Translations under genes and position numbers: made by a program
Part shown: positions 1 to 64,000 of the stretch, piece after piece
Layout of the letters: each line of letters opens with the position of its first letter
Position numbering within the stretch: the stretch's first letter is position 1
The notes under the pieces: model-generated
What the model saw: the letters and a program-made list of their open reading frames with translations, nothing else
The model's database searches: none
Told to the model about the DNA's origin: nothing
Assembly (NCBI GenBank): GCA_045576815.1
Contig: JAZNHD010000055.1
Location: forward strand, 14,868 to 78,867
Length of the DNA stretch: 64,000 bases
Direction of reading: 5' to 3'
DNA from: Eubacteriales bacterium
GTDB lineage: Bacteria > Bacillota > Clostridia > Oscillospirales > CAG-272

Positions 1-2
1 AA

Positions 3-1253
3 AAAAATGAGATTATGCTCGTGCTCGATGCGAACGACGAGCTCTCAGACCTGCTTTTAGCAAGGCTTGGCTATTACAGCGAGGAGGAATTTCTCGAAAT
101 AGTATATAAGGCCACGAGCGAGGACGGTGAGTACGACGAGGCGCTTTACCGCGAGTATTTTTCGTACGATGAGCTGATAGGCAAGACTCTTACCTGGTAT
201 CCCGCTGATACGGTATTTACCGAAAGCTCATTTTCCGCCGGTGGAATGCCCTCTTATCAGTATAACTCAATCTTCAATGAGCCTGGTGACGACGGTCTTA
301 CGCTTACGGTTGTCGGAATTTTAACCCCCAAGGATGAAGTTTCCTACGGCTCGCTCACCTCCGGCATATACTACACCGAGGCTCTGACCGAACACGTGCT
401 TTCCGAAAATGCGGACTCCGAATTTATAAACTATCTTATGAGCGATGAGGCATACGACACGCTCTCCCGCCTTTACTTTAACCTCCCCTACTACTATAGC
501 TATACCTATGAGGGCGAGACGAAAAACGCGATGGGTACTGTCGGCCCTGCTATGACTATGGCAGACGCTATGGGAGGTATGGGCGGCCCGGGTGGCACAG
601 CGATTGACGCCGAGGCTATGCGCGACAGATTTGTGAGAAACCTCGGTGGCAACGACATCGCAAACGATATTTCAATCTATCCCATATCCTTTGATGACAA
701 GGACCTTATCACAGAATATCTCGGCAAGTGGAATGAGGACGGCAATATCACGGTAAACGGTACGTTAATAGCCGCGGATGACCGCCATGACGTAACCTAC
801 ACCGACACTCTCGAGCTTGTTATAAACCTTATCAATACTATGATTGACGTTGTTTCGGCAGCATTAATTGCCTTTACCTCAATTTCTCTTGTGGTTTCCA
901 CGGTTATGATAGGAATTATTACCTACGTATCGGTGGTAGAGAGAATAAAGGAAATAGGCGTTATTCGCTCACTCGGCGGAAGACGTCGCGACGTCAGCAA
1001 CCTCTTTATTGCAGAGACCGTTATTATCGGACTTCTCTCCGGTCTTATCGGTGTCGGGGCGACACTCGGCATATCAGCTATAGCCAACGTGATAGTTCAC
1101 TCGCTTATCGGCATTAAGACTATCGCCTTCCTACCTCTTGGCAACGCAATATTCCTTATTGCACTTAGCGTAGCGCTTACGTTAATCTCGGGTCTCAGCC
1201 CAGCAAAGAGCGCGGCTAAAAAAGACCCCGTAGTAGCATTAAGAACAGAATAA
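3..1253 (+). CDS. ABC transporter permease, FtsX/MacB family (5'-truncated by window edge)
   Basis: The reading frame is open to the window start. A large extracytoplasmic domain is followed by a C-terminal FtsX-type TM bundle (VVERIKEIGVIRSLGGRRRDV...KSAAKKDPVVALRTE). Confidence 0.8.
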   Translation, partial: KNEIMLVLDANDELSDLLLARLGYYSEEEFLEIVYKATSEDGEYDEALYREYFSYDELIGKTLTWYPADTVFTESSFSAGGMPSYQYNSIFNEPGDDGLTLTVVGILTPKDEVSYGSLTSGIYYTEALTEHVLSENADSEFINYLMSDEAYDTLSRLYFNLPYYYSYTYEGETKNAMGTVGPAMTMADAMGGMGGPGGTAIDAEAMRDRFVRNLGGNDIANDISIYPISFDDKDLITEYLGKWNEDGNITVNGTLIAADDRHDVTYTDTLELVINLINTMIDVVSAALIAFTSISLVVSTVMIGIITYVSVVERIKEIGVIRSLGGRRRDVSNLFIAETVIIGLLSGLIGVGATLGISAIANVIVHSLIGIKTIAFLPLGNAIFLIALSVALTLISGLSPAKSAAKKDPVVALRTE

Positions 1254-1270
1254 AAATAGGCAAAAATTAA

Positions 1271-1309
1271 GCGGATTTGTAAATTAAAGTTTACAAATCC
1301 GCCGTTTTT
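1271..1309. terminator. Bidirectional intrinsic terminator between the convergent permease gene and malQ
   Basis: 13-bp hairpin GCGGATTTGTAAA/TTTACAAATCCGC, flanked by an A-run on one side and a T-run on the other. Confidence 0.7.
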
Positions 1310-2711
1310 ATGTCCTGCCATAAAGATTATTTAGCTTTTTTAGCTTCGCTCTGTCAACCGAGTCCAGCTGCTCGCGCGTTATGCGATAGCGCCAATTTCC
1401 CATAGGCACACCCGGAGTATTCATTCTCGTGTCAGCGCCAAAGCCAAGGATATCCTGTATCGGAAAAATCACAGTGTCCGCACAGCTTGCCATAGCGGTG
1501 CGTATTATATGCCTTACACCCTCGGAAAAATCCTCGCCCGAGTAACCGACGTAGTCAAAGACCCTCCGCCGTGTTTCTCCATCAAGCTCCCACACGTATC
1601 CGAGCAGCGTGTTATTGTCATGAGTTCCGGTATAGGCGACCGTGTTTTTATCCCAGTTGTGAGGCAGATGTGGAGTGTTCCCGTCACCGAGAAAAGCAAA
1701 CTGAAAGACTCTCATACCCGGCATGCCGCTGTATTCGACAAGCGCCCTTACCTCATCAGTAATATCTCCAAGGTCCTCTGCTATCATAAGAGCGCCACTA
1801 GACTCCTCGAGTATCGCGCGCACAAGCTCCCTGCCGCCGCCTCTTACCCATTTCCCCTCTCTTGCGCTCTTTGCCGAAGGGGGAACTGCATAGTATGACT
1901 CTATCGCGCGGAAATGGTCTATCCTTGCACCGTCGAAAAGCGAAAGATTATACCTTATGCGTGAGCGCCACCAGGAAAAATCATTCTTTCGCATTTTTTC
2001 TATGTCGTAAAGCGGATTGCCCCAAAGCTGCCCGTCGGACGAGAAATAGTCGGGAGGAACGCCCGCGACCGCCGTGGGATATCCCTCAGAGTCAAGCAAA
2101 AACTCCTCTGGGTGCGCCCACACGTCAGCCGAGTCAAAATCAACGTAAATAGGAATATCGCCTATGATTTTTATTCCGCGTTTTTCGGCGTATTTCTTAA
2201 CACGCCCCCATTGCTTTATAAATTTGTACTGTATAAATTGCCAAAGAAAAAGCCTGTCGGACACGCTCTCGCCCACTGTCGCGCGCCCTGCCATAAACTC
2301 CGCCGCTAACGCAAGCTCTCGGTTCGCTTTGGCAAAAGCTATTATCTCGCTCCTATCCCTCACTCTCATTGCTGCCAAAAAGAGAAGCTTTATTCTCTCA
2401 CGCGCAAGCCTTTCATACTCACATAAATACGGACTATCCTCTCTTGCGGAAAGAAGCTCCTCAAAGGTAAGAAGCCCCTCCTCGTAAAGCGCCGGCAGGT
2501 CTATAAAATAAGGGTTGAGACCGAAGGATGCCGGCGACTTGTACGGCGAGCCGTGCGCATCGGGTATACAAAACGGCAGAACCTGCCAATAGGAAAATCC
2601 CGAATCGGCAAGAAAATCTATAAAATACTCTGCCTCCCTGCCAAGAGAGCCGACGGAATAGCCGCCAAAGAGTGAAGATAAGTGCATAAGCACTCCGCTT
2701 TTTCTTTCCAT
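1308..2711 (-). CDS. malQ: 4-alpha-glucanotransferase (amylomaltase, GH77)
   Basis: 467-aa ORF with MalQ-like motifs (SLFGGYSVGSLG, WGNPLYD, GDIPIYVDFDSADVW, RIDHFR, YTGTHDN). Confidence 0.85.
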   Translation of the reverse strand: MERKSGVLMHLSSLFGGYSVGSLGREAEYFIDFLADSGFSYWQVLPFCIPDAHGSPYKSPASFGLNPYFIDLPALYEEGLLTFEELLSAREDSPYLCEYERLARERIKLLFLAAMRVRDRSEIIAFAKANRELALAAEFMAGRATVGESVSDRLFLWQFIQYKFIKQWGRVKKYAEKRGIKIIGDIPIYVDFDSADVWAHPEEFLLDSEGYPTAVAGVPPDYFSSDGQLWGNPLYDIEKMRKNDFSWWRSRIRYNLSLFDGARIDHFRAIESYYAVPPSAKSAREGKWVRGGGRELVRAILEESSGALMIAEDLGDITDEVRALVEYSGMPGMRVFQFAFLGDGNTPHLPHNWDKNTVAYTGTHDNNTLLGYVWELDGETRRRVFDYVGYSGEDFSEGVRHIIRTAMASCADTVIFPIQDILGFGADTRMNTPGVPMGNWRYRITREQLDSVDRAKLKKLNNLYGRT

Positions 2712-2741
2712 AAAAACTCCGTGAAATTTGGTCTTTCTATT

Positions 2742-2770
2742 ATATTATCACACCGAAAGCAAAAATTCAA
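2742..2770 (-). promoter_or_regulatory. Putative sigma-A promoter of malQ
   Basis: Minus strand reads TTGAAT, 17 nt, TGaTAATAT (extended -10), about 30 nt upstream of the malQ ATG. Confidence 0.4.
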
Positions 2771-2846
2771 GTAGAAAGCCCCTCCTCGCTCATACAAATT
2801 TTACCGCGCCGCCCCTAAAATTCGTCTTAATTTTTGCTTTTTTCTA

Positions 2847-2875
2847 TTGACATCTCTGATTCTTTATGTTATAAT
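2847..2875 (+). promoter_or_regulatory. Putative sigma-A promoter of the pyr operon
   Basis: TTGACA (2847-2852), 17 nt, TATAAT (2870-2875). Confidence 0.55.
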
Positions 2876-2912
2876 ATTACGAATTATACAGATAGGAGAT
2901 AGGAGACCGAGC

Positions 2913-4166
2913 ATGACTACACTCTTCCGCGGAGCAAAGGTTTACGAAAACGGCGTTATAAAAGTTAAGGATATGCTTTTTGACGGTGTTTCTGTTTCCC
3001 TTTTCACCGGTGACGTATCTGCTTTTGACCCTGACCGTATTTTTGATAATATTGCTATTTTCCCCGGTTTTTGTGATGTTCACGTGCATCTCAGAGAGCC
3101 GGGCTTTTCTTATAAAGAGGATATAGCAAGCGGCACGCGCGCCTCGGCAAGAGGCGGCTACACAACCGTCTGCGCTATGCCAAATCTTTCGCCGCCGCCC
3201 GACAGTCCCGAGACTCTCGGGGTAGAGCTTTCGGCAATAGAGCGCTCAGCGGTGATAGAGGTCCTGCCATACGGCACGATAACGAAGGGGCAAAACGGCT
3301 CTGAGCTTTCCGATATGGAGGGTATGGCTGATAAGGTTGTCGCCTTCTCGGACGACGGCCGCGGTGTTCAGACCGCCCCCCTTATGCGTGAGGCTATGTC
3401 GGAGGCAAAGCGCCTCGGTAAAATGATAGTGGCTCACTGCGAGGATAACGCTCTTCTTTTCGGCGGATATATCCACGACAGCGAATACGCAAGGACGCAC
3501 GGACACAAAGGAATATCCTCGGAGAGCGAGTGGGGTCAGATAAAGCGCGATATCGAGCTTGTGCGTGAAACAGGCTGCCAGTACCACGTCTGCCACATCT
3601 CAACAAAGGAATCGGTCGAGCTTATAAGAGAGGCAAAGCGCGAGGGGCTGCCCGTCAGCTGCGAGACAGGACCTCACTACATTCTCCTTGACGATACGGT
3701 GCTTGAGGAGGACGGTCGGTTTAAGATGAACCCGCCCCTACGTTCCCCCTCGGACAGAGAAGCAATTCTCGAGGGTGTGCTCGACGGAACAATAGAGGTT
3801 ATTGCCACCGACCACGCACCGCACACCGCAGAAGAAAAGTCAAAGGGCCTAAAAGGCAGTCCTTTCGGAGTTGTGGGAATCGAAACGGCTTTTCCGCTAC
3901 TTTACACCAACCTTGTCCTAACAGGCCTTATGCCTCTCGAGGAGCTTATATCGCTCCTTGCGGACAAGCCGAGAGAAAGATTCGGCATAACGGGCGACAG
4001 AGGCTTCACCGTCTTCGACCTTGGATGTGAATATGATATAAATCCCGACGAGTTTCTCTCTAAGGGAAAGAGCACACCCTTCAAGGGTGCTCGCGTAGCC
4101 GGCAGGTGCCTTGCTACCGTATACGGAGGCAAGGCCGCTTACCTTGCAGATGATTTTTGTGAATAA
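2913..4166 (+). CDS. pyrC: Dihydroorotase
   Basis: Metal-binding DVHVHLREPG motif and a ...TDHAPH... motif. I chose the ATG at 2913 (MTTLFRGAKVY) with the GGAGATAGGAG RBS rather than the track's upstream TTG. Confidence 0.85.
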   Translation: MTTLFRGAKVYENGVIKVKDMLFDGVSVSLFTGDVSAFDPDRIFDNIAIFPGFCDVHVHLREPGFSYKEDIASGTRASARGGYTTVCAMPNLSPPPDSPETLGVELSAIERSAVIEVLPYGTITKGQNGSELSDMEGMADKVVAFSDDGRGVQTAPLMREAMSEAKRLGKMIVAHCEDNALLFGGYIHDSEYARTHGHKGISSESEWGQIKRDIELVRETGCQYHVCHISTKESVELIREAKREGLPVSCETGPHYILLDDTVLEEDGRFKMNPPLRSPSDREAILEGVLDGTIEVIATDHAPHTAEEKSKGLKGSPFGVVGIETAFPLLYTNLVLTGLMPLEELISLLADKPRERFGITGDRGFTVFDLGCEYDINPDEFLSKGKSTPFKGARVAGRCLATVYGGKAAYLADDFCE

Positions 4167-4182
4167 TTAGGAGGAAAAATAA

Positions 4183-7100
4183 ATGGCAAAGAGAACCGAC
4201 ATTAAAAGAGTTATGATTATCGGCTCAGGCCCCATCGTCATAGGACAGGCGGCAGAGTTCGACTACGCAGGCACGCAGGCCTGCCTTGCGCTCAAAGAGG
4301 AGGGCTACGAGGTTATCCTTGTTAACTCAAACCCCGCAACCATAATGACCGACACCACTATTGCAGACAAGGTGTATATGGAGCCCCTGACTCTTGAATA
4401 CATCGCAAAAATTATAAGATACGAGCGTCCCGACGCCATAGTTCCCGGCATCGGCGGCCAGACCGGTCTTAACATGGCTATGCTTCTTGAGAAAAAGGGT
4501 ATTCTTAAGGAAAGCGGCGTTGAGCTTCTCGGCACCTCGTCGGCGAGCATTGAGCGCGCGGAGGACAGAGAGCTCTTCAAGGAGCTTTGCGAGTCTATCG
4601 GTGAGCCTGTTATTCCCTCTGACATCGCCAATACCGTTGAGGAGGCGGTTGAGGTCGCCGACAGGATTGGCTACCCCGTAGTACTCCGTCCGGCGTTCAC
4701 CCTCGGCGGCACAGGCGGCGGCTTTGCTTACAACAAAGAGGAGCTTCTTGAGCTTGCGGTCGGCGCGCTTGACGCATCTCCCGTAAAGCAGGTGCTTGTT
4801 GAGAAGAGCGTTAAGGGATATAAGGAAATTGAGTTTGAGGTTATGCGAGACTCCGCAGATAACGCCATCACCATCTGCGGTATGGAGAACATCGACCCCG
4901 TCGGCGTACACACCGGTGACAGTATGGTTGTCGCTCCCATTATGACACTTAACGACCACGACCTTAAGATGCTCAACGACTCTGCTATAAAGCTTATCCG
5001 CGAGCTTAAGATAGAGGGCGGCTGTAACGTACAGTTCGCGCTCAACCCGAACTCCTCGGAGTACTATCTTATCGAGGTTAACCCGAGAGTTTCGAGAAGC
5101 TCGGCACTCGCTTCCAAGGCATCAGGCTACCCCATTGCAAGAGTTACAGCCAAGATTGCTCTCGGCATGACGCTTGACGAGATTGAGGTTGCGGGCACGA
5201 AGGCTTCCTTTGAGCCGAAGCTCGACTACGTCGTTGCAAAGTTCCCGCGCTTCCCCTTTGATAAATTCACCTCCGTCCCCAACAAGCTCGGCACGCAGAT
5301 GAAGGCTACCGGTGAGTGTATGGGCATCGGCTCAAACCTTGAGGAATGTATACTGAAGTCGGTGCGCTCGCTTGAGATAGGCGTATGCCATCTCCATATG
5401 GCAAAGTATGATGAGAAGGCTGACGGAGAGCTTCTTGAATATCTCTCCGATTTCCACGATGACAACGCTTTCGTTATCGCGGAGCTTCTCCGCCGCGGCC
5501 ACGCCGTAGGCGAAATCTGCGATATAACTAAAATTACCCCCTTCTTTATCGAGTCCTTCAAAAAGATTACCGATATGGAGGCGACCCTTAAGGCAAACAA
5601 GGGAGATGCGGCAACACTCCGCGAGGCAAAGAAGATGGGCTTTGGCGACAAGTTCATTTCAAAGCTCTGGGAGACCTCCGAGCTTAAGGTGGTTGATATA
5701 AGAAAGAAAAACGGAATTGTTCCCACCTTCCGTATGGTTGACACCGCGCACGTCGGCGCATACACTCCCTATTTCTACTCCTCCTACACCGGTGAAAACC
5801 AGTCCCGTCTTACCGACAGAAAGAAGGTTCTCGTGCTCGGTGCAGGTCCTATCCGTATCGGTCAGGGCGTCGAGTTCGACTACTCCACCGTTCACGCGGT
5901 TAACACAATCAGAAAATGCGGTTACGAGGCAATTATCATAAACAATAACCCCGAGACCGTTTCCACCGACTACACGACGGCAGACAAGCTCTACTTCGAG
6001 CCCCTCACACCCGAGGACGTTATGAACGTTATCGATTTTGAAAAGCCGGACGGAGTTATCGCCTCTCTCGGAGGCCAGACGGCAATAAACCTTGCAGAGC
6101 CGCTTGCTGCACGCGGTGTCAAGATTATCGGCACCGACTGCGAGGCCATTGACAGAGCGGAAAACCGTGACGCATTTGAGAAAATCTTAAGCTCACTCGG
6201 TATTCCTCAGCCTAAGGGTCAGGCTGTTACCAAGATTGAGGACGGCGTTAGAGTGGCAAAGGAGGTTGGATACCCTGTTCTCGTCCGTCCGAGCTTCGTG
6301 CTTGGCGGCCGTGCTATGCAGCTTGTCGGTAACGAGGCTCAGCTACGCCACTACCTTAGAACCGCGGTTGAGATTGACGAGGACAAGCCTGTGCTTGTCG
6401 ACCACTACATTCAGGGTAAGGAGGTTGAGGTTGACGCAATCTGCGACGGACACGACGTGTTTGTCGGCGGCATTATGGAGCTCGTTGAGCGTACCGGCGT
6501 ACACTCCGGCGACTCTATATCGGTTTATCCCGCATTCTCCATATCCGACAAGGTAAAGGGCAAGATTCTCACCTACTCGAAAATGCTCGGCCTTGCAATA
6601 GGCATTGTCGGTCTGTTTAATATTCAGTTTATAGTTGACGAGCATGATGACGTGTACATCATTGAGGTCAACCCCCGTTCGTCAAGAACCGTTCCCTTCC
6701 TCTCGAAGTCAACGGGCTTCTCGCTTGCGGATATCGCAACCGAGGTTATCCTCGGCAAGTCCTTAAAGGAGCTCGGAATCTTCACCCTCTATCCCGAAGA
6801 AAAGAAGAGATGGTACTGCAAGGTTCCCGTCTTCTCCTACAGAAAAATCAACGGCATTGACGCATATCTCTCCCCTGAGATGAAGTCAACGGGCGAAGCA
6901 ATCGGATATGACGACGACCTCTACCGTGCATTCTACAAGGCGCTTCAGGCATCGGGAATGAATCTGCAGAATTACGGCACAATTCTCGTTACCATTGCCG
7001 ACAAGGACAAGGAAGAGGCTCTTCCTCTCGTCCGTCGCTTCTACAATCTTGGATTTAACATTGAGGCAACCGTTGGTACAGCGAAGTTCTTAAAGGAACA

Positions 7101-7356
7101 CGGAATCAGAACAAGAGTTAAGCAGAAGATTTCCGATGGCTCAAGCGACATTTTCGAAACCATGCGTCAGGGTCACATCGCTTACGTTATCAACACCTCT
7201 GACGTTGCTTCATCGAACCAGCAGATGGACGGATATGAAATCCGCCGCCTCGCTATAGAGACCAACACCACGATGTTCACCTCTCTTGACACAGTAAGAG
7301 TTCTCCTTGATGTACTTGAGGATATCACCATCACAATTTCAACGATAGACAGCTAA
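4183..7356 (+). CDS. carB: Carbamoyl-phosphate synthase large subunit
   Basis: 1057 aa with duplicated ATP-grasp halves (IGSGPIVIGQAAEFDYAG... and LGAGPIRIGQGVEFDYS...) and a C-terminal MGS-like domain. Confidence 0.95.
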   Translation: MAKRTDIKRVMIIGSGPIVIGQAAEFDYAGTQACLALKEEGYEVILVNSNPATIMTDTTIADKVYMEPLTLEYIAKIIRYERPDAIVPGIGGQTGLNMAMLLEKKGILKESGVELLGTSSASIERAEDRELFKELCESIGEPVIPSDIANTVEEAVEVADRIGYPVVLRPAFTLGGTGGGFAYNKEELLELAVGALDASPVKQVLVEKSVKGYKEIEFEVMRDSADNAITICGMENIDPVGVHTGDSMVVAPIMTLNDHDLKMLNDSAIKLIRELKIEGGCNVQFALNPNSSEYYLIEVNPRVSRSSALASKASGYPIARVTAKIALGMTLDEIEVAGTKASFEPKLDYVVAKFPRFPFDKFTSVPNKLGTQMKATGECMGIGSNLEECILKSVRSLEIGVCHLHMAKYDEKADGELLEYLSDFHDDNAFVIAELLRRGHAVGEICDITKITPFFIESFKKITDMEATLKANKGDAATLREAKKMGFGDKFISKLWETSELKVVDIRKKNGIVPTFRMVDTAHVGAYTPYFYSSYTGENQSRLTDRKKVLVLGAGPIRIGQGVEFDYSTVHAVNTIRKCGYEAIIINNNPETVSTDYTTADKLYFEPLTPEDVMNVIDFEKPDGVIASLGGQTAINLAEPLAARGVKIIGTDCEAIDRAENRDAFEKILSSLGIPQPKGQAVTKIEDGVRVAKEVGYPVLVRPSFVLGGRAMQLVGNEAQLRHYLRTAVEIDEDKPVLVDHYIQGKEVEVDAICDGHDVFVGGIMELVERTGVHSGDSISVYPAFSISDKVKGKILTYSKMLGLAIGIVGLFNIQFIVDEHDDVYIIEVNPRSSRTVPFLSKSTGFSLADIATEVILGKSLKELGIFTLYPEEKKRWYCKVPVFSYRKINGIDAYLSPEMKSTGEAIGYDDDLYRAFYKALQASGMNLQNYGTILVTIADKDKEEALPLVRRFYNLGFNIEATVGTAKFLKEHGIRTRVKQKISDGSSDIFETMRQGHIAYVINTSDVASSNQQMDGYEIRRLAIETNTTMFTSLDTVRVLLDVLEDITITISTIDS

Positions 7357-7372
7357 TCTTTGAGGTGGAAAA

Positions 7373-8104
7373 TTGAAGGACAGTAAATTTAAGATAATTT
7401 CGAGCAAGAAAATTGCGAAAAATACCTATGAGTGCGTGCTTGAGGGTGACATTTCGGCTATCACAGCACCCGGCCAGTTCGTAAATATAAAGCTCGACGG
7501 CTTTTATCTGCGCCGCCCTATCTCCGTGTGCGATGCCTGTGACGGTAAGCTCACCCTTATATATAAGGCAGTCGGTCAGGGCACTGATAAGATGGCAAGC
7601 ACCCCTGCCGGAGATGAGTGGCTCGTCCTTACCGGTCTCGGTAACGGCTACGACACCTCCCTCTCGGGCGACGCGCCTCTCCTTATAGGCGGCGGCGCGG
7701 GTGTTCCGCCCATGTATATGCTTTGCAAAAAGCTCATCTCCGAAGGAAAAGCTCCGACGGTTATCCTCGGGTTTAACACCAAAGACGAGGTGTTTTATAA
7801 AGAAAAGTTTACAAAACTCGGGGCAAAGGTTATAGTTGCTACCGCCGATGGCACAGAGGGTGTCAAGGGGTTTGTCACCGATGCTATGGCAGACCTTGAC
7901 TACACATACTTCTTTACCTGCGGTCCTGAGCCTATGTTAAAGGCAATTTACGAAAGAAGTAAGACCTCGGGACAGTTCAGCTTTGAGGAACGCATGGGCT
8001 GTGGCTTCGGCGCTTGCATGGGCTGCTCCTGCGAGACAAAATACGGCAACAAGCGCATCTGTCGCGACGGTCCCGTTCTTACGAAGGAGGAGATTGTATG
8101 GTAA
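7373..8104 (+). CDS. pyrK: Dihydroorotate dehydrogenase B electron-transfer subunit (FAD / 2Fe-2S)
   Basis: 243 aa with the C-terminal cluster motif CGFGACMGCSC...C. TTG start. Overlaps pyrD by 7 nt. Confidence 0.85.
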   Translation: MKDSKFKIISSKKIAKNTYECVLEGDISAITAPGQFVNIKLDGFYLRRPISVCDACDGKLTLIYKAVGQGTDKMASTPAGDEWLVLTGLGNGYDTSLSGDAPLLIGGGAGVPPMYMLCKKLISEGKAPTVILGFNTKDEVFYKEKFTKLGAKVIVATADGTEGVKGFVTDAMADLDYTYFFTCGPEPMLKAIYERSKTSGQFSFEERMGCGFGACMGCSCETKYGNKRICRDGPVLTKEEIVW

Positions 8105-9009
8105 ACACAAAGGTTACTCTTTGCGGTATTGAGCTTGATAACCCCGTAATCCCCGCAAGCGGCACGTTTGGCTTTGGATATGAGTTTGCAGAGCTTTACG
8201 ACATCAATCTTCTCGGCACGTTTTCATTTAAGGGCACTACGCTTAACTCAAGATTTGGCAACCCCACGCCGCGTATTGCCGAGTGCGCGAGCGGCATGCT
8301 TAATGCCGTAGGACTTCAGAACCCCGGCGTTGATAGGGTTATTGACACCGAGCTTCCTAAGCTGCGCCGTGTGTTTAATAAGCCGGTTATGGCAAACGTA
8401 TCGGGATTTTCACGCGAGGAATACGTTGAGACGGTAAGACGTCTTGACGGTGAAGCCGACATCGGCTGGTTTGAGGTAAACATCTCCTGCCCGAACGTTC
8501 ACGGCGGCGGTATGAGCTTTGGCACCTCGCCCGAAATGGCAGAGGAAATCACAAGAGCAGTAAGAGAGGTAACTAAAAAGCCTCTTATAATTAAGCTCTC
8601 ACCGAACGTTACCGACATCGCATCTATCGCTAAGGCCTGCGAGGCGGGCGGCGCTGACGGAGTCAGCCTTATAAATACGCTTCTCGGTATGAGAATTGAC
8701 CTTAAAAAGAAAAAACCGCTGCTCGCGAACAAGACCGGCGGCTTCTCCGGACCTGCGATAAAGCCGGTTGCTGTAAGAATGGTTTATCAGGTCTTTGACG
8801 CGGTTAAAATTCCCATTGTTGGAATGGGCGGTATAGCTACGGCAGAGGACGTTATTGAGTTTATGCTTGCGGGTGCTACGGCGGTCGAGGTTGGTGCTGA
8901 AAACCTCGTTAACCCCTATGCGTGTCGCGACATTATCGCAGACCTACCGCGCGCTATGGAAAAATACGGAATAAAAAATCTCACTGACATAATAGGAGGC
9001 GCACACTGA
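8098..9009 (+). CDS. pyrD: Dihydroorotate dehydrogenase B catalytic subunit
   Basis: [27 protein letters not shown]..., class 1B DHODH. I chose the ATG at 8098 (GGAGG RBS) over the track's upstream start. Confidence 0.9.
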
Positions 9010-9707
9010 TGGGACGCGACGTTATTATTGCTTGCGACTTCGCAAGCGCTGAGGACACCTTTAAGTTTCTCGACAAGTTTGAGGACAAGAAGCCCTTTGT
9101 TAAAATCGGCATGGAGCTTTACTATGCAGAGGGCCCCTCGATAGTAAAGGAAATAAAAAGAAGAGGACACAAGATTTTCCTCGACTTGAAGCTCCACGAT
9201 ATTCCGAACACTGTAAAGAAGGCTATGTCGGTGCTCTCGCGCCTTGACGTTGATATGACGAACCTTCACGCCGCAGGAACGGTTGCTATGATGGAAGCGG
9301 CTATCGAGGGTCTTACCAAGCCCGACGGCACCCGTCCCCTGCTTATCGCGGTAACCCAGCTCACCTCAACGAGCGAGGAGAGAATGAAGTCCGACCTTCT
9401 TATAAACGAGCCTATCGACAAGGTTGTTATGCACTATGCGTCCTGCGCGAAGGCTGCAGGTCTTGACGGTATAGTTTGCTCGCCGCTTGAGGCAGGCAAG
9501 GTGCACGACAGCTGCGGTAAGAACTTTATCACCGTTACCCCCGGTGTCAGATTTGCCGACGGCGACAAGGGCGACCAGGTAAGAGTTATGACTCCGGCTG
9601 ATGCGAAGAAGATTGGCTCCGACTACATCGTTGTGGGAAGACCCATTACCGCCGCAGCCGACCCCGTAGCGGCATACGAGAGATGTGTTCGCGAATTCGT
9701 TGACTAA
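9009..9707 (+). CDS. pyrF: Orotidine 5'-phosphate decarboxylase
   Basis: 232 aa with [11 protein letters not shown] and VVGRPIT motifs. Start overlaps the pyrD stop (TGATG). Confidence 0.9.
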
Positions 9708-9720
9708 AGGAGATTTGAAA

Positions 9721-10377
9721 ATGGAAAGCTACAAGAGAGAATTTATACAGTTTCTTGAGGGCGCGGGCGTTCTCAAGTTTGGTGACTTCACCGCAAAGAG
9801 CGGAAGAAAGATTCCCTATTTCAACAATGCAGGCGAGATTAAGACAGGCGAGCAGATTGCAAAGCTCGGTGAGTTCTACGCAAAGAGCTATCTTGACAAG
9901 GTTGGCAAGCGTCGCGCCGTTCTCTACGGCCCTGCATACAAGGGTATTTCTATCGCGGTCTCCTCCTCGATAGCTCTCTCAAAGGAGGGTCTTGACGTTC
10001 CCTTCTTCTTCAACCGCAAGGAAGCAAAGGACCACGGCGAGGGCGGCGTGTTCGTCGGCTACGTTCCGAAGGCAGGCGAGGAAATCGTTATAGTTGAGGA
10101 CGTTATCACCGCAGGCACCGCAATCCGCGAGAGCATGGCAATACTTTCGTCGCTTGAGGGTGCGAAGGTTGCCGCAACCTTCGTTATGGTTGACAGAAAG
10201 GAAAAGGGACAGGGCGAGATGTCTGCTATGGCAGAGGTCGGCCTTGAATTCGGCTTCCCCGTTTATTCGGTAGTTGACGTTTACGACATCATTGAGTATC
10301 TCGAGGAGGACGACAAAAATGCCGAGAACGTTGCCCGTATCAAGAAGTATCTTGAGGTTTACGGCGCAAAGGCTTAA
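9721..10377 (+). CDS. pyrE: Orotate phosphoribosyltransferase
   Basis: PRPP-binding loop [16 protein letters not shown] at 9721 (MESYKREF) is preceded by AAGGAG. Confidence 0.85.
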
Positions 10378-10400
10378 TCTCAAAAATCAAGGAGAAAATT

Positions 10401-11459
10401 ATGCGAAATCTCGTAAACATTCTTGACCTTACGACAAGCGAGATTGACGGGCTCATAGAATGTGCCCTCGATATCATAAATTCCCCCGAAAAATATGCCG
10501 ACTCCTGCCGCGGCAAGATTCTCGGCACGCTCTTTTTTGAGCCCTCGACGAGAACAAGACTCAGCTTCACCTCGGCTATGATGAGCCTTGGCGGCTCGGT
10601 GCTTGGCTTTTCACAGGCAGGCAGCTCCTCTATTTCAAAGGGTGAGACCGTCTCCGACACTATCCGTATGGTAAGCGCTTACTCGGACATTATCGCTATG
10701 CGCCACCCTAAAGAGGGCGCGCCGATAGTTGCCTCGCGCGTTGCGACAGTGCCGATTATCAACGCAGGCGACGGCGGTCACTTCCACCCGACCCAGACGC
10801 TCACCGACCTGCTTACGATAAAGAGAAAAAAGGGCAGATTTGATAACCTCACGGTCGGCATCTGCGGCGACCTTAAGTACGGCCGCACCGTTCACTCTCT
10901 TATCTCGGCTATGGTAAGATACGAGGGAGTTAAGTTCGTGCTTATCTCACCCGAGGAATTAAGACTGCCCGAGTACGTTAAGATAGAGTATCTCGGAAAT
11001 TCTGAGTATGTCGAAACCGAGAGTCTTGACGAGGCTATTCCCTCTCTTGATATTCTCTATATGACGAGGATACAGGCGGAGAGGTTTGATTCTAAAGAGG
11101 AATACGAGAGACTCAAGGATTCATACATCCTCACCCGTGAAAAGCTTGGCGGCGCAAAGCCCGACCTCTCAATAATGCATCCCCTACCCCGTGTCAACGA
11201 AATCGACGTTGACGTCGATGACGACCCCCGCGCCGACTACTTTATGCAGGCAGAGTGCGGCAGGTATATCCGCATGGCGCTTATACTCATGCTCCTCAAG
11301 ACGAAGGGTGTTGACGACAGGCGCACCCACGGCACCGAGAGGAGCGACCTCGTGTGCGAGAATCCGCACTGCATCTCGCGCACCGAGCGCGGCATCAAGC
11401 GTCTTTTCGATGAGTACGACCGCTGCATATACTGCGACCAGACGGCAAGGAAAATATAA
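10401..11459 (+). CDS. pyrB: Aspartate carbamoyltransferase catalytic chain with a C-terminal PyrI-type zinc-domain extension
   Basis: The STRTR and HPTQ ATCase motifs are present. The protein is 352 aa versus ~305 typical, and the last ~35 aa read [12 protein letters not shown]...RCIYCDQ (C-x4-C ... C-x2-C), as in the PyrI zinc domain. Confidence 0.85.
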
Positions 11460-11462
11460 AAC

Positions 11463-11490
11463 AAAAAAGCAGGCAATTGCCTGCTTTTTA
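11463..11490. terminator. Bidirectional intrinsic terminator (pyr operon / PH-like gene)
   Basis: Perfect palindrome AAGCAGGCAATTGCCTGCTT, flanked by an A-run and a T-run. Confidence 0.75.
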
Positions 11491-12114
11491 TATTGTTTGG
11501 ACCTCTTTTTCCGATTCGTCGCTTTCTTTCGGCGCTTCTATTTGTGGAGAGGTTTCTTTTTTCTTTCCGCCAAGTAAAACCTTTGCAACAATTCCAAACT
11601 TGCTTGTTGCGCTTCCGACAGGAGATGCCTTTGCCACCTCTACGACAACGTTTCCCGTCACTACTGCTGCTTTTTTCGCAATATCCACAACATCGATATC
11701 GAGAGCTTCGTTAGTTTCCTTAATCTCGCTCTGGACCTTTTTAACCCCTCTCACGAATTGGGAATTACCGCTTGCCAAACGAAGCGCCTTTAGAGTAAAG
11801 TCTTTCGCTTCCTTGCTGTTTGGAAATTCTAAAAACAACTCGCCGGACGTCAAATAAATTTCAACATTTATTCCTTTTCTAATAATCTGCTTAGAGCCTT
11901 TATAGACTTTTATATCACTTACGCTATGTTCAATGTTTTCAACAATTTCGCTCCACATCTTCTTTGTTGTTGATGTTACAACTATGTTGTAGTTTGTCAA
12001 TAAAAGCTCCCACGTGGTTTTCTTTACCTTTGGATCTTTCTTTCCGTCCTTGAGAAGTTCAACGCTCCCTCTATAAAGGACTGTTTCATCTGATTTTAAT
12101 ACATAGTTTTGCAT
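11488..12114 (-). CDS. Hypothetical protein with a bacterial PH/GRAM-like N-terminal domain and a Lys/Val/Ala-rich C-terminal tail
   Basis: 208 aa from the ATG at 12114, which has a strong AAGGAGGG RBS 6 nt upstream. The N-terminal ~125 aa has the pattern of short bacterial PH-like domains (inference only). I recognised no catalytic motifs. Confidence 0.7.
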   Translation of the reverse strand: MQNYVLKSDETVLYRGSVELLKDGKKDPKVKKTTWELLLTNYNIVVTSTTKKMWSEIVENIEHSVSDIKVYKGSKQIIRKGINVEIYLTSGELFLEFPNSKEAKDFTLKALRLASGNSQFVRGVKKVQSEIKETNEALDIDVVDIAKKAAVVTGNVVVEVAKASPVGSATSKFGIVAKVLLGGKKKETSPQIEAPKESDESEKEVQTI

Positions 12115-12158
12115 GTTGTCCCTCCTTGTTAAAGCCTTTGTTTTTTTCGCGAATCTGT

Positions 12159-12308
12159 AAAAAACAAAAAGTGCGCCCACAATGTGAGCGCACCTCCATT
12201 AAGTACTTCACATTGCTGCGACACAACTTTTTCAGAAAAGGTATAGAAAAAGACGGAAGTACTAAAATGGCATAGTACACCCTTTCTGAAAGTATCAAGT
12301 TATGTCGC
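12159..12308 (-). promoter_or_regulatory. Unclassified structured 5' leader ending in an intrinsic terminator (riboswitch/attenuator-like)
   Basis: Nested helices: P1 12309-12297 with 12229-12217 (13 bp), P2 12292-12281 with 12241-12230, P3 12278-12273 with 12264-12259. A GC hairpin (12193-12171) plus UUUUUGUUUUUU follows, about 45 nt upstream of the RBS. Confidence 0.5.
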
Positions 12309-12314
12309 AAGTAC

Positions 12315-12343
12315 AGTATAGCACAAAAAACTCAGAAACGCAA
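12315..12343 (-). promoter_or_regulatory. Putative sigma-A promoter driving the structured leader and PH-like gene
   Basis: Minus strand reads TTGCGT, 17 nt, TGcTATACT (extended -10). Confidence 0.5.
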
Positions 12344-12354
12344 TATAAAAAGAT

Positions 12355-12385
12355 AAAATGTCAGGCTCGGTGAGCCTGACATTTT
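12355..12385 (-). terminator. Intrinsic terminator of trpB
   Basis: 14-bp hairpin AAAATGTCAGGCTC/GAGCCTGACATTTT, directly after the trpB stop and followed by a U-rich tract on the minus strand. Confidence 0.75.
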
Positions 12386-12387
12386 CT

Positions 12388-13605
12388 TTATCTTATTCCA
12401 TATTTCTCAATGATATAATCCATATCCTTGTCGCCTCTGCCCGAGAGGTTGATAAGGATTGAGCCGCGGCCCATAGTCTTCGCGAGCTTCATGCCATAGG
12501 CAACCGCGTGGGCACTCTCGATAGCCGGGATAATGCCCTCCTTGCGCGAGAGCTCGAAGAATGCGTCAATCGTTTCGTCGTCGTTGACAACATCGTATTT
12601 TACTCTGCCGAGGTCGTGAAGGAATGCGTGCTCGGGGCCCGAGGAGGGGTAGTCAAGACCGCTTGCAACCGAATAGACGGGTGCGGGCTCGCCGTGCTCG
12701 TCCTTGAGCATTATGCTGTTAAATCCGTGCATTATGCCCTCTGTGCCGTATTTGAGGCTTGCCGCATGGTCACCGAGCTGCTCGCCCCTGCCAAGCGGCT
12801 CAACACCGTATATCTCAACGGGGTCATTAAGGAAGCCCGAGAAAATACCCATAGCGTTAGAGCCACCGCCAACGCAGGCAACGACCGCATCAGGAAGCTC
12901 GCCCGTCATGCCAAGGAACTGCTCTCTCGCCTCAACTCCGACAACGCTCTGGAAGTCACGCACCATCATAGGAAAAGGGTGCGGGCCGAGCACCGAGCCG
13001 ATACAGTATATCGCGTCGTGATACTCCTCGGCGTATGCGGCAAAGGCTGCGTCAACCGCCTCCTTGAGAGTCGCAAGACCCTCTTTTACCTCAACGACGT
13101 TTGCGCCGAGTATCTTCATTCTCGCAACGTTGGGCGCTTGCTTTTTTATATCGACAGAACCCATATAAATATCACATTCAAGACCGAAATAAGCCGCCGC
13201 GGTAGCGCGCGGCACGCCGTGCTGACCCGCGCCGGTCTCTGCAATAACCTTTTTCTTGCCCATATATTTCGCGAGCAGCGCCTCACCCATACAGTGATTT
13301 AATTTGTGCGCACCCGTGTGGTTTAGGTCCTCGCGCTTGACATAGAGCTGGACGTTTCCGAGGCTTGCCGACAGTCTTTCAAGATGGGAAATAGGTGTCG
13401 GACGTCCCTGGAAATCACGGCGTATTCTTCTGAGCTCGCCAATAAATCTCGAGGACTTACAGATGGTAAAGTACGCCTCTGTAATCTCCTCCATCGCGCG
13501 CCTCAGCTCGTCTGATATATACACGCCTCCATACTTTCCGAAATAGCCGTCCTTATCAGGATAGTGTTTAAAGTAGGTGTCAAAATCCACTCCGTTAAAA
13601 TTCAT
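12388..13605 (-). CDS. trpB: Tryptophan synthase beta chain (stand-alone, no trpA nearby)
   Basis: 405 aa from the ATG at 13605 ([12 protein letters not shown]...). PLP-enzyme motifs [14 protein letters not shown] and GGGSNAMG are present. The track ORF extends upstream into the T-box leader, which I consider spurious. Confidence 0.85.
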
Positions 13606-13630
13606 TTTAAAATCCTCTCTTTCACTCGGG

Positions 13631-13892
13631 AAAACAAAAAGCCCCGAGCAGTATTTTTCTCTGCTCGGGGCGAATAAATCGCGGTGCCACCCGAATTCGA
13701 GGTCGTAAGACCTCCTTTTTTCGCACTTGTATGCGCTGTACTGATAACGGTGCCGGCCGTCGGAGCCTACTTGTAAAAACTTTCGGTCCGCCCTCGGAAG
13801 CCCATTCACCACACCCCTTTATACCGCAATCACACCGCCTGCGGCTCTCTTTGATAAAGCGTGTGAGGCTACTCCTCTTCCTCACAGGTTAT
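13631..13892 (-). promoter_or_regulatory. T-box leader, probable Trp specifier (UGG)
   Basis: Minus strand carries the AGAGA bulge, the GGUGUGA distal loop, a specifier loop GAA-UGG-G, and the T-box sequence GGGUGGCACCGCG (13692-13680). A terminator follows (13671-13641) with a U-tract. Confidence 0.85.
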
Positions 13893-13898
13893 GCAAAG

Positions 13899-13927
13899 AT
13901 TATACAACCAAAGCGGCTCTTTGTCAA
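13899..13927 (-). promoter_or_regulatory. Putative sigma-A promoter of the T-box-trpB unit
   Basis: Minus strand reads TTGACA (13927-13922), 17 nt, TATAAT (13904-13899). Confidence 0.6.
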
Positions 13928-13955
13928 TACCTTTTCGGGAAATTTTCGATATTTT

Positions 13956-14519
13956 TTAAACTCTGAATATCGGGCGCAGCTGTCGAGATTCCATAGCTGC
14001 CGCGAGCGCCTCGGGAATTTCCTCCATTGCCGCAACGAGTGAATGCGGCTTTCCTATCGGGTCGTCCTGAAGCATCGGCACGAAATACACCGAGCGCCTC
14101 GTTATAAGAGTACCGATATTTTTTAGGTTTTGCGAGAGCGCATCGTTTGTTGCAACGGCAAAAAGCAACGTTCTGTCGCATCTGAGATGCGCCTTTGCCG
14201 CCATCGTCACGGCGGTGTCGGTAACTCCCGTCGCAATCTTAGCAAGGGTATTACCTGTACAGGGCGCTATGACGAGCGCGTCAAGGGCTATCTTAGGTCC
14301 AAGCGGCTCCGCCTCCTCCACTGTATGTATAATATCCCTTTTACACAGTGCTCTCACACACTCGGAAAACTCTCGCGCTATGGCAAAGCGGGTATCGGTG
14401 CTGTACGCACGCTCGCTCATTATCGGCTGTACCTCATAGCCTGCTTCCAGAAGCCGTTTAAGCGAGGCAAGCGAGCGCCCAAGCGTGCAAAACGAGCCTG
14501 AAAATGCATATCCTATCAT
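13956..14519 (-). CDS. dpaB: Dipicolinate synthase subunit B (flavoprotein family)
   Basis: 187 aa starting MIGYAFSGSFCT..., with the APCTGNTLAKIA motif typical of SpoVFB. Adjacent to dpaA. Confidence 0.8.
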   Translation of the reverse strand: MIGYAFSGSFCTLGRSLASLKRLLEAGYEVQPIMSERAYSTDTRFAIAREFSECVRALCKRDIIHTVEEAEPLGPKIALDALVIAPCTGNTLAKIATGVTDTAVTMAAKAHLRCDRTLLFAVATNDALSQNLKNIGTLITRRSVYFVPMLQDDPIGKPHSLVAAMEEIPEALAAAMESRQLRPIFRV

Positions 14520-14580
14520 ATTGTCTGTCCTTTCGGGGAATCTTTTGTTATTCGCGCCCCGCGGTAGGGGCGCGAAAGCT

Positions 14581-15318
14581 TCAGATAAGGTATCTCGATA
14601 TATACCTTGCGTATATTTTCCCGGCGGTGTCGGGGTACATCGCGTCGGGGACGGAGGATAGCTTCAACACGTCCACTGTATCCTCAAAATTTTTGCCTGA
14701 TGCGAGGTCTATAAAAACGGTGCTGCCCGAAAGCTCCCGAGCCACCTCGCGCGAAAACGGAGCCGGGGCGGTATTTATGATAAGGTCAAGTCCTAAAAAG
14801 TCGGAAACAAACTCACCGTGCGAGCTTTCGACACCGCATTCTGAAAGATAGAGCCTTGTAGACTCGCGTCTGGTGTAAACCTTAACTTCCGCTCCCAAGA
14901 ACAGCAAAAGTCTCGCAAGCGCTTTCCCTATACGACCGTATCCGACTATGCCTATCCGAAGGTCTCGGGGCGCTTTTTTTAGGTCGCAAAGTATCCTTCC
15001 GAGCGCTCCCTCGGCGGTTATCTCGGCGTTTTCAAGGAGAAAATCCTCGTCGAGCGCAGCGTCGTAAATCTCACCGCCCAAGGAAAGAATTTTTTCGCCG
15101 AGTCCGTCGGGTATATTATATCCTGCAACGAGCACGCCTCTGCCTACAAGGGAGAGCAGCTCCTCGAGGGGCGTATCGGTAGAGCTTACGTGCTCACCGT
15201 CTTTAGTGGTCGGAATAGGCAAAAGGACGAGTCTGTCGTAACGGGCATCCTTGATTTCGGAAAGCGCCGTCTCGCACACACGCTGTCTGCCCCCGACTCC
15301 AAACGTGCAAATTTCCAT
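14581..15318 (-). CDS. dpaA: Dipicolinate synthase subunit A (NAD(P)-binding)
   Basis: 245 aa with the Rossmann motif IGIVGYGRIGKALA. The SpoVFA-like N-terminal domain and pairing with dpaB support the call. It is shorter than the ~290 aa I would expect. Confidence 0.7.
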   Translation of the reverse strand: MEICTFGVGGRQRVCETALSEIKDARYDRLVLLPIPTTKDGEHVSSTDTPLEELLSLVGRGVLVAGYNIPDGLGEKILSLGGEIYDAALDEDFLLENAEITAEGALGRILCDLKKAPRDLRIGIVGYGRIGKALARLLLFLGAEVKVYTRRESTRLYLSECGVESSHGEFVSDFLGLDLIINTAPAPFSREVARELSGSTVFIDLASGKNFEDTVDVLKLSSVPDAMYPDTAGKIYARYISRYLI

Positions 15319-15398
15319 TCTGATTTCCTCATTCGGTTGCAGAGTATTTTATACTCTACAGTTTCAGTTTATGTGAGGAAGTTCAAAATGGTTAAGGC

Positions 15399-15545
15399 TT
15401 ACTTGCCGTCATTCATTTTCATCATTGATTTTACAGTACACATCTTTTCCTTTATGAATTTCTTGCACTTCTCGGCAATCCCGATAACCCCAGCCGCCGC
15501 AAGAGTGAACACAGCAAGCCCTCTATAAGGGTGCTTCTTTTTCAT
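15399..15545 (-). CDS. Possible small membrane protein (48 aa), not in the ORF track
   Basis: Sequence MKKKHPYRGLAVFTLAAAGVIGIAEKCKKFIKEKMCTVKSMMKMNDGK has a basic N-terminus, one TM helix and a basic tail. The RBS is weak (GGAAAT). Confidence 0.3.
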   Translation of the reverse strand: MKKKHPYRGLAVFTLAAAGVIGIAEKCKKFIKEKMCTVKSMMKMNDGK

Positions 15546-15651
15546 ATTGTTATTTCCAAACATAATATTTTTTCTGCAAGACGGAGCTTGCAGACTCCTT
15601 TCGTTCGAGATATTTATATCTTTCCCGACAAAAAAGAAATTATTTACACGA

Positions 15652-15680
15652 TTGACAAAACTCCGGCGTTCGTGTAAAAT
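15652..15680 (+). promoter_or_regulatory. Putative sigma-A promoter of the Sel1-repeat gene
   Basis: TTGACA (15652-15657), 17 nt, TAAAAT. A TATAAT follows immediately at 15681. Confidence 0.5.
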
Positions 15681-15708
15681 TATAATAGGATTTTATGCGA
15701 GGTGCTTT

Positions 15709-17451
15709 ATGTTAAAATGCAACAGTTGCGGAAAAATTAACGAATATACGGATAGCGTCTGCTCGGTTTGCGGCAGTGCTCTTGATATCAATAAAAAAGA
15801 GTCAGAGGAAATATTCCTCTCCGCCAAGGCAGACATGAAAGCGCGCGCATACGAGTCGGCAGTGGAAAAATTTCGCGCGCTGGCAATAAGAAAATTTCCC
15901 GAGGCGGCTCGCGAGTGGGGTGCCATCCTTGAGCGCGGCTCGCTCGTGCCCCGCGATCTTGACGAGGCTATGAAATATTTCTTCATCGCTGCCGAATCAG
16001 GCGACGCGCACGCGGCCTACAGATATTCGAGACTCGCTAGGCGTACAAGCGAGCGCAGCGCAGACTTCTGGCTTGCGGTATCAGCACTTTTCGGCTCTTG
16101 TGACGCATATCCCGCCGCGGCAAAAATGTACTCTGACAAGGGCGACGAGGATACGGCTACCTACTATTACACGCTCGCGGCGGAATGTGACGACGTTGAG
16201 GCAATAGTCACCCTCGCACGAAGATATTACGACGGAGAGAATACTGAAAAAAACGACGGATATGCAAAGTGGTATATGGACAAGCTGACTCTTCCGCCTC
16301 TTTATGCTTTGCGGCTTGCCTACAGGCTTCGTTCGGCAAAGGCCGAGGAGCCTCCGACTCCCGAGCTTGCTTCGCGGGATGCAATAATACACTCACTCAT
16401 TCAGGACGCCATGAGCTACGGACTTGATAAACCCGCCTATTTACTTGCGACACTTTATGCAGAGGGCGGCACGCCTGAGGCAGTCTTTTTACTCGCGAGG
16501 CTCACAGTAGAAGGCGTAGGCACCGAAAAGGATACTGTAACCGGCCTCCGACTTCTCGAGAATGCGGCCGCAAAGGGCTCGCCCGAGGCAGCAAGGTATC
16601 TTGGCGACCTATTTATAACCAACACGGAATTTCCTCGCGATACCAAAAAAGCTCTTATCTACTACAAGAGAGCGGCAGAGCTTGGCAGGGGCGACGCATA
16701 CGAAGCACTCGGTGACATTTTTTACGAGGGTACGCTCGTAGACCGAGACGTTTCATACGCAATAGAGCTATATACCGAGGGCGCAAGAGAGGGTGAGGAA
16801 AATTCGAGAAAAAAGGCACGCGAGCTCATAGACCGCCGCGAAGAGTACTTCGCTATCGCTGAGGCAGAGGAAAAGGATCCGAAAAAGGCTTACAAGTGCT
16901 ACGCTATTGCGGCTTCAATGGGGCACACCTCCGCATTCGTGCCGCTTGCCAGCTGCTTTGAGTTTGGCGTGGGAACTGAAGAAAATCGCCGCGAGGCATT
17001 TCTGTGGTACAAGGCAGCGGCCGAGGCAGGCGAGGCAGACGGCATATACGAGCTTGGCAGGTGCTACGCAAGCGGTATGGGCACGGCGTTTGACTATAAG
17101 CGCGCCACGGAAAATCTTCGCATAGCAGCAAGGCTCGGTATAAAGGATGGCGAACAGGAGCTTATACGACTCCTATCCGCAAAGAAAAAGCATATGTCGC
17201 GCTCGCTTTACTCTACTGCAATGAGGCTTCTCCATAACAAAAAGCTCGCCGAAGCAAGACGGCTGCTTTCTGCAGGAAACCAGCTTTCTCATCCCGCCGC
17301 AACCTACACGCTCGGCTGCCTTTTTGAGTTCGGTATTGGCGGCGAGTGCAACAGAGAGGGTGCGTTCGCACTTTATAACCGCTCTTTCGACCTCGGATTT
17401 CGCGACCCAAGACAAAGATACAAACTTAAGGTTTTACAGATGACAAGGTAA
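15709..17451 (+). CDS. Zinc-ribbon / Sel1-repeat (TPR-like) protein
   Basis: Starts at ATG 15709 (MLKCNSCGKINEYTDSVCSVCGS, i.e. CxxC...CxxC). About 12 Sel1-like repeats follow (e.g. GDAHAAYRYSRLA, EAARYLGDLF, GDAYEALGDIFYEG, ADGIYELGRCYASG). Confidence 0.8.
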   Translation: MLKCNSCGKINEYTDSVCSVCGSALDINKKESEEIFLSAKADMKARAYESAVEKFRALAIRKFPEAAREWGAILERGSLVPRDLDEAMKYFFIAAESGDAHAAYRYSRLARRTSERSADFWLAVSALFGSCDAYPAAAKMYSDKGDEDTATYYYTLAAECDDVEAIVTLARRYYDGENTEKNDGYAKWYMDKLTLPPLYALRLAYRLRSAKAEEPPTPELASRDAIIHSLIQDAMSYGLDKPAYLLATLYAEGGTPEAVFLLARLTVEGVGTEKDTVTGLRLLENAAAKGSPEAARYLGDLFITNTEFPRDTKKALIYYKRAAELGRGDAYEALGDIFYEGTLVDRDVSYAIELYTEGAREGEENSRKKARELIDRREEYFAIAEAEEKDPKKAYKCYAIAASMGHTSAFVPLASCFEFGVGTEENRREAFLWYKAAAEAGEADGIYELGRCYASGMGTAFDYKRATENLRIAARLGIKDGEQELIRLLSAKKKHMSRSLYSTAMRLLHNKKLAEARRLLSAGNQLSHPAATYTLGCLFEFGIGGECNREGAFALYNRSFDLGFRDPRQRYKLKVLQMTR

Positions 17452-17477
17452 TTTTTGTAAATAATTATTTGCAAAAA

Positions 17478-17512
17478 ACAAGAAATCCCCGAAAATTCGG
17501 GGATTTCTTGTT
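17478..17512. terminator. Bidirectional intrinsic terminator
   Basis: Long hairpin ACAAGAAATCCCCGAA/TTCGGGGATTTCTTGT with an A-run upstream and a T-run downstream, between convergent genes. Confidence 0.8.
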
Positions 17513-19246
17513 TTACTGTTCTGCACCGTCTAAGGTCTTAACAGTGATGTAGGCTTTGAATTTTTCCATCGCAATTTCGTAATAGGCGTTCTCCTCGAAG
17601 TATTCGTCGTCAAAGTAATCAAAGAGAACCTCTTTGCGCTCTTCAACAAGCTCTGCGTATTCATCGTCGGTATAATCTTCTCTATCCTTGTTTATGCTCT
17701 CAAGGAACTGAGTAATATACTCGTCAAGATAACTCTCTTTAACCTCCTCGACCTTTGAAAGAAGCTCGTCAGATGTAGGAGCGATGTTTTCCTTTCTCAT
17801 TATATAATAAAGAATGAGTCTTTCTCTGACGAGGTTCTCCGACATCATGCGCAGCACAAGACGCCAATCCTTGCCCGAATAATTTACGTTCAAGTATATA
17901 GCCGCGTATTCATCAAGAGTGCGGCAGGTAACGCTCTGCCCTGTCAACGAGTCGGTTATTATACCGCCTGAAGCCTCGTACTTATCTTTTACGTCATCGT
18001 AATACTCCTGGTAAACCTCGTTAACCTTTTTGGTCGGGTAGTTCTTTATATTCACCTTCTCTGTATAGTGCTTCCAGATAGCCTTCTCGAGAAGATTATC
18101 ATAATTCTCCTCGTAAGCCTCAAGAAAATACTCCTCGAGAAAGGCTCTGTACTTTTCGACAAGGCTTTCACCGGTATATTCATTAAGCTCTTCAAGCGTT
18201 ATGAGCGCCGTATCCTCAGAGAGCATTTCGGTTATAAACGCATCGTCGAACTCGGGAGTTTCGTAAGAAACCACGCCCGCTATATAAAGCTCAAAATAAA
18301 CCGTCTTGTTTCTATATACATCTAGGGCTGAATTGTTAGACATGTAATCGTAAGGGAAATAGCCCGAAACCGTATAAGGCTCACCCTCGCACCTAGTAAC
18401 GAAGTCCACCTTGAGCTTTGTGTAGTTGTAGATTTTACCCCCCTTTTCCGACTGTGCAGTCTTCTCCGCGCCGCCGATAGTGGCACCTTTAATCGCTGCT
18501 ATAAAACCCTCGCCGAACTTATCCGTTACGTCAGGGTCGCCAAGGTCAACTCTTACCGATTCATAGTTTTTTGCATTCTTCTCATTATCACCCTGAAGAA
18601 GCTCGGTATAGCTTACGTAAACGACGTCACCGGCCGCAACGGTACCCTCTTTTATCTTATTAAATGATGGTGTGTCGTTGGGTGTTATACCCGCATTTAC
18701 AATTGCCAGCTCAACGCCCTGAGCAAACAACAGACTGCTCGCGCCAAGCTCGAGAGATGCCGGGTCGTCCGCGGCAAAGTTGTTCTCAATTTCTTTCTCC
18801 TTGCCGTCCTCTTTGATGTAGGCTCTGTACCATAAGGAGATTTTATCACCCTCGTCTATCGTAACGTCTTTTTTATAAACACCGTCGTAAAGCGGCGTTT
18901 TACTCCTCTTTGTGTAAAGGTAGTAAAGGATTGCCGAATCAACATCCTCGGACTTCGGTCTTGCTATATTAATGCTAAGCTCTATGTCCTTATATACGTC
19001 CTCGGGTACGTCAAGATAATACGACAGATCAGAGGTGAGATAATTAAAGTTCTTCTCTCTCGTGTCGTTTATAAGCGGTATGAAAAGTATCAGAGAGCTG
19101 ACTATAATCGTGACGGCCAGAAGTGCTGCGATAACGGCAAACACGATTTTCTCAGCGCTCAGCTTCGTCGGTGCAGCCTGATTATTTTTCACCGCTCTTA
19201 CGCTCTGATTTTTACCCGGCGCTTGTTTGTATCCTTTTTTACTCAT
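17513..19246 (-). CDS. Membrane-anchored trigger-factor/FKBP-like foldase-like protein
   Basis: 577 aa from ATG 19246 (MSKKGYK..., RBS AAAGAGGAAG). It has one N-terminal TM helix. The segment ...YFELYIAGVVSYETPEFDDAFI... resembles the end of the trigger-factor PPIase domain. The acidic helical C-terminus is paralogous in layout to 19758-21926. Confidence 0.55.
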   Translation of the reverse strand: MSKKGYKQAPGKNQSVRAVKNNQAAPTKLSAEKIVFAVIAALLAVTIIVSSLILFIPLINDTREKNFNYLTSDLSYYLDVPEDVYKDIELSINIARPKSEDVDSAILYYLYTKRSKTPLYDGVYKKDVTIDEGDKISLWYRAYIKEDGKEKEIENNFAADDPASLELGASSLLFAQGVELAIVNAGITPNDTPSFNKIKEGTVAAGDVVYVSYTELLQGDNEKNAKNYESVRVDLGDPDVTDKFGEGFIAAIKGATIGGAEKTAQSEKGGKIYNYTKLKVDFVTRCEGEPYTVSGYFPYDYMSNNSALDVYRNKTVYFELYIAGVVSYETPEFDDAFITEMLSEDTALITLEELNEYTGESLVEKYRAFLEEYFLEAYEENYDNLLEKAIWKHYTEKVNIKNYPTKKVNEVYQEYYDDVKDKYEASGGIITDSLTGQSVTCRTLDEYAAIYLNVNYSGKDWRLVLRMMSENLVRERLILYYIMRKENIAPTSDELLSKVEEVKESYLDEYITQFLESINKDREDYTDDEYAELVEERKEVLFDYFDDEYFEENAYYEIAMEKFKAYITVKTLDGAEQ

Positions 19247-19257
19247 ATCTTCCTCTT

Positions 19258-19692
19258 TTATATAAGAGCATCGGCAAATGAAGTCGCAAGCGCATCGCAA
19301 CGCTCGTTATAATCATGTCCGTTGTGCCCCTTTACCCATTCAAATTTAACCTTATGCTGACCTACAAGCTCATAGAGTCTCTCCCAAAGGTCGGGATTTT
19401 TCAGCTCGTCACGTCCTCTGCGCCAGCCCTTTTTACGCCAGGATTCAACCCAGCCCTCGTTGAAGGCATCAACGAGATATCTAGAATCCGAGAAAAGAGT
19501 AACCGAGCAGCTCTCGCGCAGAGCCTCAAGTCCGCGTATCGCGGCAGTAAGCTCCATGCGGTTATTTGTGGTCTCCGCCTCTCCGCCCGATAGCTCGCGC
19601 TCGTGAGGACCGTACACTAAAATCGCACCCCAGCCTCCGCGGCCAGGGTTGCCTCTGCACGCACCGTCAGTATATATTTTAACTTCCTTCAT
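19258..19692 (-). CDS. rnhA: Ribonuclease HI
   Basis: 144 aa starting [25 protein letters not shown], with ...TNNRMEL... and ...[12 protein letters not shown] motifs. Confidence 0.9.
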
Positions 19693-19709
19693 AAAGGCCT
19701 CGCTTCAAG

Positions 19710-19738
19710 AAAACGGACGAAATGATTTCGTCCGTTTT
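19710..19738 (-). terminator. Intrinsic terminator after the lipoprotein gene
   Basis: Hairpin AAAACGGACGAAA/TTTCGTCCGTTTT followed by UUUUCUU on the minus strand. Confidence 0.65.
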
Positions 19739-19757
19739 CCATTGCTGTCTTTCGTTA

Positions 19758-21926
19758 TTAGTCGTCTGCACCTTCGTCTCCGTCAGCATCCTCGACGGTA
19801 ACGTAGGTAAGTCCCTCGTATCTGAAATCAATATAAAGAACTCCATCGCGCTCGGTGTACTTAGGATGGTTGTGTCCGTCAACTCTCTCGATAGAGGTGC
19901 TCATGAGGTAATTCATAATCTTCTCAAACTGGAGAGCGGTACGGAGATTTGCCTCGCCGTAATCCGAGATAAAGCTTTCGTACGCAGCGTTGCCAATATC
20001 GTTCTTGTACTGATTGAACACGTCGTTGGTAACAAGGAATCTGTCAGCCTCTTTCTTTGCGTTCTCGTAAGCCTTGGTTTCGGACTCCTCAGCCTTGGTA
20101 ACAGCCTCGTTATATTTCTCTTCGTCCTCGTAATCCTCACGGTCAACCTCTATATCGAAGCGGCCGGCAGTCTTATCAAGCTCCGCCCATGCGGCAAGGT
20201 CAACCTTTGCGTCGTCCTTAAGAGCCTTTGCAACTACGTAAATCTTGATGACGGGAGCAATCTTTTCCTTAGCTTCCTTGGTGATTGCAGCCTCAATGCC
20301 ACGCCATATATCGCCGTCTATTTCCTTTGCCTCGGCGTGCGACTTTAAGAAGTCCGCAAAGTCGCCCTTATGGAAGGAATATTCGGACTCAGAGCCGTGC
20401 TTATCCTTATAGAAGGAGTATTCGTACGCCTCAAAGAGACGGTTATATGCCTCATTGAGAACCGACTCGGGATACGCGGTTACCTCAACGCTTTCATCGA
20501 TAGCCTCGTAAACCTTCTTAGCAACAGCCTTGATAACCGAGGTGTTGTACTCCTCCTCAAGACCGTGTCTTACGTCCTCATCATACTCCGAGGTAATAGC
20601 CTCCGCAATAGGCTTTGCGCCGTCAGCGGTAGAAGCGGCGGTAAGAATTTCTGTGATTGCAGTGTCAGCTGCGGTCTTCTTAGCAGTCTTGAGTGCCTCG
20701 GTAGCATCCTCAAGCGCATCCTTCTGTGCCTCAGTAGCGTTCTTGCCCGCTGCATCTACTGCAGCCTTTGCGCTGTCATACGCCTCTTTGGCGGTCTTAA
20801 CTGCCGCATACTTTGCATCCTCGGTGGTACCGGCATAAATCTTACCAAGCTCCTCTACGAGCTCAGAAAGCTTCTTTCCGCCGGTAACGGTGTAGCTCTC
20901 ATCCTCAAAAATCTCAAGTGAGCTCGTCTTAATAGCCTCGCCGAGAATGTACTTAAGAAGAGCGGTAGCGTCATACTCGGGAACGTGGATTATAGAAACA
21001 GGGTAAACGTGGTAGGTAAGCTCAAGGTCTTTAAGCTCTACTTCAACGTCGTTTATATCCCTTACCTTTTTGGTTTCTTTGTAGCGAACCATCGAGAAGC
21101 TTGCAAGATCCTCTCCGGCGTTCTTAACTATCCATTTAACCACAACGTTGGAGTAGGTAAGAGTATTACCCGACGCATCGGTGGTGATGTATTTGTTTGC
21201 ACCATCCTTAAACGTTGCTGCGTTGCCAACTGAGTTTTTGTACTCTGCCTTGATTATCTCGGTAAGAAGGCCATCCTCAGAGCCGAGCGTAACCTCTTTA
21301 TACTTTACGGTAGAGGAATCCTTATTGCCTGCAGAGTCAACCTTATCAAGCTTGTAGGAGATAACAACCTTCTGACCGTCTTCGAGCTTTGTGCCCTTGG
21401 TGGAGTCGGTAGAATAAGCAGCCGAAAGAGTCTTGCCCTTAAGCGCTGCCGCGAGCTTCTCTCTGAACTCGTTTGCAAGCTCGTCCTCCGAGCTTACAGT
21501 CTTGCCAAGCTCTATAACGTGAGAAGACTTATACGAGGAGTTGTTAAGACGCGCCTCCTCCATCAAGTCGAAGAATACGGTGTGAGTCGTGCCGTCCTTT
21601 TCTACCGTTGCGTACATGTTATAGTAAACTACGTCGCGCTCACCGATAACTCCGCTAAATTCCTTGTCGCCGACAGCAACAACCTTGTCGGTTAAGGTGT
21701 TATAGATTTTCTCAAGCACCTTCTGTGCTCTTACCGTCTCGTCGGTTGTGAAATCAAAATCCTCAATTTCAATAGCAGCAAGCGCCTCGGCAAAAGCATC
21801 CTTGTCAAACGCTGCGTACTGTGTGAGGTCTTCTTCCGCGTAATTGAATACGGTCGAGCCACAGCCTGCAAGTGCCATAACCGCCATAACTACTACGAGA
21901 ACGAAAGCAATAATTCTCTTTTTCAT
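19758..21926 (-). CDS. Lipoprotein, trigger-factor/FKBP-like foldase-like
   Basis: 722 aa with the lipobox signal MKKRIIAFVLVVVMAVMALAGC. The segment ...LTYHVYPVSIIHVPEYDATALLKYI... parallels the PEFDDAF segment of the neighbouring paralog. It also has an Ala/Lys-rich helical region and an acidic C-terminus. Confidence 0.55.
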   Translation of the reverse strand: MKKRIIAFVLVVVMAVMALAGCGSTVFNYAEEDLTQYAAFDKDAFAEALAAIEIEDFDFTTDETVRAQKVLEKIYNTLTDKVVAVGDKEFSGVIGERDVVYYNMYATVEKDGTTHTVFFDLMEEARLNNSSYKSSHVIELGKTVSSEDELANEFREKLAAALKGKTLSAAYSTDSTKGTKLEDGQKVVISYKLDKVDSAGNKDSSTVKYKEVTLGSEDGLLTEIIKAEYKNSVGNAATFKDGANKYITTDASGNTLTYSNVVVKWIVKNAGEDLASFSMVRYKETKKVRDINDVEVELKDLELTYHVYPVSIIHVPEYDATALLKYILGEAIKTSSLEIFEDESYTVTGGKKLSELVEELGKIYAGTTEDAKYAAVKTAKEAYDSAKAAVDAAGKNATEAQKDALEDATEALKTAKKTAADTAITEILTAASTADGAKPIAEAITSEYDEDVRHGLEEEYNTSVIKAVAKKVYEAIDESVEVTAYPESVLNEAYNRLFEAYEYSFYKDKHGSESEYSFHKGDFADFLKSHAEAKEIDGDIWRGIEAAITKEAKEKIAPVIKIYVVAKALKDDAKVDLAAWAELDKTAGRFDIEVDREDYEDEEKYNEAVTKAEESETKAYENAKKEADRFLVTNDVFNQYKNDIGNAAYESFISDYGEANLRTALQFEKIMNYLMSTSIERVDGHNHPKYTERDGVLYIDFRYEGLTYVTVEDADGDEGADD

Positions 21927-22098
21927 GTCGTCATTTCCTTATTTTTTATTTAATAGCGCGTGAAACAAACACGCGTTTAAGTTGAACACAGATAATTATA
22001 ACACATTGCAGTGAAAAAAGCAAACATTTTTTTAAATATTTGTTCGACTTTTTCCCACTTGACCGAAAAACCTTTCGACACGGGCCGTTTTTTTGCAG

Positions 22099-25020
22099 TT
22101 AGTGCCCACCCGTGTCGAGTTTTTCTTGGTACAACACATCAGGATCAATAGGCTTGCCGTTTAAAAGGTTCTGGAAATTATAAACGATCTTCCTGAAAGC
22201 AAACTGTGAAATATAAAAATCGGATACCTGACTTAAGGTTTGCCCGTTCGGACCAACCTCTCTTATAACCACCATAACCCGCCTGTCGCTGACACGGTAA
22301 AAATCGTAAACGTAAGGATACGGAGATGCCGCAGACCCGGCGCGCGAGGTGTCAATAGCAAAGGTAAGACTCATCAGCTTTTCCCCCGAAATAAATGCCT
22401 CGGCCTGCTCTTCGTCAGTCAGGGTGCCTGTGTAATAGGTTGAGAACAGAATGAGGAGCTGCTCCTTAAAGTAAGCCGTGCCGGCATAATCGTCACCGAG
22501 CGTGCCTGCATTGCCGCCCTCAGCCTCGCGGTTATAAAGGTTGTGAAGCTTTATGCTGTCTATATTAAGCGAGGGGTTCTCATTCTTATCATAGCGAAGC
22601 CATTTGAGAAGCGCGTTTTCGCTACAGTCTCCCGACGGTGTTACGTCAACCGTTACGAAATCGTATTCAGAGCCGCCGGACTCGGGCTTTTCGTCGTGGT
22701 GACCGCCAGAGGAATCAATGTATATCGTCTTGTGGTCAAGGTCAAAGTTATAGCTACCGTAAAGGTCGCTCATCGAGAACTTGAGATCAATGTAGTCTAT
22801 ATGCTGGTAATTAACCATTACAAGACTGCGTCTTGCCCAGTATTCAACGAAGGAGTGCTCAACAAAATCAAAGACAGATCCGTCCATCTCGACGATTATA
22901 TCGTACATATCGCTGCCAACGTATCTCTTTCCGTCAGGCTGCTCGTCGCTGATATAAAGATAGAAGCCAAGCGTTGAAATATAGGTATAGCTGTCAATGC
23001 TCTCATATCCCGATGCCGCCGAGTCAGAGTAGGCCGATATACCTCTCGGAAGCTCAAAATAAATGCTGTTTTTGTAAAGACCGTACTTTTCCATATTGGT
23101 GGGAGTAAGTCCTACCGCAACGGTCTTGCTGCCAAGAAGTCCTTCGCTGGTATTCGTGGCAATTCCGCCAAGGGCTTTAACCACCCTCTCGCAAACCTCT
23201 GAATTGAGAGCATAGCCCTTATTTTCATTTTCGAGGGTGTTTTTATAAAGCGACTCGCCGAAGAAGGGATCGCGGTCGACCGCGTTAATGAATTTAAAGG
23301 ACGTAATAATTTCCTTGTCGACAAAGTACTTTATCTCGCTTATCTCATAGGTTATAAAGCTATATACGTCCTGTCCGTATCTCTCGTCCGAAAACGCAAC
23401 AAGATTAAGGTCGCTCTCCACGCTCTTACCTATCAGCTTTTCCTTCACCTTAAGGTTGTCCCCCTCGGTTATAGCTGCAAGGTCGACCGTCGCCTGTGCT
23501 TCCTCACCGACCTCCTTGCCGTCAACACGAATGACGTAACGGTAGTTTACCTTTGAGTTTGCATCAATTTTTGACACAACCTTATAGCTTTCATCGTAAA
23601 CCACGACTATGTCGGTTATCACGTATTCGTATACGCTTGATACCGCGTTAGCCTGGGTATAGATTTTATCATACCTGATAGCCTCTGCAAGAGTGCCGAC
23701 GCTTGCCACGCGCAGCTTTGCCTTTGCGCCGCTGTCCATATTGCTACCGTCGGAAATATCAAATACACCGTGATAGAGCTTTTCGTTAACCTTCTCGTCA
23801 TTTACATAAAGGTTGTAGCTTACACGCACCAGCTCCGCAGTGCCTACAGCGTATCCTAGCTCATCGTGCTCGCCGTTATCGGTAATAACCGATTCCACTG
23901 CTACTATCTCGTAGGTGTACTTGTCGCTCGCCCCACCTTTAAGCTCCACCTCTGCTCTGTCCGTGAGCACCGTCAGAAGAAGCGGATTTTCCGTATAGCT
24001 TCCAACCTTTGATGAAAGAAGCGTCGATACGAACCGCCCGTATTCCTCTCGCTTAGCAAGAGATGAAAGGTCAATGGGTAGCTTGTCGTAGCTCTGGCGG
24101 TAATAGCCGTCAGCATCGCCCTTGCCGTCGTAAACAGGGTCCAGTCGAGTTGCGGCTGCGACGACCTCGCTGTCACGCATAACCGTCTCTCCGACGGCAT
24201 TATGCACAGTGTGCCTCCACTGCCTATAGTCGGTTGTAAGATATGGCTCATAGGCGCCGTCGGTGGGAAGTCCCGAGGCGACCACTCTTGAGTGAAGAAA
24301 AGCCTCAAAGCCGCCAAGCGCGTAGTCAAGACCGCGGCCGAGAGAGGTGTAAATATAATCTCTGCCGTCTACTGTGTAGTAGTAGCCCGAGCCTGTCAGA
24401 AGGGAGTCGCCGATTCTTATAACGTGCGCCTTCTCCTTGCCGTCCTCATCGAGATAGTTGACGGTTATCTCGTCATAATTGCCCTCGTCAAGACCGTATC
24501 TTTTGAGCTGAGCGTCACGGGTTTCATCGTTTATCTCAATGCGCTCGTTGAAGTATAGAATTCCAAGTCCTACACAAAGGTAAGAAATCTTCGGCACGGA
24601 GAGGCCGGAGCTTGAGTCAAAGGCGAAAAGCTGGCTGTAATCAAACGAGCCCTCAGCGCCCACGATAGGCGGAACGTAAGGTACGTTGTTTCCGTCCTCG
24701 TCCTCATAATAGAGTATAAACTCCTCTTCTTTGTTGGGACGAAGTAAGGAAAAGCTACCGTTCTCCGCCCTTATATCAATAAACTGTATGTCCTCTCTAT
24801 CAAATATCGGATAGGCAACGGTCGAATTGCCGTAATATCCCTCGCCGTCCTTTATAGGCGGCTTTTCGCCGGGAGGCGTGGTATTGTTAATCGAGATAAT
24901 TCCCGCATTAATGAGAAGCTCAAGGGTGACGTAAAGCGCAGTAAGCAGCACGAGCACTGCCGCCACAACGGCTGTCAGAAGGCGCTTATCACCCGGTTTT
25001 TTTACTCTTTCTTTTATCAC
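22099..25020 (-). CDS. Large N-terminally anchored extracytoplasmic protein (DUF4340-like by position in a GldG-type operon)
   Basis: About 973 aa from GTG 25020, with GGAGG 5 nt upstream and located just after the stop of the preceding gene. It has a single N-terminal TM helix. The family assignment is an inference from context only. Confidence 0.6.
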   Translation of the reverse strand: MIKERVKKPGDKRLLTAVVAAVLVLLTALYVTLELLINAGIISINNTTPPGEKPPIKDGEGYYGNSTVAYPIFDREDIQFIDIRAENGSFSLLRPNKEEEFILYYEDEDGNNVPYVPPIVGAEGSFDYSQLFAFDSSSGLSVPKISYLCVGLGILYFNERIEINDETRDAQLKRYGLDEGNYDEITVNYLDEDGKEKAHVIRIGDSLLTGSGYYYTVDGRDYIYTSLGRGLDYALGGFEAFLHSRVVASGLPTDGAYEPYLTTDYRQWRHTVHNAVGETVMRDSEVVAAATRLDPVYDGKGDADGYYRQSYDKLPIDLSSLAKREEYGRFVSTLLSSKVGSYTENPLLLTVLTDRAEVELKGGASDKYTYEIVAVESVITDNGEHDELGYAVGTAELVRVSYNLYVNDEKVNEKLYHGVFDISDGSNMDSGAKAKLRVASVGTLAEAIRYDKIYTQANAVSSVYEYVITDIVVVYDESYKVVSKIDANSKVNYRYVIRVDGKEVGEEAQATVDLAAITEGDNLKVKEKLIGKSVESDLNLVAFSDERYGQDVYSFITYEISEIKYFVDKEIITSFKFINAVDRDPFFGESLYKNTLENENKGYALNSEVCERVVKALGGIATNTSEGLLGSKTVAVGLTPTNMEKYGLYKNSIYFELPRGISAYSDSAASGYESIDSYTYISTLGFYLYISDEQPDGKRYVGSDMYDIIVEMDGSVFDFVEHSFVEYWARRSLVMVNYQHIDYIDLKFSMSDLYGSYNFDLDHKTIYIDSSGGHHDEKPESGGSEYDFVTVDVTPSGDCSENALLKWLRYDKNENPSLNIDSIKLHNLYNREAEGGNAGTLGDDYAGTAYFKEQLLILFSTYYTGTLTDEEQAEAFISGEKLMSLTFAIDTSRAGSAASPYPYVYDFYRVSDRRVMVVIREVGPNGQTLSQVSDFYISQFAFRKIVYNFQNLLNGKPIDPDVLYQEKLDTGGH

Positions 25021-25030
25021 GGGGGCCTCC

Positions 25031-26704
25031 TTACAAGAATTTGCGGCGTATTCGCACGGCAACCGCCGCCACCGCTACCGCCAGCGGTATAAGCATAAGA
25101 CCGACGGTAATTCCTATAGCATCACTCGAGGAAAGACCGTGCCATACAAGCACCTGCTTTCCCGTGCTTTTATCGGTTGCATATACGTCGGTTGCGGATA
25201 TATCCGACTGATAAAGTATCTTTCCAAACATGTTTTTGGAGTTCTGTGAAAGTCCGCCAAGGTCAATCGACGCATATCCGTCGGTCCTTACCATATTGGA
25301 AATGAGCGAGGACATTACGTCGTAGTTCGCGTAAGACGGCTCACCGAGCACCTCACTTGAGAAGAAGTCGGGGCTGTTCACGCAGAAAATATAGGAATAT
25401 TTATTCTCTCGGGTGTAAGAATCAAGCTCAAGCCTTGTCGAAACGGCCGCAAGATGCATCTTTCCGCGGCGGTCAAGGTCGGTATATCCACCGCCTGCCG
25501 AAAGCTCGTGTGCCGAGGCATCAGGCGAGGAATAGAAGAGTGGCGCATAGTTTCGCGATGTCGAATAGGTTCCGGCCTCGGGCACCGACCATCTATCGCC
25601 AAACGAGCATTCGACGTACCCCGTGTTAGGAATTACCGTGAGAGGAGCAGATGAAAGCGAGGCAAAATTACCGTAAATCGAGTAGCCGTAGCTGTCCTCA
25701 CTCGTGTCGTATACACCGATAATATCAGTATACGTGCCCTCCTCGTTCTGAAGCGAGCCTCCCTCGTCACTAACGAGAGAGGTACCGAAAGCAAAGCCCC
25801 ACTCGTAAAGAAAATCATCAAAATTTTCAAGCGGCCTTGAGTAATCGCGCGCCACCATTATAGAGCCGCTCGTTTTTACGAGATAGCGGTCGAGCTTATC
25901 AGTCTCGGACTCGTAAGAATACTCACCGAGCTTGCCGTCCGGAACAGTGAAATCATGACTCGGATTGTTTATTATGAGAAGAACGCAATCCTCGGGAATA
26001 TCCTCCTCTGCAAGATTAAGAAGTCCAACGTCCATTCCGCGCTCAACAACAAGGTCGTAAAGATAAGCGGTCTCAAGGCTCATTGCACTCTCGGGGTCCT
26101 CTATATCGTAATACCTTTCACCGTGATTGGTAACAAAATAAGCCTTAGGCTTCTCAACCGCGGTGACCGAAACGAGAAGCGAGGCAAGCCTATACTCACC
26201 GTTATAGGAATAATACTCTCCGCTGACCTTGTACCAAAGACTCGCGGCATTAAGTATTCTGTATTTATCGCCATAGGATATGATTATATCCGTGGGGGAG
26301 ACGGTGGAGAGGGAGGTGGTTTTGTATTCCGCAACCGCCGTGGGATTATAAGTAATGTTCACCGTCTCTACCGAGAGATTTTCAAGAGCGGCATCAAGCT
26401 TTAGCAGCGAAAGATACGGAACTCTCGTCATCTGTGAACCGATAAGTGTATCGGGGTCTGAGCAGAAGATTACCCTAACCTCCTTTTCTCCGTCCTCAAG
26501 CTCGTCGATAAAGGCGCATTCCTCACGCATTGCCTCCGAGACGGTATAAAGCCCCTCAGGAGTCATATCGAGATAGAGAGAGCCGTAAAGTCCGACGTGC
26601 TTCATCAAAATGTTGAGAAGAAAAAGCCCGACAATGCCGACAAGGGTAATAAGCGCAAAAATCTTCCCTCTTTGCTTTCTGTTTTTAAGTAGGTTTATTT
26701 TCAT
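25031..26704 (-). CDS. GldG-like ABC-transporter auxiliary component (paralog 2)
   Basis: 557 aa with N- and C-terminal TM helices bracketing a large external domain. This is GldG/ABC_transp_aux topology, downstream of an ABC-2 permease. Confidence 0.65.
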   Translation of the reverse strand: MKINLLKNRKQRGKIFALITLVGIVGLFLLNILMKHVGLYGSLYLDMTPEGLYTVSEAMREECAFIDELEDGEKEVRVIFCSDPDTLIGSQMTRVPYLSLLKLDAALENLSVETVNITYNPTAVAEYKTTSLSTVSPTDIIISYGDKYRILNAASLWYKVSGEYYSYNGEYRLASLLVSVTAVEKPKAYFVTNHGERYYDIEDPESAMSLETAYLYDLVVERGMDVGLLNLAEEDIPEDCVLLIINNPSHDFTVPDGKLGEYSYESETDKLDRYLVKTSGSIMVARDYSRPLENFDDFLYEWGFAFGTSLVSDEGGSLQNEEGTYTDIIGVYDTSEDSYGYSIYGNFASLSSAPLTVIPNTGYVECSFGDRWSVPEAGTYSTSRNYAPLFYSSPDASAHELSAGGGYTDLDRRGKMHLAAVSTRLELDSYTRENKYSYIFCVNSPDFFSSEVLGEPSYANYDVMSSLISNMVRTDGYASIDLGGLSQNSKNMFGKILYQSDISATDVYATDKSTGKQVLVWHGLSSSDAIGITVGLMLIPLAVAVAAVAVRIRRKFL

Positions 26705-26707
26705 CTC

Positions 26708-28180
26708 TTACCTCGCCTTTCTTCTGACCACAACGACAAAACCCGCCGCCGCAATAAGCACAGGTATTATAAGAAGCGCCGCGGTATAAAGGCGCGCTGT
26801 GCCCATAGTCAGATTTTCGAGAATTTGATTGTCATAAACCACGCTGTTACAGCCGTATGGCATATCGCCCATGCCGAAAAGCTCGTCAAAGAGCGAATAA
26901 AGAAAATCCTTATTGGAATAGCCGGCGGTTATTATGGCGTCGGCAGCTGCAAGATATACGCTCGATATAACGAACATATTGGCTACCGCCCCGTCCTTAC
27001 CGTTAAGCGCCGAGGTCGCAGCAATCGCATAAGAGCCCGCGGTGTCGGTAGTAGCACCGCCCGACTGACAAACCGCCGATGGCGAGGAAAGAAGCAAAGG
27101 CTTTGCCTCACCGGAAAGAGACAGAGGCGCTGCATCCTTGATTATAACTCTGCCGTCTGTGTTTTCGGCAACAGCCTCACCCAATGCGCCATCGGCAATA
27201 CTAGTAACGAGAGTAAAGCCGTCTGTAGTTATCGCATCATCTGAATCCTTTATGATTTGGCGCCTGCCGTCCTCGGTATTGAAAAGACCGATACCGAACT
27301 CCGAAAGGAACTCGTAAAGCACGGGTAAATCCTTAGTATATGGGTCCAGCGCAACAAAGAAATTACCGCCGCCCTCTGCATAGGTTTTCATTCTTTTCAT
27401 CTCCGTGCGCACATTAGAGGTTGCTGCCGCGCGCTCAAAGTCAATTCTCGGATTAGATATGATAAGAAGGTCGGCCGTTTCGGGAATTTCCGTGCGCTTC
27501 AGATTTATCTCATCCACGTAATATCCTGCGCAGGTGAGAACGTTAAAAAGGTTGAGAGTAGCGGTCTCGCCGTGGCCCGAGGTAAAGTACGCCTCGCCAT
27601 GCTCTCGGGACAGCACCCAGGAAACCATTGAGGCAAAGACCTCTTCGCCGTTATAAGAGGTTGCGTTAAGAGAAGAATCGAGCGTAAAGAAGTCGGCAAA
27701 CCCCGCCGAGCTTATAAGGTCGGTCACAACTCTGTAGTTGCCCTCGCATTCGAATATCACCGAGGTCGTGTGTATTTTATTTGCGTTACCGCGCATGTCG
27801 GTCCTGTACTTCTCAAAATCAAAGAGCTTGCCCTCGGAATCAAGCTGGGTAAGAGCGTTAACGTACCTAAGCTCTATAAATTCGGGATATCTCTCAGCAA
27901 AATTCTTTGCTGTGATATGAACGAACCTGCCGGTAGAATGAGCGTCAAGCGCGTCCTCGTACATACAGAACGTCACGGTAACCCGACGGCCGTCCTCGAT
28001 AGCATCGGCAAAAAGAGTATCGCCGACGTTGCTTATCGAGAGATCCGTCTCTTCCTCGGCATAAACGACTATTCCGAGCGCTGCCGAAAGAGCCCCGAAT
28101 ATAAGATTGAGCACAATCACCGCGCATATGATCAAGGCCGGTGCGGCCTCGTGTGCGAGGGTGCGTTTTATCTTTTCCAT
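26708..28180 (-). CDS. GldG-like ABC-transporter auxiliary component (paralog 1)
   Basis: 490 aa with the same N- and C-terminal TM topology. It lies 3 nt from the next gene. Confidence 0.65.
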   Translation of the reverse strand: MEKIKRTLAHEAAPALIICAVIVLNLIFGALSAALGIVVYAEEETDLSISNVGDTLFADAIEDGRRVTVTFCMYEDALDAHSTGRFVHITAKNFAERYPEFIELRYVNALTQLDSEGKLFDFEKYRTDMRGNANKIHTTSVIFECEGNYRVVTDLISSAGFADFFTLDSSLNATSYNGEEVFASMVSWVLSREHGEAYFTSGHGETATLNLFNVLTCAGYYVDEINLKRTEIPETADLLIISNPRIDFERAAATSNVRTEMKRMKTYAEGGGNFFVALDPYTKDLPVLYEFLSEFGIGLFNTEDGRRQIIKDSDDAITTDGFTLVTSIADGALGEAVAENTDGRVIIKDAAPLSLSGEAKPLLLSSPSAVCQSGGATTDTAGSYAIAATSALNGKDGAVANMFVISSVYLAAADAIITAGYSNKDFLYSLFDELFGMGDMPYGCNSVVYDNQILENLTMGTARLYTAALLIIPVLIAAAGFVVVVRRKAR

Positions 28181-28208
28181 AAAAACAAAATCCTTCTCAA
28201 AAATTAGC

Positions 28209-28916
28209 TTAATTATACCTTCTGCGGTCGTAAACCCGTATAGTCAGGAAGACAAATATGCCCGCGGCAGAAAGGTAGTATATAAGCGAGGCTATATCGA
28301 AATAGCCGTTCGTGAAGCTCTGGAATCTCGTGAATACCGAAAGGGAATCAAGCAGGAATCTGAGCCAATATTCCGTCGGCAAAAGCGAGCTGATAAGACC
28401 TATCGCGAGAAAGGCAAGTATAATAGCCATAGTACCAACCGCCGCGGTAAGCTGATTTTCTGTAAGCGAGGACACGAAAAGTCCGATAGAAATAAACACG
28501 AGACCGACGAGCAGCATGGCCAAAACGTTACCGATAAGCACAGCTAGCTTTACCTCTGCGTAGGGTGCGAGTATGATGAAGTAAAGAGAGGAGAAAAGAA
28601 GGGCGCCAGCGTACATAATGTATGATGCAAGGAGCTTTCCGAAAACGACGCCCGTAATCGACACAGGGGAGGTCATAAGCAGCTGCTCCGTGCGCATTTT
28701 CCTTTCCTCACTAAAGGATTTCATAGTCAGAATCGGCAGAATAATTGCCGAGAAAAGAAGCATAAAGGTAAAATATGCCGTAACGTCAGCACTCATTGAA
28801 AAAAGCGTCGTGTAGCTGAAAACGGCTGCAGAAACCGCCAGAAAGGAAGCGAGGAAAACATATCCTACAACACCGGTAAAATAAGCTCGCAGTTCTCTTT
28901 TTAATATTGCAATCAT
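28209..28916 (-). CDS. ABC-2 type permease (GldF-like)
   Basis: 235 aa, about 6 TM helices, starting MIAILKRELRAYFTGVVGYVFLA, typical of the ABC-2 family. Confidence 0.8.
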   Translation of the reverse strand: MIAILKRELRAYFTGVVGYVFLASFLAVSAAVFSYTTLFSMSADVTAYFTFMLLFSAIILPILTMKSFSEERKMRTEQLLMTSPVSITGVVFGKLLASYIMYAGALLFSSLYFIILAPYAEVKLAVLIGNVLAMLLVGLVFISIGLFVSSLTENQLTAAVGTMAIILAFLAIGLISSLLPTEYWLRFLLDSLSVFTRFQSFTNGYFDIASLIYYLSAAGIFVFLTIRVYDRRRYN

Positions 28917-28934
28917 TGCTTTTCCCTCTCTTTC

Positions 28935-29912
28935 TTACCTTCTCGATTTTGCACGTCGGCCGCCCGCTACCGCAGGGTTGTCGGATTTTTCAACGAGTCT
29001 TATGAATACGCTCTCAAGGTCGGTGCCCACAGCGGAAAGACCGATTATAGGCCAGCCGCCTTTTGAGCAGACATTGAAAATGGGCTTTCTCACGTCGGTG
29101 CCTCTTTCACTTTCAACAACGTACGCATACGCGTCTCCGTCTCTCGTGCCGGTTGCCTCAACGTCCTTTACGCCAACGATTTTTTTAAGCGCCGCAAGCA
29201 CGTCCTGCTGGGGACCCGCAATCTTAACCTCATAGCGATAGCCCTCTTCGATAGTCCTCGTTATCTCGTCGGTGCGCTCGTCAGCGATTATCTTACCCTT
29301 GTTTATGATGATAACTCTCTCACAAACAGCCTGTACCTCTGCAAGAATGTGAGTTGAGAGTATAACAGTGTGGCGCCGTCCGAGCGTTCTTATAAGATTT
29401 CTGACCTCGAGAATCTGCTTCGGGTCAAGGCCAACCGTCGGCTCGTCGAATATTATAACCTTCGGGTCACCGATAAGCGCCTGAGCTATGCCGACTCTCT
29501 GCTTATAGCCCTTCGAGAGATTGCGGATAAGTCTCTTTTTAACGTCGGCAATTTTGGTCACCGACATAATCTCCTCAAGGTGCTCATCGTGCTCGATAGT
29601 ACAGCTCTTAAGCTCGTACACGAAGTCGAGATATTCCTCAACCGTCATATCCGGATAAAGAGGAGGCTGCTCGGGAAGAAACCCTATGGATTTTTTCGCA
29701 TCTATGGGATTTTCAACTATATTTATACCGCCGACCGACGCCTCGCCTGAGCTAGAGGAGAGATATCCCGTAAGTATATTCATAGTCGTACTCTTGCCCG
29801 CACCGTTAGGTCCGAGCAATCCTACGACCTCACCCTCTCCAATCTCAAAGGAGATGTCGTTTAGGGCGTAATTGTTTCCGTATCTTTTAACAAGATTCTT
29901 AACCTTTACCAT
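28935..29912 (-). CDS. ABC transporter ATP-binding protein (GldA-like)
   Basis: Walker A GPNGAGKST, signature LSKGYKQR and Walker B IIFDEPTVGLD are present. I preferred the ATG at 29912 (MVKVKNL...) over the track start at 29951. Confidence 0.9.
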   Translation of the reverse strand: MVKVKNLVKRYGNNYALNDISFEIGEGEVVGLLGPNGAGKSTTMNILTGYLSSSSGEASVGGINIVENPIDAKKSIGFLPEQPPLYPDMTVEEYLDFVYELKSCTIEHDEHLEEIMSVTKIADVKKRLIRNLSKGYKQRVGIAQALIGDPKVIIFDEPTVGLDPKQILEVRNLIRTLGRRHTVILSTHILAEVQAVCERVIIINKGKIIADERTDEITRTIEEGYRYEVKIAGPQQDVLAALKKIVGVKDVEATGTRDGDAYAYVVESERGTDVRKPIFNVCSKGGWPIIGLSAVGTDLESVFIRLVEKSDNPAVAGGRRAKSRR

Positions 29913-30120
29913 TTTGCATGTCCTTTCGCCTTTACATAAATTGGCTGCCAAGCGTACACCCGGCAGCTCGAATTTTCGTTTTGGCTATTGCTTTAGCTAA
30001 AATATAAAATATTATATCATATAAATATAGACAAACTGTGAACGATTTTGTAAAAATATGTGCCGAGATATAAATATTTCGTGACGGTACCGAAAAAGAT
30101 GGCAAAGTGTGGAATATCTC

Positions 30121-30149
30121 TTGACAAAACGGCAGGATAAGTGTATAAT
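30121..30149 (+). promoter_or_regulatory. Putative sigma-A promoter of trpS
   Basis: TTGACA, 17 nt, TGtTATAAT (extended -10). Confidence 0.6.
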
Positions 30150-30188
30150 TTCTTTATCATTTGAAGAGTGTCACGAAAGGAAAAAGTG

Positions 30189-31184
30189 ATGATTGCCGAT
30201 AAAAAAATCGTTTTCTCGGGTGTTCAGCCCTCGGGAAATCTTACCATAGGAAACTACCTCGGCGCGATTAAGAATTTCTCGCGCTTCTCCGAGGATTATA
30301 AAACCTTTTACTGCGTGGTTGACCTGCACGCTATAACCGTAAGGCAGGTGCCTGCCGAGCTGCGCCGCAGAACCTACGAGACCTTGGCCCTCTATATGGC
30401 GTGCGGCCTTGACGAGAAAAAGAATACGCTTTTTGTGCAGTCACACGTGCCGGCGCACGCTGAGCTCGGTTGGATTCTCGACTGCTACACGATGTTTGGC
30501 GAGCTTTCTCGTATGACGCAGTTTAAAGACAAGAGCCAAAAGCACTCGCAGAATATAAACGCAGGTCTTTTCACATACCCCTCTCTTATGGCGGCCGACA
30601 TTCTCCTTTATCAGACCGACCTCGTGCCCGTAGGCATTGACCAGAAGCAGCACCTCGAGCTATCCCGAGATATAGCTCTTCGCTTCAATCAAATTTACGG
30701 CGACACATTCACCGTGCCCGAGGGTTATATTCCCACCGATACGATGAAAATTATGTCGCTTGCCGAGCCCACCTCGAAGATGTCGAAGTCCGATACTAAT
30801 CAGAATGCCGTCGTATATATCCTTGACTCAAAGGACGATATAATCCGCAAGTTTAAAAAGGCAGTTACCGACTCCGAAGCAGAGGTAAGATACTCCGAGG
30901 ATAAGCCCGGTGTTTCCAACCTTATGACTATCTACCGCGCATTCACCGGCAAGAGCCTTGATGAAATCGAAAGAGAGTTTTCCGGCCGCGGATACGGAGA
31001 CTTTAAGCTCGCCGTAGGAGAAGTTTGCGCTGACGGACTTGCCCCCGTAAGAGACGAGTTTGCACGGCTTATGGCGGATAAGGCACATCTCGAGGCAGTC
31101 ATGAAGTCAGGCGCTGACGAGGCGGCATATTACGCAAGAAAAACCATGTCCAAGGTCAGAAGAAAGATTGGTTTTGTTAACTAA
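30189..31184 (+). CDS. trpS: Tryptophanyl-tRNA synthetase
   Basis: Class I motifs are present (GVQPSGNLTIGNYLG and KMSKS). 331 aa from ATG 30189. Confidence 0.9.
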   Translation: MIADKKIVFSGVQPSGNLTIGNYLGAIKNFSRFSEDYKTFYCVVDLHAITVRQVPAELRRRTYETLALYMACGLDEKKNTLFVQSHVPAHAELGWILDCYTMFGELSRMTQFKDKSQKHSQNINAGLFTYPSLMAADILLYQTDLVPVGIDQKQHLELSRDIALRFNQIYGDTFTVPEGYIPTDTMKIMSLAEPTSKMSKSDTNQNAVVYILDSKDDIIRKFKKAVTDSEAEVRYSEDKPGVSNLMTIYRAFTGKSLDEIEREFSGRGYGDFKLAVGEVCADGLAPVRDEFARLMADKAHLEAVMKSGADEAAYYARKTMSKVRRKIGFVN

Positions 31185-31210
31185 ACCGCTCGTTTTGACA
31201 ACTATAATTT

Positions 31211-31250
31211 ACAAAAGCGCAACAGCAGAAACTGTTGCGCTTTTGTTTTT
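31211..31250 (+). terminator. Intrinsic terminator of trpS
   Basis: 15-bp hairpin ACAAAAGCGCAACAG/CTGTTGCGCTTTTGT followed by TTTTT. Confidence 0.8.
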
Positions 31251-31370
31251 CGACCCGACAATGAAAAATGAAAAGTTCATTTTTTCGCCTTGACACCCTT
31301 CCATTTTTCAAAACCGTATCTTTTACAATCTCAATAATGAGTGCGTAAATATCTTTTTTACAAAAATCTA

Positions 31371-31399
31371 TTGACAAAACAAGAATTTAGTATTATAAT
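31371..31399 (+). promoter_or_regulatory. Putative sigma-A promoter of the citrate synthase-aconitase-IDH cluster
   Basis: TTGACA (31371-31376), 17 nt, TATAAT (31394-31399). Confidence 0.6.
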
Positions 31400-31408
31400 G
31401 TGTGCATA

Positions 31409-31430
31409 AATTGTATACAAGCATACAATT
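31409..31430. promoter_or_regulatory. Candidate GntR-family operator (inverted repeat)
   Basis: AATTGTAT-ACAAGC-ATACAATT has 8-nt arms. It contains the perfect palindrome TTGTATACAA, which fits the GT-N-AC core of FadR/GntR-type operators. It starts 10 nt downstream of the -10 box. Confidence 0.45.
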
Positions 31431-31450
31431 TCCCAAAAAGGAGAAAAACG

Positions 31451-32842
31451 ATGATTGCAAAGAACAAGCACACAAATCTACTCGAGCAAGCACAGTACAA
31501 GTACTCGCTTCAGGACGTTGATGAGCCTAACCTCTACCGCGAGATTTATCCCTACGACGAGGTGCCGAAGGTTGCCTTCAACCACCGCCGCGTTCCGCTC
31601 GCTATGCCTGATGAAATATGGATTACGGATACCACCTTCCGCGACGGACAGCAGTCGCGTGCGCCCTATACCGCAGAGCAGATAGTAGAGCTTTACAAGA
31701 TGATACACCGTCTTGGCGGACCTAAGGGCATAGTCCGTCAGTCTGAGTTTTTCGTCTACACAAAAAAGGACCGCACGGCAGTTGAGAAATGTATGGAGCT
31801 AGGATACGAGTTCCCCGAGATTACCACTTGGATAAGAGCTAAAAAAGAGGACTTCGAGCTCGTGCGCGATATAGGAATAAAGGAAACGGGTATTCTCGTT
31901 TCCTGCTCTGACTACCATATCTTTAAAAAGCTCGGCCTTTCAAGACAGGAGGCGCTCGACCATTATCTCGGAGTTGTAAAGCGTGCATTTGATGCGGGCA
32001 TCCGCCCGAGATGTCACCTTGAGGACATTACCCGTGCAGATTTCTACGGCTTCGTCGTTCCCTTTGTAAACGAGCTTAATGAGCTCTCTCGCGAGGCGAA
32101 AATGCCTGTCAAAATCAGAATGTGCGACACAATGGGCTACGGTGTTTCTTACCCCGGTGTTGCTCTGCCCCGAAGCGTACCCGGTATAGTTTACGGTCTT
32201 CACCACTACGCAGGAGTCGAGTCTGACATGCTTGAGTGGCACGGACACAACGACTTCTACCACGGTGTTACCAACGCCGTCAACGCGTGGCTCTACGGTG
32301 CGTCAGGTGTTAATTGCTCGATGCTCGGTATAGGTGAGAGAACGGGCAACATTCCGCTCGAGGCCATGGTTATGGAGTACGCGTCAATCCGCGGAACGCT
32401 TGACGGCATGGACACTACGGCCATCACCGATATCGCAGAGTACTTCAAGCGTGAACTCGATTATGAGATACCGCCCATGACTCCCTTCGTCGGCTCGGCA
32501 TTTAATCTCACCCGCGCGGGCGTTCACGCAGACGGTCTTATGAAGGACACTGAAATTTACAACATCTTTAACACGGAAAAAATTCTTGCCCGTCCTGCCG
32601 AAGTCGCAATCTCCAACACCTCCGGCCTTGCGGGAATTGCTTATTGGATTAATAAGCATTACGAGCTTCCCGACAACGAGGCTGTAAGCAAGCACGACGA
32701 GCTCGTCGTCACGGTTAAAGCAGAGATTGATAATCTTTACTCAGACGGCAGAACCACGCTTATGGGTGATGAGGAGCTTAAGGGAATTATCGAGACACAC
32801 TCTCCCGCACTCCGCCGGCGCAGGCTGGAGGCCGAGAGATGA
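31451..32842 (+). CDS. HMGL-family synthase, probable Re-citrate synthase (alternatively homocitrate or isopropylmalate synthase-like)
   Basis: The DTTFRDGQQ motif of the IPMS/homocitrate synthase fold is present, in 463 aa. The Re-citrate synthase call is an inference from the genomic context with aconitase and IDH. Confidence 0.6.
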   Translation: MIAKNKHTNLLEQAQYKYSLQDVDEPNLYREIYPYDEVPKVAFNHRRVPLAMPDEIWITDTTFRDGQQSRAPYTAEQIVELYKMIHRLGGPKGIVRQSEFFVYTKKDRTAVEKCMELGYEFPEITTWIRAKKEDFELVRDIGIKETGILVSCSDYHIFKKLGLSRQEALDHYLGVVKRAFDAGIRPRCHLEDITRADFYGFVVPFVNELNELSREAKMPVKIRMCDTMGYGVSYPGVALPRSVPGIVYGLHHYAGVESDMLEWHGHNDFYHGVTNAVNAWLYGASGVNCSMLGIGERTGNIPLEAMVMEYASIRGTLDGMDTTAITDIAEYFKRELDYEIPPMTPFVGSAFNLTRAGVHADGLMKDTEIYNIFNTEKILARPAEVAISNTSGLAGIAYWINKHYELPDNEAVSKHDELVVTVKAEIDNLYSDGRTTLMGDEELKGIIETHSPALRRRRLEAER

Positions 32843-33486
32843 TAAGACAGGCTTCGAAGTCGCTTGAAGAGGAGGTTTTTCTCCGTCTTGAAGAGGATAT
32901 CCTCGGGGGCGTGTTGAAAAAAGGCGACTCTCTTACCGAAAACTCGCTTGCAGCAAGGCTCGGTGCGAGCCGCACTCCCATAAGGGGCGCACTTCACAGA
33001 CTTGCCGAGGAAGGCCTAATCGAGCTCGTCCCCAACAAGGGTGCTGTTGTCATAGGAGTAACCGCCGAGGACCTCATTGACATTTACACAATCCGCATGC
33101 GCCTTGAGGGACTTGCCTCTGCCGAGGCGGCAAAGAAAATTTCAGACAAAGACAAAAAGGCACTTCTCGAATCGGTGGAGCTCTCCGAGTTTTATATCGG
33201 GAAGCAGGATGCCGAAAGACTTAAGGAGCTCGACTCTCAGTTTCATAACACCATTTACAAGGCATCGGGCAACCGCCTGCTTGATAAAACGCTCTCCGAG
33301 CTTCACAGAAGCATCAGAGGATACAGAAAGCTGTCTCTCACCGTTAGCGAGAGACTTTCCGCCTCGGTCACCGAGCACAGAGCAATCTACGAGGCTATCG
33401 CCCGCGGCGATAGCGAGGCTGCCGACAGGCTCACCTCGGGCCATGTTGCAGCAGCGCTCGAAAACCTACTCTCTACGATAAAATAG
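32839..33486 (+). CDS. GntR-family transcriptional regulator (FCD/FadR-type C-terminal domain)
   Basis: N-terminal winged HTH (...LTENSLAARLGASRTPIRGALHRLAEEGLI...) plus a helical FCD-like domain. The start overlaps the upstream stop (ATGA). Confidence 0.85.
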   Translation: MIRQASKSLEEEVFLRLEEDILGGVLKKGDSLTENSLAARLGASRTPIRGALHRLAEEGLIELVPNKGAVVIGVTAEDLIDIYTIRMRLEGLASAEAAKKISDKDKKALLESVELSEFYIGKQDAERLKELDSQFHNTIYKASGNRLLDKTLSELHRSIRGYRKLSLTVSERLSASVTEHRAIYEAIARGDSEAADRLTSGHVAAALENLLSTIK

Positions 33487-33498
33487 AAAGGCAATACC

Positions 33499-35433
33499 AT
33501 GGGATACACAATAGCAGAAAAAATTATAAAGAGTCACCTTGTTTCCGGAAAAATGGAAAAGGGTGCTGAAATAGGACTCCGTATCGACCAGACTCTCACG
33601 CAGGATGCCACGGGAACTATGGCATATCTTCAGCTTGAGGCCATGGGTATAGACAGAGTAAAAACCGAGCTTTCGGTTGCATACATCGACCACAACACGC
33701 TTCAGTCCGGATTTGAAAACGCAGACGACCACAGGTACATACAGACGGTTGCGAAAAAGCACGGTCTGCGCTTCTCCCGCCCCGGCAACGGCATCTGCCA
33801 TCAGGTACACCTCGAGCGCTTCGGCGTTCCGGGTAAGACACTTATCGGCTCTGACAGTCACACCCCCACGGCAGGCGGTATCGGTATGCTCGGTATGGGC
33901 GCGGGCGGTCTTGACGTTGCGGTCGCAATGGGCGGCGGTGAGTACTACATCACAATGCCTAAAATGATAAAGATAAATCTTTGCGGCAGACTTCCCGACT
34001 ACGTCGGTGCAAAGGACGTCATACTTGAGGTGCTCCGCCTTCTCGGAGTCAAGGGCGGCGTGGGCGCGATTATTGAGTATGCGGGCGAGGGTGTAAAGAC
34101 ACTATCCGTACCCCAGCGCGCAACTATTACTAATATGGGCGCGGAGCTTGGCGCAACGACCTCTATCTTCCCTGCCGACGAGATAACTCACGCGTTCCTC
34201 AAGGCTCAGCTCCGCGAGGGCGACTTCACCCCCATTTCTCCCGACCCCGATGCAAAGTACGATGCGGAATATACGGTAGACCTCTCAACGCTCCGTCCGC
34301 TTGCAGCCTGCCCTCACAGCCCCGATAACGTCGCCCCCGTGTCAAATCTTTCGGGCATGAAGATTGACCAGGTATGTATCGGCTCCTGCACAAACTCATC
34401 ACTTTCCGATATGCTGACGGTTGCCGCAATGCTCAAAGGAAAGACGGTACACCCCGACGTTTCGCTCTCCATCTCTCCCGGTTCAAAGCAGGTTTACACA
34501 ATGCTTGCCGAATGCGGCGCACTTGCGGACCTCATTAAAGCCGGTGCAAGAATTCTTGAGTGCGCTTGCGGTCCTTGCATAGGCATGGGCTTCTCTCCGA
34601 AGTCAAAAGGCATCAGCCTTCGCACCTTCAACCGCAACTTCCTTGCCCGTAGCGGTACTGCCGATGCAGGCGTTTACCTCGTCTCTCCCGAGACCGCGGC
34701 AGCTTCCGCAATAGCGGGCGTCTTCACCGACCCGACGACTCTCGGCACGGCTCCCAAAATTGAGATGCCCGAGGTGTTTACCGTCGACGATAACCTTATC
34801 GAGTCCCCCGCATCCGTCGAGGAGGCAGCAGAGGTTGCCGTTGAGCGCGGTCCCAACATTAAGCCTATCCCCAAGGGCAAGGAGCCCGACGAAAATCTTG
34901 AGTGTAAGCTCATTCTCAAGGTCGGTGACAACATCACCACCGACCACATAATGCCCGCAGGTGCAAAAATACTTCCCTACCGCTCTAACGTTCCGAAGCT
35001 CTCGGAGTTCTGCTTCACGGTTTGCGACAAGGACTTCCCCGAGCGTGCAAAGAGAGAGGGCGGCGGTGTAATACTCGGCGGACAAAACTACGGTCAGGGC
35101 TCGTCGCGCGAGCACGCAGCGCTGGTTCCGCTCTACCTCGGTGTCAGGGCGGTCGTCGCAAAGAGCTTTGCGAGAATACATATGGCAAACCTCATAAACT
35201 TCGGTATCGTACCGATGACGCTCAAAAATGAAGCCGACTACGACCTTATAAGCGAAGGCGACGATATAGTAATTGAAAACTTCCGTGAGGCAGTTGCAGG
35301 CGGCGACGAGGCAGTGCTTATCAATCGCAAAAACGGCGCACGGGTCCCCCTTATTCTTTCGTTTAGCGAAAGACAGAGAAAAATTCTTCTCGCCGGCGGC
35401 ACACTTAACTACACTAAAAATTCAAGCAAATAA
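33499..35433 (+). CDS. Aconitate hydratase
   Basis: 644 aa with aconitase motifs (GSDSHT, IGSCTNSS, CGPCIGMG) and a C-terminal swivel domain. Confidence 0.9.
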   Translation: MGYTIAEKIIKSHLVSGKMEKGAEIGLRIDQTLTQDATGTMAYLQLEAMGIDRVKTELSVAYIDHNTLQSGFENADDHRYIQTVAKKHGLRFSRPGNGICHQVHLERFGVPGKTLIGSDSHTPTAGGIGMLGMGAGGLDVAVAMGGGEYYITMPKMIKINLCGRLPDYVGAKDVILEVLRLLGVKGGVGAIIEYAGEGVKTLSVPQRATITNMGAELGATTSIFPADEITHAFLKAQLREGDFTPISPDPDAKYDAEYTVDLSTLRPLAACPHSPDNVAPVSNLSGMKIDQVCIGSCTNSSLSDMLTVAAMLKGKTVHPDVSLSISPGSKQVYTMLAECGALADLIKAGARILECACGPCIGMGFSPKSKGISLRTFNRNFLARSGTADAGVYLVSPETAAASAIAGVFTDPTTLGTAPKIEMPEVFTVDDNLIESPASVEEAAEVAVERGPNIKPIPKGKEPDENLECKLILKVGDNITTDHIMPAGAKILPYRSNVPKLSEFCFTVCDKDFPERAKREGGGVILGGQNYGQGSSREHAALVPLYLGVRAVVAKSFARIHMANLINFGIVPMTLKNEADYDLISEGDDIVIENFREAVAGGDEAVLINRKNGARVPLILSFSERQRKILLAGGTLNYTKNSSK

Positions 35434-35445
35434 GAGGACAGAAAA

Positions 35446-36615
35446 ATGCAGAACTACGAAAAAAATCTTGACGAGGCGTGTCTTAAATTTCGCAAAATCC
35501 TTGAAGGACAGCTTAAAAGAGTTGAGGATATGAAATCTCAGGGTGATTTTACCGACTACGCGGCTATCGACACTATAAAAATCGGTGTGTGCGGCGGCGA
35601 CGGCATTGGCCCTATCATCACTAAGGAAGCCGCACGCGTGCTTAAATTCATTCTTTCCGACCTTGTTGAATCCGGAAAGGTAGTCTTTACCGACATCGAC
35701 GGACTCACAATTGAAAACAGAATTGCCGCAGGCAAGGCTATCCCCGACGACGTTATGGCAGCGCTCAAGGCGTGTGACATTATCCTTAAGGGCCCGACCA
35801 CCACACCCCAGAAGGGCTCGGGTATGCCCAACATCGAGTCGGCAAACGTTGCTATGAGAAAGGCTCTCGACCTCTTTGCCAACATCCGTCCCGTAAAGGC
35901 TCCCGAAGAGGGCATAAGCTGGACCATTTTCCGCGAAAATACCGAGGGCGGCTATGCCGTCGGCTCGTCGGGCTTTAACGTTACCGAGGACCTCGCCGTT
36001 GACTTTACCGTAACCACAAAGCAGGGCTCGGACAGAATTGCCCGTCTCGCCTATGATTACGCGAGAAAGAACGGACTTAAGAGAGTCTCCCTCGTTACAA
36101 AGGCAAACATAATTAAGACCACCGACGGCAACTTCCTTGAGGATTGCCACAAGGTTGCAGATAACTATCCCGAAATCACAACCGACGAGTGGTATGCCGA
36201 CATTATGACGGCTAAGCTCGTTGACAAAAAGCGCCGCCGTGACTTCCAAGTGCTTCTTCTCCCCAACCTCTACGGCGACATTATCTCCGACGAAGCAGCA
36301 GAGTTTCAGGGCGGTGTCGGCACGGCAGGCTGTGCTAACATTGGTAAAAAGTACGCAATGTTTGAGGCAATTCACGGCTCGGCTCCGAGAATGGTGCTCG
36401 ACGGCAGAGCAAAATACGCAGACCCCTCGTCTATGCTCCGCGCATGCGTTATGCTGCTTTCCCACATAGGCTATCAGGACAGAGCCGATAAGCTCGAGCG
36501 CGCTCTTGACATCTGCGCCTTTGAGGAGAAAAAGCTCGTTATTACCGGTAGAGATACCGGTGCTACCTGCGAGGATTTTGCAGAGTACGTAATGAACACC
36601 CTAAAATCCCTTTAA
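35446..36615 (+). CDS. icd: Isocitrate dehydrogenase (isocitrate/isopropylmalate dehydrogenase family)
   Basis: 389 aa with the NLYGDIISD motif and ...FEAIHGSAP.... Context with aconitase supports isocitrate as the substrate. Cofactor specificity is unknown. Confidence 0.75.
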   Translation: MQNYEKNLDEACLKFRKILEGQLKRVEDMKSQGDFTDYAAIDTIKIGVCGGDGIGPIITKEAARVLKFILSDLVESGKVVFTDIDGLTIENRIAAGKAIPDDVMAALKACDIILKGPTTTPQKGSGMPNIESANVAMRKALDLFANIRPVKAPEEGISWTIFRENTEGGYAVGSSGFNVTEDLAVDFTVTTKQGSDRIARLAYDYARKNGLKRVSLVTKANIIKTTDGNFLEDCHKVADNYPEITTDEWYADIMTAKLVDKKRRRDFQVLLLPNLYGDIISDEAAEFQGGVGTAGCANIGKKYAMFEAIHGSAPRMVLDGRAKYADPSSMLRACVMLLSHIGYQDRADKLERALDICAFEEKKLVITGRDTGATCEDFAEYVMNTLKSL

Positions 36616-36622
36616 TAAAACT

Positions 36623-36651
36623 GCGCTCCGACCGGGGCGCTTTTTTATTTT
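36623..36651 (+). terminator. Intrinsic terminator after icd
   Basis: GC hairpin GCGCTCC/GGGGCGC followed by TTTTTTATTTTT. Confidence 0.7.
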
Positions 36652-36669
36652 TCAATCGACTCATTTCGG

Positions 36670-36698
36670 TTGACTTTACTCCTCTTTCGTGATAGAAT
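36670..36698 (+). promoter_or_regulatory. Putative sigma-A promoter of the hydrolase-peptidase pair
   Basis: TTGACT, 17 nt, TGaTAGAAT. Confidence 0.4.
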
Positions 36699-36719
36699 TG
36701 TTCTATAAGGAAGATAAAT

Positions 36720-37703
36720 ATGGAAACGGAATATATTTTTTTAATCATTTTTGGAGCGCTCGCGCTTTTTGAAGCACTCGTCATACTCATTTCGTATATA
36801 TGCTACCGCATAACCTTTATGCGAAAAATATACGGCCCGATAGACCCGCACGACGCGCTTGACAGCGAGGGAATAAGGCCCTATCGCGATGAGGCAATAC
36901 GCTTAATTTCTGAGCTTTCGGCCACCCCGTGTGAAGAAATCAGAATAAAAAGTCACGACGGACTTACTCTTTACGGCCGTTATTATAAGGGTGTTCCCGG
37001 CGCGCCTGTTGAGATACAGATGCACGGCTACCGCAGCTCAGCTCTCCGCGATTTTTCAGGCGGCACGCTCGCCTCACTTAAAAAGGGCCGGCACTTAATT
37101 CTTATTGACCAGCGCGCCCACGGATATAGCGAGGGAAGAACCATTTCCTTTGGTATAAACGAAAGATATGATGCGCTTTCTTGGATTAGTTACGCTTCCG
37201 ACAGATTCGGTAAGCGAACTCCTATAGTGCTCGTGGGTCTTTCTATGGGGGCGGCAACCGTGCTTATGGCGGGCGGACTCGACACCCCCGAAAACGTCGC
37301 CTGCATCGTAGCCGACTGCCCCTACTCCTCTCCAAAAGAAATCCTTATGCGAGTCAGTCGCCATATGGGCTTTCCTCCGCGCCTTGCTTTCCCGTTTATA
37401 AGACTAGGAGGACTTTTGTTCGGCCGCTTTGACGTTGCCTCGGGCTCTCCGATTGAAGCAGCAAAAAGCATAAAAACTCCAACGGTACTGATACACGGAG
37501 AGGCTGATAAATTCGTGCCCTGCTATATGAGCGAGCGCATATACGAATCCCTCGCCGCAGAAAAAAAGCTGATAGTCACATTCCCTAAAGCCGCGCACGG
37601 CGTCAGCTTTCTTTCCGACAACGAAAGATATCACAAAACCGTTGACCCCTTCGTAGAGGCGGCGATAAACGCATACAAAATAAAGAACGGAGAAGAAAAA
37701 TGA
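36720..37703 (+). CDS. Membrane-anchored alpha/beta-fold hydrolase
   Basis: It has an N-terminal TM helix, the nucleophile elbow GLSMGA, and the late motifs ...HGEADKFVP... and ...AAHG.... Confidence 0.75.
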   Translation: METEYIFLIIFGALALFEALVILISYICYRITFMRKIYGPIDPHDALDSEGIRPYRDEAIRLISELSATPCEEIRIKSHDGLTLYGRYYKGVPGAPVEIQMHGYRSSALRDFSGGTLASLKKGRHLILIDQRAHGYSEGRTISFGINERYDALSWISYASDRFGKRTPIVLVGLSMGAATVLMAGGLDTPENVACIVADCPYSSPKEILMRVSRHMGFPPRLAFPFIRLGGLLFGRFDVASGSPIEAAKSIKTPTVLIHGEADKFVPCYMSERIYESLAAEKKLIVTFPKAAHGVSFLSDNERYHKTVDPFVEAAINAYKIKNGEEK

Positions 37704-40579
37704 AAGTAAACGATAAAATCCACGGCTTTACCGTTGAGAGCGAAAGAGCTCTCCCCGAGGTGTCGGGAAGAATGTTTCTCTTGTCACACGAAAAGAGCGG
37801 TGCGAAGCTCGCCTTCCTCGCCCGCCCCGACAAAAACAAGACCTTTTCGATAGCCTTTCGCACCATTCCCGAGGATGATACCGGTGTTTTTCACATTCTT
37901 GAGCACTCGGTGCTCTGCGGCTCGGATAAATATCCCGTAAAGGAGCCCTTTGTTGAGCTTCTCAAGGGTTCTCTCAACACCTTTCTCAATGCCCTTACCT
38001 ATCAGGACAGAACGGTATATCCCGTGTCCTCACGCAACGACAAGGATTTTCTCAACCTTATAAACGTTTATCTTGACGCGGTCTTCTATCCCGCTGCGGC
38101 AAAGAACCCTAACGTTTTTCGCCAAGAGGGCTGGCATTACGAATATGACGAAAAATCGGATACGCTTACGAGAAACGGCGTTGTATTCAATGAAATGAAG
38201 GGCGCTTACGCCTCGCCCGACGAGGTCGGCGGCATGGCCCTTTACCGCGCACTTTTCCCGAACACACTTTATAAGCACGACTCCGGCGGTGCACCCGAAG
38301 CTGTTCCCACGCTCACCTACGAGGACTTCGTTAACGCTCACAGGCGCTACTATCACCCATCAAATTCGCTTATCTTCCTTGACGGAGATATAAATGAAGA
38401 AGAAACTCTATCACTTATCGACTCCTATCTTTCGGACTTTGACAAAATCAACGTTGATGCCGATATACCGACTCAGGCGCCCGTTGACGGCGGCACTGCT
38501 ACGGTAAAATACGAGATAGCAGAAGAGGGCGACTCAAAGGCAAGGCTTCTTCTCGGCTACGTTTTTTCGGATTTTTCAAACAAGGTAGATTCCTCTGCTT
38601 TTTCAGTAATATCTAGCGCTCTCGCGGCAACGAACGAATCCCCCCTCAAAAAAGCGCTTCTTGACACCGGTCTTTGCGAGGATATGTCTATTGGCATCAG
38701 CAGCTCAAAGCAGAACGTAATAACAGTTGAAATCAAAAACGCAAGAGAGGATAGCCTTGACGAGCTCGAACGCGTCTTCTCCGATACCGTGCGCAAAATT
38801 GCTGCCGAGGGTATTGACCGCGAGTTACTCACAGCAACCCTTAACAGTGCGGAATTCAAGATACGAGAGCGCGACTACGGCTCATTCCCCAAGGGTGTTG
38901 CCTTTGCTCTCTCGGCATACGGCAGCTGGCTTTACGGCGGCGACCCTGCTGAGCCTATCGTTACAGAGGATACCTTCAAAGCTCTTCGGGAAAGACTTGA
39001 CGGCAACTATTACGAAAATCTGCTCCTCTCCGCAACCGTTGAGTGTCCCCACAAGGCAAGGGTTGTAATGCTGCCGGACGCGACGCTCGGTGAGCAAAAC
39101 GCCAGGCGGGAAAAGGAAGAGCTTTTCGCCGTAAGACAGGGCATGTCTGACGAGCAAATAGATACAATAAAGCGCGAGCAAAAAGCACTTGAAGAATGGC
39201 AGGCAACAGAGGACACAAAGGAAAAGCTCGACACGCTCCCCTCTTTAACCCTCGACGACCTCACCTATGAAAGCGACGCGGCACCAGCCGACGTAAAAAC
39301 CGTGCTCGAGAGAGAGGTTATTCACTGCGACGTAGATACCTCCGGCATAACCTATTTAAAGCTCTATTTTGACATCTCCGACCTTTCGGAAAAGGAGTTG
39401 TTTTTGTCCGGACTTCTTTCCTCTCTTCTCACAAATCTCAAAACCCAGCATCGCTCGGCACTCGAGCTCCAAAATGCTATAAAAGCAAATCTCGGGTCGC
39501 TTTCCGTAACCGTTACCGTAAACACAAAGCACGGCCGCACGTCACCCGCGGTTTGCATATTTGCAAGCGTGCTTGATTCAAACAAGAAAGCTCTTTTGGA
39601 CATCCTCTCGGAAGTAGCTCTCTTCACACTCTTTGAGGACGGTGCCGTTATAAAGAATATAGTTCTTCAGAATAAGGCGTCAATGGAGGAGGCAATAGCA
39701 TCAAACGGTATTGACGTAGCCCTCTCTCGCGTTATGGCCTCTATCGACTCGGACGGAGCTATTAAGGAGTATATCGGCGGCTACGAAGCCTATCTAGGCT
39801 ACAAGGAATATGCCCGTGATTTTGACAAAAACGAAAAGAAAATAAAATCCGGTCTTTTATCGCTCGCAAAAAAAATCTTCACAAAGGAGCGCTTAACGGT
39901 AGCTTATACCGGTACCCGTGACGAGAAATTTGAGCAGGACGTAATAAATCTCCTCCCCTCTGACGGTATTATCCCTGCCCCGTGTGAAATTAAACCCTTT
40001 GCTCCTTTTTCTGAGGGAATAGCAATTCCCTCGCGTGTCGGTTATGCCGTGCTCGGAGCTGACGGCGGCAGCACAGCGCGCAAACTTCTCGGCAGCTTGC
40101 GTGTTGCAAGATCTATTCTCTCCTACGAGTATCTTTGGAATGTTATAAGAGTAATGGGCGGTGCATACGGCACAGGCTTCATTACGAGAAAATCGGGCAG
40201 CATCCTATTCTACTCCTACCGAGACCCATCACCTGAGGAGTCTGTTGAAAAATACAAAAAATCGAGCGACTTCCTTCGCGGTATGGCAGAGGAGAAGCTG
40301 CCGCTTACCAAGTTTATAATCGGTGCGATAGGAGAGTACGACGTTCTCACGACGCCCCGTACTCTTGGAGAGCAGGCCATATGGGATTACCTTAACGGCT
40401 GGTCAAGAGAGGACGACGAGGCACTTCGCCGCAGTATGATTGAAACCGACCACGCCGCACTTGTAAAAATTGCCGACCTTATCGACGACATAGCTCCAAG
40501 AGCTTCGGTGTCGGTAGTTGCGGGTAAGGAGCAGCTTTCTAAATTTAAAGCTCCGCTAGACAAAATACTTTCAATATGA
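37700..40579 (+). CDS. M16C-family (PreP/insulinase-like) zinc metallopeptidase
   Basis: 959 aa with the inverted zinc motif HILEH (FHILEHSVLCGS). The size is typical of M16C. The start overlaps the upstream stop (ATGA). Confidence 0.85.
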   Translation: MKVNDKIHGFTVESERALPEVSGRMFLLSHEKSGAKLAFLARPDKNKTFSIAFRTIPEDDTGVFHILEHSVLCGSDKYPVKEPFVELLKGSLNTFLNALTYQDRTVYPVSSRNDKDFLNLINVYLDAVFYPAAAKNPNVFRQEGWHYEYDEKSDTLTRNGVVFNEMKGAYASPDEVGGMALYRALFPNTLYKHDSGGAPEAVPTLTYEDFVNAHRRYYHPSNSLIFLDGDINEEETLSLIDSYLSDFDKINVDADIPTQAPVDGGTATVKYEIAEEGDSKARLLLGYVFSDFSNKVDSSAFSVISSALAATNESPLKKALLDTGLCEDMSIGISSSKQNVITVEIKNAREDSLDELERVFSDTVRKIAAEGIDRELLTATLNSAEFKIRERDYGSFPKGVAFALSAYGSWLYGGDPAEPIVTEDTFKALRERLDGNYYENLLLSATVECPHKARVVMLPDATLGEQNARREKEELFAVRQGMSDEQIDTIKREQKALEEWQATEDTKEKLDTLPSLTLDDLTYESDAAPADVKTVLEREVIHCDVDTSGITYLKLYFDISDLSEKELFLSGLLSSLLTNLKTQHRSALELQNAIKANLGSLSVTVTVNTKHGRTSPAVCIFASVLDSNKKALLDILSEVALFTLFEDGAVIKNIVLQNKASMEEAIASNGIDVALSRVMASIDSDGAIKEYIGGYEAYLGYKEYARDFDKNEKKIKSGLLSLAKKIFTKERLTVAYTGTRDEKFEQDVINLLPSDGIIPAPCEIKPFAPFSEGIAIPSRVGYAVLGADGGSTARKLLGSLRVARSILSYEYLWNVIRVMGGAYGTGFITRKSGSILFYSYRDPSPEESVEKYKKSSDFLRGMAEEKLPLTKFIIGAIGEYDVLTTPRTLGEQAIWDYLNGWSREDDEALRRSMIETDHAALVKIADLIDDIAPRASVSVVAGKEQLSKFKAPLDKILSI

Positions 40580-40588
40580 AGGCAAACG

Positions 40589-40614
40589 GGCAGAGTAAAA
40601 GCTCTGCCTTTTGC
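40589..40614 (+). terminator. Intrinsic terminator after the M16C peptidase gene
   Basis: Hairpin GGCAGAG/CTCTGCC followed by TTTTGCT. Confidence 0.6.
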
Positions 40615-40715
40615 TATTATTTTAACAATCGACTAACTATTTCCATTTGCTCCTCTCGTGACCTTTTGTGGTGCGTTTTTTTAGCATTTTTCTTCAAAAA
40701 TTCACGCATTATTTA

Positions 40716-40744
40716 TTGACTTTATCTACAACATATTGTATAAT
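40716..40744 (+). promoter_or_regulatory. Putative sigma-A promoter of the pfl locus
   Basis: TTGACT (40716-40721), 17 nt, TGTATAAT (extended -10, 40739-40744). Confidence 0.6.
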
Positions 40745-40835
40745 GTTATATTGCTAATACCTAAATATTGCGCTCGGCAAAAGCGACCCTTGTCGCCTGC
40801 CGATGACGGCTAAATTTGAAAAGAGAGGAACAAAA

Positions 40836-42935
40836 ATGACACCTTATTTCGATAAGGCTTGGGAGGGCTTTGCTGACGGCACCTGGACAAAAGAGGTAAA
40901 TGTACGAAGCTTTATCAAGCACAATTATACTCCCTATTACGGTGACGAGAGCTTCCTTGAGGGAGCTACCGAGAGGACAAACGAGCTTTGGAGAGATGTT
41001 CTTGAGCTCTTCAAAAAGGAACGCGAGGCGGGCGGTGTTCTTGACATGGACACCAAGGTAATTTCTACGATAACCTCACACGCCCCTGCCTATCTTGACA
41101 AAAATAAGGAAACCATAGTCGGATTTCAGACGGACAAGCCTTTAAAGCGCGCGCTTATGCCTTACGGTGGCATTCGCATGGCGGAGAAGGCGTGTCACGA
41201 CAACGGCTACGAGCTTGACCCCGAGGTTAAGGAATTTTTCACAACTCACAGAAAAACTCATAACGCAGGCGTTTTTGACGTATATACTCCCGAGATGCGC
41301 GCCTGCCGTTCGAGCCACATAATCACCGGTCTTCCCGATGCTTACGGCCGCGGCAGAATTATCGGTGACTACCGCCGTGTTGCCCTCTACGGTGTTGACC
41401 GTCTTATAGAGGACAAGATGCAGCAGAAGGAGACCACAAATTCTGCTATGTATTCTCACATTATCCGTGAGCGTGAGGAAATCTCGGAGCAAATACGCGC
41501 GCTTGAGGATCTCAAGACAATGGCTCTCTCCTACGGCTACGATATTTCAAAGCCCGCAACCAACACCAAGGAAGCTATCCAGTGGCTTTACTTCGGCTAT
41601 CTTGCCGCAGTTAAGGAGCAGAACGGCGCAGCAATGTCGCTTGGCAGAACCTCGACGTTCCTTGATATTTACTCTGAGCGTGACCTTAAGCGCGGCACAT
41701 TCACCGAGCGAGAGCTTCAGGAGTTCGTCGACCACTTTATTATGAAGCTCCGTCTTGTAAAGTTTGCGAGAACACCCGAGTACAACGCACTTTTCTCCGG
41801 CGATCCTCAGTGGGTTACCGAGTCTATCGGCGGTGTCGCAATCGACGGAAGACCTCTCGTTACAAAGATGTCTTACCGTTATCTTCACACTCTTGAAAAT
41901 CTCGGAGCAGCCCCCGAGCCTAATCTCACGGTGCTCTGGTCTGTAAGACTCCCCGAGGCGTTTAAGCGCTACTGCGCAAGACTTTCCATCGAAACCTCAT
42001 CGGTTCAGTATGAGAACGACGATCTTATGAGATTTACTCACGGCGACGACTATGCTATCGCCTGCTGTGTATCCTCTATGAGAGTCGGCAAGGAGATGCA
42101 GTTCTTCGGTGCGAGAGCCAACCTTGCAAAGTGCCTTCTCTATGCAATAAACGGCGGTGTTGACGAAATTTCCGGTAAGCAGGTAGGACCGAAATACCGC
42201 GCTATCACCTCCGAATATCTCGACTATGACGAGGTAATGGAAAAATACGACGCTATGATGGAATGGCTCGCAGGCGTTTACGTCAACACCCTCAACGTCA
42301 TTCACTATATGCACGATAAATATTGCTACGAGAAAATTCAGATGGCGCTTCACGACCAGCACGTAACCCGTTGGTTCGCTACCGGTATTGCAGGTCTTTC
42401 GGTTGTTGCCGACTCGCTCTCAGCCATTAAGTACGCACGCGTCAAGGTTATCCGCAACGAAGCGGGTGTTGCTACAGATTATGAGGTAGAAGGAGACTTC
42501 CCGAAATACGGCAACGACGATGACAGGGTTGATACCATCGCTTACGATATAGTCCACAGATTTATGGGTCATATCAAGAAAAACCACACCTATCGCGATA
42601 GCGTACCCACCACTTCCATTCTTACAATCACCTCTAACGTCGTTTACGGCAAAAACACCGGAGCGACACCCGACGGACGCAAGATGGGCGAGGCGTTTGC
42701 CCCCGGTGCTAACCCCATGCACAGACGTGACACTCACGGTGCGATAGCATCGCTCGCGTCGGTTGCAAAGCTGCCGTTCGTTGATGCCCGTGACGGAATT
42801 TCCAACACCTTCTCAATTATTCCCGGCGCACTCGGAAAGGACGACAAGATTTTCGCCGGAGACATTGAGGTCGACATCGATTGCGGTAGCGGCGCTTGCT
42901 CTACCCCTACACTCTTTGAGGGTCTCGACAGATAA
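40836..42935 (+). CDS. pflB: Pyruvate formate-lyase, catalytic body lacking the glycyl-radical domain
   Basis: 699 aa from ATG 40836 (RBS AAGAGAGGAA). The active-site motif [28 protein letters not shown] is present. The ORF ends after ...PGALGKDD plus a 29-aa unrelated tail, and contains no RVSGY motif. Confidence 0.85.
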
Positions 42936-42960
42936 AAATTAAAAAGAAAAGGAGCTACCT

Positions 42961-43203
42961 ATGGCAGCAACGAAAAATCAGATAGACAACCTCGTAACCC
43001 TGCTCGATGGCTATGTCGAAAAGGGCGGTCATCACCTTAACGTTAACGTTTTCACCCGCGAAACCCTTCTAGACGCGCAGGCTCACCCGGAGAAATATCC
43101 GCAGCTTACCGTGCGCGTTAGCGGTTATGCCGTTAACTTTATAAAGCTCACAAAGGAACAACAGGACGAGGTTATCTCGCGCACGTTCCACGATAAGATG
43201 TAA
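42961..43203 (+). CDS. Autonomous glycyl-radical domain protein (GrcA/YfiD-like), equivalent to the missing PFL C-terminus
   Basis: 80 aa reading ...[64 protein letters not shown]. It has its own GGAG RBS 6 nt upstream of the ATG. Confidence 0.85.
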
Positions 43204-43209
43204 AAAAAG

Positions 43210-43241
43210 GGGTCTATTTTTCGGAATAGACCCTATTTATT
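43210..43241 (+). terminator. Hairpin plus T-rich tract between the radical-domain gene and pflA
   Basis: 9-bp hairpin GGGTCTATT/AATAGACCC followed by TATTTATT. This may be a partial terminator. Confidence 0.5.
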
Positions 43242-43263
43242 AAATTAACACGGGGTATACCAT

Positions 43264-44016
43264 ATGATAAAAGGGTATATACATTCAAAGGAGTCATTCG
43301 GCACGGTAGACGGCCCGGGTGTAAGATACGTCCTCTTTATGCAGGGCTGTCCTATGCGCTGCATTTACTGTCATAACCCTGACACGTGGCAGTTCGGTGT
43401 CGGCGAGGAAATAACCGCCGACGAGGTTATAGCCGAATTTGAAAAAAACCGCCCATTTTATAAGGGCGGCGGAATAACCGCGACGGGCGGCGAGCCGCTT
43501 ATGCAAACCGAGTTTCTTACCGAGCTTTTCTGCAAGGCACACGAGCGAGGAATACACACCTGCATTGACACATCGGGTGTCACCTATAATGAAAACAGCG
43601 AGACGTATTTAGAAAAGCTCGATTTGCTTATGAAATACACCGACCTCGTTATGCTCGATATAAAGCATATAAATTCCGAGGTTCATAAATCTCTTACGGG
43701 AAAGCCTAATGAAAACATTATCGCCTTTGCCCGCTACCTTGAAAAAAGGGAAATACCCCTATGGGTGCGCCACGTGATAGTAGAGGGCTACACAGACAGC
43801 CCCGATGACCTATATCGCCTTGGCAGATTTATTGGCACGCTGAAAAACCTGAAGGCACTTGACGTGCTGCCCTATCACTCAATGGGTGAGACAAAGTATA
43901 AGGCTCTGGGACTCGATTACGCCTTAGAGGGACTCCCTTCGCTTTCAAAGGAATCCGCCGCCGAGGCAAAGGAGCACATCATTAAAGGAATCCGCGAAGC
44001 AAGAAAAAACAGATAA
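43264..44016 (+). CDS. pflA: Pyruvate formate-lyase activating enzyme (radical SAM)
   Basis: The GCPMRCIYCHNPDTW cluster motif is present, in 250 aa. Confidence 0.9.
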   Translation: MIKGYIHSKESFGTVDGPGVRYVLFMQGCPMRCIYCHNPDTWQFGVGEEITADEVIAEFEKNRPFYKGGGITATGGEPLMQTEFLTELFCKAHERGIHTCIDTSGVTYNENSETYLEKLDLLMKYTDLVMLDIKHINSEVHKSLTGKPNENIIAFARYLEKREIPLWVRHVIVEGYTDSPDDLYRLGRFIGTLKNLKALDVLPYHSMGETKYKALGLDYALEGLPSLSKESAAEAKEHIIKGIREARKNR

Positions 44017-44034
44017 ATGTAAACATTTGATAAC

Positions 44035-44068
44035 AAAACCCCGAGTTTTCTCTCGGGGTTTTGTTTTT
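44035..44068. terminator. Bidirectional intrinsic terminator (pflA / ileS)
   Basis: Hairpin AAAACCCCGAG/CTCGGGGTTTT with flanking A and T runs, between convergent genes. Confidence 0.8.
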
Positions 44069-44071
44069 GCT

Positions 44072-47000
44072 TTATGCCTTTTCTACGGAAATAGTTACCT
44101 TTTCTCCGTTGATGTTCCACTCCTTTGCGTGAGCAAGAGTCTCTCCGACGGCAAGGGATACGCCAAGCGTCTCGTCCTTGATTTCCTCAGCGTTGCGCTC
44201 TGCAATCGCTGCAACCGTGTCGTTGCCGGAGAAGGCGATTTTAATATTATCCATAACCTCGAAGCCGGAATCCTTACGCATCGTCTGAATCTTCGAGATT
44301 ATCTCGCGCACGTTGCCTTCTTCGATAAGCTCGGGAGTAAGATTCTTGTCTATTACGACAGTCACGCCCCTGTCACCGAGAGACTCAAAGCCCTCCTTCT
44401 TCGTCATCTCGATAAGAAGGTCCTCCTCAGCGAGAGTAATCGTCTCACCGTTCGCCTCAAAGCTGATGGCGCCGGCCCTGCGAAGCTCGTCCATTGCGGC
44501 ATTGCCGTCAAGGGTGGAGAGGATATTTCTTATAGCACCGAGATGTTTTCCGTACTTCGGACCTACGGTGCGAAGCTGGGGCTTGAAGGTGTAGGTAGTA
44601 AACTCGGTTACGTTATCGGTAAACTCGACCTCTTTGACGTTAAGCTCCTCGGCGATAACCGAAATAAAGCTATCATCAGGCGTTTTATCTGCCTTGACGT
44701 ACATCTTTCTCACGGGCTGGCGGTTCTTGATAGCCGCAGCGTTACGGCAGGCTCTGCCAAGCACGACAACGTCTACAACCTCTTCCATATTCTCTTCAAG
44801 CGACTTGTCTATCATAGACTCGTCGGCGGTCGGATAATCGCAAAGGTGAACCGACTCGGGCGCGGACTTATCAACCGAGCATACGAGGTTGCGGTAGATG
44901 TCCTCAGTCATGAAAGGCACGAGGGGTGCTGCCACCTTGGCAACGGTAACGAGCGCGGTGTAAAGGGTCATATACGCATTGACCTTATCGGTGGGCATAT
45001 CCTTAACCCAGAAACGCTCACGGCTACGGCGTACATACCAGTTCGAGAGCTGGTCAACAAAGTCCTCAAGTACCCTCGTAGCCTCGGTAATCTTGTATGC
45101 GTCAAGATACGCGTCCACCGATTTAACAGCGGAATTTAGCTTAGAGAGAATCCACTTATCCATAACAGTAAGATTCTTCTTATCAAGCGTGTATTTCGTC
45201 GGGTCAAAGCCGTCAATGTTAGCGTAAAGCACGTAGAACGCATAGGTGTTCCAGAGCGTACCCATAAACTTTCTCTGTCCCTCAACTACCGCCTCACCGT
45301 AAAAACGGTTGGGAAGCCAGGGAGCAGAGTTTGAATAGAAATACCAGCGAATAGCGTCAGCACCATACTGCTCAAGCGCTTCAAAGGGGTCAACTGCGTT
45401 GCCCTTTGATTTCGACATCTTCTGTCCCTCTTTGTCAAGCACGTGACCGAGAACGAGTACGTTTTTGTAGGGGGCCGTGTCAAAAATAAGCGTGGAAATC
45501 GCCATAAGTGAGTAGAACCAACCGCGAGTCTGGTCTACACCCTCGCTGATGAAGTCTGCGGGGAACTGAGACTCAAATACCTCTTTATTCTCAAAGGGAT
45601 AGTGCCACTGCGCAAAAGGCATCGAGCCGGAGTCAAACCAGCAGTCGATAACCTCTGGCACGCGGCGCATCTCACCGCCGCACTCGGGACAAACGAGAGT
45701 TACCTCGTCGATAAAGGGTCTGTGAAGCTCAATATTCTCGGGGCAATTCTTCGACATCTCGCGAAGCTCTGCGATAGAGCCTATCGAGTGGCGGTGACCG
45801 CAGGAGCATTCCCAGATATTAAGAGGCGTGCCCCAATATCTGTTACGGGAAAGTCCCCAGTCCTGAACGTTTTCAAGCCAGTCGCCAAATCTGCCTTTAC
45901 CGATATTCTCGGGAATCCAGTTTACAGTGTTATTATTCTTTATGAGATTGTCACGCACCTCGGTCATCTTGATAAACCAAGTATCGCGAGCGTAATAAAT
46001 AAGTGGCGTATTACATCTCCAGCAGTGCGGATAATCGTGCTCGAACTTAGGGGCGGCAAAGAGCTTGCCCTCTTTATCGAGGTCCACAAGGATTACAGGG
46101 TCCGCCTTCTTAACGAAGATGCCGCCGTAGGGGGTGTCGGGTGTCATCTCGCCCTTTCCGTCAACGAACTGAACGAAGGGAAGGTCGTAGCGTCTTCCAA
46201 CACGGGAGTCGTCCTCACCGAACGCGGGGGCGATATGAACGATACCCGTACCGTCAGACATCGTAACGTAGCTGTCAGCGGTAACGTAATGTGCGCGCTT
46301 CTTCTGCTTTCTTGCAGCCTCGGCGGTGCATTCCCAAAGAGGCTCGTACTCGCGGCCCTCGAGAGCTATACCCTCCATCTCCTCTAGTATCTCGTATGCG
46401 GGTGCTCCCTCCTCACGCTCAAGCGAGCCGAGCACAGAATCAAGCAGCGCCTTTGCCATATAATAAATTCTGCCGTCGGCAGCCGTAACCTTGCAGTAGG
46501 TGTCCTTCGGGTTTACACAGAGCGCGGTGTTCGAAGGGAGAGTCCAGGGTGTAGTCGTCCACGCGAGGAAATAAGCATCCTCCCCCACACACTTAAAGCG
46601 CACAATCGCCGAGCGCTCCTTAACAGTCTTATAACCCTGTGCTACCTCGTGAGATGAAAGCGGAGTGCCGCAGCGCGGGCAGTAAGGAACAATCTTAAAG
46701 CCCTTGTATAGAAGGTCCTTGTCCCATATTTTCTTGAGCGCCCACCACTCCGACTCGATAAAGTCGTTGGTGTAGGTAACGTAGGGGTTATCCATATCCG
46801 CCCAGAAGCCAACCGTTCCCGAGAAGTCCTCCCACATTTCCTTATACTTCCACACCGACTCCTTGCAGTGCGCGATAAACGGCTCAAGACCGTAGCTCTC
46901 TATCTGGTCCTTACCGTCAATTCCGAGCTTCTTCTCAACCTCAAGCTCAACGGGCAGGCCGTGAGTATCCCATCCTGCCTTGCGGAGGACGCGTCTACCC

Positions 47001-47230
47001 TTCATCGTCTGGTATCTCGGCACCATATCCTTGATAACACGGGTAAGCACGTGACCGATATGCGGCTTGCCGTTTGCGGTGGGAGGACCGTCAAAGAATG
47101 TGTAGTTATCACACCCCGAGCGAAGATTAATGCTCTTTTCAAAGACGCGGTTTTCCTCCCAGAAGCGTCTCGTTGCCTTTTCTCTTTCAACAAAATTTAA
47201 GTTTGTTGAGACCTTTTCGTAAATTTCCAT
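44072..47230 (-). CDS. ileS: Isoleucyl-tRNA synthetase
   Basis: 1052 aa with the HIGH-type motif PPTANGKPHIGHV, a KMSKSKGN motif and a CP1 editing domain. Confidence 0.95.
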   Translation of the reverse strand: MEIYEKVSTNLNFVEREKATRRFWEENRVFEKSINLRSGCDNYTFFDGPPTANGKPHIGHVLTRVIKDMVPRYQTMKGRRVLRKAGWDTHGLPVELEVEKKLGIDGKDQIESYGLEPFIAHCKESVWKYKEMWEDFSGTVGFWADMDNPYVTYTNDFIESEWWALKKIWDKDLLYKGFKIVPYCPRCGTPLSSHEVAQGYKTVKERSAIVRFKCVGEDAYFLAWTTTPWTLPSNTALCVNPKDTYCKVTAADGRIYYMAKALLDSVLGSLEREEGAPAYEILEEMEGIALEGREYEPLWECTAEAARKQKKRAHYVTADSYVTMSDGTGIVHIAPAFGEDDSRVGRRYDLPFVQFVDGKGEMTPDTPYGGIFVKKADPVILVDLDKEGKLFAAPKFEHDYPHCWRCNTPLIYYARDTWFIKMTEVRDNLIKNNNTVNWIPENIGKGRFGDWLENVQDWGLSRNRYWGTPLNIWECSCGHRHSIGSIAELREMSKNCPENIELHRPFIDEVTLVCPECGGEMRRVPEVIDCWFDSGSMPFAQWHYPFENKEVFESQFPADFISEGVDQTRGWFYSLMAISTLIFDTAPYKNVLVLGHVLDKEGQKMSKSKGNAVDPFEALEQYGADAIRWYFYSNSAPWLPNRFYGEAVVEGQRKFMGTLWNTYAFYVLYANIDGFDPTKYTLDKKNLTVMDKWILSKLNSAVKSVDAYLDAYKITEATRVLEDFVDQLSNWYVRRSRERFWVKDMPTDKVNAYMTLYTALVTVAKVAAPLVPFMTEDIYRNLVCSVDKSAPESVHLCDYPTADESMIDKSLEENMEEVVDVVVLGRACRNAAAIKNRQPVRKMYVKADKTPDDSFISVIAEELNVKEVEFTDNVTEFTTYTFKPQLRTVGPKYGKHLGAIRNILSTLDGNAAMDELRRAGAISFEANGETITLAEEDLLIEMTKKEGFESLGDRGVTVVIDKNLTPELIEEGNVREIISKIQTMRKDSGFEVMDNIKIAFSGNDTVAAIAERNAEEIKDETLGVSLAVGETLAHAKEWNINGEKVTISVEKA

Positions 47231-47261
47231 CGTTTATCTCCAAAAATTTATTTTTCAAACA

Positions 47262-47492
47262 AAAAACCCCGAATGGCGAAGGGCCATTCGGGGCGAATTA
47301 TCGCGGTACCACCCGAAGTTGCGGAAAATCCGCATCTCTTTCGCTTTAACGCAGCGAACGTCGCCGCCTAAGTTTCCCTCAGCGGCACAGCTCGTGGAGT
47401 GATTTTCGTGCCATATCCCCATCGGCTCGCACCAACCGCCGACTCTCTGAAGGTTCTATAAGCACTACTCTTTCCGTCATTGCCTTTATGCT
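47262..47492 (-). promoter_or_regulatory. T-box leader, probable Ile specifier (AUC)
   Basis: Minus strand carries the AGAGA bulge, the GGUGCGA distal loop, a specifier loop GAAA-AUC-A, and the T-box GGGUGGUACCGCG (47314-47302). A terminator CCCCGAAUGGC/GCCAUUCGGGG plus U-tract follows. Confidence 0.9.
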
Positions 47493-47498
47493 TTATAC

Positions 47499-47527
47499 AT
47501 TTTAATATATTTTTATTCTTTTGTCAA
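47499..47527 (-). promoter_or_regulatory. Putative sigma-A promoter of T-box-ileS
   Basis: Minus strand reads TTGACA (47527-47522), 17 nt, TAAAAT (47504-47499). Confidence 0.6.
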
Positions 47528-47560
47528 TACCTTAAATAAAATTTATGAAGCGTGGCTTTG

Positions 47561-47589
47561 TTGACAAGCGCGCGGCTTTGTGCTATACT
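47561..47589 (+). promoter_or_regulatory. Putative sigma-A promoter of birA
   Basis: TTGACA (47561-47566), 17 nt, TGcTATACT (47584-47589). Confidence 0.55.
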
Positions 47590-47597
47590 TTAAGAAA

Positions 47598-48401
47598 ATG
47601 AAGGGCGGTGACACTGTGGGTAACGAGCAAAAAATCAAAGAGCTCATAAATCTTGGTATCGACAAAATACCCGAAATACATTACTATAAAACCACCGACT
47701 CTACGAACGCGAGAGCCAAGGAATTTGCTAAATTACGCAACACGGGTGCTGATGTACCTGTAGTTTTCATTGCCGAGGAGCAGACCCGTGGCAGAGGCAG
47801 ACTTGGCCGCTCCTTTCATTCGGCGCGCGGAGGTGTTTATATATCATTTCTCTTTTATCCAAAGGCTACCGCCGAAAAGGCGACGGCAATTACCGCCTAT
47901 GCCGCAGTAATTCTTTCGAGGGTTGTAAAAAGCCTCGCCGGTATCGAACCGAAGATAAAATGGGTAAACGACCTTTATCTTGACGAAAGAAAGCTCGCGG
48001 GCATACTCACCGAGGGCGAGATTTCGCAGGATGGGAGCCTCACTTATGCCGTTTGCGGAATAGGCATAAATCTATCGAAAAAGGCTATTCCGGCTGAGCT
48101 TTCCTCTGTCGCGACCTCGGTTGAGGAGGCGACGGGAATATCCCTTGACCCCATGCTCGTTGCGGCAAGAATAACGGACGCGTTTATATCAGATGCTGAC
48201 GATTTTCTTTCTCCCCGATTTTTTGAGGAATATAAGAGGCTATCTCTCACTCTCGGACGTGACGTGACTGTTTGCTCAGAGCCGTCATACGACGGTGTTG
48301 CGTCCGACATTCTCCCCGACTACTCGCTTTTAGTGGCGACGGACAGCGGTATCCGCCGAGTATTTACAGGTGAGGTAAGCATTCGTCACAAAAAACAGTA
48401 A
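47598..48401 (+). CDS. birA: Biotin-[acetyl-CoA-carboxylase] ligase (group I, no N-terminal HTH)
   Basis: GRGRLGRSF and KWVNDLYLDERKLAGIL motifs are present. The start is uncertain. ATG 47598 would be almost leaderless given the promoter, and the in-frame GTG 47616 has AAGGGCGGTG upstream. Confidence 0.8.
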   Translation: MKGGDTVGNEQKIKELINLGIDKIPEIHYYKTTDSTNARAKEFAKLRNTGADVPVVFIAEEQTRGRGRLGRSFHSARGGVYISFLFYPKATAEKATAITAYAAVILSRVVKSLAGIEPKIKWVNDLYLDERKLAGILTEGEISQDGSLTYAVCGIGINLSKKAIPAELSSVATSVEEATGISLDPMLVAARITDAFISDADDFLSPRFFEEYKRLSLTLGRDVTVCSEPSYDGVASDILPDYSLLVATDSGIRRVFTGEVSIRHKKQ

Positions 48402-48517
48402 AAGGCCTAAAGACACTGCCCGTGTTGCGAAATTAGGCCTTTTTCTTACGACTTCGCCGTATATTTCGCTCTCATTTTGCCAACAATACAAAAAACACTT
48501 TTTGGGGCGGTAGGACT

Positions 48518-49927
48518 ATGAGCGAAGTGCTTTACGGCGACTACAATCTTGACACTCTCCTTTTGCGCGAAAGCCTGCGTGTTAGCGAGAGCTTTGATAT
48601 AATAGAGAGGCATCTCACGGTATGCGACGCTGATATGTGCTTTTTTTATATTGACGGGTTTGTTAAGGATGGCGAGCTTTTACGTATTATGCAGTTCTTG
48701 CTGTCCGAAAAAAGCATAAGCACGGCAGAGGCGCTTGAGCGCCGTATACCCTATGCCGAGGTGGAGCTCTGCCGTGAGCCTAAAAAAATCATTCGCGCGG
48801 TCCTGTCAGGGCAGACCGCAATCCTTGCCGAAGGCTTTGACGGCACGGCAATCCTCCTTGATTTACGCACCTATCCCGCAAGACCGACCTCCGAGCCGGA
48901 GGGTGACAGAGTTATGCAGGGGGCGCGCGACGGCTTTGTTGAAACGCTGGTAACAAACACAGCGCTCATCCGCAGGAGAATTCGAGACACAAGACTTACC
49001 ATGGAGCACTTTAATATAGGTGGCTCATCTGAAACAGACGTTGTCGTTTGCTATATGAAGGGAGTTGCGGACGAGGACACCGTACGTGAGGTTAAGCGCA
49101 AAATTCGCGCGATAAAACCGAAATCAGTAACTCTCGGCTATCAGAGCCTCGCGGAATCGTTAATTCGCACTGGGTGGCTTAACCCGTTTCCGAAAATACG
49201 CACCACAGAGCGCCCCGACACCGCATCGGCACAGCTTCTTGAGGGTAATGTGATAGTTTTATGCGACACGTCCCCCCTCGCAATGATACTACCTACCTCG
49301 ATTTTTGATTACGTGGAGGAAACCTCTGACTATTATTTCCCACCTGTTACGGGAGGCTATCTCCGTCTTGTAAGGACGGCAATCCTTCTCCTTTCCGTTA
49401 TCATCACACCGCTTTGGTATCTTGCTATCGAATACGCATACCTCTTGCCACCCGGACTTGCCTTTATCGTCCCCGACGAGCCTGGCGCACTTCCGATTTT
49501 GCTTCAGCTGCTTCTTGCCGAGGTAGCTATAGACGGTCTGAAAATCGCCTCAATGAACACCCCAGACATTCTCTCTAATTCACTCTCTGTGGTGGGTGCT
49601 TTAATTCTCGGCGACTTTGCTGTTGACGTCGGCTGGCTTTCGGGCGACGTAATTTTATATATGGCGTTCGTCGCAATAGCAAACTTCGCTCAGCAAAACT
49701 ACGAGCTTGGCTATGCCTTTAAGTTTATGCGAGTTATGATTTTAGTTCTCGTTGCTATCTTTAAGATATGGGGCTTTGTTGCGGGGCTTATCCTCTTCTG
49801 TGTCTTTGTCGCAACTAACAAAACCGTGTCCGGAAAGCATAGATATTTATACCCACTGATACCCTTTAACAAAAAAGCCCTCTCGCACCTCATTTTCAGA
49901 CACAAGAAGGATGATTTTGAAGAATAA
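48518..49927 (+). CDS. GerA-family A-subunit-like spore protein (SpoVAF-like)
   Basis: 469 aa with a soluble N-terminal domain (...VVVCYMKGVADEDTV..., ...NPFPKIRTTERPD...) followed by about 5 TM helices. No adjacent GerB- or GerC-type genes. Confidence 0.7.
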   Translation: MSEVLYGDYNLDTLLLRESLRVSESFDIIERHLTVCDADMCFFYIDGFVKDGELLRIMQFLLSEKSISTAEALERRIPYAEVELCREPKKIIRAVLSGQTAILAEGFDGTAILLDLRTYPARPTSEPEGDRVMQGARDGFVETLVTNTALIRRRIRDTRLTMEHFNIGGSSETDVVVCYMKGVADEDTVREVKRKIRAIKPKSVTLGYQSLAESLIRTGWLNPFPKIRTTERPDTASAQLLEGNVIVLCDTSPLAMILPTSIFDYVEETSDYYFPPVTGGYLRLVRTAILLLSVIITPLWYLAIEYAYLLPPGLAFIVPDEPGALPILLQLLLAEVAIDGLKIASMNTPDILSNSLSVVGALILGDFAVDVGWLSGDVILYMAFVAIANFAQQNYELGYAFKFMRVMILVLVAIFKIWGFVAGLILFCVFVATNKTVSGKHRYLYPLIPFNKKALSHLIFRHKKDDFEE

Positions 49928-49971
49928 AGACACCCCGTGCGGCGATTTTTGCCTCGCGGGGTGCTACATGT

Positions 49972-51018
49972 TTATGCCATTGGTAAGAATATGTCAAGTA
50001 CTGTTAGGATTACGGGTATCGTCAGGACGGAGAGCAGCGTGGAAATCGTAACGAGACGTGACACGTAAGCCGCGTCGCAATCGTACTTTTCGGCAAACAT
50101 CGTAGCAGAGGATGCCGCCGGTGCTGCCGCCATAATTACTACGACCGTAGTTACAACACCGTCAATTTGAAGACCAAGTAGGGATAATAGCTTTATGAAA
50201 AGCACAACAGAAATCGGCAAAACGAGATGCCTTAACGCAAGAAAAAGATACATAGCCTTGTCACGAAGCACTCCCGAAAAATTCATATCCGCAAGACGAA
50301 GGCCTATGACAGTCATGGAGAGCGGAGCGACGAGCGCGCGAAGCATCTCAAGTGAGTCTGTAATTATGCCGCCGGCAAAGCTATCCAGCACCCCGTGTAT
50401 CGGAAACACAAAGAAAACAAGTCCAAGCAGCGCCGCAACAGTCACGGGATGGTAGAGCGCCTTGAGGGGCGAGGCGGTGCTTTTTTTCTTTTTCCTCACC
50501 TCGTGGTAGTCGGTAAGCACGTCCCCGTCGGTTACGCCATCACCGTCCTCATCTCTGTCGTCGGTACAGATATAAACACCGAGCGACCACAGAAAGAAGT
50601 TAAACGTAATATTATAAATGGAAGCGTATACGGTGGCCTCGGGAAAGGTGCTTTCAAAAATCGCACTTATAAGCGGTATTCCCATAAATGCGGCATTTGA
50701 AAAAATCGTAGCAAATCTTAACATTCTCCTTGCCGAGTCGGGCTCACGTCTAAACGCGGAGAGCGCAACCGCAGAAAAAATAATATGCGCCACTATCGAA
50801 AGCGCCAACACGTACAGAGAGTTTATAAGCAGCTCCCACGAGAACTCTCGCAGATATGCAAGGAATATCAGTGCGGGCTGCGCAACATACAGCACGAGAT
50901 TTGAAATTCCCTTGCCAACCCCCTCTGCCGAGAGACCGCATTTTTTAAGAATTACACCGGGCAGCATCATTATAAAGAGCAGCACGACGTTGTAAATTAT
51001 GTCTGGTATAATGTTCAT
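49972..51018 (-). CDS. AEC-family (auxin efflux carrier-like) transporter
   Basis: It has two 5-TM halves separated by an acidic/basic loop. I preferred ATG 51018 (MNIIPDIIYN) with an AAAGGA RBS over the track's TTG at 51027. Confidence 0.75.
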   Translation of the reverse strand: MNIIPDIIYNVVLLFIMMLPGVILKKCGLSAEGVGKGISNLVLYVAQPALIFLAYLREFSWELLINSLYVLALSIVAHIIFSAVALSAFRREPDSARRMLRFATIFSNAAFMGIPLISAIFESTFPEATVYASIYNITFNFFLWSLGVYICTDDRDEDGDGVTDGDVLTDYHEVRKKKKSTASPLKALYHPVTVAALLGLVFFVFPIHGVLDSFAGGIITDSLEMLRALVAPLSMTVIGLRLADMNFSGVLRDKAMYLFLALRHLVLPISVVLFIKLLSLLGLQIDGVVTTVVVIMAAAPAASSATMFAEKYDCDAAYVSRLVTISTLLSVLTIPVILTVLDIFLPMA

Positions 51019-51048
51019 TTTCGTCAATCCTTTTCTTTGTCGGGATAT

Positions 51049-51077
51049 ATTTTAACACTTTTGCGGCGTTTTGTCAA
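51049..51077 (-). promoter_or_regulatory. Putative sigma-A promoter of the AEC transporter gene
   Basis: Minus strand reads TTGACA, 17 nt, TAAAAT. Confidence 0.45.
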
Positions 51078-51088
51078 TATGGAACGTC

Positions 51089-51117
51089 TTGACATTGAAG
51101 AGCTTATATGTTATAAT
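51089..51117 (+). promoter_or_regulatory. Putative sigma-A promoter of the MATE transporter gene
   Basis: TTGACA (51089-51094), 17 nt, TATAAT (51112-51117). Confidence 0.5.
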
Positions 51118-51153
51118 TCCTTGGTATTGAAGTTTCAGAGAGGCAGGACGCGT

Positions 51154-52473
51154 ATGAATCTCGCGCATGACAGAGTGTCGGGGCTTTACTTTAAAATGCT
51201 CTTTTCGGCACTCGGAAGTATGATTGTAACAACCATATATTCAAGCGTTGACTGTATTTGCATAGGCCAGTACGCAGGTCCGCTTGGCAGTGCGGCGGTT
51301 GCGTGCGTAAACCCTCTTTGGCCGATTATGTTAGCTCCCGGCTTTCTCGTCGGTGTCGGCGGGGCGATAATGATGAATAACCGCCGCGGCTCAGGTAACG
51401 GCCGCGATGCCGACGGATATTTTACGCTATCATTTTTCTTTGCCCTAATAGTAAGCGCGATTATAGGCGCAGCGTTTATCCTTTTTCCCGAGGCAATACT
51501 CCGCTTTTTCGGTGCGGAGGGTGAAGTGCTATCGGCATCCGTCGATTATATGCGGCCGCTTGCCGTCTCAGCCCCAACCTTTACAATGTGCGCTGCGATC
51601 ACGCCTTTTATACGTGGAGACGGAGAAACAGTAACCCCTACCGTAGCTACTATTATAGGCGGTGTTATAAACGTTTTCGGAGATATATTCTTTGTGTTTG
51701 ATTTCGGCCTCGGACTTGGTCTTTTTGGCGCGGGATTCGCCACAGCGATTGGTCAAACGGTTTCGTTTCTTCTCATTATCAGTTACTTTTTGCGCGCAAA
51801 ATGTAAACTTAAAATTACAAAAACCGATAGAATTCTTTCGAAATTTAAAAATATTTTTTCCATCGGCTTTTCTGCATTTGTCATCGAACTTTCGGGAGGA
51901 ATTGTAGGCCTCGTGTTTATACGAGTGATATCAGAGGGACTGTCCGACACTCATCTCGCGGTTTACGGCACGGCATCTACAGTGCTCGTTCTCTTTTACT
52001 GTCTTTTCTATGCGACAGGCACCGCTCTTCAGCCTATAGCTGCGACAAGCCACGGCGCCGGCGACCCCGCACGCTCTCGCGCAGCGCTTAAGGTAGCGCT
52101 TATATCTGCTACCGCGCTCGGCATTCTGTTTTGGGCGGCAACGCACATTTTCCCTGAGCTGATACTCCGCTTTTATATGGACGTTACAGACGAGGTGCTC
52201 CTGATTGGCAAGGATATAGTTAAGACCTACACCGCAGCCCTCCCGATAGCAGGCATAAGCATTGTTGCATCATATTATATGCAGTCAATTCTGCGACACA
52301 AGGCCTCGGTAGTTATCTCGATTCTTCGCGGATTGCTGCTCCCGGTTGCATTCGTGCTTTTGCTGCCGCTTATTTTCCACTATGATGCCATCTGGTGGGC
52401 AATTCCGCTTGCCGAGATTGTGACGGTTATAGTTTCAGTAATTATTCTTGTTTTAGATAAGGAAAGAGCATAA
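51154..52473 (+). CDS. MATE-family efflux transporter
   Basis: About 439 aa from ATG 51154 (downstream of the promoter, RBS AGAGAGGCAGG). 12-TM pattern with N-terminal ...LYFKMLFSALGSMIVTTIYSSVD.... Confidence 0.8.
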   Translation: MNLAHDRVSGLYFKMLFSALGSMIVTTIYSSVDCICIGQYAGPLGSAAVACVNPLWPIMLAPGFLVGVGGAIMMNNRRGSGNGRDADGYFTLSFFFALIVSAIIGAAFILFPEAILRFFGAEGEVLSASVDYMRPLAVSAPTFTMCAAITPFIRGDGETVTPTVATIIGGVINVFGDIFFVFDFGLGLGLFGAGFATAIGQTVSFLLIISYFLRAKCKLKITKTDRILSKFKNIFSIGFSAFVIELSGGIVGLVFIRVISEGLSDTHLAVYGTASTVLVLFYCLFYATGTALQPIAATSHGAGDPARSRAALKVALISATALGILFWAATHIFPELILRFYMDVTDEVLLIGKDIVKTYTAALPIAGISIVASYYMQSILRHKASVVISILRGLLLPVAFVLLLPLIFHYDAIWWAIPLAEIVTVIVSVIILVLDKERA

Positions 52474-52501
52474 AAAAAGCACGCATGCGCGTGCTTTTTT
52501 T
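52472..52501. terminator. Bidirectional intrinsic terminator (MATE / pepT)
   Basis: AAAAAAAGCACGC-ATGC-GCGTGCTTTTTTT. Confidence 0.75.
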
Positions 52502-52503
52502 AT

Positions 52504-53715
52504 TTAGAGTGATTTGGCTCCGCGGACGATTTCAACAACGAGGTCAACGCATTTTTCCATAGACTCAATTACCGCATATTCAAAGCGGGAGTGGAAATTC
52601 TCACCTCCGGTCGCAAGGTTGGGGCACGGAATTCCCATAAAGGAAAGTCGTGAGCCGTCAGTGCCGCCGCGAATGGGAACCATAATAGGTTCAATTCCGA
52701 GCTTCTCCATAGCGGCGCGTGCGCGCTCCAACGTGTATGGATGCGCATCTATTATTTCCTTCATGTTATAGTAGGAATCGCGTAGAGTAAGCTCTATTGC
52801 GTCACCGTACTTTTTGTTAAGCAGCTCTGCAATACGGATAAATTCTGCCTTTTTAGCCTCAAACATCGCTCTGTCGTGGTCACGTATAATGTAGTCGAGC
52901 TCCGCCCTCTCGCACTCACCTGACATTGAGGTAAGGTGATGGAAGCCCTCATATCCCTCTGTACGCTCGGGAATTTCGTCCTGAGGAAGAAGGGAGTCGA
53001 ACTCCACGGCAATTCTCGCCGCGTTTTTCATCTTATCCTTTGCAGCTCCGGGGTGAATTGAAATGCCGTTTACAACAACCTTTGCCGACGCGGCATTGAA
53101 GTTTTCGCACTCGAGCTCACCAAGGCAGCCTCCGTCGAGCGTGTAGGCATAGTCCGCGCCAAAGGCCTCCACGTCAAAATAATCAGCACCTCGGCCTATC
53201 TCCTCATCGGGTGTAAACGCCACGCATATCTTGCCGTGGGGCATACCCGTGTTAATTATTCTCTCAAGCGCCGTCATAATTTCGGCAATGCCTGCCTTGT
53301 CGTCAGCGCCGAGAAGCGTCGTACCGTCGGTAACGATAAGGTGCTTGCCTACATGCTTTTTAAGGCCGGGATAATCCGCGCACCTCATAACTATGCCGAG
53401 CTCCTGGTTAAGAATAATATCCTCGCCGTCAAAGAGCACCGTCCGAGCCTTGATATTCTCGCCTGATGCCGCATCAGAGGTATCCATATGCGCAATAAGT
53501 CCGAGGGCGGCATACCCCTCCGCGTTTGCCGCAAGGCTCGCGTAAACGTAGCCGTATTTATCTACTCTCGCATCGGAAAGCCCAAGAGCCAAAAGCTCAC
53601 GGCAGAGCTCGTTTGCAAGCACGAGCTGACGCTCCGTGCTGGGAGTGCTCTCGCTCTGCTCAGACGACGTTGTGTGGTATCCGACGTATTTTAAAAATCT
53701 TTCTTCTACTCTCAT
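52504..53715 (-). CDS. pepT: Peptidase T (tripeptide aminopeptidase, M20B)
   Basis: 403 aa from ATG 53715 (RBS GGAGGAAA), starting MRVEERFLKYVGYHTTS..., with ...HMDTSD..., ...GADDKAGIAEIM... and ...TPDEEIG... motifs. Confidence 0.85.
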   Translation of the reverse strand: MRVEERFLKYVGYHTTSSEQSESTPSTERQLVLANELCRELLALGLSDARVDKYGYVYASLAANAEGYAALGLIAHMDTSDAASGENIKARTVLFDGEDIILNQELGIVMRCADYPGLKKHVGKHLIVTDGTTLLGADDKAGIAEIMTALERIINTGMPHGKICVAFTPDEEIGRGADYFDVEAFGADYAYTLDGGCLGELECENFNAASAKVVVNGISIHPGAAKDKMKNAARIAVEFDSLLPQDEIPERTEGYEGFHHLTSMSGECERAELDYIIRDHDRAMFEAKKAEFIRIAELLNKKYGDAIELTLRDSYYNMKEIIDAHPYTLERARAAMEKLGIEPIMVPIRGGTDGSRLSFMGIPCPNLATGGENFHSRFEYAVIESMEKCVDLVVEIVRGAKSL

Positions 53716-53813
53716 ACCGTTTCCTCCGTTTCGGGATAGGATAATTATACTATTACAGGTCGCGTTTGTCAATAGCGCGCCCCCTCTATTTCTTTTAAAA
53801 ATCCTCGCGCGTA

Positions 53814-53842
53814 TTGACTTCGTAATTATTTTGTGATATAAT
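53814..53842 (+). promoter_or_regulatory. Putative sigma-A promoter of alaS
   Basis: TTGACT (53814-53819), 17 nt, TGaTATAAT (53837-53842). Confidence 0.55.
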
Positions 53843-53876
53843 ACATTCTTGAAATTCAATTTAGGAGTAGCAAATT

Positions 53877-56498
53877 ATGAAATGGACTTCTTTAAATGAC
53901 CTGCGCGAAAAATTTCTCTCTTTCTTTGAGAGCAAGGGACACAAAAGACTCCCGAGCTTTTCGCTGATTCCGAACAACGATAAATCGCTTCTTTTAATAA
54001 ACTCCGGTATGGCGCCCATGAAAAAATTCTTCACCGGTGAGGAGACTCCGCCGAGAAACCGCGTTTGCACCTGCCAGAAGTGTATAAGAACCCCTGACCT
54101 TGAAAGAGTCGGACACACCGCGCGTCACGGTACGTATTTCGAGATGCTCGGAAACTTCTCGTTCGGTGATTACTTTAAAGATGAGGCCATTCCGTGGGCA
54201 TGGGAGTTTCTCACCGAAACGCTTGAGATTCCCGCAGAGCTTCTCTGGCCGTCGGTATACGAGAATGATGACGAGGCCTACGCTATCTGGCGCGACAAAA
54301 TCGGCGTTCCCGAGGAGCATATTGTAAAGCTCGGCAAGGCGGACAACTTCTGGGAGCACGGCTCAGGCCCCTGCGGTCCCTGCTCGGAGATTTATTTCGA
54401 CAGAGGCATAAAGTACGGTTGCGGCTCACCGGACTGTAAGCCCGGCTGTGACTGTGACAGATTTATGGAAATCTGGAACAACGTTTTCTCGCAGTTTAAT
54501 AATGACGGAGCAGGCAACTACACCGAGCTCGCACAAAAAAACATTGACACGGGTATGGGCCTTGAGCGTCTTGCCTGCGTTATGCAGGGTGTTGACAATC
54601 TCTTCGAGGTTGACACCGTAAGACGTCTTCTCGATACCGTTTGCAAGATAGCGGGTAAGTCCTACGGTGCTGAGGCTGACGACGATGTATCCATAAGAGT
54701 TATCACCGACCACGTAAGAAGCGCTACCTTTATGATTTCCGACGGAGTTATACCTTCAAACGAGGGCCGAGGCTACGTGCTTCGCAGAATTATCCGCCGT
54801 GCCTGCCGCCACGGAAAGCTGCTCGGCATTGAGGGTATGTTTTTAAAGAGCCTCTCTGAGATAGTTATCGACCAAAACGAGGGCGCTTATCCCGAGCTTC
54901 GCGAAAAACGCGACTACATTCTTAAGGTAATAGTTCTTGAAGAGGAACGCTTTAACGCGACTATAGATGCCGGTCTTGGCATCCTCTCGGGTATAATTTC
55001 CGAATGCAAGGAAAAGGGTCTTGACACAATTTCCGGTGCTGACGCATTTAAGCTATACGACACCTTTGGCTTCCCTGTTGACCTCACCCGTGAGATTGCA
55101 GAGGAGTCGGGACTTAAGATTGACGAGGATTACTTCCGTGCCCTTATGAACGAGCAAAAGGAGAGAGCGAGAGCCGCAAGAGGCAATATTTCCGGCTGGT
55201 CGGATTCCTCTAAATCGCTGCTTGAAAACATCAAGCCCACCGAGTTCCTCGGCTACACCGAGAACGAGTGCACAGCTTCCGTTGTCACTATCATAGCAGA
55301 CGGTGCGGCTGTCGACGAGTGCTCTGAGGGCGAATGCTCTGTAATCCTTAACAAGACCGTGTGCTACGGCGAGAGCGGCGGTCAGGTCGGCGACACCGGC
55401 GAGATTTTTGTCGGTGACACAAGGCTCACCGTCCTTGACACTAAGAAAACCAACGGAATTTACATTCACGAATGCCGTGTCGAAAACGGAATTATTCACA
55501 CGGGTGACACCGTTTCCGTGAAATTTGACAAAACCAGACGTCTTTCTATAAAGCGCAATCACTCCGCGGCACATCTTCTTCAGGCAGCACTGCGCTGCGT
55601 GCTGGGCAATCACGTTGAGCAAGCAGGCTCGTACGTTGACGAGTCGAGAGTGCGCTTTGACTTCACTCACCTTGCCGCTATGACGACAGAAGAAATTGCC
55701 AAGGTTGAGGCGCTTGTGAACGAGAACATCCTTAAAGCTGAGACCTGCGAGACGGTAGAAACTACTCCTGATGAGGCAAAGAAGATGGGCGCTATGGCGC
55801 TCTTCGGTGAAAAGTACGGCAGCATTGTTAGAGTTGTTAAAATCGGCTCTTCCTCTACCGAGCTTTGCGGCGGTACTCACGCGTCGAACACCGGTGAGCT
55901 CGGACTCTTCAAGATTATCTCCGAGAGCTCGGTTGCGGCAGGTGTAAGAAGAATTGAGGGCACGACCGGCATGGGAGTACTCGCTCTCCTATCCGAACGC
56001 GACGAGCTTATTCACAGCACCGCTCGCGAGCTTAAAGCACAGAATCCCGCGGCCATTGCAAAGCGCGCTCAGAGCCTTCAGTCAGAAATGAAGGAGCTGC
56101 GCCGCGAGCTTGACAGCGCCAATGCAAAGCTTACCGAGATAAAGACCGAATCTCTCCTCTCTTCTCTTGAAACCGTTGGCAGCTTCAAACTTCTTCTTGC
56201 AAAGGTCGATATGCGTCCCGATGCAGCGCGCGCACTCTCAGATACCGTTAAGTCGAAGCATCCCGACGGTGTTGCAGTGTTTGCAGCGATAGCTGACGGA
56301 AAGCTCAATTTCGTTGCCGCGGCAGGTGCTGATGCTGTAAAGGCAGGTGCTCACGCAGGAAACATTCTCCGCGAGATTTCCGCAATCTGCGGCGGCAAGG
56401 GCGGAGGCCGTCCCGACAGTGCAATGAGCGGCGGCCGTGATATTGATAAGGTTGACGAGGCTCTCGCTCGCGCACGCGAAATTTTAGCATCGTTATAA
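53877..56498 (+). CDS. alaS: Alanyl-tRNA synthetase
   Basis: 873 aa starting MKWTSLNDLREKFLSFFESKGH..., with ...FEMLGNFSFGDYFK..., an editing-domain HxxxH/CGGTH motif and a C-terminal DHHA1 domain. Confidence 0.95.
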   Translation: MKWTSLNDLREKFLSFFESKGHKRLPSFSLIPNNDKSLLLINSGMAPMKKFFTGEETPPRNRVCTCQKCIRTPDLERVGHTARHGTYFEMLGNFSFGDYFKDEAIPWAWEFLTETLEIPAELLWPSVYENDDEAYAIWRDKIGVPEEHIVKLGKADNFWEHGSGPCGPCSEIYFDRGIKYGCGSPDCKPGCDCDRFMEIWNNVFSQFNNDGAGNYTELAQKNIDTGMGLERLACVMQGVDNLFEVDTVRRLLDTVCKIAGKSYGAEADDDVSIRVITDHVRSATFMISDGVIPSNEGRGYVLRRIIRRACRHGKLLGIEGMFLKSLSEIVIDQNEGAYPELREKRDYILKVIVLEEERFNATIDAGLGILSGIISECKEKGLDTISGADAFKLYDTFGFPVDLTREIAEESGLKIDEDYFRALMNEQKERARAARGNISGWSDSSKSLLENIKPTEFLGYTENECTASVVTIIADGAAVDECSEGECSVILNKTVCYGESGGQVGDTGEIFVGDTRLTVLDTKKTNGIYIHECRVENGIIHTGDTVSVKFDKTRRLSIKRNHSAAHLLQAALRCVLGNHVEQAGSYVDESRVRFDFTHLAAMTTEEIAKVEALVNENILKAETCETVETTPDEAKKMGAMALFGEKYGSIVRVVKIGSSSTELCGGTHASNTGELGLFKIISESSVAAGVRRIEGTTGMGVLALLSERDELIHSTARELKAQNPAAIAKRAQSLQSEMKELRRELDSANAKLTEIKTESLLSSLETVGSFKLLLAKVDMRPDAARALSDTVKSKHPDGVAVFAAIADGKLNFVAAAGADAVKAGAHAGNILREISAICGGKGGGRPDSAMSGGRDIDKVDEALARAREILASL

Positions 56499-56508
56499 TA
56501 AAAAACCG

Positions 56509-56545
56509 GAAATCCGCAAGCAACCCTTGCGGATTTCTTAAAATT
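56509..56545 (+). terminator. Intrinsic terminator of alaS
   Basis: 12-bp hairpin GAAATCCGCAAG/CTTGCGGATTTC followed by a T-rich tract. Confidence 0.75.
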
Positions 56546-56664
56546 TAACTTAGGAAAAATCATCCGTATTAATGGCACTTCTCGACAAATAAGTCACGAA
56601 ATTTGCACTCCTATCATAAAATGCAAGTGGGAAGAAAAACCCAACGCATCGAAAGGATGGAGAA

Positions 56665-56745
56665 ATGAAAATTGTCGTTATCCGATCCCCTAAATTTGTC
56701 AGGCGTTTGCTTGCCAAGATATTCGGGATAGAAATTAACAAATAA
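56665..56745 (+). CDS. spoVM: Stage V sporulation protein M (26-aa amphipathic peptide), absent from the ORF track
   Basis: Sequence MKIVVIRSPKFVRRLLAKIFGIEINK has the same length and pattern as B. subtilis SpoVM (MKFYTIKLPKFLGGIVRAMLGSFRKD, from memory). It has an RBS AAAGGATGGAG and its own terminator. Confidence 0.75.
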   Translation: MKIVVIRSPKFVRRLLAKIFGIEINK

Positions 56746-56750
56746 CATAT

Positions 56751-56780
56751 AAAAAGACCGCTCAAATGAGCGGTCTTTTT
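56751..56780. terminator. Bidirectional intrinsic terminator (spoVM / mnmG)
   Basis: AAAAAGACCGCTC-AAAT-GAGCGGTCTTTTT. Confidence 0.8.
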
Positions 56781-56788
56781 AACACGGG

Positions 56789-58672
56789 TCAGGACTTTTT
56801 AGCGGAAAGATATATTAAAAGAACACTGATATCCGCAGGATTCACTCCGCTTATCCTCGCCGCCTGACCGAGATTTCTCGGTCTTATCCTGTCGAGCTTT
56901 TCGGCAGATTCAAGTCTTAATCCCGTAATTTTCTTGTAATCTATGTCCTCGGGCAGCAGCTTTTCCTCAAGTCTTTTTGCCCTTGCGGCCTCGGCAAGCT
57001 CGCGCTTAACGTAGCCGGCATATTTAACCTCTATCTCAGCAGCACGAGCCTCGGCGCGCGAGAGAGCAGGACGCGACCGATCTATCACAGATAGCGCGTC
57101 GTATGAAAGCTCAGGGCGGCGCAAAAGCTCCGCAAGTCTTACGCCCGTTGATATCGGCGTTGAAGCGCAGGACAAGAGCAGATTGTTTGTCTCGGCGCTT
57201 GGCGGAACGTTGGTTTCCTCAAGTCTTTTTATCTCAGCGTCCACTCTCGACTTTTTCTCTAAATACGCGTTATATCTTTCCTCGCCAATAAGGCCAACCT
57301 TATGACCTATTTCAGTCAAGCGCATATCAGCGTTATCCTGACGAAGAAGAAGTCTGTATTCCGAGCGCGAGGTCATCATTCTATACGGCTCGCGTGCACC
57401 TTTTGTGATGAGGTCGTCTATAAGCGTGCCGATGTAAGAGGAATCTCGCGAAAGCACCATAGGCTCTCGAGAGGTCTCGGCAAGTGCAGCATTAATTCCC
57501 GCAACGAGTCCTTGCGCTGCCGCCTCCTCATAGCCGGACGTGCCGTTAAACTGCCCCGCGCCGTAAAGACCATGTACAGCCTTGAATTCAAGCGTCGGAA
57601 AAAGCTGTGTCGGCTCAGCAACGTCATATTCTATAGCGTAGGCATAGCGCATTATCTCCGCTCTCTCAAAGCCATCGAGTGAACGCAGCATCTCATACTG
57701 CACATCGGTGGGCATAGAGGTGGAAAAGCCCTGAATGTACATCTCGTCGGTATCGAGTCCGCACGGCTCAACGAAGAGCTGATGACGCGGCTTGTCAGCA
57801 AATCTCACGAGCTTTGTCTCAATTGACGGACAGTAGCGCGGTCCGGGACCGGTGATATTTCCCGAATACATAGCCGAGCGAGAGAGATTTTCGTTTATTA
57901 CCCTATGAGTTTTTTCGTTTGTGTAAACCACGTGGCATAGCGCCTTGTTTACCTCGTCGCCGTAAGAGCCGGTACGCGAGGAATACGGCATGGGAGAGTC
58001 CTCACCGGCCTGAACCTCAAGCCTATCAAGGTCAATAGAACGGCGGTGTACGCGGGCAGGCGTGCCCGTCTTAAAGCGAAGCAGCTCTATCCCAAGCCTC
58101 CGTAGCGAGTCGGAGAGCCCCTTTGCCGGCAGCATTCCGTCAGGGCCCGAATCAAAAACTCCGTCACCAACAAAAACGCGGGAATCAAGATACGTACCCG
58201 TTGCAATTATAACACGGCTCGCCTGCCAGACTTCGCCAAGATGGGTTTTAACCCCCCGCACTCTATATGCGCCATCTTCGAGCCTTTCTGTAATAAGCTC
58301 AATGATTTCAGCCTGAACAAGTCTTAAATTCGGCTCGTCCTCTAGCGTCTTTTTCATTATTTTTTTATATTCGTTCCGGTCCGCCTGCACCCTTTTCGAG
58401 TGAACGGCAGCACCCTTGCCGAGATTAAGCGTCCTCGACTGAATAGTGGCCTTATCGGCAGCATAGCCCATCTCGCCGCCGAGCGCGTCAATCTCGAAAA
58501 CGAGGTGTCCCTTTGCGCTACCGCCTATTGAGGGATTGCAAGGCAGATTTGCCACCGCATCAAGATTTATTGTAAAAAGAACTGTATCAAGTCCCATTCT
58601 CGCCGAAGCAAGCGCCGCCTCAATACCCGCGTGCCCTGCTCCGATTACAACAATTTTAGTAGAAAGCTCCAT
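56789..58672 (-). CDS. mnmG: tRNA uridine 5-carboxymethylaminomethyl modification enzyme
   Basis: 627 aa from ATG 58672 with the FAD motif VVIGAGHAGIEAALASARMG. GidA-family throughout. Confidence 0.9.
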   Translation of the reverse strand: MELSTKIVVIGAGHAGIEAALASARMGLDTVLFTINLDAVANLPCNPSIGGSAKGHLVFEIDALGGEMGYAADKATIQSRTLNLGKGAAVHSKRVQADRNEYKKIMKKTLEDEPNLRLVQAEIIELITERLEDGAYRVRGVKTHLGEVWQASRVIIATGTYLDSRVFVGDGVFDSGPDGMLPAKGLSDSLRRLGIELLRFKTGTPARVHRRSIDLDRLEVQAGEDSPMPYSSRTGSYGDEVNKALCHVVYTNEKTHRVINENLSRSAMYSGNITGPGPRYCPSIETKLVRFADKPRHQLFVEPCGLDTDEMYIQGFSTSMPTDVQYEMLRSLDGFERAEIMRYAYAIEYDVAEPTQLFPTLEFKAVHGLYGAGQFNGTSGYEEAAAQGLVAGINAALAETSREPMVLSRDSSYIGTLIDDLITKGAREPYRMMTSRSEYRLLLRQDNADMRLTEIGHKVGLIGEERYNAYLEKKSRVDAEIKRLEETNVPPSAETNNLLLSCASTPISTGVRLAELLRRPELSYDALSVIDRSRPALSRAEARAAEIEVKYAGYVKRELAEAARAKRLEEKLLPEDIDYKKITGLRLESAEKLDRIRPRNLGQAARISGVNPADISVLLIYLSAKKS

Positions 58673-58726
58673 AAAAAACCTCGTTCCGTAACCCGAAGAC
58701 AACCGCATAAAGCGCTAACCTATTTG

Positions 58727-59500
58727 TTAAAAACTCACGGGCGTTACCGCGACAACCTTGCCAAGAGCAGTATCAAAATCAAATATAACTCCGTTTGCAA
58801 CGCACGGCCCTGCCGCCGGAATAAACTTATGCGGCAGGTGGCTCGTCATACGTTTAACGACCGTGTCCTTGTCCATGCCGAGTATACCGCCTGACTCACC
58901 GCACATACCAACGTCGGTAATATACCCCGACCCGTGTGGCAAAATCCCGGCATCCGCAGTCTGTACGTGGGTGTGCGTTCCGAAAATAACATTTATTTTT
59001 CCGTCAAAGGCGTGCCCCACCGCCAGCTTCTCTCCGGTCGCCTCGGCGTGAATATCAAGCACCGACACATCGTAGCATCCCTCCTCGCGTCGAAGCACAG
59101 CCTCAATGTAAGAAAAGGGAGAGTCAAGCGTCGGCTCTATATGCACGTTGCCCATAGCGTTTATGACGAGCACTCTATAACCCGCCGCCTCAACCACCGT
59201 ATATCCGCGTCCCGGTGCGCCGTCGCCGAAATTAATAGGACGTATTATCTCGAGACACTCGTCAAGAAAGGTGTAAGCCGCCTTGTTGCGAAGCGTGTGA
59301 TTGCCGCCCGTAATTACGTCAGCACCGCCATATAGAAGGCGCTCGGCGAGCTCCGGTGATATGCCCGTGACAAACGAAGCGTTTTCGCCGTTTACAACGC
59401 AAAGGTCTATTCGGTTTTTCTCTCTGAAGCGCCAAAGCGCGCCTGCAAGATGCTCCACTCCGGCGGGACTCGTTACGTCACCAATAGCAAGAATTCTCAT
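58727..59500 (-). CDS. ymdB: YmdB-family metallophosphoesterase (2',3'-cyclic-nucleotide phosphodiesterase)
   Basis: Starts MRILAIGDVTSPAGV, with ...VVNGENA... and ...GGNHT... motifs. The position downstream of rny is conserved, as in Bacillus. Confidence 0.85.
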   Translation of the reverse strand: MRILAIGDVTSPAGVEHLAGALWRFREKNRIDLCVVNGENASFVTGISPELAERLLYGGADVITGGNHTLRNKAAYTFLDECLEIIRPINFGDGAPGRGYTVVEAAGYRVLVINAMGNVHIEPTLDSPFSYIEAVLRREEGCYDVSVLDIHAEATGEKLAVGHAFDGKINVIFGTHTHVQTADAGILPHGSGYITDVGMCGESGGILGMDKDTVVKRMTSHLPHKFIPAAGPCVANGVIFDFDTALGKVVAVTPVSF

Positions 59501-59545
59501 TTCATTTTTTCCTGTTCTATGCCGCACGGGGCGGCTTTATTAACC

Positions 59546-59575
59546 AAAAACGAGCGAAATGTCTTCGCTCGTTTT
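59546..59575 (-). terminator. Hairpin/U-tract between rny and ymdB (possible partial terminator)
   Basis: AAAAACGAGCGAA-ATGTC-TTCGCTCGTTTT. On the minus strand it is followed by UUUUUGG. Confidence 0.5.
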
Positions 59576-59602
59576 CTGCCCGTCAGACGAGCATATTCAG
59601 TC

Positions 59603-61144
59603 TTACTTTGCGTACTCTACAGTACGGCTCTCTCTGATAACGCTAACCTTGATTTGTCCTGGATAATCAAGCTCGTTTTCAATCTTCTTCGCGATATCTC
59701 TCGCAAGAAGCTTCATTTTATCGTCATTTACCGCCTCGGGCTTGACCATAATTCGAACCTCACGGCCCGCCTGGATTGCAAAAGTCTTATCTACGCCGTC
59801 AAACGCACCCGCAACCTCCTCGAGCTTCTGAAGTCTCTTGATGTAGTCCTCAACGTCCTCGCGGCGAGCACCAGGTCTTGCAGCACTGATAGCGTCAGCC
59901 GCCTGAATTATGAAGTCGAGCGCTGTCATCGGGTCAACGTCGTTATGGTGTGCCTCGATAGCGTGAATTATATCCTTGTTCTCTCGGTACTTGGTAGCAA
60001 GGTCAACACCGAGCTGAACGTGCGAGCCGTCAACCTCTGCGGTCATAGCCTTTCCTATATCATGGAGAAGTCCGGCCCTGCGAGCCATGGTAGAGTCTAC
60101 ACCCATTTCCTCGGCAATAACGCCCGCAAGCATCGAAACCTCAATGGAGTGGCGCAGCGCATTCTGACCGTACGATGTACGGTACTTCATTCTGCCGAGC
60201 AGCTTAATAAGCTCGGGATGCAAACCGTGTACGCCGGTCTCAAAAATAGCACGCTCACCCGCCTGCTTAATAGCTCCGTCAACCTCTTTGCGAGCCTTCT
60301 CAACCATCTCCTCGATTCTTGCGGGATGGATACGTCCGTCGCTGACAAGCTTTTCAAGGGCTATGCGCGCAATCTCACGGCGCACGGGGTCAAAACCGGA
60401 CACGGTGATAACATCAGGCGTATCGTCAATGATAAGCTCAACACCGGTAAGATTTTCGATAGCGCGGATATTACGTCCCTCGCGACCTATAATTCTGCCC
60501 TTCATCTCGTCGCCGGGTATTTCAACGACGGATATGGCAATCTCGCTTACGTGCTCTGCGGCAAAGCGCTGGATTGCAAGGGAGAGAATTTCCTTTGCCT
60601 TTGCGTCTGCCTCATCCTTGAATCTCTCCTCATACTCGGAGATTTTCAGTGCGGTCTCGTGCTGCATCTCGACATCGAGCTTCGCAACAAGCTCTGCCTT
60701 TGCATCCTCGCGAGAAAGTCCCGCAATCTTCTCAAGCATGGCAATCTGACCTTCAAGGGTCCTCTGAATTTCACCCTTAATTCTCTCTGCCTCAGCATTC
60801 TTTTCCGCAAGCTGTGTTTCTTTTCTTTCAATGCCCTCAATCTTTGCGTCGAGAGACTCCTCCTTCTGCGCTATTCTGCGCTCAAGGCGGGATACCTCCT
60901 TACGGCGCTCCTTGAGGTCGAAATCCGTTTCCTTTTTAAGCTGGAATATTTCCTCCTTTGCCGCAATAATAGATTCCTTTTTTGCGCTTTCCGCATTCTT
61001 TATAGCGTCCTCTAGAATCTTTCTCGCCTGCTCCTCTGCGGAGCCAAGCTTCTTTTCGGCAAGGATTTTGCGAATTATAAAGCCTATCGCAAAGCCTACT
61101 GCTACGCCCGCGACAATTCCTACAATTAAAGAAATAGGATCCAA
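59603..61144 (-). CDS. rny: Ribonuclease Y
   Basis: 513 aa with an N-terminal TM helix, a coiled coil, a KH domain ([12 protein letters not shown]) and an HD domain (LLHDIGKA). TTG start with an AGGAGGTG RBS. Confidence 0.95.
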
Positions 61145-61249
61145 GCTACACCTCCTTCTGATTACTTTTATCGTAATCTACGTCAAAAATTAAAAATTAT
61201 AGTGACCGCCGTCAGAGCTACCCCGCGCCGACGGCAACCATACGAGTAT

Positions 61250-61278
61250 ATTATATAATATTTTATGCGCAAAGTCAA
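61250..61278 (-). promoter_or_regulatory. Putative sigma-A promoter of rny
   Basis: Minus strand reads TTGACT (61278-61273), 17 nt, TATAAT (61255-61250). This leaves a ~100-nt 5' UTR. Confidence 0.55.
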
Positions 61279-61553
61279 GTAATTTTTTATAATATCGCCT
61301 CTGCGCGAGGCTAAAAGAGGCGTTTTTCTCTGGGCAAAAACCATTTTTCGCGACACGCCCCCATGCTAACCAGGAGTTTTGTAAACCATTGTTTGCTTTT
61401 TAACACAGTCGGCACAAGAGTGAAACCCTACAATATTAAACAATCCGCGCGCGAAGAGCACACGCCTCAGATTATCCTAATAGCATTTTAGCACTTTATA
61501 GACGAGATAATCAATTGTTAACAAAAAATTCATAAAAATTATCAGCAAAACCC

Positions 61554-61582
61554 TTGACACAATCGGCAAAAAGGGTTATATT
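61554..61582 (+). promoter_or_regulatory. Putative sigma-A promoter of the hrcA-grpE-dnaK operon
   Basis: TTGACA (61554-61559), 17 nt, TATATT (61577-61582). Confidence 0.6.
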
Positions 61583-61595
61583 ATATATACACCGA

Positions 61596-61622
61596 TTAGC
61601 ACTCTCGATATGTAAGTGCTAA
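61596..61622 (+). promoter_or_regulatory. CIRCE operator (HrcA binding site)
   Basis: TTAGCACTC-N9-AAGTGCTAA, one mismatch to the consensus TTAGCACTC-N9-GAGTGCTAA. It lies just downstream of the -10 box. Confidence 0.9.
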
Positions 61623-61647
61623 AATTCGACGAAAAGAGGTGCCTCGC

Positions 61648-62721
61648 TTGGACGATTCAAGGCTTACTCCGCGAAAAATGCAGATTTTAAAGGCCATAGT
61701 TGACGCTCATATAAACAACGGCGAGCCGGTCGGCTCCAAGTATCTCTCTCAGGACGTCAGAATCTCCTGCTCCTCGGCAACCATAAGGAATGAGATGGCA
61801 GAGCTTGAGGAAATGGGTTATCTCGTCCAGCCTCATACATCTGCCGGCAGAGTTCCATCGGAGCTTGGCTACCGCTACTACGTTGATGCTCTCGTGCATC
61901 AATACAGCACAACGAAGTCAGAGATTGACGAAATTAACGAAATGCTCCGTTATAAGCTCACTGAGATGGACGAAATTCTCTCCGAGGCCTCACGTCTTGC
62001 AGCCTCATTCACCGATTATACCGGCATCGCATTTAAGTCGGGGCTCGGAAAGGTGAGAATTGTTCAATATAAGAGCGTGCTTCTCTCTAACCGAGATTTT
62101 CTTCTCGTTATGACATTCGAGGGCGACATCGTAAAAACGAAAACGATACACCTGTCCTTCTCTATCACTGAGGACATTCTAAAGAGGTTCACAGAAGCCG
62201 CGAATATATATCTTGTAAATCTCACAAGCGACGGCATCACGATGCCAATTATCGTTAAGCTCGAAGCCATAATGGGCTCGGCAGGCGCTATGGTACACCC
62301 GGCTATCAAGGTCGTTTATGAGACCATGAGCGAGCTTGACACAGCTGACGTTAAGCTAGAGGGCATAACAAAGCTATTGCAATATCCCGAATATTCCGAC
62401 GTGTCGGATTTCAGAAGCCTGCTCGGAGTCCTTGAGGAAAAGGATAAGCTCCTTGACGTAATTTCCTCGCGCACAACAAACGAGGACGGTATACACGTTT
62501 ACATCGGCACTGACAACGAGACCGACGGTATGAAAAATACGACACTTATCTTCAAAAATGTAAACGTCGGCGGCAAGCAGCTTGCGGTTGGCGTTATAGG
62601 TCCTAAGAGAATGAACTATTCCCGCGTAATAGATATGCTCAACAAGCTCGCGCACGGAATAGACCGAATGTTCTCTGAGGACGCTCTTCCTCCGGGACGG
62701 GACGGCTTTGACAACGAATAA
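61648..62721 (+). CDS. hrcA: Heat-inducible transcription repressor HrcA
   Basis: N-terminal ...RKMQILKAIVDAHINNGEPVGSKYL.... I preferred TTG 61648 (AAGAGGTG RBS 7 nt upstream). The track start at GTG 61639 overlaps the RBS. Confidence 0.9.
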   Translation: MDDSRLTPRKMQILKAIVDAHINNGEPVGSKYLSQDVRISCSSATIRNEMAELEEMGYLVQPHTSAGRVPSELGYRYYVDALVHQYSTTKSEIDEINEMLRYKLTEMDEILSEASRLAASFTDYTGIAFKSGLGKVRIVQYKSVLLSNRDFLLVMTFEGDIVKTKTIHLSFSITEDILKRFTEAANIYLVNLTSDGITMPIIVKLEAIMGSAGAMVHPAIKVVYETMSELDTADVKLEGITKLLQYPEYSDVSDFRSLLGVLEEKDKLLDVISSRTTNEDGIHVYIGTDNETDGMKNTTLIFKNVNVGGKQLAVGVIGPKRMNYSRVIDMLNKLAHGIDRMFSEDALPPGRDGFDNE

Positions 62722-62776
62722 CTCCTTTATACCGAGGAATATTAATTAAGGTAGATTTGACGGATTGGAGAACTGC

Positions 62777-63313
62777 ATGGAAGAAAACAACATTAACACT
62801 CCCGAGGAGTGTGCGGCAGAAGAAACCGCAGAAAAGAAAGAAAAAAAGGAAAAGAAGCCTGATAAAAAGGAGCTTCTCTCCGAGATTGAAGCCTTGAAGG
62901 CCGAAATCAAGGAAAAGGACGATAAATATCTTCGTATGGCGGCGGAGTACGACAACTTCAGACGCCGCTCCCGCGAGGAAAAGGACGCAATTTACGAAAA
63001 TTCGCTCGGTGACACGGTGACCGCCCTTCTCCCCATAATAGATAACCTTGAGCGCGCCGCGCTTTATGACGACGGCGAAAAGGTAAAAGAGGGACTCGCT
63101 ATGACGGCAAAGGCAGCACAGGGGGCGCTTGAAGCGCTCGGTGTTGAAAGCTATGGGGAAGTCGGTGAAGCCTTTGACCCCAATCTTCACAACGCAGTCC
63201 TTCACGTCGAGGACGATACCCTCGGCGAGGGGGAAATAGTAGAGGTATTCCAGAAGGGATACAAAAAAGGAAAAAGAATCATACGCTTTGCAATGGTTAA
63301 AGTTGCAAACTAA
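62777..63313 (+). CDS. grpE: Nucleotide exchange factor GrpE
   Basis: ...YLRMAAEYDNFRRRSREE... and ...FDPNLHNAV... motifs are present. I preferred ATG 62777 (GGAG 6 nt upstream) over TTG 62765. Confidence 0.9.
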   Translation: MEENNINTPEECAAEETAEKKEKKEKKPDKKELLSEIEALKAEIKEKDDKYLRMAAEYDNFRRRSREEKDAIYENSLGDTVTALLPIIDNLERAALYDDGEKVKEGLAMTAKAAQGALEALGVESYGEVGEAFDPNLHNAVLHVEDDTLGEGEIVEVFQKGYKKGKRIIRFAMVKVAN

Positions 63314-63360
63314 TGTTTACAAAATATACAAATTAAGTTATTAAAATTTATTTTCTATAA

Positions 63361-64000
<640 letters not shown>

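Follow-up and report, generated by a model that had tools for sequence, protein, structure and literature searches.

A gene for a PH-fold protein in the window, i.e. the whole 64-kb stretch of DNA analysed here, appears to be preceded by two devices arranged in series, namely a transcription attenuator and an independent promoter-like module, a reading to which we assign a probability of roughly 55%. Judging by its sequence, we take the first of these to be a new leader that works by transcription attenuation and has no counterpart in Rfam. All elements lie on the minus strand. An intrinsic terminator of the upstream trpB-like gene (12355-12385; 14-pair stem followed by a T tract) marks the 5′ boundary of the leader unit, and a bidirectional terminator common to a convergent pyrB-like gene (11464-11489) follows the PH-fold gene. 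The leader promoter (12315-12343) is of the sigma-A type and consists of a −35 element TTGCGT (12343-12338), a 17-nt spacer containing a TG and the −10 element TATACT (12320-12315), giving an extended −10 (TGcTATACT); it was missed by a consensus promoter scan because its core matches just 8/12. The ribosome-binding site AAGGAGGG (12127-12120) and the ATG (12114-12112), which together span 12112-12127, were read directly from the sequence. Promoter, helices, terminator, ribosome-binding site and ATG had all been proposed by an earlier sequence-only reading of this DNA, and each was found where that reading had placed it.

The RNA predicted to start at this promoter opens with an extended 5′ hairpin (12217-12309; fold of −38.3 kcal/mol), composed of P1 (12309-12297 with 12229-12217; 13 bp including one G-U), P2 (12291-12279 with 12242-12230; 13 contiguous pairs, one G-U) and P3 (12278-12273 with 12264-12259), with a one-sided 16-nt internal loop separating P2 and P3. 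The three pairings had previously been interpreted as nested helices around a junction. While the pairings exist, they are stacked segments of one long imperfect hairpin, and the bulge assigned to P2 is absent from the RNAfold structure. As a whole, the 202-nt leader folds at −66.8 kcal/mol as compared to a shuffle mean of −44.1 (z = −4.98), a value equalled by 0/200 shuffles.

The order promoter, hairpin, linker, terminator and module recurs in eight loci (the window, L001, L004, L016, L021, L013, L028 and L008), which amount to about 5-6 sequence lineages and whose proteins are 37-84% identical to the window protein. In each of them, an equivalent TTGnnn-17-TATAAT/TATACT promoter is positioned 4-6 nt 5′ of P1. 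Across the eight homologs P1 is 97.9% paired, with both-side (compensatory) changes at 7/12 pairs, as counted on eight sequences from these about 5-6 lineages with arms defined from each sequence's own fold; 0/500 shuffles reach the observed pairing score, and slid controls are 35-51% paired. Formal pair counting covers P1 alone, since MAFFT gave no position-by-position alignment of P2 and the terminator. In 8/8 leaders the fold of the sense strand is more stable than that of the antisense strand, by 2.5-15 kcal/mol and with more G-U pairs, which indicates an RNA on the gene's strand and disfavours a DNA-level palindrome. The structured leader noted in the earlier reading is thus real, and its interpretation as a transcribed leader is supported by conservation and covariation upstream of orthologous genes in related Clostridia of the gut.

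Within the hairpin, conservation across leaders is limited to the base of P1 and a GAAUAU element that sits directly 3′ of the P1 5′ arm, at the same position in 8/8 leaders (GAUAC in the window, 12292-12296). The element is kept even where the P1 sequence differs, and is paired in some leaders and unpaired in others. Conserved unpaired nucleotides are few, and the apex varies from ~40 to ~120 nt and cannot be aligned between lineages. Two further features of the leader were considered and discarded. The GUACUU sequence is indeed present in three copies, as had been pointed out, but homologs do not conserve them, which rules out protein-binding triplets. Likewise, a leader peptide was rejected: the window has a small ORF encoding MPF*, L004 one encoding MKF* and L013 a long one, and neither their frame nor their presence is conserved. 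Scanning 1.56 Mb of sequence, we found the hairpin signature only upstream of the PH-fold gene family, and the distribution of the leader is so far confined to this one family in Christensenellaceae-like Clostridia. About half of the orthologs are devoid of the leader, which is therefore dispensable for the gene.

Between promoter and gene, all eight leader loci carry an intrinsic terminator. The one in the window (12159-12197; −20.5 kcal/mol) has a GC-rich 14-pair stem with a 3-nt loop, followed by UUUUUGUUUUUU; a terminator scan likewise returned a 14-pair stem (12197-12167), then TTTTTGTTTTTT, with a 12-nt U tract. In L001 an A-U pair of the terminator is replaced by G-C in a compensatory manner. 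A candidate antiterminator hairpin (12181-12214) makes use of the terminator 5′ arm and loop as well, with an outer stem pairing 12214-12208 to 12187-12181 and an inner stem pairing 12206-12201 to 12195-12190. The earlier suggestion that sequence just 3′ of P1 is complementary to the terminator holds, as CAATGTGA and TCACATTG are inverted repeats that match exactly over 8 nt. Once the 3′ arm of the terminator is taken away, the window antiterminator folds at −11.9 kcal/mol (z = −4.88 versus a shuffled linker), i.e. it is much weaker than the terminator. Under the same condition, the linkers of 8/8 leaders form such pairs to the 5′ arm and loop of their terminators (−5.4 to −14.6 kcal/mol), with z-scores against shuffled linkers of −2.8 to −4.9 in 7/8 leaders and −1.8 in L028, and the pairing is maintained across lineages although the sequences differ. 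The full-length minimum-energy fold of L004 adopts the antiterminator; that of the window retains the terminator. An alternative hairpin in all eight leaders lends support to the attenuator architecture proposed previously, in which a dedicated terminator competes with an antiterminator, and suggests that termination is regulated.

Alternatively, promoter, hairpin and terminator might constitute an independent small RNA gene whose transcription invariably terminates, with the PH-fold gene transcribed from the module alone. The RNA would then act in trans or merely insulate, and its link to the gene would reflect synteny or partnership, as in layouts where an RNA antitoxin is followed by a terminator. 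In line with this, the terminator is very strong and prevails in the full-length window fold, the hairpin lies at the very 5′ terminus, as hairpins of stable small RNAs do, modules in phages and metagenomes commonly follow the terminator of a preceding unit, and orthologs work without the promoter-hairpin-terminator unit. Yet a constitutive terminator would leave the linker complementarity in eight diverged leaders unexplained, and the unit was never found away from the PH-fold gene; nor are there tandem repeats of the type III antitoxin kind or a match of the protein to a PADLOC defence-system family. We consider a stand-alone RNA, be it trans-acting or an insulator, unlikely.

Searches for known RNA classes support the earlier statement that the leader belongs to no familiar riboswitch class. 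Rfam 15 yielded no match in the region or in five homologous lineages; on the whole window it returned two T-boxes only, both outside the leader (118-120 bits), and at E ≤ 10 the top score in the leader region was 21 bits against a cutoff of 229, all hits being noise. The leader does resemble T-box (RF00230) leaders in being a Firmicutes 5′ leader that opens with a long stem and continues with antiterminator and terminator hairpins that exclude each other, and in having the weaker antiterminator that calls for an effector. It differs in lacking a specifier loop, a T-box sequence and the UGGN bulge, and the gene is unrelated to amino acids. A T-box was rejected, as RF00230 gave no hit at E ≤ 10 and the antiterminator is devoid of UGGN (internal loops of 1-3 nt; terminal loops of 5, 3, 8 and 7 nt). 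In protein-dependent antitermination leaders (BglG/LicT RAT, ANTAR, HutP), a weak antiterminator facing a strong terminator has to be stabilised by a protein. The leader shares with these the weak two-tier antiterminator overlapping the 5′ arm of a strong terminator, but has neither a RAT nor an ANTAR pattern, its loops being 3-8 nt rather than paired hexaloops; no PRD or ANTAR regulator gene is found nearby, and the long upstream hairpin is foreign to those systems. An ANTAR target was discarded because the antiterminator is a single two-tier hairpin instead of two tandem hexanucleotide-loop hairpins, and a type III toxin-antitoxin because tandem direct repeats are absent (just scattered two-copy matches) and the protein falls outside PADLOC. 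The locus has no linked gene for an RNA-binding regulator.

Like orphan riboswitch candidates with terminator expression platforms, the leader is structured close to its promoter, shows covariation, carries an intrinsic terminator and keeps to a narrow range of genes, but as one extended hairpin of variable apex it offers no conserved multi-stem ligand pocket. A small-molecule riboswitch, the preference of the sequence-only reading, would have the long hairpin serve as aptamer and a ligand set the choice between terminator and antiterminator. Such a switch could draw on the expression platform, on the conserved GAAUAU at an internal loop and on the orphan status of the leader. However, the putative aptamer would be a single rod, unalignable between lineages and scarce in conserved unpaired nucleotides, and the regulated gene gives no metabolic hint. 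Moreover, P1 and the antiterminator have no strand in common, which leaves the long hairpin without an evident part in strand exchange and means that ligand-dependent closure of P1 would not be transmitted by the usual mechanism. We therefore regard a riboswitch as improbable. Of the earlier proposal of an attenuator governed by a small molecule or a protein, the attenuator form stands, while nothing favours a ligand over a protein.

For the attenuator, the following course of events can be envisaged. RNA polymerase starting at the sigma-A promoter would produce a leader RNA whose 5′ end folds immediately into the long closing hairpin, and the next ~35 nt could pair to the terminator at its 5′ arm and loop to give the antiterminator. 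By default, the more stable terminator would prevail and end transcription at about 150 nt. A candidate effector, either a protein or a small ligand, would stabilise the antiterminator and so allow the polymerase to continue into the PH-fold gene, possibly by docking on the conserved hairpin base and the GAAUAU element. The module would provide a second, leader-independent route to expression of the gene.

The 208-aa gene (11488-12114) encodes, according to its AlphaFold model, an N-terminal PH-like beta-sandwich (strands in residues 12-96), three helices (one at 100-115) and a disordered acidic tail, with pLDDT mostly 79-97 for residues 11-120, 70-71 for 121-140, 59 for 141-150 and below 40 from residue 151. 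Foldseek matched many PH domains (E about 1e-5, probability 1.0), and the predicted seven-stranded beta-sandwich with a C-terminal helix is that of a PH-like fold. The protein belongs to no Pfam (bPH families included), PADLOC or PHROG family. The ATG at 12114 is borne out by homologs, which share this start and begin M-E/Q/K-N-Y behind a strong ribosome-binding site in 32/32 aligned sequences; it follows that the hairpin is noncoding, and the alignment rules out a start at GTG 12180. The public gene call of 230 aa begins inside the terminator, and we correct the start annotation to ATG 12114. No family members were retrieved by a protein-pattern scan with a single protein of genome contigs, nor by protein-pattern scans of metagenome contigs and viral contigs; given the latter result, the gene is not phage-borne in IMG/VR.

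The second device is a directional, 26-nt module between the terminator and the ribosome-binding site (12128-12153), starting 5 nt past the U tract. It comprises TTCGCGAAAAAAACA (12153-12139), five unspecified nucleotides and a box, TTTAAC (12133-12128), followed by purines. In a position weight matrix the fixed-distance box is TATWAT, followed by G-R-R-R; that of the window is degenerate, as are those of most orthologs (TTTAAC, TCTTTT). The module is kept in nearly all orthologs, including those without hairpin or terminator, whose upstream region may hold just an ordinary sigma-A promoter, a divergently oriented gene for an XRE repressor or a stop codon. The earlier claim that no promoter fits here and that the gene is expressed by read-through only is therefore doubtful: since the module is conserved and recurs in phages, read-through is probably not the sole route. 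On sequence grounds, it is most likely a non-canonical promoter that is unlike those of sigma-70: TTCGCG lies 14 bp from the box, as against the 16-18 bp that separate the −35 and −10 hexamers of a sigma-70-type promoter, whose start follows the −10 by about 7 nt.

With a TATWAT-GRRR box, the module occurs in more than 170 contigs (85 metagenome and 88 viral), with up to four copies per viral contig, and just one of the 85 metagenome contigs encodes a member of the PH-fold family. On chromosomes, it is found upstream of genes encoding EcsC, DUF4230, DUF1232, SHOCT and PH-like proteins. Within the 64-kb window the module occurs once, which excludes a regulon inside it. Pairing of the N5 spacer with the nucleotides that follow the box, as in an RNA stem, was rejected for want of covariation, and none of the known operators considered (Spo0A box, cre, CodY, LexA, ECF, SigH and others) fitted. 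Literature text searches matched only primers and unrelated sequences and found no description of the motif.

The module might instead be a site acting on polymerases or transcripts that arrive from upstream, such as a loading or pause site for an antitermination factor (the −10-like box acting in sigma-dependent pausing) or an RNA processing site; the gene would then need read-through to be expressed. Several elements begin right past the box and would be cut off by a start with sigma-70 geometry: a Shine-Dalgarno sequence 1-5 nt past it in at least 7 viral copies, hairpins beginning at module position 26 ± 3, followed in many phage copies by a U tract, and a tRNA-like gene that starts at the box end in L141. 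A tRNA scan of 60 viral loci gave just one gene adjoining the module, too few to fix the start site. Furthermore, 13% of the copies have a sigma-A-like promoter within 85 nt, lying 3-68 nt downstream of its −10, and in L010, L019, L026 and L071 such a promoter 9-45 nt upstream makes the module merely part of the 5′ UTR. Against this, 31% of the copies directly follow an intrinsic terminator and 56% have neither promoter nor terminator nearby, the module is the sole recognisable promoter in L005 and L023, and positions 26-29, all purines and preceded by a pyrimidine, resemble an initiation site. Taken together, we consider a non-promoter site rather doubtful and favour the promoter.

In 26 viral loci, the module stands in front of the operon that encodes a YonO/RdRP-like phage RNA polymerase, and in a group of gut/anaerobe siphophages it heads both early genes and this operon. 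T4 MotA-box middle promoters and T7-type promoters exemplify arrangements in which an element unlike that of sigma-70 replaces the −35 or abuts the start site. The module resembles these in being long, contiguous and directional and in recurring between phage genes, and its A/T box adjoins a purine-rich start, but its sequence is unrelated to any of them. It is linked to phages whose YonO/RdRP-like polymerase has HTH domains at both ends (bioRxiv 10.1101/842583), and a 2017 study left the promoter of the single-polypeptide YonO polymerase undefined (PMC5467207). Were the module the promoter of the phage polymerase itself, its variants should follow that enzyme, yet they do not track polymerase phylogeny. 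Phages with the exact 15-mer have polymerases just 42-57% identical; the FP_oengus enzyme is 58% identical to that of L137, yet its sites are of a different variant, GACGCGAAAAAWWCA; and Arthrobacter phage KeaneyLin has a 43%-identical polymerase and no motif. This mismatch, the motif heading the polymerase operon and the KeaneyLin case weaken such a role. Together with the chromosomal gene copies, the mismatch and the operon position suggest a host factor as the reader of the module.

Should the leader be a regulated attenuator, it would represent an orphan cis-regulatory RNA, and its effector, once found, would provide a first functional handle on an unannotated PH-fold protein family. The module may outweigh the leader in importance, being a long, highly conserved, directional signal common to a set of host genes and many uncultured phages. 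Tentatively, and as a possibility rather than an expectation, TTCGCGAAAAAAACA-N5-TATWAT-GRRR could define an undescribed promoter class of gut/anaerobe Clostridia, read by a host factor or a non-canonical RNA polymerase. Phages with YonO/RdRP-like polymerases would use it for their early genes and polymerase operon, and the host for a few membrane-associated, stress-type genes (PH-like, EcsC, SHOCT, DUF4230 and DUF1232), with an orphan attenuator RNA stacked ahead of this promoter at the PH-fold gene in some lineages. If so, the PH-fold gene would answer both the signal sensed by the leader and the trigger of the promoter class, possibly phage infection itself. The geometry of the module is unlike that of sigma-70 promoters, and knowing its reader would bear on how early transcription is organised in phages with YonO-like polymerases and on the possibility that host genes are placed under a signal of phage type.

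On the minus strand, the region between the terminator of the trpB-like gene (12385-12355) and the ATG at 12114 comprises a promoter (-35 TTGCGT, 12343-12338; 17-nt spacer; TGcTATACT with the -10 at 12320-12315), a long 5′ hairpin (12309-12217), a linker, a GC-rich terminator hairpin (12197-12167; a 14-pair stem in a terminator scan) followed by UUUUUGUUUUUU and ending at 12159, the 15-mer TTCGCGAAAAAAACA (12153-12139) and the RBS AAGGAGGG (12127-12120). The promoter, helices, terminator, RBS and ATG described in the sequence-only reading were thus all confirmed. In silico folding of the 202-nt leader yielded -66.8 kcal/mol, compared with -44.1 in shuffles (z = -4.98; none of 200 shuffles folded as well), and its minimum-energy structure contains the previously proposed helices P1, P2 and P3. 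Rather than enclosing a junction, as had been assumed, these stack within a single imperfect hairpin, in which P1 is separated from P2 by a 5-nt 5′ bulge (GAUAC) and P2 from P3 by a 16-nt 3′ loop. At 12137-12168, the terminator U tract TTTGTTTTTT and the A tract AAAAAACAAA further downstream form a perfect 10-nt inverted repeat centred on TTCGCG, and T(n)CGCGA(n) symmetry is also present at four ortholog loci (L005, L010, L021, L028).

Scanning the whole window against Rfam 15 at gathering thresholds returned only two full-length T-box leaders, both on the minus strand, one at 13663-13894 (118.6 bits; controlling the trpB-like gene just upstream) and one at 47286-47489 (120.4 bits), and nothing in the leader of the PH-fold gene. 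A permissive scan of 12000-12450 gave noise only (best score 21 bits, where the cutoff is 229), with no riboswitch or T-box even at E ≤ 10, and the homologous leaders had no Rfam matches, placing the leader outside known families. It is a terminator/antiterminator leader without an assigned family, so far seen before one PH-fold gene family only.

This gene family occurs, according to MAG titles, in Christensenellaceae and other Clostridia. Among 25 retrieved ortholog loci, eight carry the leader arrangement (the window, L001, L004, L016 [=L017], L021 [=L022], L013, L028 and L008), in the common order of a TTGnnn-17-TATAAT promoter, a closing hairpin starting 1-6 nt past the -10, a linker of 16-24 nt, a strong terminator and TTCGCGAA. 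The hairpin spans ~95 nt in the window type and ~150-170 nt in L008, L013 and L028; its base can be aligned across lineages, its apex cannot. Over twelve aligned P1 positions, anchored on the closing G-C and with the caveat that the arms came from each sequence's own fold, 97.9% were paired, with two-sided changes in seven pairs (e.g., G-C to C-G and C-G to A-U); none of 500 shuffles reached this score, and slid controls were 35-51% paired. The conservation and covariation anticipated for the leader are therefore found in its homologs. Every lineage has GAAUAU (GAUAC in the window), paired in some cases and unpaired in others, immediately 3′ of the P1 5′ arm, and in 1.56 Mb of retrieved sequence the P1 signature recurred in only one chance-like match. 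All eight leaders fold more stably in the sense than in the antisense direction, by 2.5-15 kcal/mol and with more G-U pairs, which favours an RNA of the same sense as the gene over a DNA palindrome. In L021 (1913-1986) and L028 (1826-1899), the leader is preceded at 0.3-0.6 kb by a tRNA gene and, in the flanks, by repeated elements that contain GGAGTATAACCGG, possibly the remnant of an integration site.

The previously noted complementarity between CAAUGUGA and UCACAUUG, suggestive of an antiterminator, is exact over 8 nt. When the 3′ arm of the terminator was removed and each leader refolded, the linker paired with the 5′ arm and loop of the terminator in all eight. Compared with 300 linker shuffles each, the resulting antiterminators had energies (in kcal/mol) of -11.9 in the window (z = -4.88), -11.5 in L001 (-4.5), -13.7 in L004 (-3.6), -13.3 in L016 (-3.3), -14.6 in L021 (-3.5), -7.8 in L013 (-3.8), -11.3 in L008 (-2.8) and -5.4 in L028 (-1.8). 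The pairing persists across lineages despite differing sequences; the changes that separate L004 from L016, and the window from L001, are absorbed as G-U or restored pairs, and the L001 terminator stem likewise carries a compensatory A-U to G-C change. In the full-length minimum-energy fold of L004, the antiterminator hairpin is preferred over the terminator. The window terminator (-20.5 kcal/mol) is much stronger than its antiterminator, so that an effector would be needed to tip the balance. Between P1 and the start of the antiterminator lie 1-6 nt, and the two have no strand in common; the long hairpin therefore does not correspond to a classical P1 switch, and may instead stack on the antiterminator as a docking platform.

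Alternatively, the leader could be a small-RNA gene with a constitutive terminator. Such a terminator would not need complementarity to the linker, yet the pairing occurs in all eight leaders, and judged from sequence we favour a regulated attenuator. Of the earlier proposal of a riboswitch or attenuator, the attenuator thus draws support from conservation, from covariation and from the alternative pairing kept among homologs, while a small-molecule riboswitch gained no specific support.

The ORF starting at ATG 12114 encodes 208 aa. Its public record, P0001 (230 aa), starts at GTG 12180, inside the leader terminator. In the alignment, all 32 homologs start where ATG 12114 does, with M-E/Q/K-N-Y and a strong RBS in front; this puts the true start at 12114, leaves the hairpin non-coding and upholds the leader model against the GTG start. 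Another record, P0002 (214 aa), is over-extended across its own RBS, as P0001 is across the terminator. Pfam holds no family for the protein, PADLOC and PHROGs returned nothing, and no relative was found in IMG/VR. Its AlphaFold model comprises a beta-sandwich (residues 12-96) plus helices (pLDDT mostly 79-97 at residues 11-120 and 70-71 at 121-140; disordered tail) and matched PH domains in Foldseek with probability 1.0. The genomic context of orthologs varies, often with an adjacent bPH_4 gene or divergent XRE HTH gene.

The leader had been taken to allow expression by read-through only. This is probably wrong, as a conserved module that begins with TTCGCGAAAAAAACA lies between terminator and RBS and is kept 39-54 nt upstream of the ATG in nearly all orthologs, with the variants TTCGCTAAAAAAACA, TACGCGAAAAAAACA, CTCGTGAAAAAAACA, TTCGCGAATTTTACA and TTCGCGAAATTTGCA. 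It is retained where hairpin and terminator are absent, namely behind a plain sigma-A promoter 9-23 nt upstream (L010, L019, L026, L071), behind a divergent XRE gene with operators (L006, L012, L018, L014), or with only a stop codon or short spacer upstream (L005, L023). The XRE-family HTH gene lies ~100-250 nt upstream of the ortholog (in L015 as well), and paired inverted-repeat operators (AGAAC-N4-GTTCT, or GCACTTAT..TAAGnGCA) overlap a sigma-A promoter. Here the gene and module are the same, but the regulatory region in front of them is of another kind. The module occurs once in the 64-kb window, and in the window and most orthologs its TATWAT-type box appears in degenerate form (TTTAAC, TCTTTT), although purines and the SD still come next.

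Elsewhere, 85 metagenome contigs matched the 15-mer followed by GGAGG and ATG, only one of which encodes a family member, and 88 IMG/VR contigs matched the 15-mer + N5 + TAT, with ≤4 copies each. A position weight matrix of 108 non-redundant copies reads TTCGCGAAAAAAACA-N4-C-TATWAT-G-R-R-R, with purines in 100% of copies at positions 26-27 and 97% at 28-29, and no covariation indicative of an RNA stem. The geometry is not sigma-70-like, with 14 bp from TTCGCG to the box. The SD starts 1-5 nt past the box in at least seven viral copies, strong hairpins begin at position 26 ± 3, and in L141 a tRNA-like gene (4368-4463; canonical D and T arms, odd anticodon loop, U tract after it) begins exactly where the TATAAT box ends. 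As all these features start at or just past the box, the RNA 5′ end would lie at or before about position 26. Of 109 copies, 31% are directly preceded by a terminator-like hairpin plus T tract, a sigma-A-like promoter is present within 85 nt of 13%, and the other 56% lack both. The simplest reading is that the module is a promoter; it may instead serve transcripts initiated upstream, as a site of loading, pausing or processing. Many copies in viral contigs (L114-L199, e.g., L121, L128, L136, L144, L179) are immediately followed by a purine-rich arm that pairs with a downstream CUCUCUUUUU-type arm, forming a hairpin with a U tract before the SD that looks like a promoter-proximal terminator or 5′ stabiliser. 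As far as literal-string text searches show, the module is undescribed, and it is a more surprising result than the leader.

As to what reads the candidate promoter, clustering the ORFs of viral module loci revealed that 26 of 86 encode an 875-1025-aa protein (phrog_4291, annotated 'RNA-dependent RNA polymerase') with a DFDGD motif and, at each end, sigma-region-4-like HTH domains. A preprint treats this protein as a YonO-like putative RNA polymerase of a phage group that includes actinophages and Lactococcus and Faecalibacterium phages, and gives no promoter (bioRxiv 10.1101/842583); nor was a promoter defined for YonO in the paper on that enzyme (PMC5467207). Each of the 26 loci has the module on the same strand as the polymerase gene, 0.9-1.8 kb upstream, at the head of an endonuclease-exonuclease-polymerase operon. 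The order module, hairpin, endonuclease, exonuclease, polymerase is conserved across L116-L199 and in Faecalibacterium phage FP_oengus (L203, 27682-31365). FP_oengus carries nine plus-strand copies of a variant, GACGCGAAAAAWWCA-N5-CTTTATG-R, in its early and middle region and before the polymerase operon, and none in late genes. Its polymerase is 58% identical to that of the viral contig L137, though the latter uses the TTCGCG form, and phages with an identical 15-mer have polymerases only 42-57% identical to one another. Arthrobacter phage KeaneyLin, whose polymerase shares 43% identity with the reference enzyme from L118, has no copy of the motif.

On chromosomes, the genes behind the module encode three EcsC-family proteins (one with a SHOCT domain), DUF4230, DUF1232 and DUF2207_C proteins, small membrane proteins and XRE HTH proteins; in the metagenome contigs L081, L086, L051, L101 and L030, genes for EcsC-family, SHOCT, DUF4230 and DUF1232 proteins and for many small membrane proteins immediately follow the exact module, which tentatively suggests that membrane-associated proteins form a coherent regulon. 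Motif variants seem to sort by host and not by phage polymerase, and we therefore infer that a host-encoded factor is the somewhat more likely reader of the module.

Follow-up and report, generated by a model that had tools for sequence, protein, structure and literature searches.

Our analysis of the window (the whole stretch of DNA under study, 64,000 nucleotides) indicates that one of its loci is, with good probability, a three-gene operon in which pyruvate formate-lyase (PFL) is made from two polypeptides, a large catalytic body and an 80-aa radical subunit, with a cysteine-containing tail of the body as a conserved third element. Many anaerobes of the gut and rumen rely on PFL as a main route for converting pyruvate to acetyl-CoA and formate, and its glycyl radical is irreversibly destroyed by oxygen.

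The large protein matches the model TIGR01255 with 1104.7 bits (cut-off 994.2), covering profile positions 1-665 of 744, and PF02901 with 733 bits. It aligns with residues 9-681 of E. coli PflB, and its barrel stops at about PflB residue 680. An AlphaFold2 model of the body (pLDDT 90.7) superimposes on E. coli PFL (2pfl_A) with a TM score of 0.94 and an rmsd of 2.1 Å at 64% identity; the model used was computed from a diverse alignment, and one built from 67 sequences that are 85-95% identical reached a pLDDT of only 52. By the curated cut-off and by this superposition, the body has the ten-stranded barrel of the PFL type, and its catalytic pair C410/C411 is invariant among 67 homologues. The RVSGYAV loop is absent from the C-terminus of this polypeptide, and only the two genes together provide it. 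The first ATG of the ORF would give a gene spanning 40803-42935; we favor the ATG at 40836, since AGAGGA lies 7 nt upstream of it and homologues use the same start (P0122). The resulting length is typical, as 118 of the 120 closest body homologues have 697-710 aa. Altogether, the body appears to keep every hallmark of PFL under strong constraint; a dead remnant would hardly be expected to do so.

The part that the body lacks is encoded immediately downstream. The small ORF covers TIGR01255 positions 664-744, so that the two ORFs complement each other along the model (1-665 plus 664-744) without overlap or gap, and it aligns with residues 683-758 of E. coli PflB. It contains the last barrel strand (HHLNVNVF) and the RVSGYAV motif, in which the radical glycine is G55 (43123-43125). 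The break cuts through the Pfam Gly_radical domain: the body retains profile positions 1-51, the small ORF has 49-106, and the PF01228 match of the latter scores 85 bits. The ORFs, their motifs (including IACCVS in the body), and the supply of the missing C-terminus by the second ORF are thus as an earlier, sequence-only reading had described them. That reading had also placed the break at the N-terminal boundary of the region homologous to GrcA/YfiD, but the alignment puts it about 20 residues further upstream: residues 21-78 of the small ORF correspond to YfiD 68-125, and YfiD 1-67 has no counterpart. Because of this position of the break, the small subunit also carries the docking helix. 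The small ORF falls short of the GrcA model TIGR04365 (94 bits against a cut-off of 170, with only residues 21-80 matching, at profile positions 67-126), and it passes the NCBIfam model NF038360 (GrcA3) with 169 bits (cut-off 158), residues 4-80 matching positions 2-78 of 78. GrcA3 is also the name that sources give to close homologues of this protein. The small ORF is therefore a free-standing homologue of the PFL radical domain that has the RVSGYAV glycine together with its own Shine-Dalgarno sequence and ATG.

The coordinates of the locus are collected in Table 1. The body and small ORFs lie in different frames, and stop codons occur in both relevant frames, at 42933 in that of the body and at 42940 in that of the small ORF. 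The spacer between them is A-rich (AAAAATTAAAAAGAAAAGG), and its length of 25 nt and the GGAG placed 6 nt before the ATG, both proposed earlier, are borne out. A relative that is 95% identical has a 3-nt indel in this spacer, which must therefore be non-coding. Upstream, a putative promoter lies about 90 nt before the body gene, 3' of the terminator (40588-40609) that ends the preceding peptidase gene. Downstream of the small gene, a hairpin at 43209-43234 with a weak T-rich tail has a folding energy of -17.7 kcal/mol (z = -2.5). It is fully kept in loci L102 and L103 despite differing wobble positions nearby and is absent from most other loci; in most loci beyond the closest relatives, pflA lies within about 0-20 nt of the small gene. 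The hairpin is possibly a partial terminator or an mRNA stabilizer. The sequence-only reading had seen in it, and in the T-tract that follows, a means of keeping activase expression below that of the other two genes; the hairpin itself stands, but a reduced level of the activase is no general property of these loci, because the hairpin is confined to the closest relatives and pflA is close-set in most other loci. PflA is a dedicated radical-SAM activase.

Table 1. Features of the two-piece PFL locus (positions in the window)
Feature	Coordinates	Strand	Details
Sigma-70-like promoter (TTGACT, 17 nt, TATAAT)	40716..40744	+	11/12 matches; consensus match only
PFL body (large subunit), 699 aa	40836..42935	+	Whole PFL barrel without the glycyl-radical loop
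Catalytic Cys-Cys pair C410/C411 (IACCVS)	42063..42068	+	Corresponds to E. coli C418/C419; read from sequence
Conserved C-terminal tail of body, 29 residues	42846..42932	+	Acidic alternating strand-like segment, C683-x4-C688, PTLFEGLD; then TAA 42933-42935
Intercistronic spacer, 25 nt	42936..42960	+	AAGGAG 42949-42954, 6 nt before ATG at 42961
Radical subunit (GrcA3-type), 80 aa	42961..43203	+	Docking helix, barrel strand, radical loop, C-terminal helix
Stem-loop (11 bp), then ATTTATTAAA	43209..43244	+	Between small gene and pflA
pflA, radical-SAM PFL-activating enzyme, 250 aa	43264..44016	+	TIGR02493 296 bits (cut-off 231.75); PF04055, PF13353
Strong intrinsic terminator, operon end	44032..44065	+	14-bp stem, 7 GC pairs, then TTTGCTTTAT

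Our survey covered the 80 species loci whose small gene is most similar to this ORF, 76 of which have readable upstream sequence. The small gene is free-standing in 79 of the 80 and is preceded by a Shine-Dalgarno-like motif in 78; its product has 78-83 aa in every locus and never contains cysteine. In 75 of the 76 informative loci, the gene directly upstream of it encodes a body devoid of a radical domain. Two independent assemblies of the 95%-identical relative show the same junction, with its stop, spacer, and start, and spacers in relatives range from -17 to >100 nt and occur in all three relative frames. A separate gene for the radical module occurs in several hundred species or more, among them Ruminococcus, Blautia, Dorea, Oscillospiraceae, spirochaetes, and Melainabacteria. 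Nonsynonymous divergence is low, even though synonymous sites have reached saturation (pN 0.035-0.10 in the small gene, 0.07-0.11 in the core; pN 0.06-0.24 against pS 0.63-1.0 for the tail), a pattern indicating that body, tail, and small gene are under purifying selection. These comparisons of sequences confirm that the split PFL is not an artefact, and they uphold the earlier proposal of a constitutively two-piece enzyme. The small protein, moreover, looks like an obligate subunit rather than a spare part, because the adjacent body has no radical domain in nearly all of these loci.

The 29 residues that end the body had been reported as not alignable to PFL. The tail is indeed present, but it turns out to be a conserved module rather than filler. 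In 67 close homologues, nine of its positions are invariant (G675, D676, C683, G686, C688, T692, L693, F694, and D698), among them both cysteines, whose codons lie at 42882-42884 (C683) and 42897-42899 (C688). Of the 76 loci, which span several phyla, 75 have an acidic strand with at least two close cysteines; it forms a body tail in 48, belongs to a separate ORF in 26, and serves as the linker of a re-fused enzyme in one. The exception, L030, has neither a cysteine tail nor an extra ORF. The separate form, found in Ruminococcus-type loci, is a protein of 55-85 residues annotated "hypothetical protein" and encoded between the body and small genes; it forms at least 400 clusters. The tail is homologous to the C-terminal part of this mini-protein, and the N-terminus of the mini-protein duplicates the docking helix and strand of the small subunit, its residues 2-34 being homologous to small-subunit residues 3-35 (hhalign probability 94.8%, E = 5e-8). 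In a tree of the bodies, those with a tail are intermingled with those accompanied by a separate ORF. The cysteine pattern is Cx4C here, and relatives have two or three cysteines (Cx4C, CxCC, CC), with length and spacing depending on the lineage. Searches of the module against Pfam, NCBIfam, and PDB profiles returned chance-level matches only, and in the AlphaFold2 model of the isolated body the tail is predicted to be disordered (pLDDT 28-35), with no ordered docking. Two further ideas about the module were set aside. MAFFT placed the cysteine loop together with the glycine loop, as if it were a degenerate copy, but hhalign does not support this and finds homology to the small subunit only in the N-terminal 33 residues of the separate ORF. 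A role of the mini-protein as a RiPP precursor modified by the radical-SAM enzyme was also put aside, as PflA is a standard activase of 250 aa that matches TIGR02493 over its full length, and the sole carrier-peptide match had E = 0.15.

Since it is conserved, appears to be under purifying selection, and belongs to a module kept in almost every informative locus, we consider the tail to be functional. Most likely, it would serve as a latch or recognition element for an exchangeable radical subunit, possibly in a redox- or metal-dependent manner. Such a role would parallel that of residues 696-733 of oxygen-cleaved E. coli PFL, which are needed for YfiD binding. More tentatively, the enzyme might have three components, the acidic cysteine module acting as a redox- or metal-sensitive latch or placeholder that competes or cooperates with the radical subunit at the point where the latter docks on the barrel, thereby timing the loading, release, or swap of the 80-residue radical cartridge; we regard this extension as possible but doubtful.

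The working of the two-piece enzyme, from the association of the proteins and activation on the 80-aa protein to activity, is what we infer by homology with E. coli PFL, PFL-AE, and YfiD. By its sequence, the 80-aa protein, translated from its own ribosome-binding site, has all the elements that the body lacks. PflA would abstract a hydrogen from G55 of the small subunit, which would dock into the body and bring its loop to C410/C411, and catalysis would then follow the same course as in a one-piece PFL. Cleavage by oxygen would be limited to the 80-residue subunit, so that a fresh copy of this subunit could re-arm the body. A "cheap replaceable subunit", as the sequence-only reading put it, may be the rationale of the two-piece design.

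Several other explanations of the locus have to be weighed. A stop codon followed closely by the missing C-terminus in another frame is what a sequencing or assembly frameshift, or a decaying pseudogene, would look like, the true gene being, now or formerly, a one-piece pflB. We reject both forms of this explanation because the split recurs in 79 of the 80 closest species loci, independent assemblies agree on the junction even though the spacer of the relative carries its 3-nt indel, and nonsynonymous change in body, tail, and small ORF is low. The stops in both relevant frames and the Shine-Dalgarno sequence and ATG conserved in 78 of 80 loci, a dedicated start that had already been held against a frameshift, point the same way, and an artefact or a pseudogene is extremely improbable. 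The A-rich spacer might alternatively be a site of programmed recoding, by stop read-through or ribosomal frameshift, yielding a single polypeptide in which the tail would be an internal linker, and a natural one-piece enzyme with a cysteine linker does exist (L025). However, the ribosome would have to get past two stops in different frames, the spacers of relatives vary too much in length and frame, with a whole extra gene between the two in 26 loci, and the strong Shine-Dalgarno sequence and ATG are conserved. Recoding therefore has hardly any likelihood as the explanation.

Two explanations that accept a free-standing small gene deserve somewhat more weight. The small protein could be a mere spare part for an oxygen-damaged, full-length PFL encoded elsewhere, with the body having another role or none. 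Its NCBIfam model bears the name "autonomous glycyl radical cofactor GrcA3", this mode of action is that of E. coli GrcA and T4 Y06I (PMC13450708), and phage contigs carry GrcA3-like genes with no body nearby, one example being L093 4001-4222. Nevertheless, the gene stands directly behind a PFL body devoid of the radical loop in 75 of 76 loci, usually with pflA next; this body scores above the curated PFL cut-off and retains all hallmarks under strong constraint; and the small protein has a docking helix that YfiD lacks and is without the N-terminal region of YfiD. Within the 64-kb window, we found no second intact pflB. We consider a pure spare-part role unlikely. It is about equally unlikely that the two-subunit enzyme is real and its tail a passive leftover, either a vestigial linker or a degenerate radical domain, with no present function. 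The predicted disorder, the lineage-dependent length and cysteine spacing, the resemblance of the separate ORF to a half-degenerate copy of the radical subunit, and the absence of the module from L030 would fit such a leftover. On the other side stand the nine invariant positions including both cysteines, a pN/pS well below 1, the retention of at least two closely spaced cysteines, whether fused or separate, in all but one of the 76 loci over several phyla, and the abundance of the separate ORF. An operon for a two-polypeptide PFL whose conserved tail has a function is the reading that we prefer.

If this reading holds, the locus provides a split system that is natural and well-behaved, in which one can study how the activase gains access to the buried glycine and how the radical domain enters and leaves the barrel, as well as a design template for replaceable radical cartridges in other glycyl radical enzymes. 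It would also correct annotations in which the bodies appear as complete "formate C-acetyltransferase", the small subunits as "spare parts", and the third protein as "hypothetical". Were the three-component extension true, management of oxygen damage would be built into an enzyme that is central to fermentation in gut and rumen anaerobes, and phages may exploit the system with cartridges of their own. A PFL working with a GrcA-type radical protein is already known in kind; the conserved cysteine module, as a tail or as a third small protein, appears to be new.

In the known systems, E. coli PflB with GrcA/YfiD and T4 Y06I, a small RVSGYAV protein is thought to be activated by the activase and to give the PFL body a radical loop in trans (PMC13450708, PMC8683613). 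In recent reviews, spare-part proteins figure as a means of repair, with E. coli YfiD as the example, and one review ascribes it to some facultative anaerobes (PMC12288474, PMC13450708). Like GrcA/YfiD and Y06I, the protein described here is free-standing, homologous to the PFL C-terminus, and equipped with RVSGYAV. Unlike in E. coli, the body never has a radical domain of its own, so that the small protein seems obligatory rather than a repair part. It has 80 aa instead of 127 and, in place of the disordered N-terminal 60 residues of YfiD, the helix of PFL 675-694; its gene is apparently co-transcribed with those of the body and pflA, and the cysteine tail of the body has no E. coli counterpart. 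It belongs to GrcA3 (NF038360), a name that implies a spare part, whereas the gene context indicates a regular radical subunit. Our literature search found no paper using the name GrcA3, no description of a natural split PFL, and no published description of the cysteine module.

The best PDB sequence matches of the body are two chains from another organism, both named "Formate acetyltransferase", 38lb (739 aa, 1167 bits) and 38la (687 aa, 1110 bits). Both lack the radical domain, because neither chain matches the small ORF, and both must be recent, because they are absent from a PDB copy ending 2026-04-08. 38la ends at the ALGK position, and 38lb continues after ALGK with ...SGNVMFGECDMCEMK..., a tail of about 52 aa that has a close cysteine pair as well, in a CxxC arrangement. 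We found neither a radical-subunit chain nor a paper for these entries, which suggest that others are at work on split PFL.

Small cysteine elements beside a catalytic barrel also occur in other glycyl radical enzymes. The beta and gamma subunits of benzylsuccinate synthase (BSS) and the gamma subunit of 4-hydroxyphenylacetate decarboxylase (HPAD) are small and hold Fe-S clusters, and class III ribonucleotide reductase has a Zn-Cys4 site before the glycine loop. These elements have at least four cysteines and a defined metal center, and they affect the dynamics of the radical domain or radical formation. The module described here resembles them in being separate or placed just before the radical domain. 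It differs in that the tail has two cysteines (Cx4C), is very acidic and probably disordered, and shows no sequence similarity or family match to them; the four-cysteine cluster-binding motif of BSS beta/gamma and HPAD gamma is absent from it.

The closest engineered parallel is a split E. coli PFL, in which tPFL(1-695) and a truncated YfiD(61-127) are catalytically competent once activated but show poor binding and activation (Andorfer et al. 2021, PMC8683613). As in that construct, a barrel without its last strand and radical loop is completed by a minimal radical domain. The natural cut, however, lies about 15 residues earlier, so that the small subunit keeps the docking helix, and the body has its extra tail. 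In the natural pair, the docking helix or the tail could compensate for the lost covalent link.

Re-read from the window sequence, the ORFs and motifs are as the sequence-only reading gave them. Its main claim, a pyruvate formate-lyase (PFL) encoded in two pieces, is supported by the complementarity of the pieces, their recurrence in relatives, and independent assemblies, and we conclude that the split is real. In the 744-position PFL model TIGR01255, the body ORF covers positions 1-665 (1104.7 bits, against a full-length cut-off of 994.2), and the small ORF covers positions 664-744. In E. coli PflB, residues 9-681 align with the body and residues 683-758 with the small ORF; by sequence, the products complement each other exactly. 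The pflA gene (TIGR02493) lies downstream. For the body, the start at 40836 is favoured over an upstream ATG (40803), because AGAGGA lies 7 nt upstream of it and close homologues share that start. The cut falls inside the Pfam Gly_radical domain. It had been placed at the N-terminal boundary of the GrcA-like region, but homology to E. coli GrcA/YfiD (YfiD residues 68-125) starts only at small-ORF residue 21, which moves the cut about 20 residues further upstream.

The catalytic pair C410/C411 is invariant among 67 close homologues of the body. An AlphaFold2 model of the body, built from a diverse alignment, is confident (pLDDT 90.7, pTM 0.91) and matches E. coli PFL (2pfl_A) with a TM score of 0.94 and an rmsd of 2.1 Å over 679 columns. 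The barrel of the body is complete and includes the catalytic cysteines. The radical module, with its docking helix, final barrel strand, glycine loop (G55), and terminal helix, is translated separately, and the adjacent activase is of the standard type.

The sequence-only reading had argued against a simple sequencing frameshift, and this holds, since the split recurs in relatives' loci and in two independent assemblies and nonsynonymous divergence is low. Specifically, a scan with the small ORF, using one genome per species, yielded at least 598 matching stretches. Of the best 80 loci among these, 79 have the small gene as an ORF of its own; it encodes 78-83 aa in all 80, carries a Shine-Dalgarno-like motif in 78, and encodes a cysteine in none. 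Relatives of the small protein number in the thousands in databases, and a length of exactly 80 aa is shared by most of the 120 closest that were listed; body homologues measure 697-710 aa in 118 of the 120 closest listed, the two over-length ones being assembly duplications. Three seemingly longer homologues (database proteins P0124, P0144, and P0001; 805, 821, and 111 aa) are no fusions; their assemblies contain internal tandem duplications. For a 95%-identical relative, two independent ENA assemblies both reproduce the window synteny (PreP peptidase, 699-aa body, 22-nt spacer, 80-aa small gene, hairpin, pflA, ileS), and the sole length change is a 3-nt indel within the spacer. When the window is compared with ten related loci, synonymous change has reached saturation (pS 0.63-1.0), while the nonsynonymous proportion (pN) is 0.035-0.10 for the small gene, 0.07-0.11 over the final 100 codons of the conserved body, and 0.06-0.24 for the 29-residue body tail. 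Recoding of the two ORFs into one chain is likewise implausible, because stops at 42933 and 42940 close both relevant frames and spacer length in relatives varies from -17 to >100 nt, with any relative frame occurring.

The species with matching loci belong to Oscillospiraceae, Acutalibacteraceae, Ruminococcus, Lachnospiraceae (Blautia, Dorea, Sellimonas, Drancourtella, and Enterocloster), Christensenellaceae, Erysipelotrichaceae, spirochaetes, and Melainabacteria, with one MAG each labelled as Muribaculaceae and as Atopobium. In a rough neighbour-joining tree of loci chosen by small-ORF similarity, the split bodies all group together in a single clade relative to four canonical one-piece PFLs. 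A Treponemataceae MAG (JAZRJV010000003.1; locus L025, 1841-4225) carries a one-piece PFL frame of 794 codons, in which body and radical domain are connected by a cysteine-bearing linker of about 35 residues (...NYGNCMSCDT...); the radical domain shares 92% identity with the window small ORF. Since it is nested within the split clade, this frame is probably a secondary fusion.

The small protein exceeds the cut-off of the curated NCBI model for “autonomous glycyl radical cofactor GrcA3”, NF038360 (169 vs 158 bits), and falls below those of the GrcA (94 vs 170 bits) and GrcA2 (104 vs 145) models. Annotation therefore already knows the protein family, and the name given to it suggests a repair part. 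Gene context apparently contradicts this name: in 75 of the 76 informative loci (those with readable sequence upstream of the small gene), the small gene lies directly behind a PFL body without any radical loop, usually with pflA next, which points to an apparently obligate radical module.

GrcA3-like small genes (59-84% identity) are also found on 21 viral contigs from IMG/VR; on 18 of them, no PFL body lies within 4 kb of the gene. On L093 (4001-4222), the gene, which belongs to phrog_1209 (“unknown function”), follows nrdD and nrdG and precedes RNA ligase and polynucleotide kinase, a T4-like context. Two contigs (L087, 3486-6258; L100, 3042-5814) show a reversed order of nrdG-like activase, small radical gene, and PFL body, the latter with 65% identity to the window body, and on L086 the body precedes the small gene, as is usual.

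Alignment, invariant positions, and pN identify the 29 residues that the sequence-only reading could not align to PFL as a conserved module in relatives. After ALGK(D/E)(D/N), every split body has an alternating hydrophobic-acidic segment, x(I/V)FxGD(I/L)(D/E)(V/I/L)(D/E), and G675, D676, C683, G686, C688, T692, L693, F694, and D698 are invariant in the 67 close homologues. Tails of other lineages read ...EPDCACCEPN..., ...GCCE... or ...CxxC.... Among 48 tails (47 loci and the window), with a mean net charge of -0.27 per residue, cysteine spacings include Cx4C (22), CxCC (9), CC (5), CxxC (3), and Cx6C (3). The closeness of the cysteine pairs suggests a possible redox or metal dependence. In the body model, the window tail has a pLDDT of 28-35 and, in an isolated body, is probably flexible.

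A short, cysteine-free body tail is found in 26 loci, most of them Ruminococcus, and there the 200-400-nt “spacer” holds a third gene of about 55-85 codons. The C-terminal part of this mini-protein (...VDTVNSTDCGxKGAC(A/C)QPTE...; ...ACQTPTLHEGLD... in L042) matches the window tail. The first 33 residues of the mini-protein share homology with the small subunit over its docking helix and barrel strand (hhalign probability 94.8%, E = 5e-8), and it gives sub-threshold matches to the GrcA3 profile. In an uncultured Ruminococcus MAG (L044), the entire mini-protein is joined to the C-terminus of the body (...SPEELADLIDQLMAQGSGHVNI...NSTDCGAKGACMQPTE...), an intermediate between the separate-ORF and tail architectures. 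Altogether, the cysteine module is a tail in 48 of the 76 informative loci, a separate ORF in 26, a linker in one, and neither in one. The last, from a Lachnospiraceae MAG (L030, JAZNXI010000078.1), is the sole informative locus without the module; it has an 89-nt spacer, no mini-protein gene, and a cysteine-free tail, DDDVFFAGDALNVDGMKLD. On the body tree, tail forms are scattered among separate-ORF forms; the module has thus been repeatedly fused and unfused, yet retained. A mini-protein profile matched at least 400 clusters; those listed are all 66-81 aa, “hypothetical protein” where named, and without a Pfam domain. The module itself had no significant match in Pfam, NCBIfam or PDB profile searches, and we found no description of it in the literature.

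Features of the PFL operon and its surroundings, and of third-gene loci in relatives
Feature	Position	Strand	Details
T-box leader	13663-13894	-	119 bits
Promoter-like site	40716-40744	+	TTGACT, 17 nt, TATAAT; consensus match; 3' of upstream gene's terminator
PFL body	40836-42935	+	start ATG 40836; stop 42933-42935
Spacer		+	25 nt, A-rich; AAGGAG 42949-42954, 6 nt 5' of ATG 42961
Small ORF	42961-43203	+	80 aa; own AAGGAG and ATG
Hairpin	43209-43234	+	-17.7 kcal/mol, z = -2.5; T-tract weak
Strong terminator	44032-44065	+	3' of pflA
ileS	44072-47230	-	adjoins PFL operon
T-box leader	47286-47489	-	120 bits; directly upstream of ileS
Third gene in L023, L027, L031, L033-L035, L038, L039, L042, L043, L048, L049, L051-L053	~locus positions 3600-4000		between body and small gene
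Third gene in L058, L060-L063, L065, L066, L069, L073, L075, L077	~locus positions 3600-4000		between body and small gene

The hairpin and T-tract that had been proposed to lower activase expression are present, and the hairpin is perfectly conserved in two related loci (L102 and L103) despite differing wobble positions nearby. Such differential expression may apply in the window's lineage but is no general property, because pflA starts about 0-20 nt after the small-gene stop in most other loci. A 370-codon ORF just after pflA and antisense within ileS (44027-45139, + strand) is almost certainly no gene, since the strong terminator lies at its start. Three minus-strand ORFs (17513-19300, 19758-21926, and 25031-26704; 595, 722, and 557 aa) match no Pfam family at E <= 1e-5, and a 987-aa ORF with just a weak DUF4340 match adjoins them.

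A full-text literature search found no paper on GrcA3 or on a PFL that is split, bipartite or truncated. In a 2026 review of glycyl radical enzymes, the only spare-part proteins described are YfiD/GrcA, acting on oxygen-cleaved PFL, and a natural split goes unmentioned (PMC13450708); a 2025 review assigns them to “some facultative anaerobes” (PMC12288474). Among PDB sequences, the best body matches are 38lb_A (739 aa) and 38la_A (687 aa), each named “Formate acetyltransferase”. The small ORF has no match in either chain, and both lack the radical domain; after ALGK, 38lb continues as SGNVMFGECDMCEMK..., a cysteine-bearing tail (..GECDMCEMK..), whereas 38la ends at the ALGK position. Others therefore seem to be working on a body of this kind, both in a tailed and in a tail-less form. 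Both entries are recently deposited and absent from a structure library ending 2026-04-08, and we found no paper for either. The novelty of the split PFL and its tail may thus be short-lived.

By extension from E. coli work, PflA would make the radical on G55 of the small subunit, which would complete the barrel and bring G55 to C410/C411. Oxygen would then cleave only the 80-residue chain, so that the 699-residue body could be re-armed. The closest experimental analogue of the natural split PFL is the engineered combination of E. coli PFL(1-695) and YfiD(61-127), which is fully active once activated and shows poor binding and activation; in cleaved E. coli PFL, residues 696-733 act as a recognition element for YfiD (PMC8683613). 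In the natural system, two features would solve the binding problem: the additional small-subunit helix, and the tail or mini-protein, which would serve as a latch or recognition element. Compared with known systems, it is a PFL with a GrcA-type protein, plus a third conserved cysteine module.
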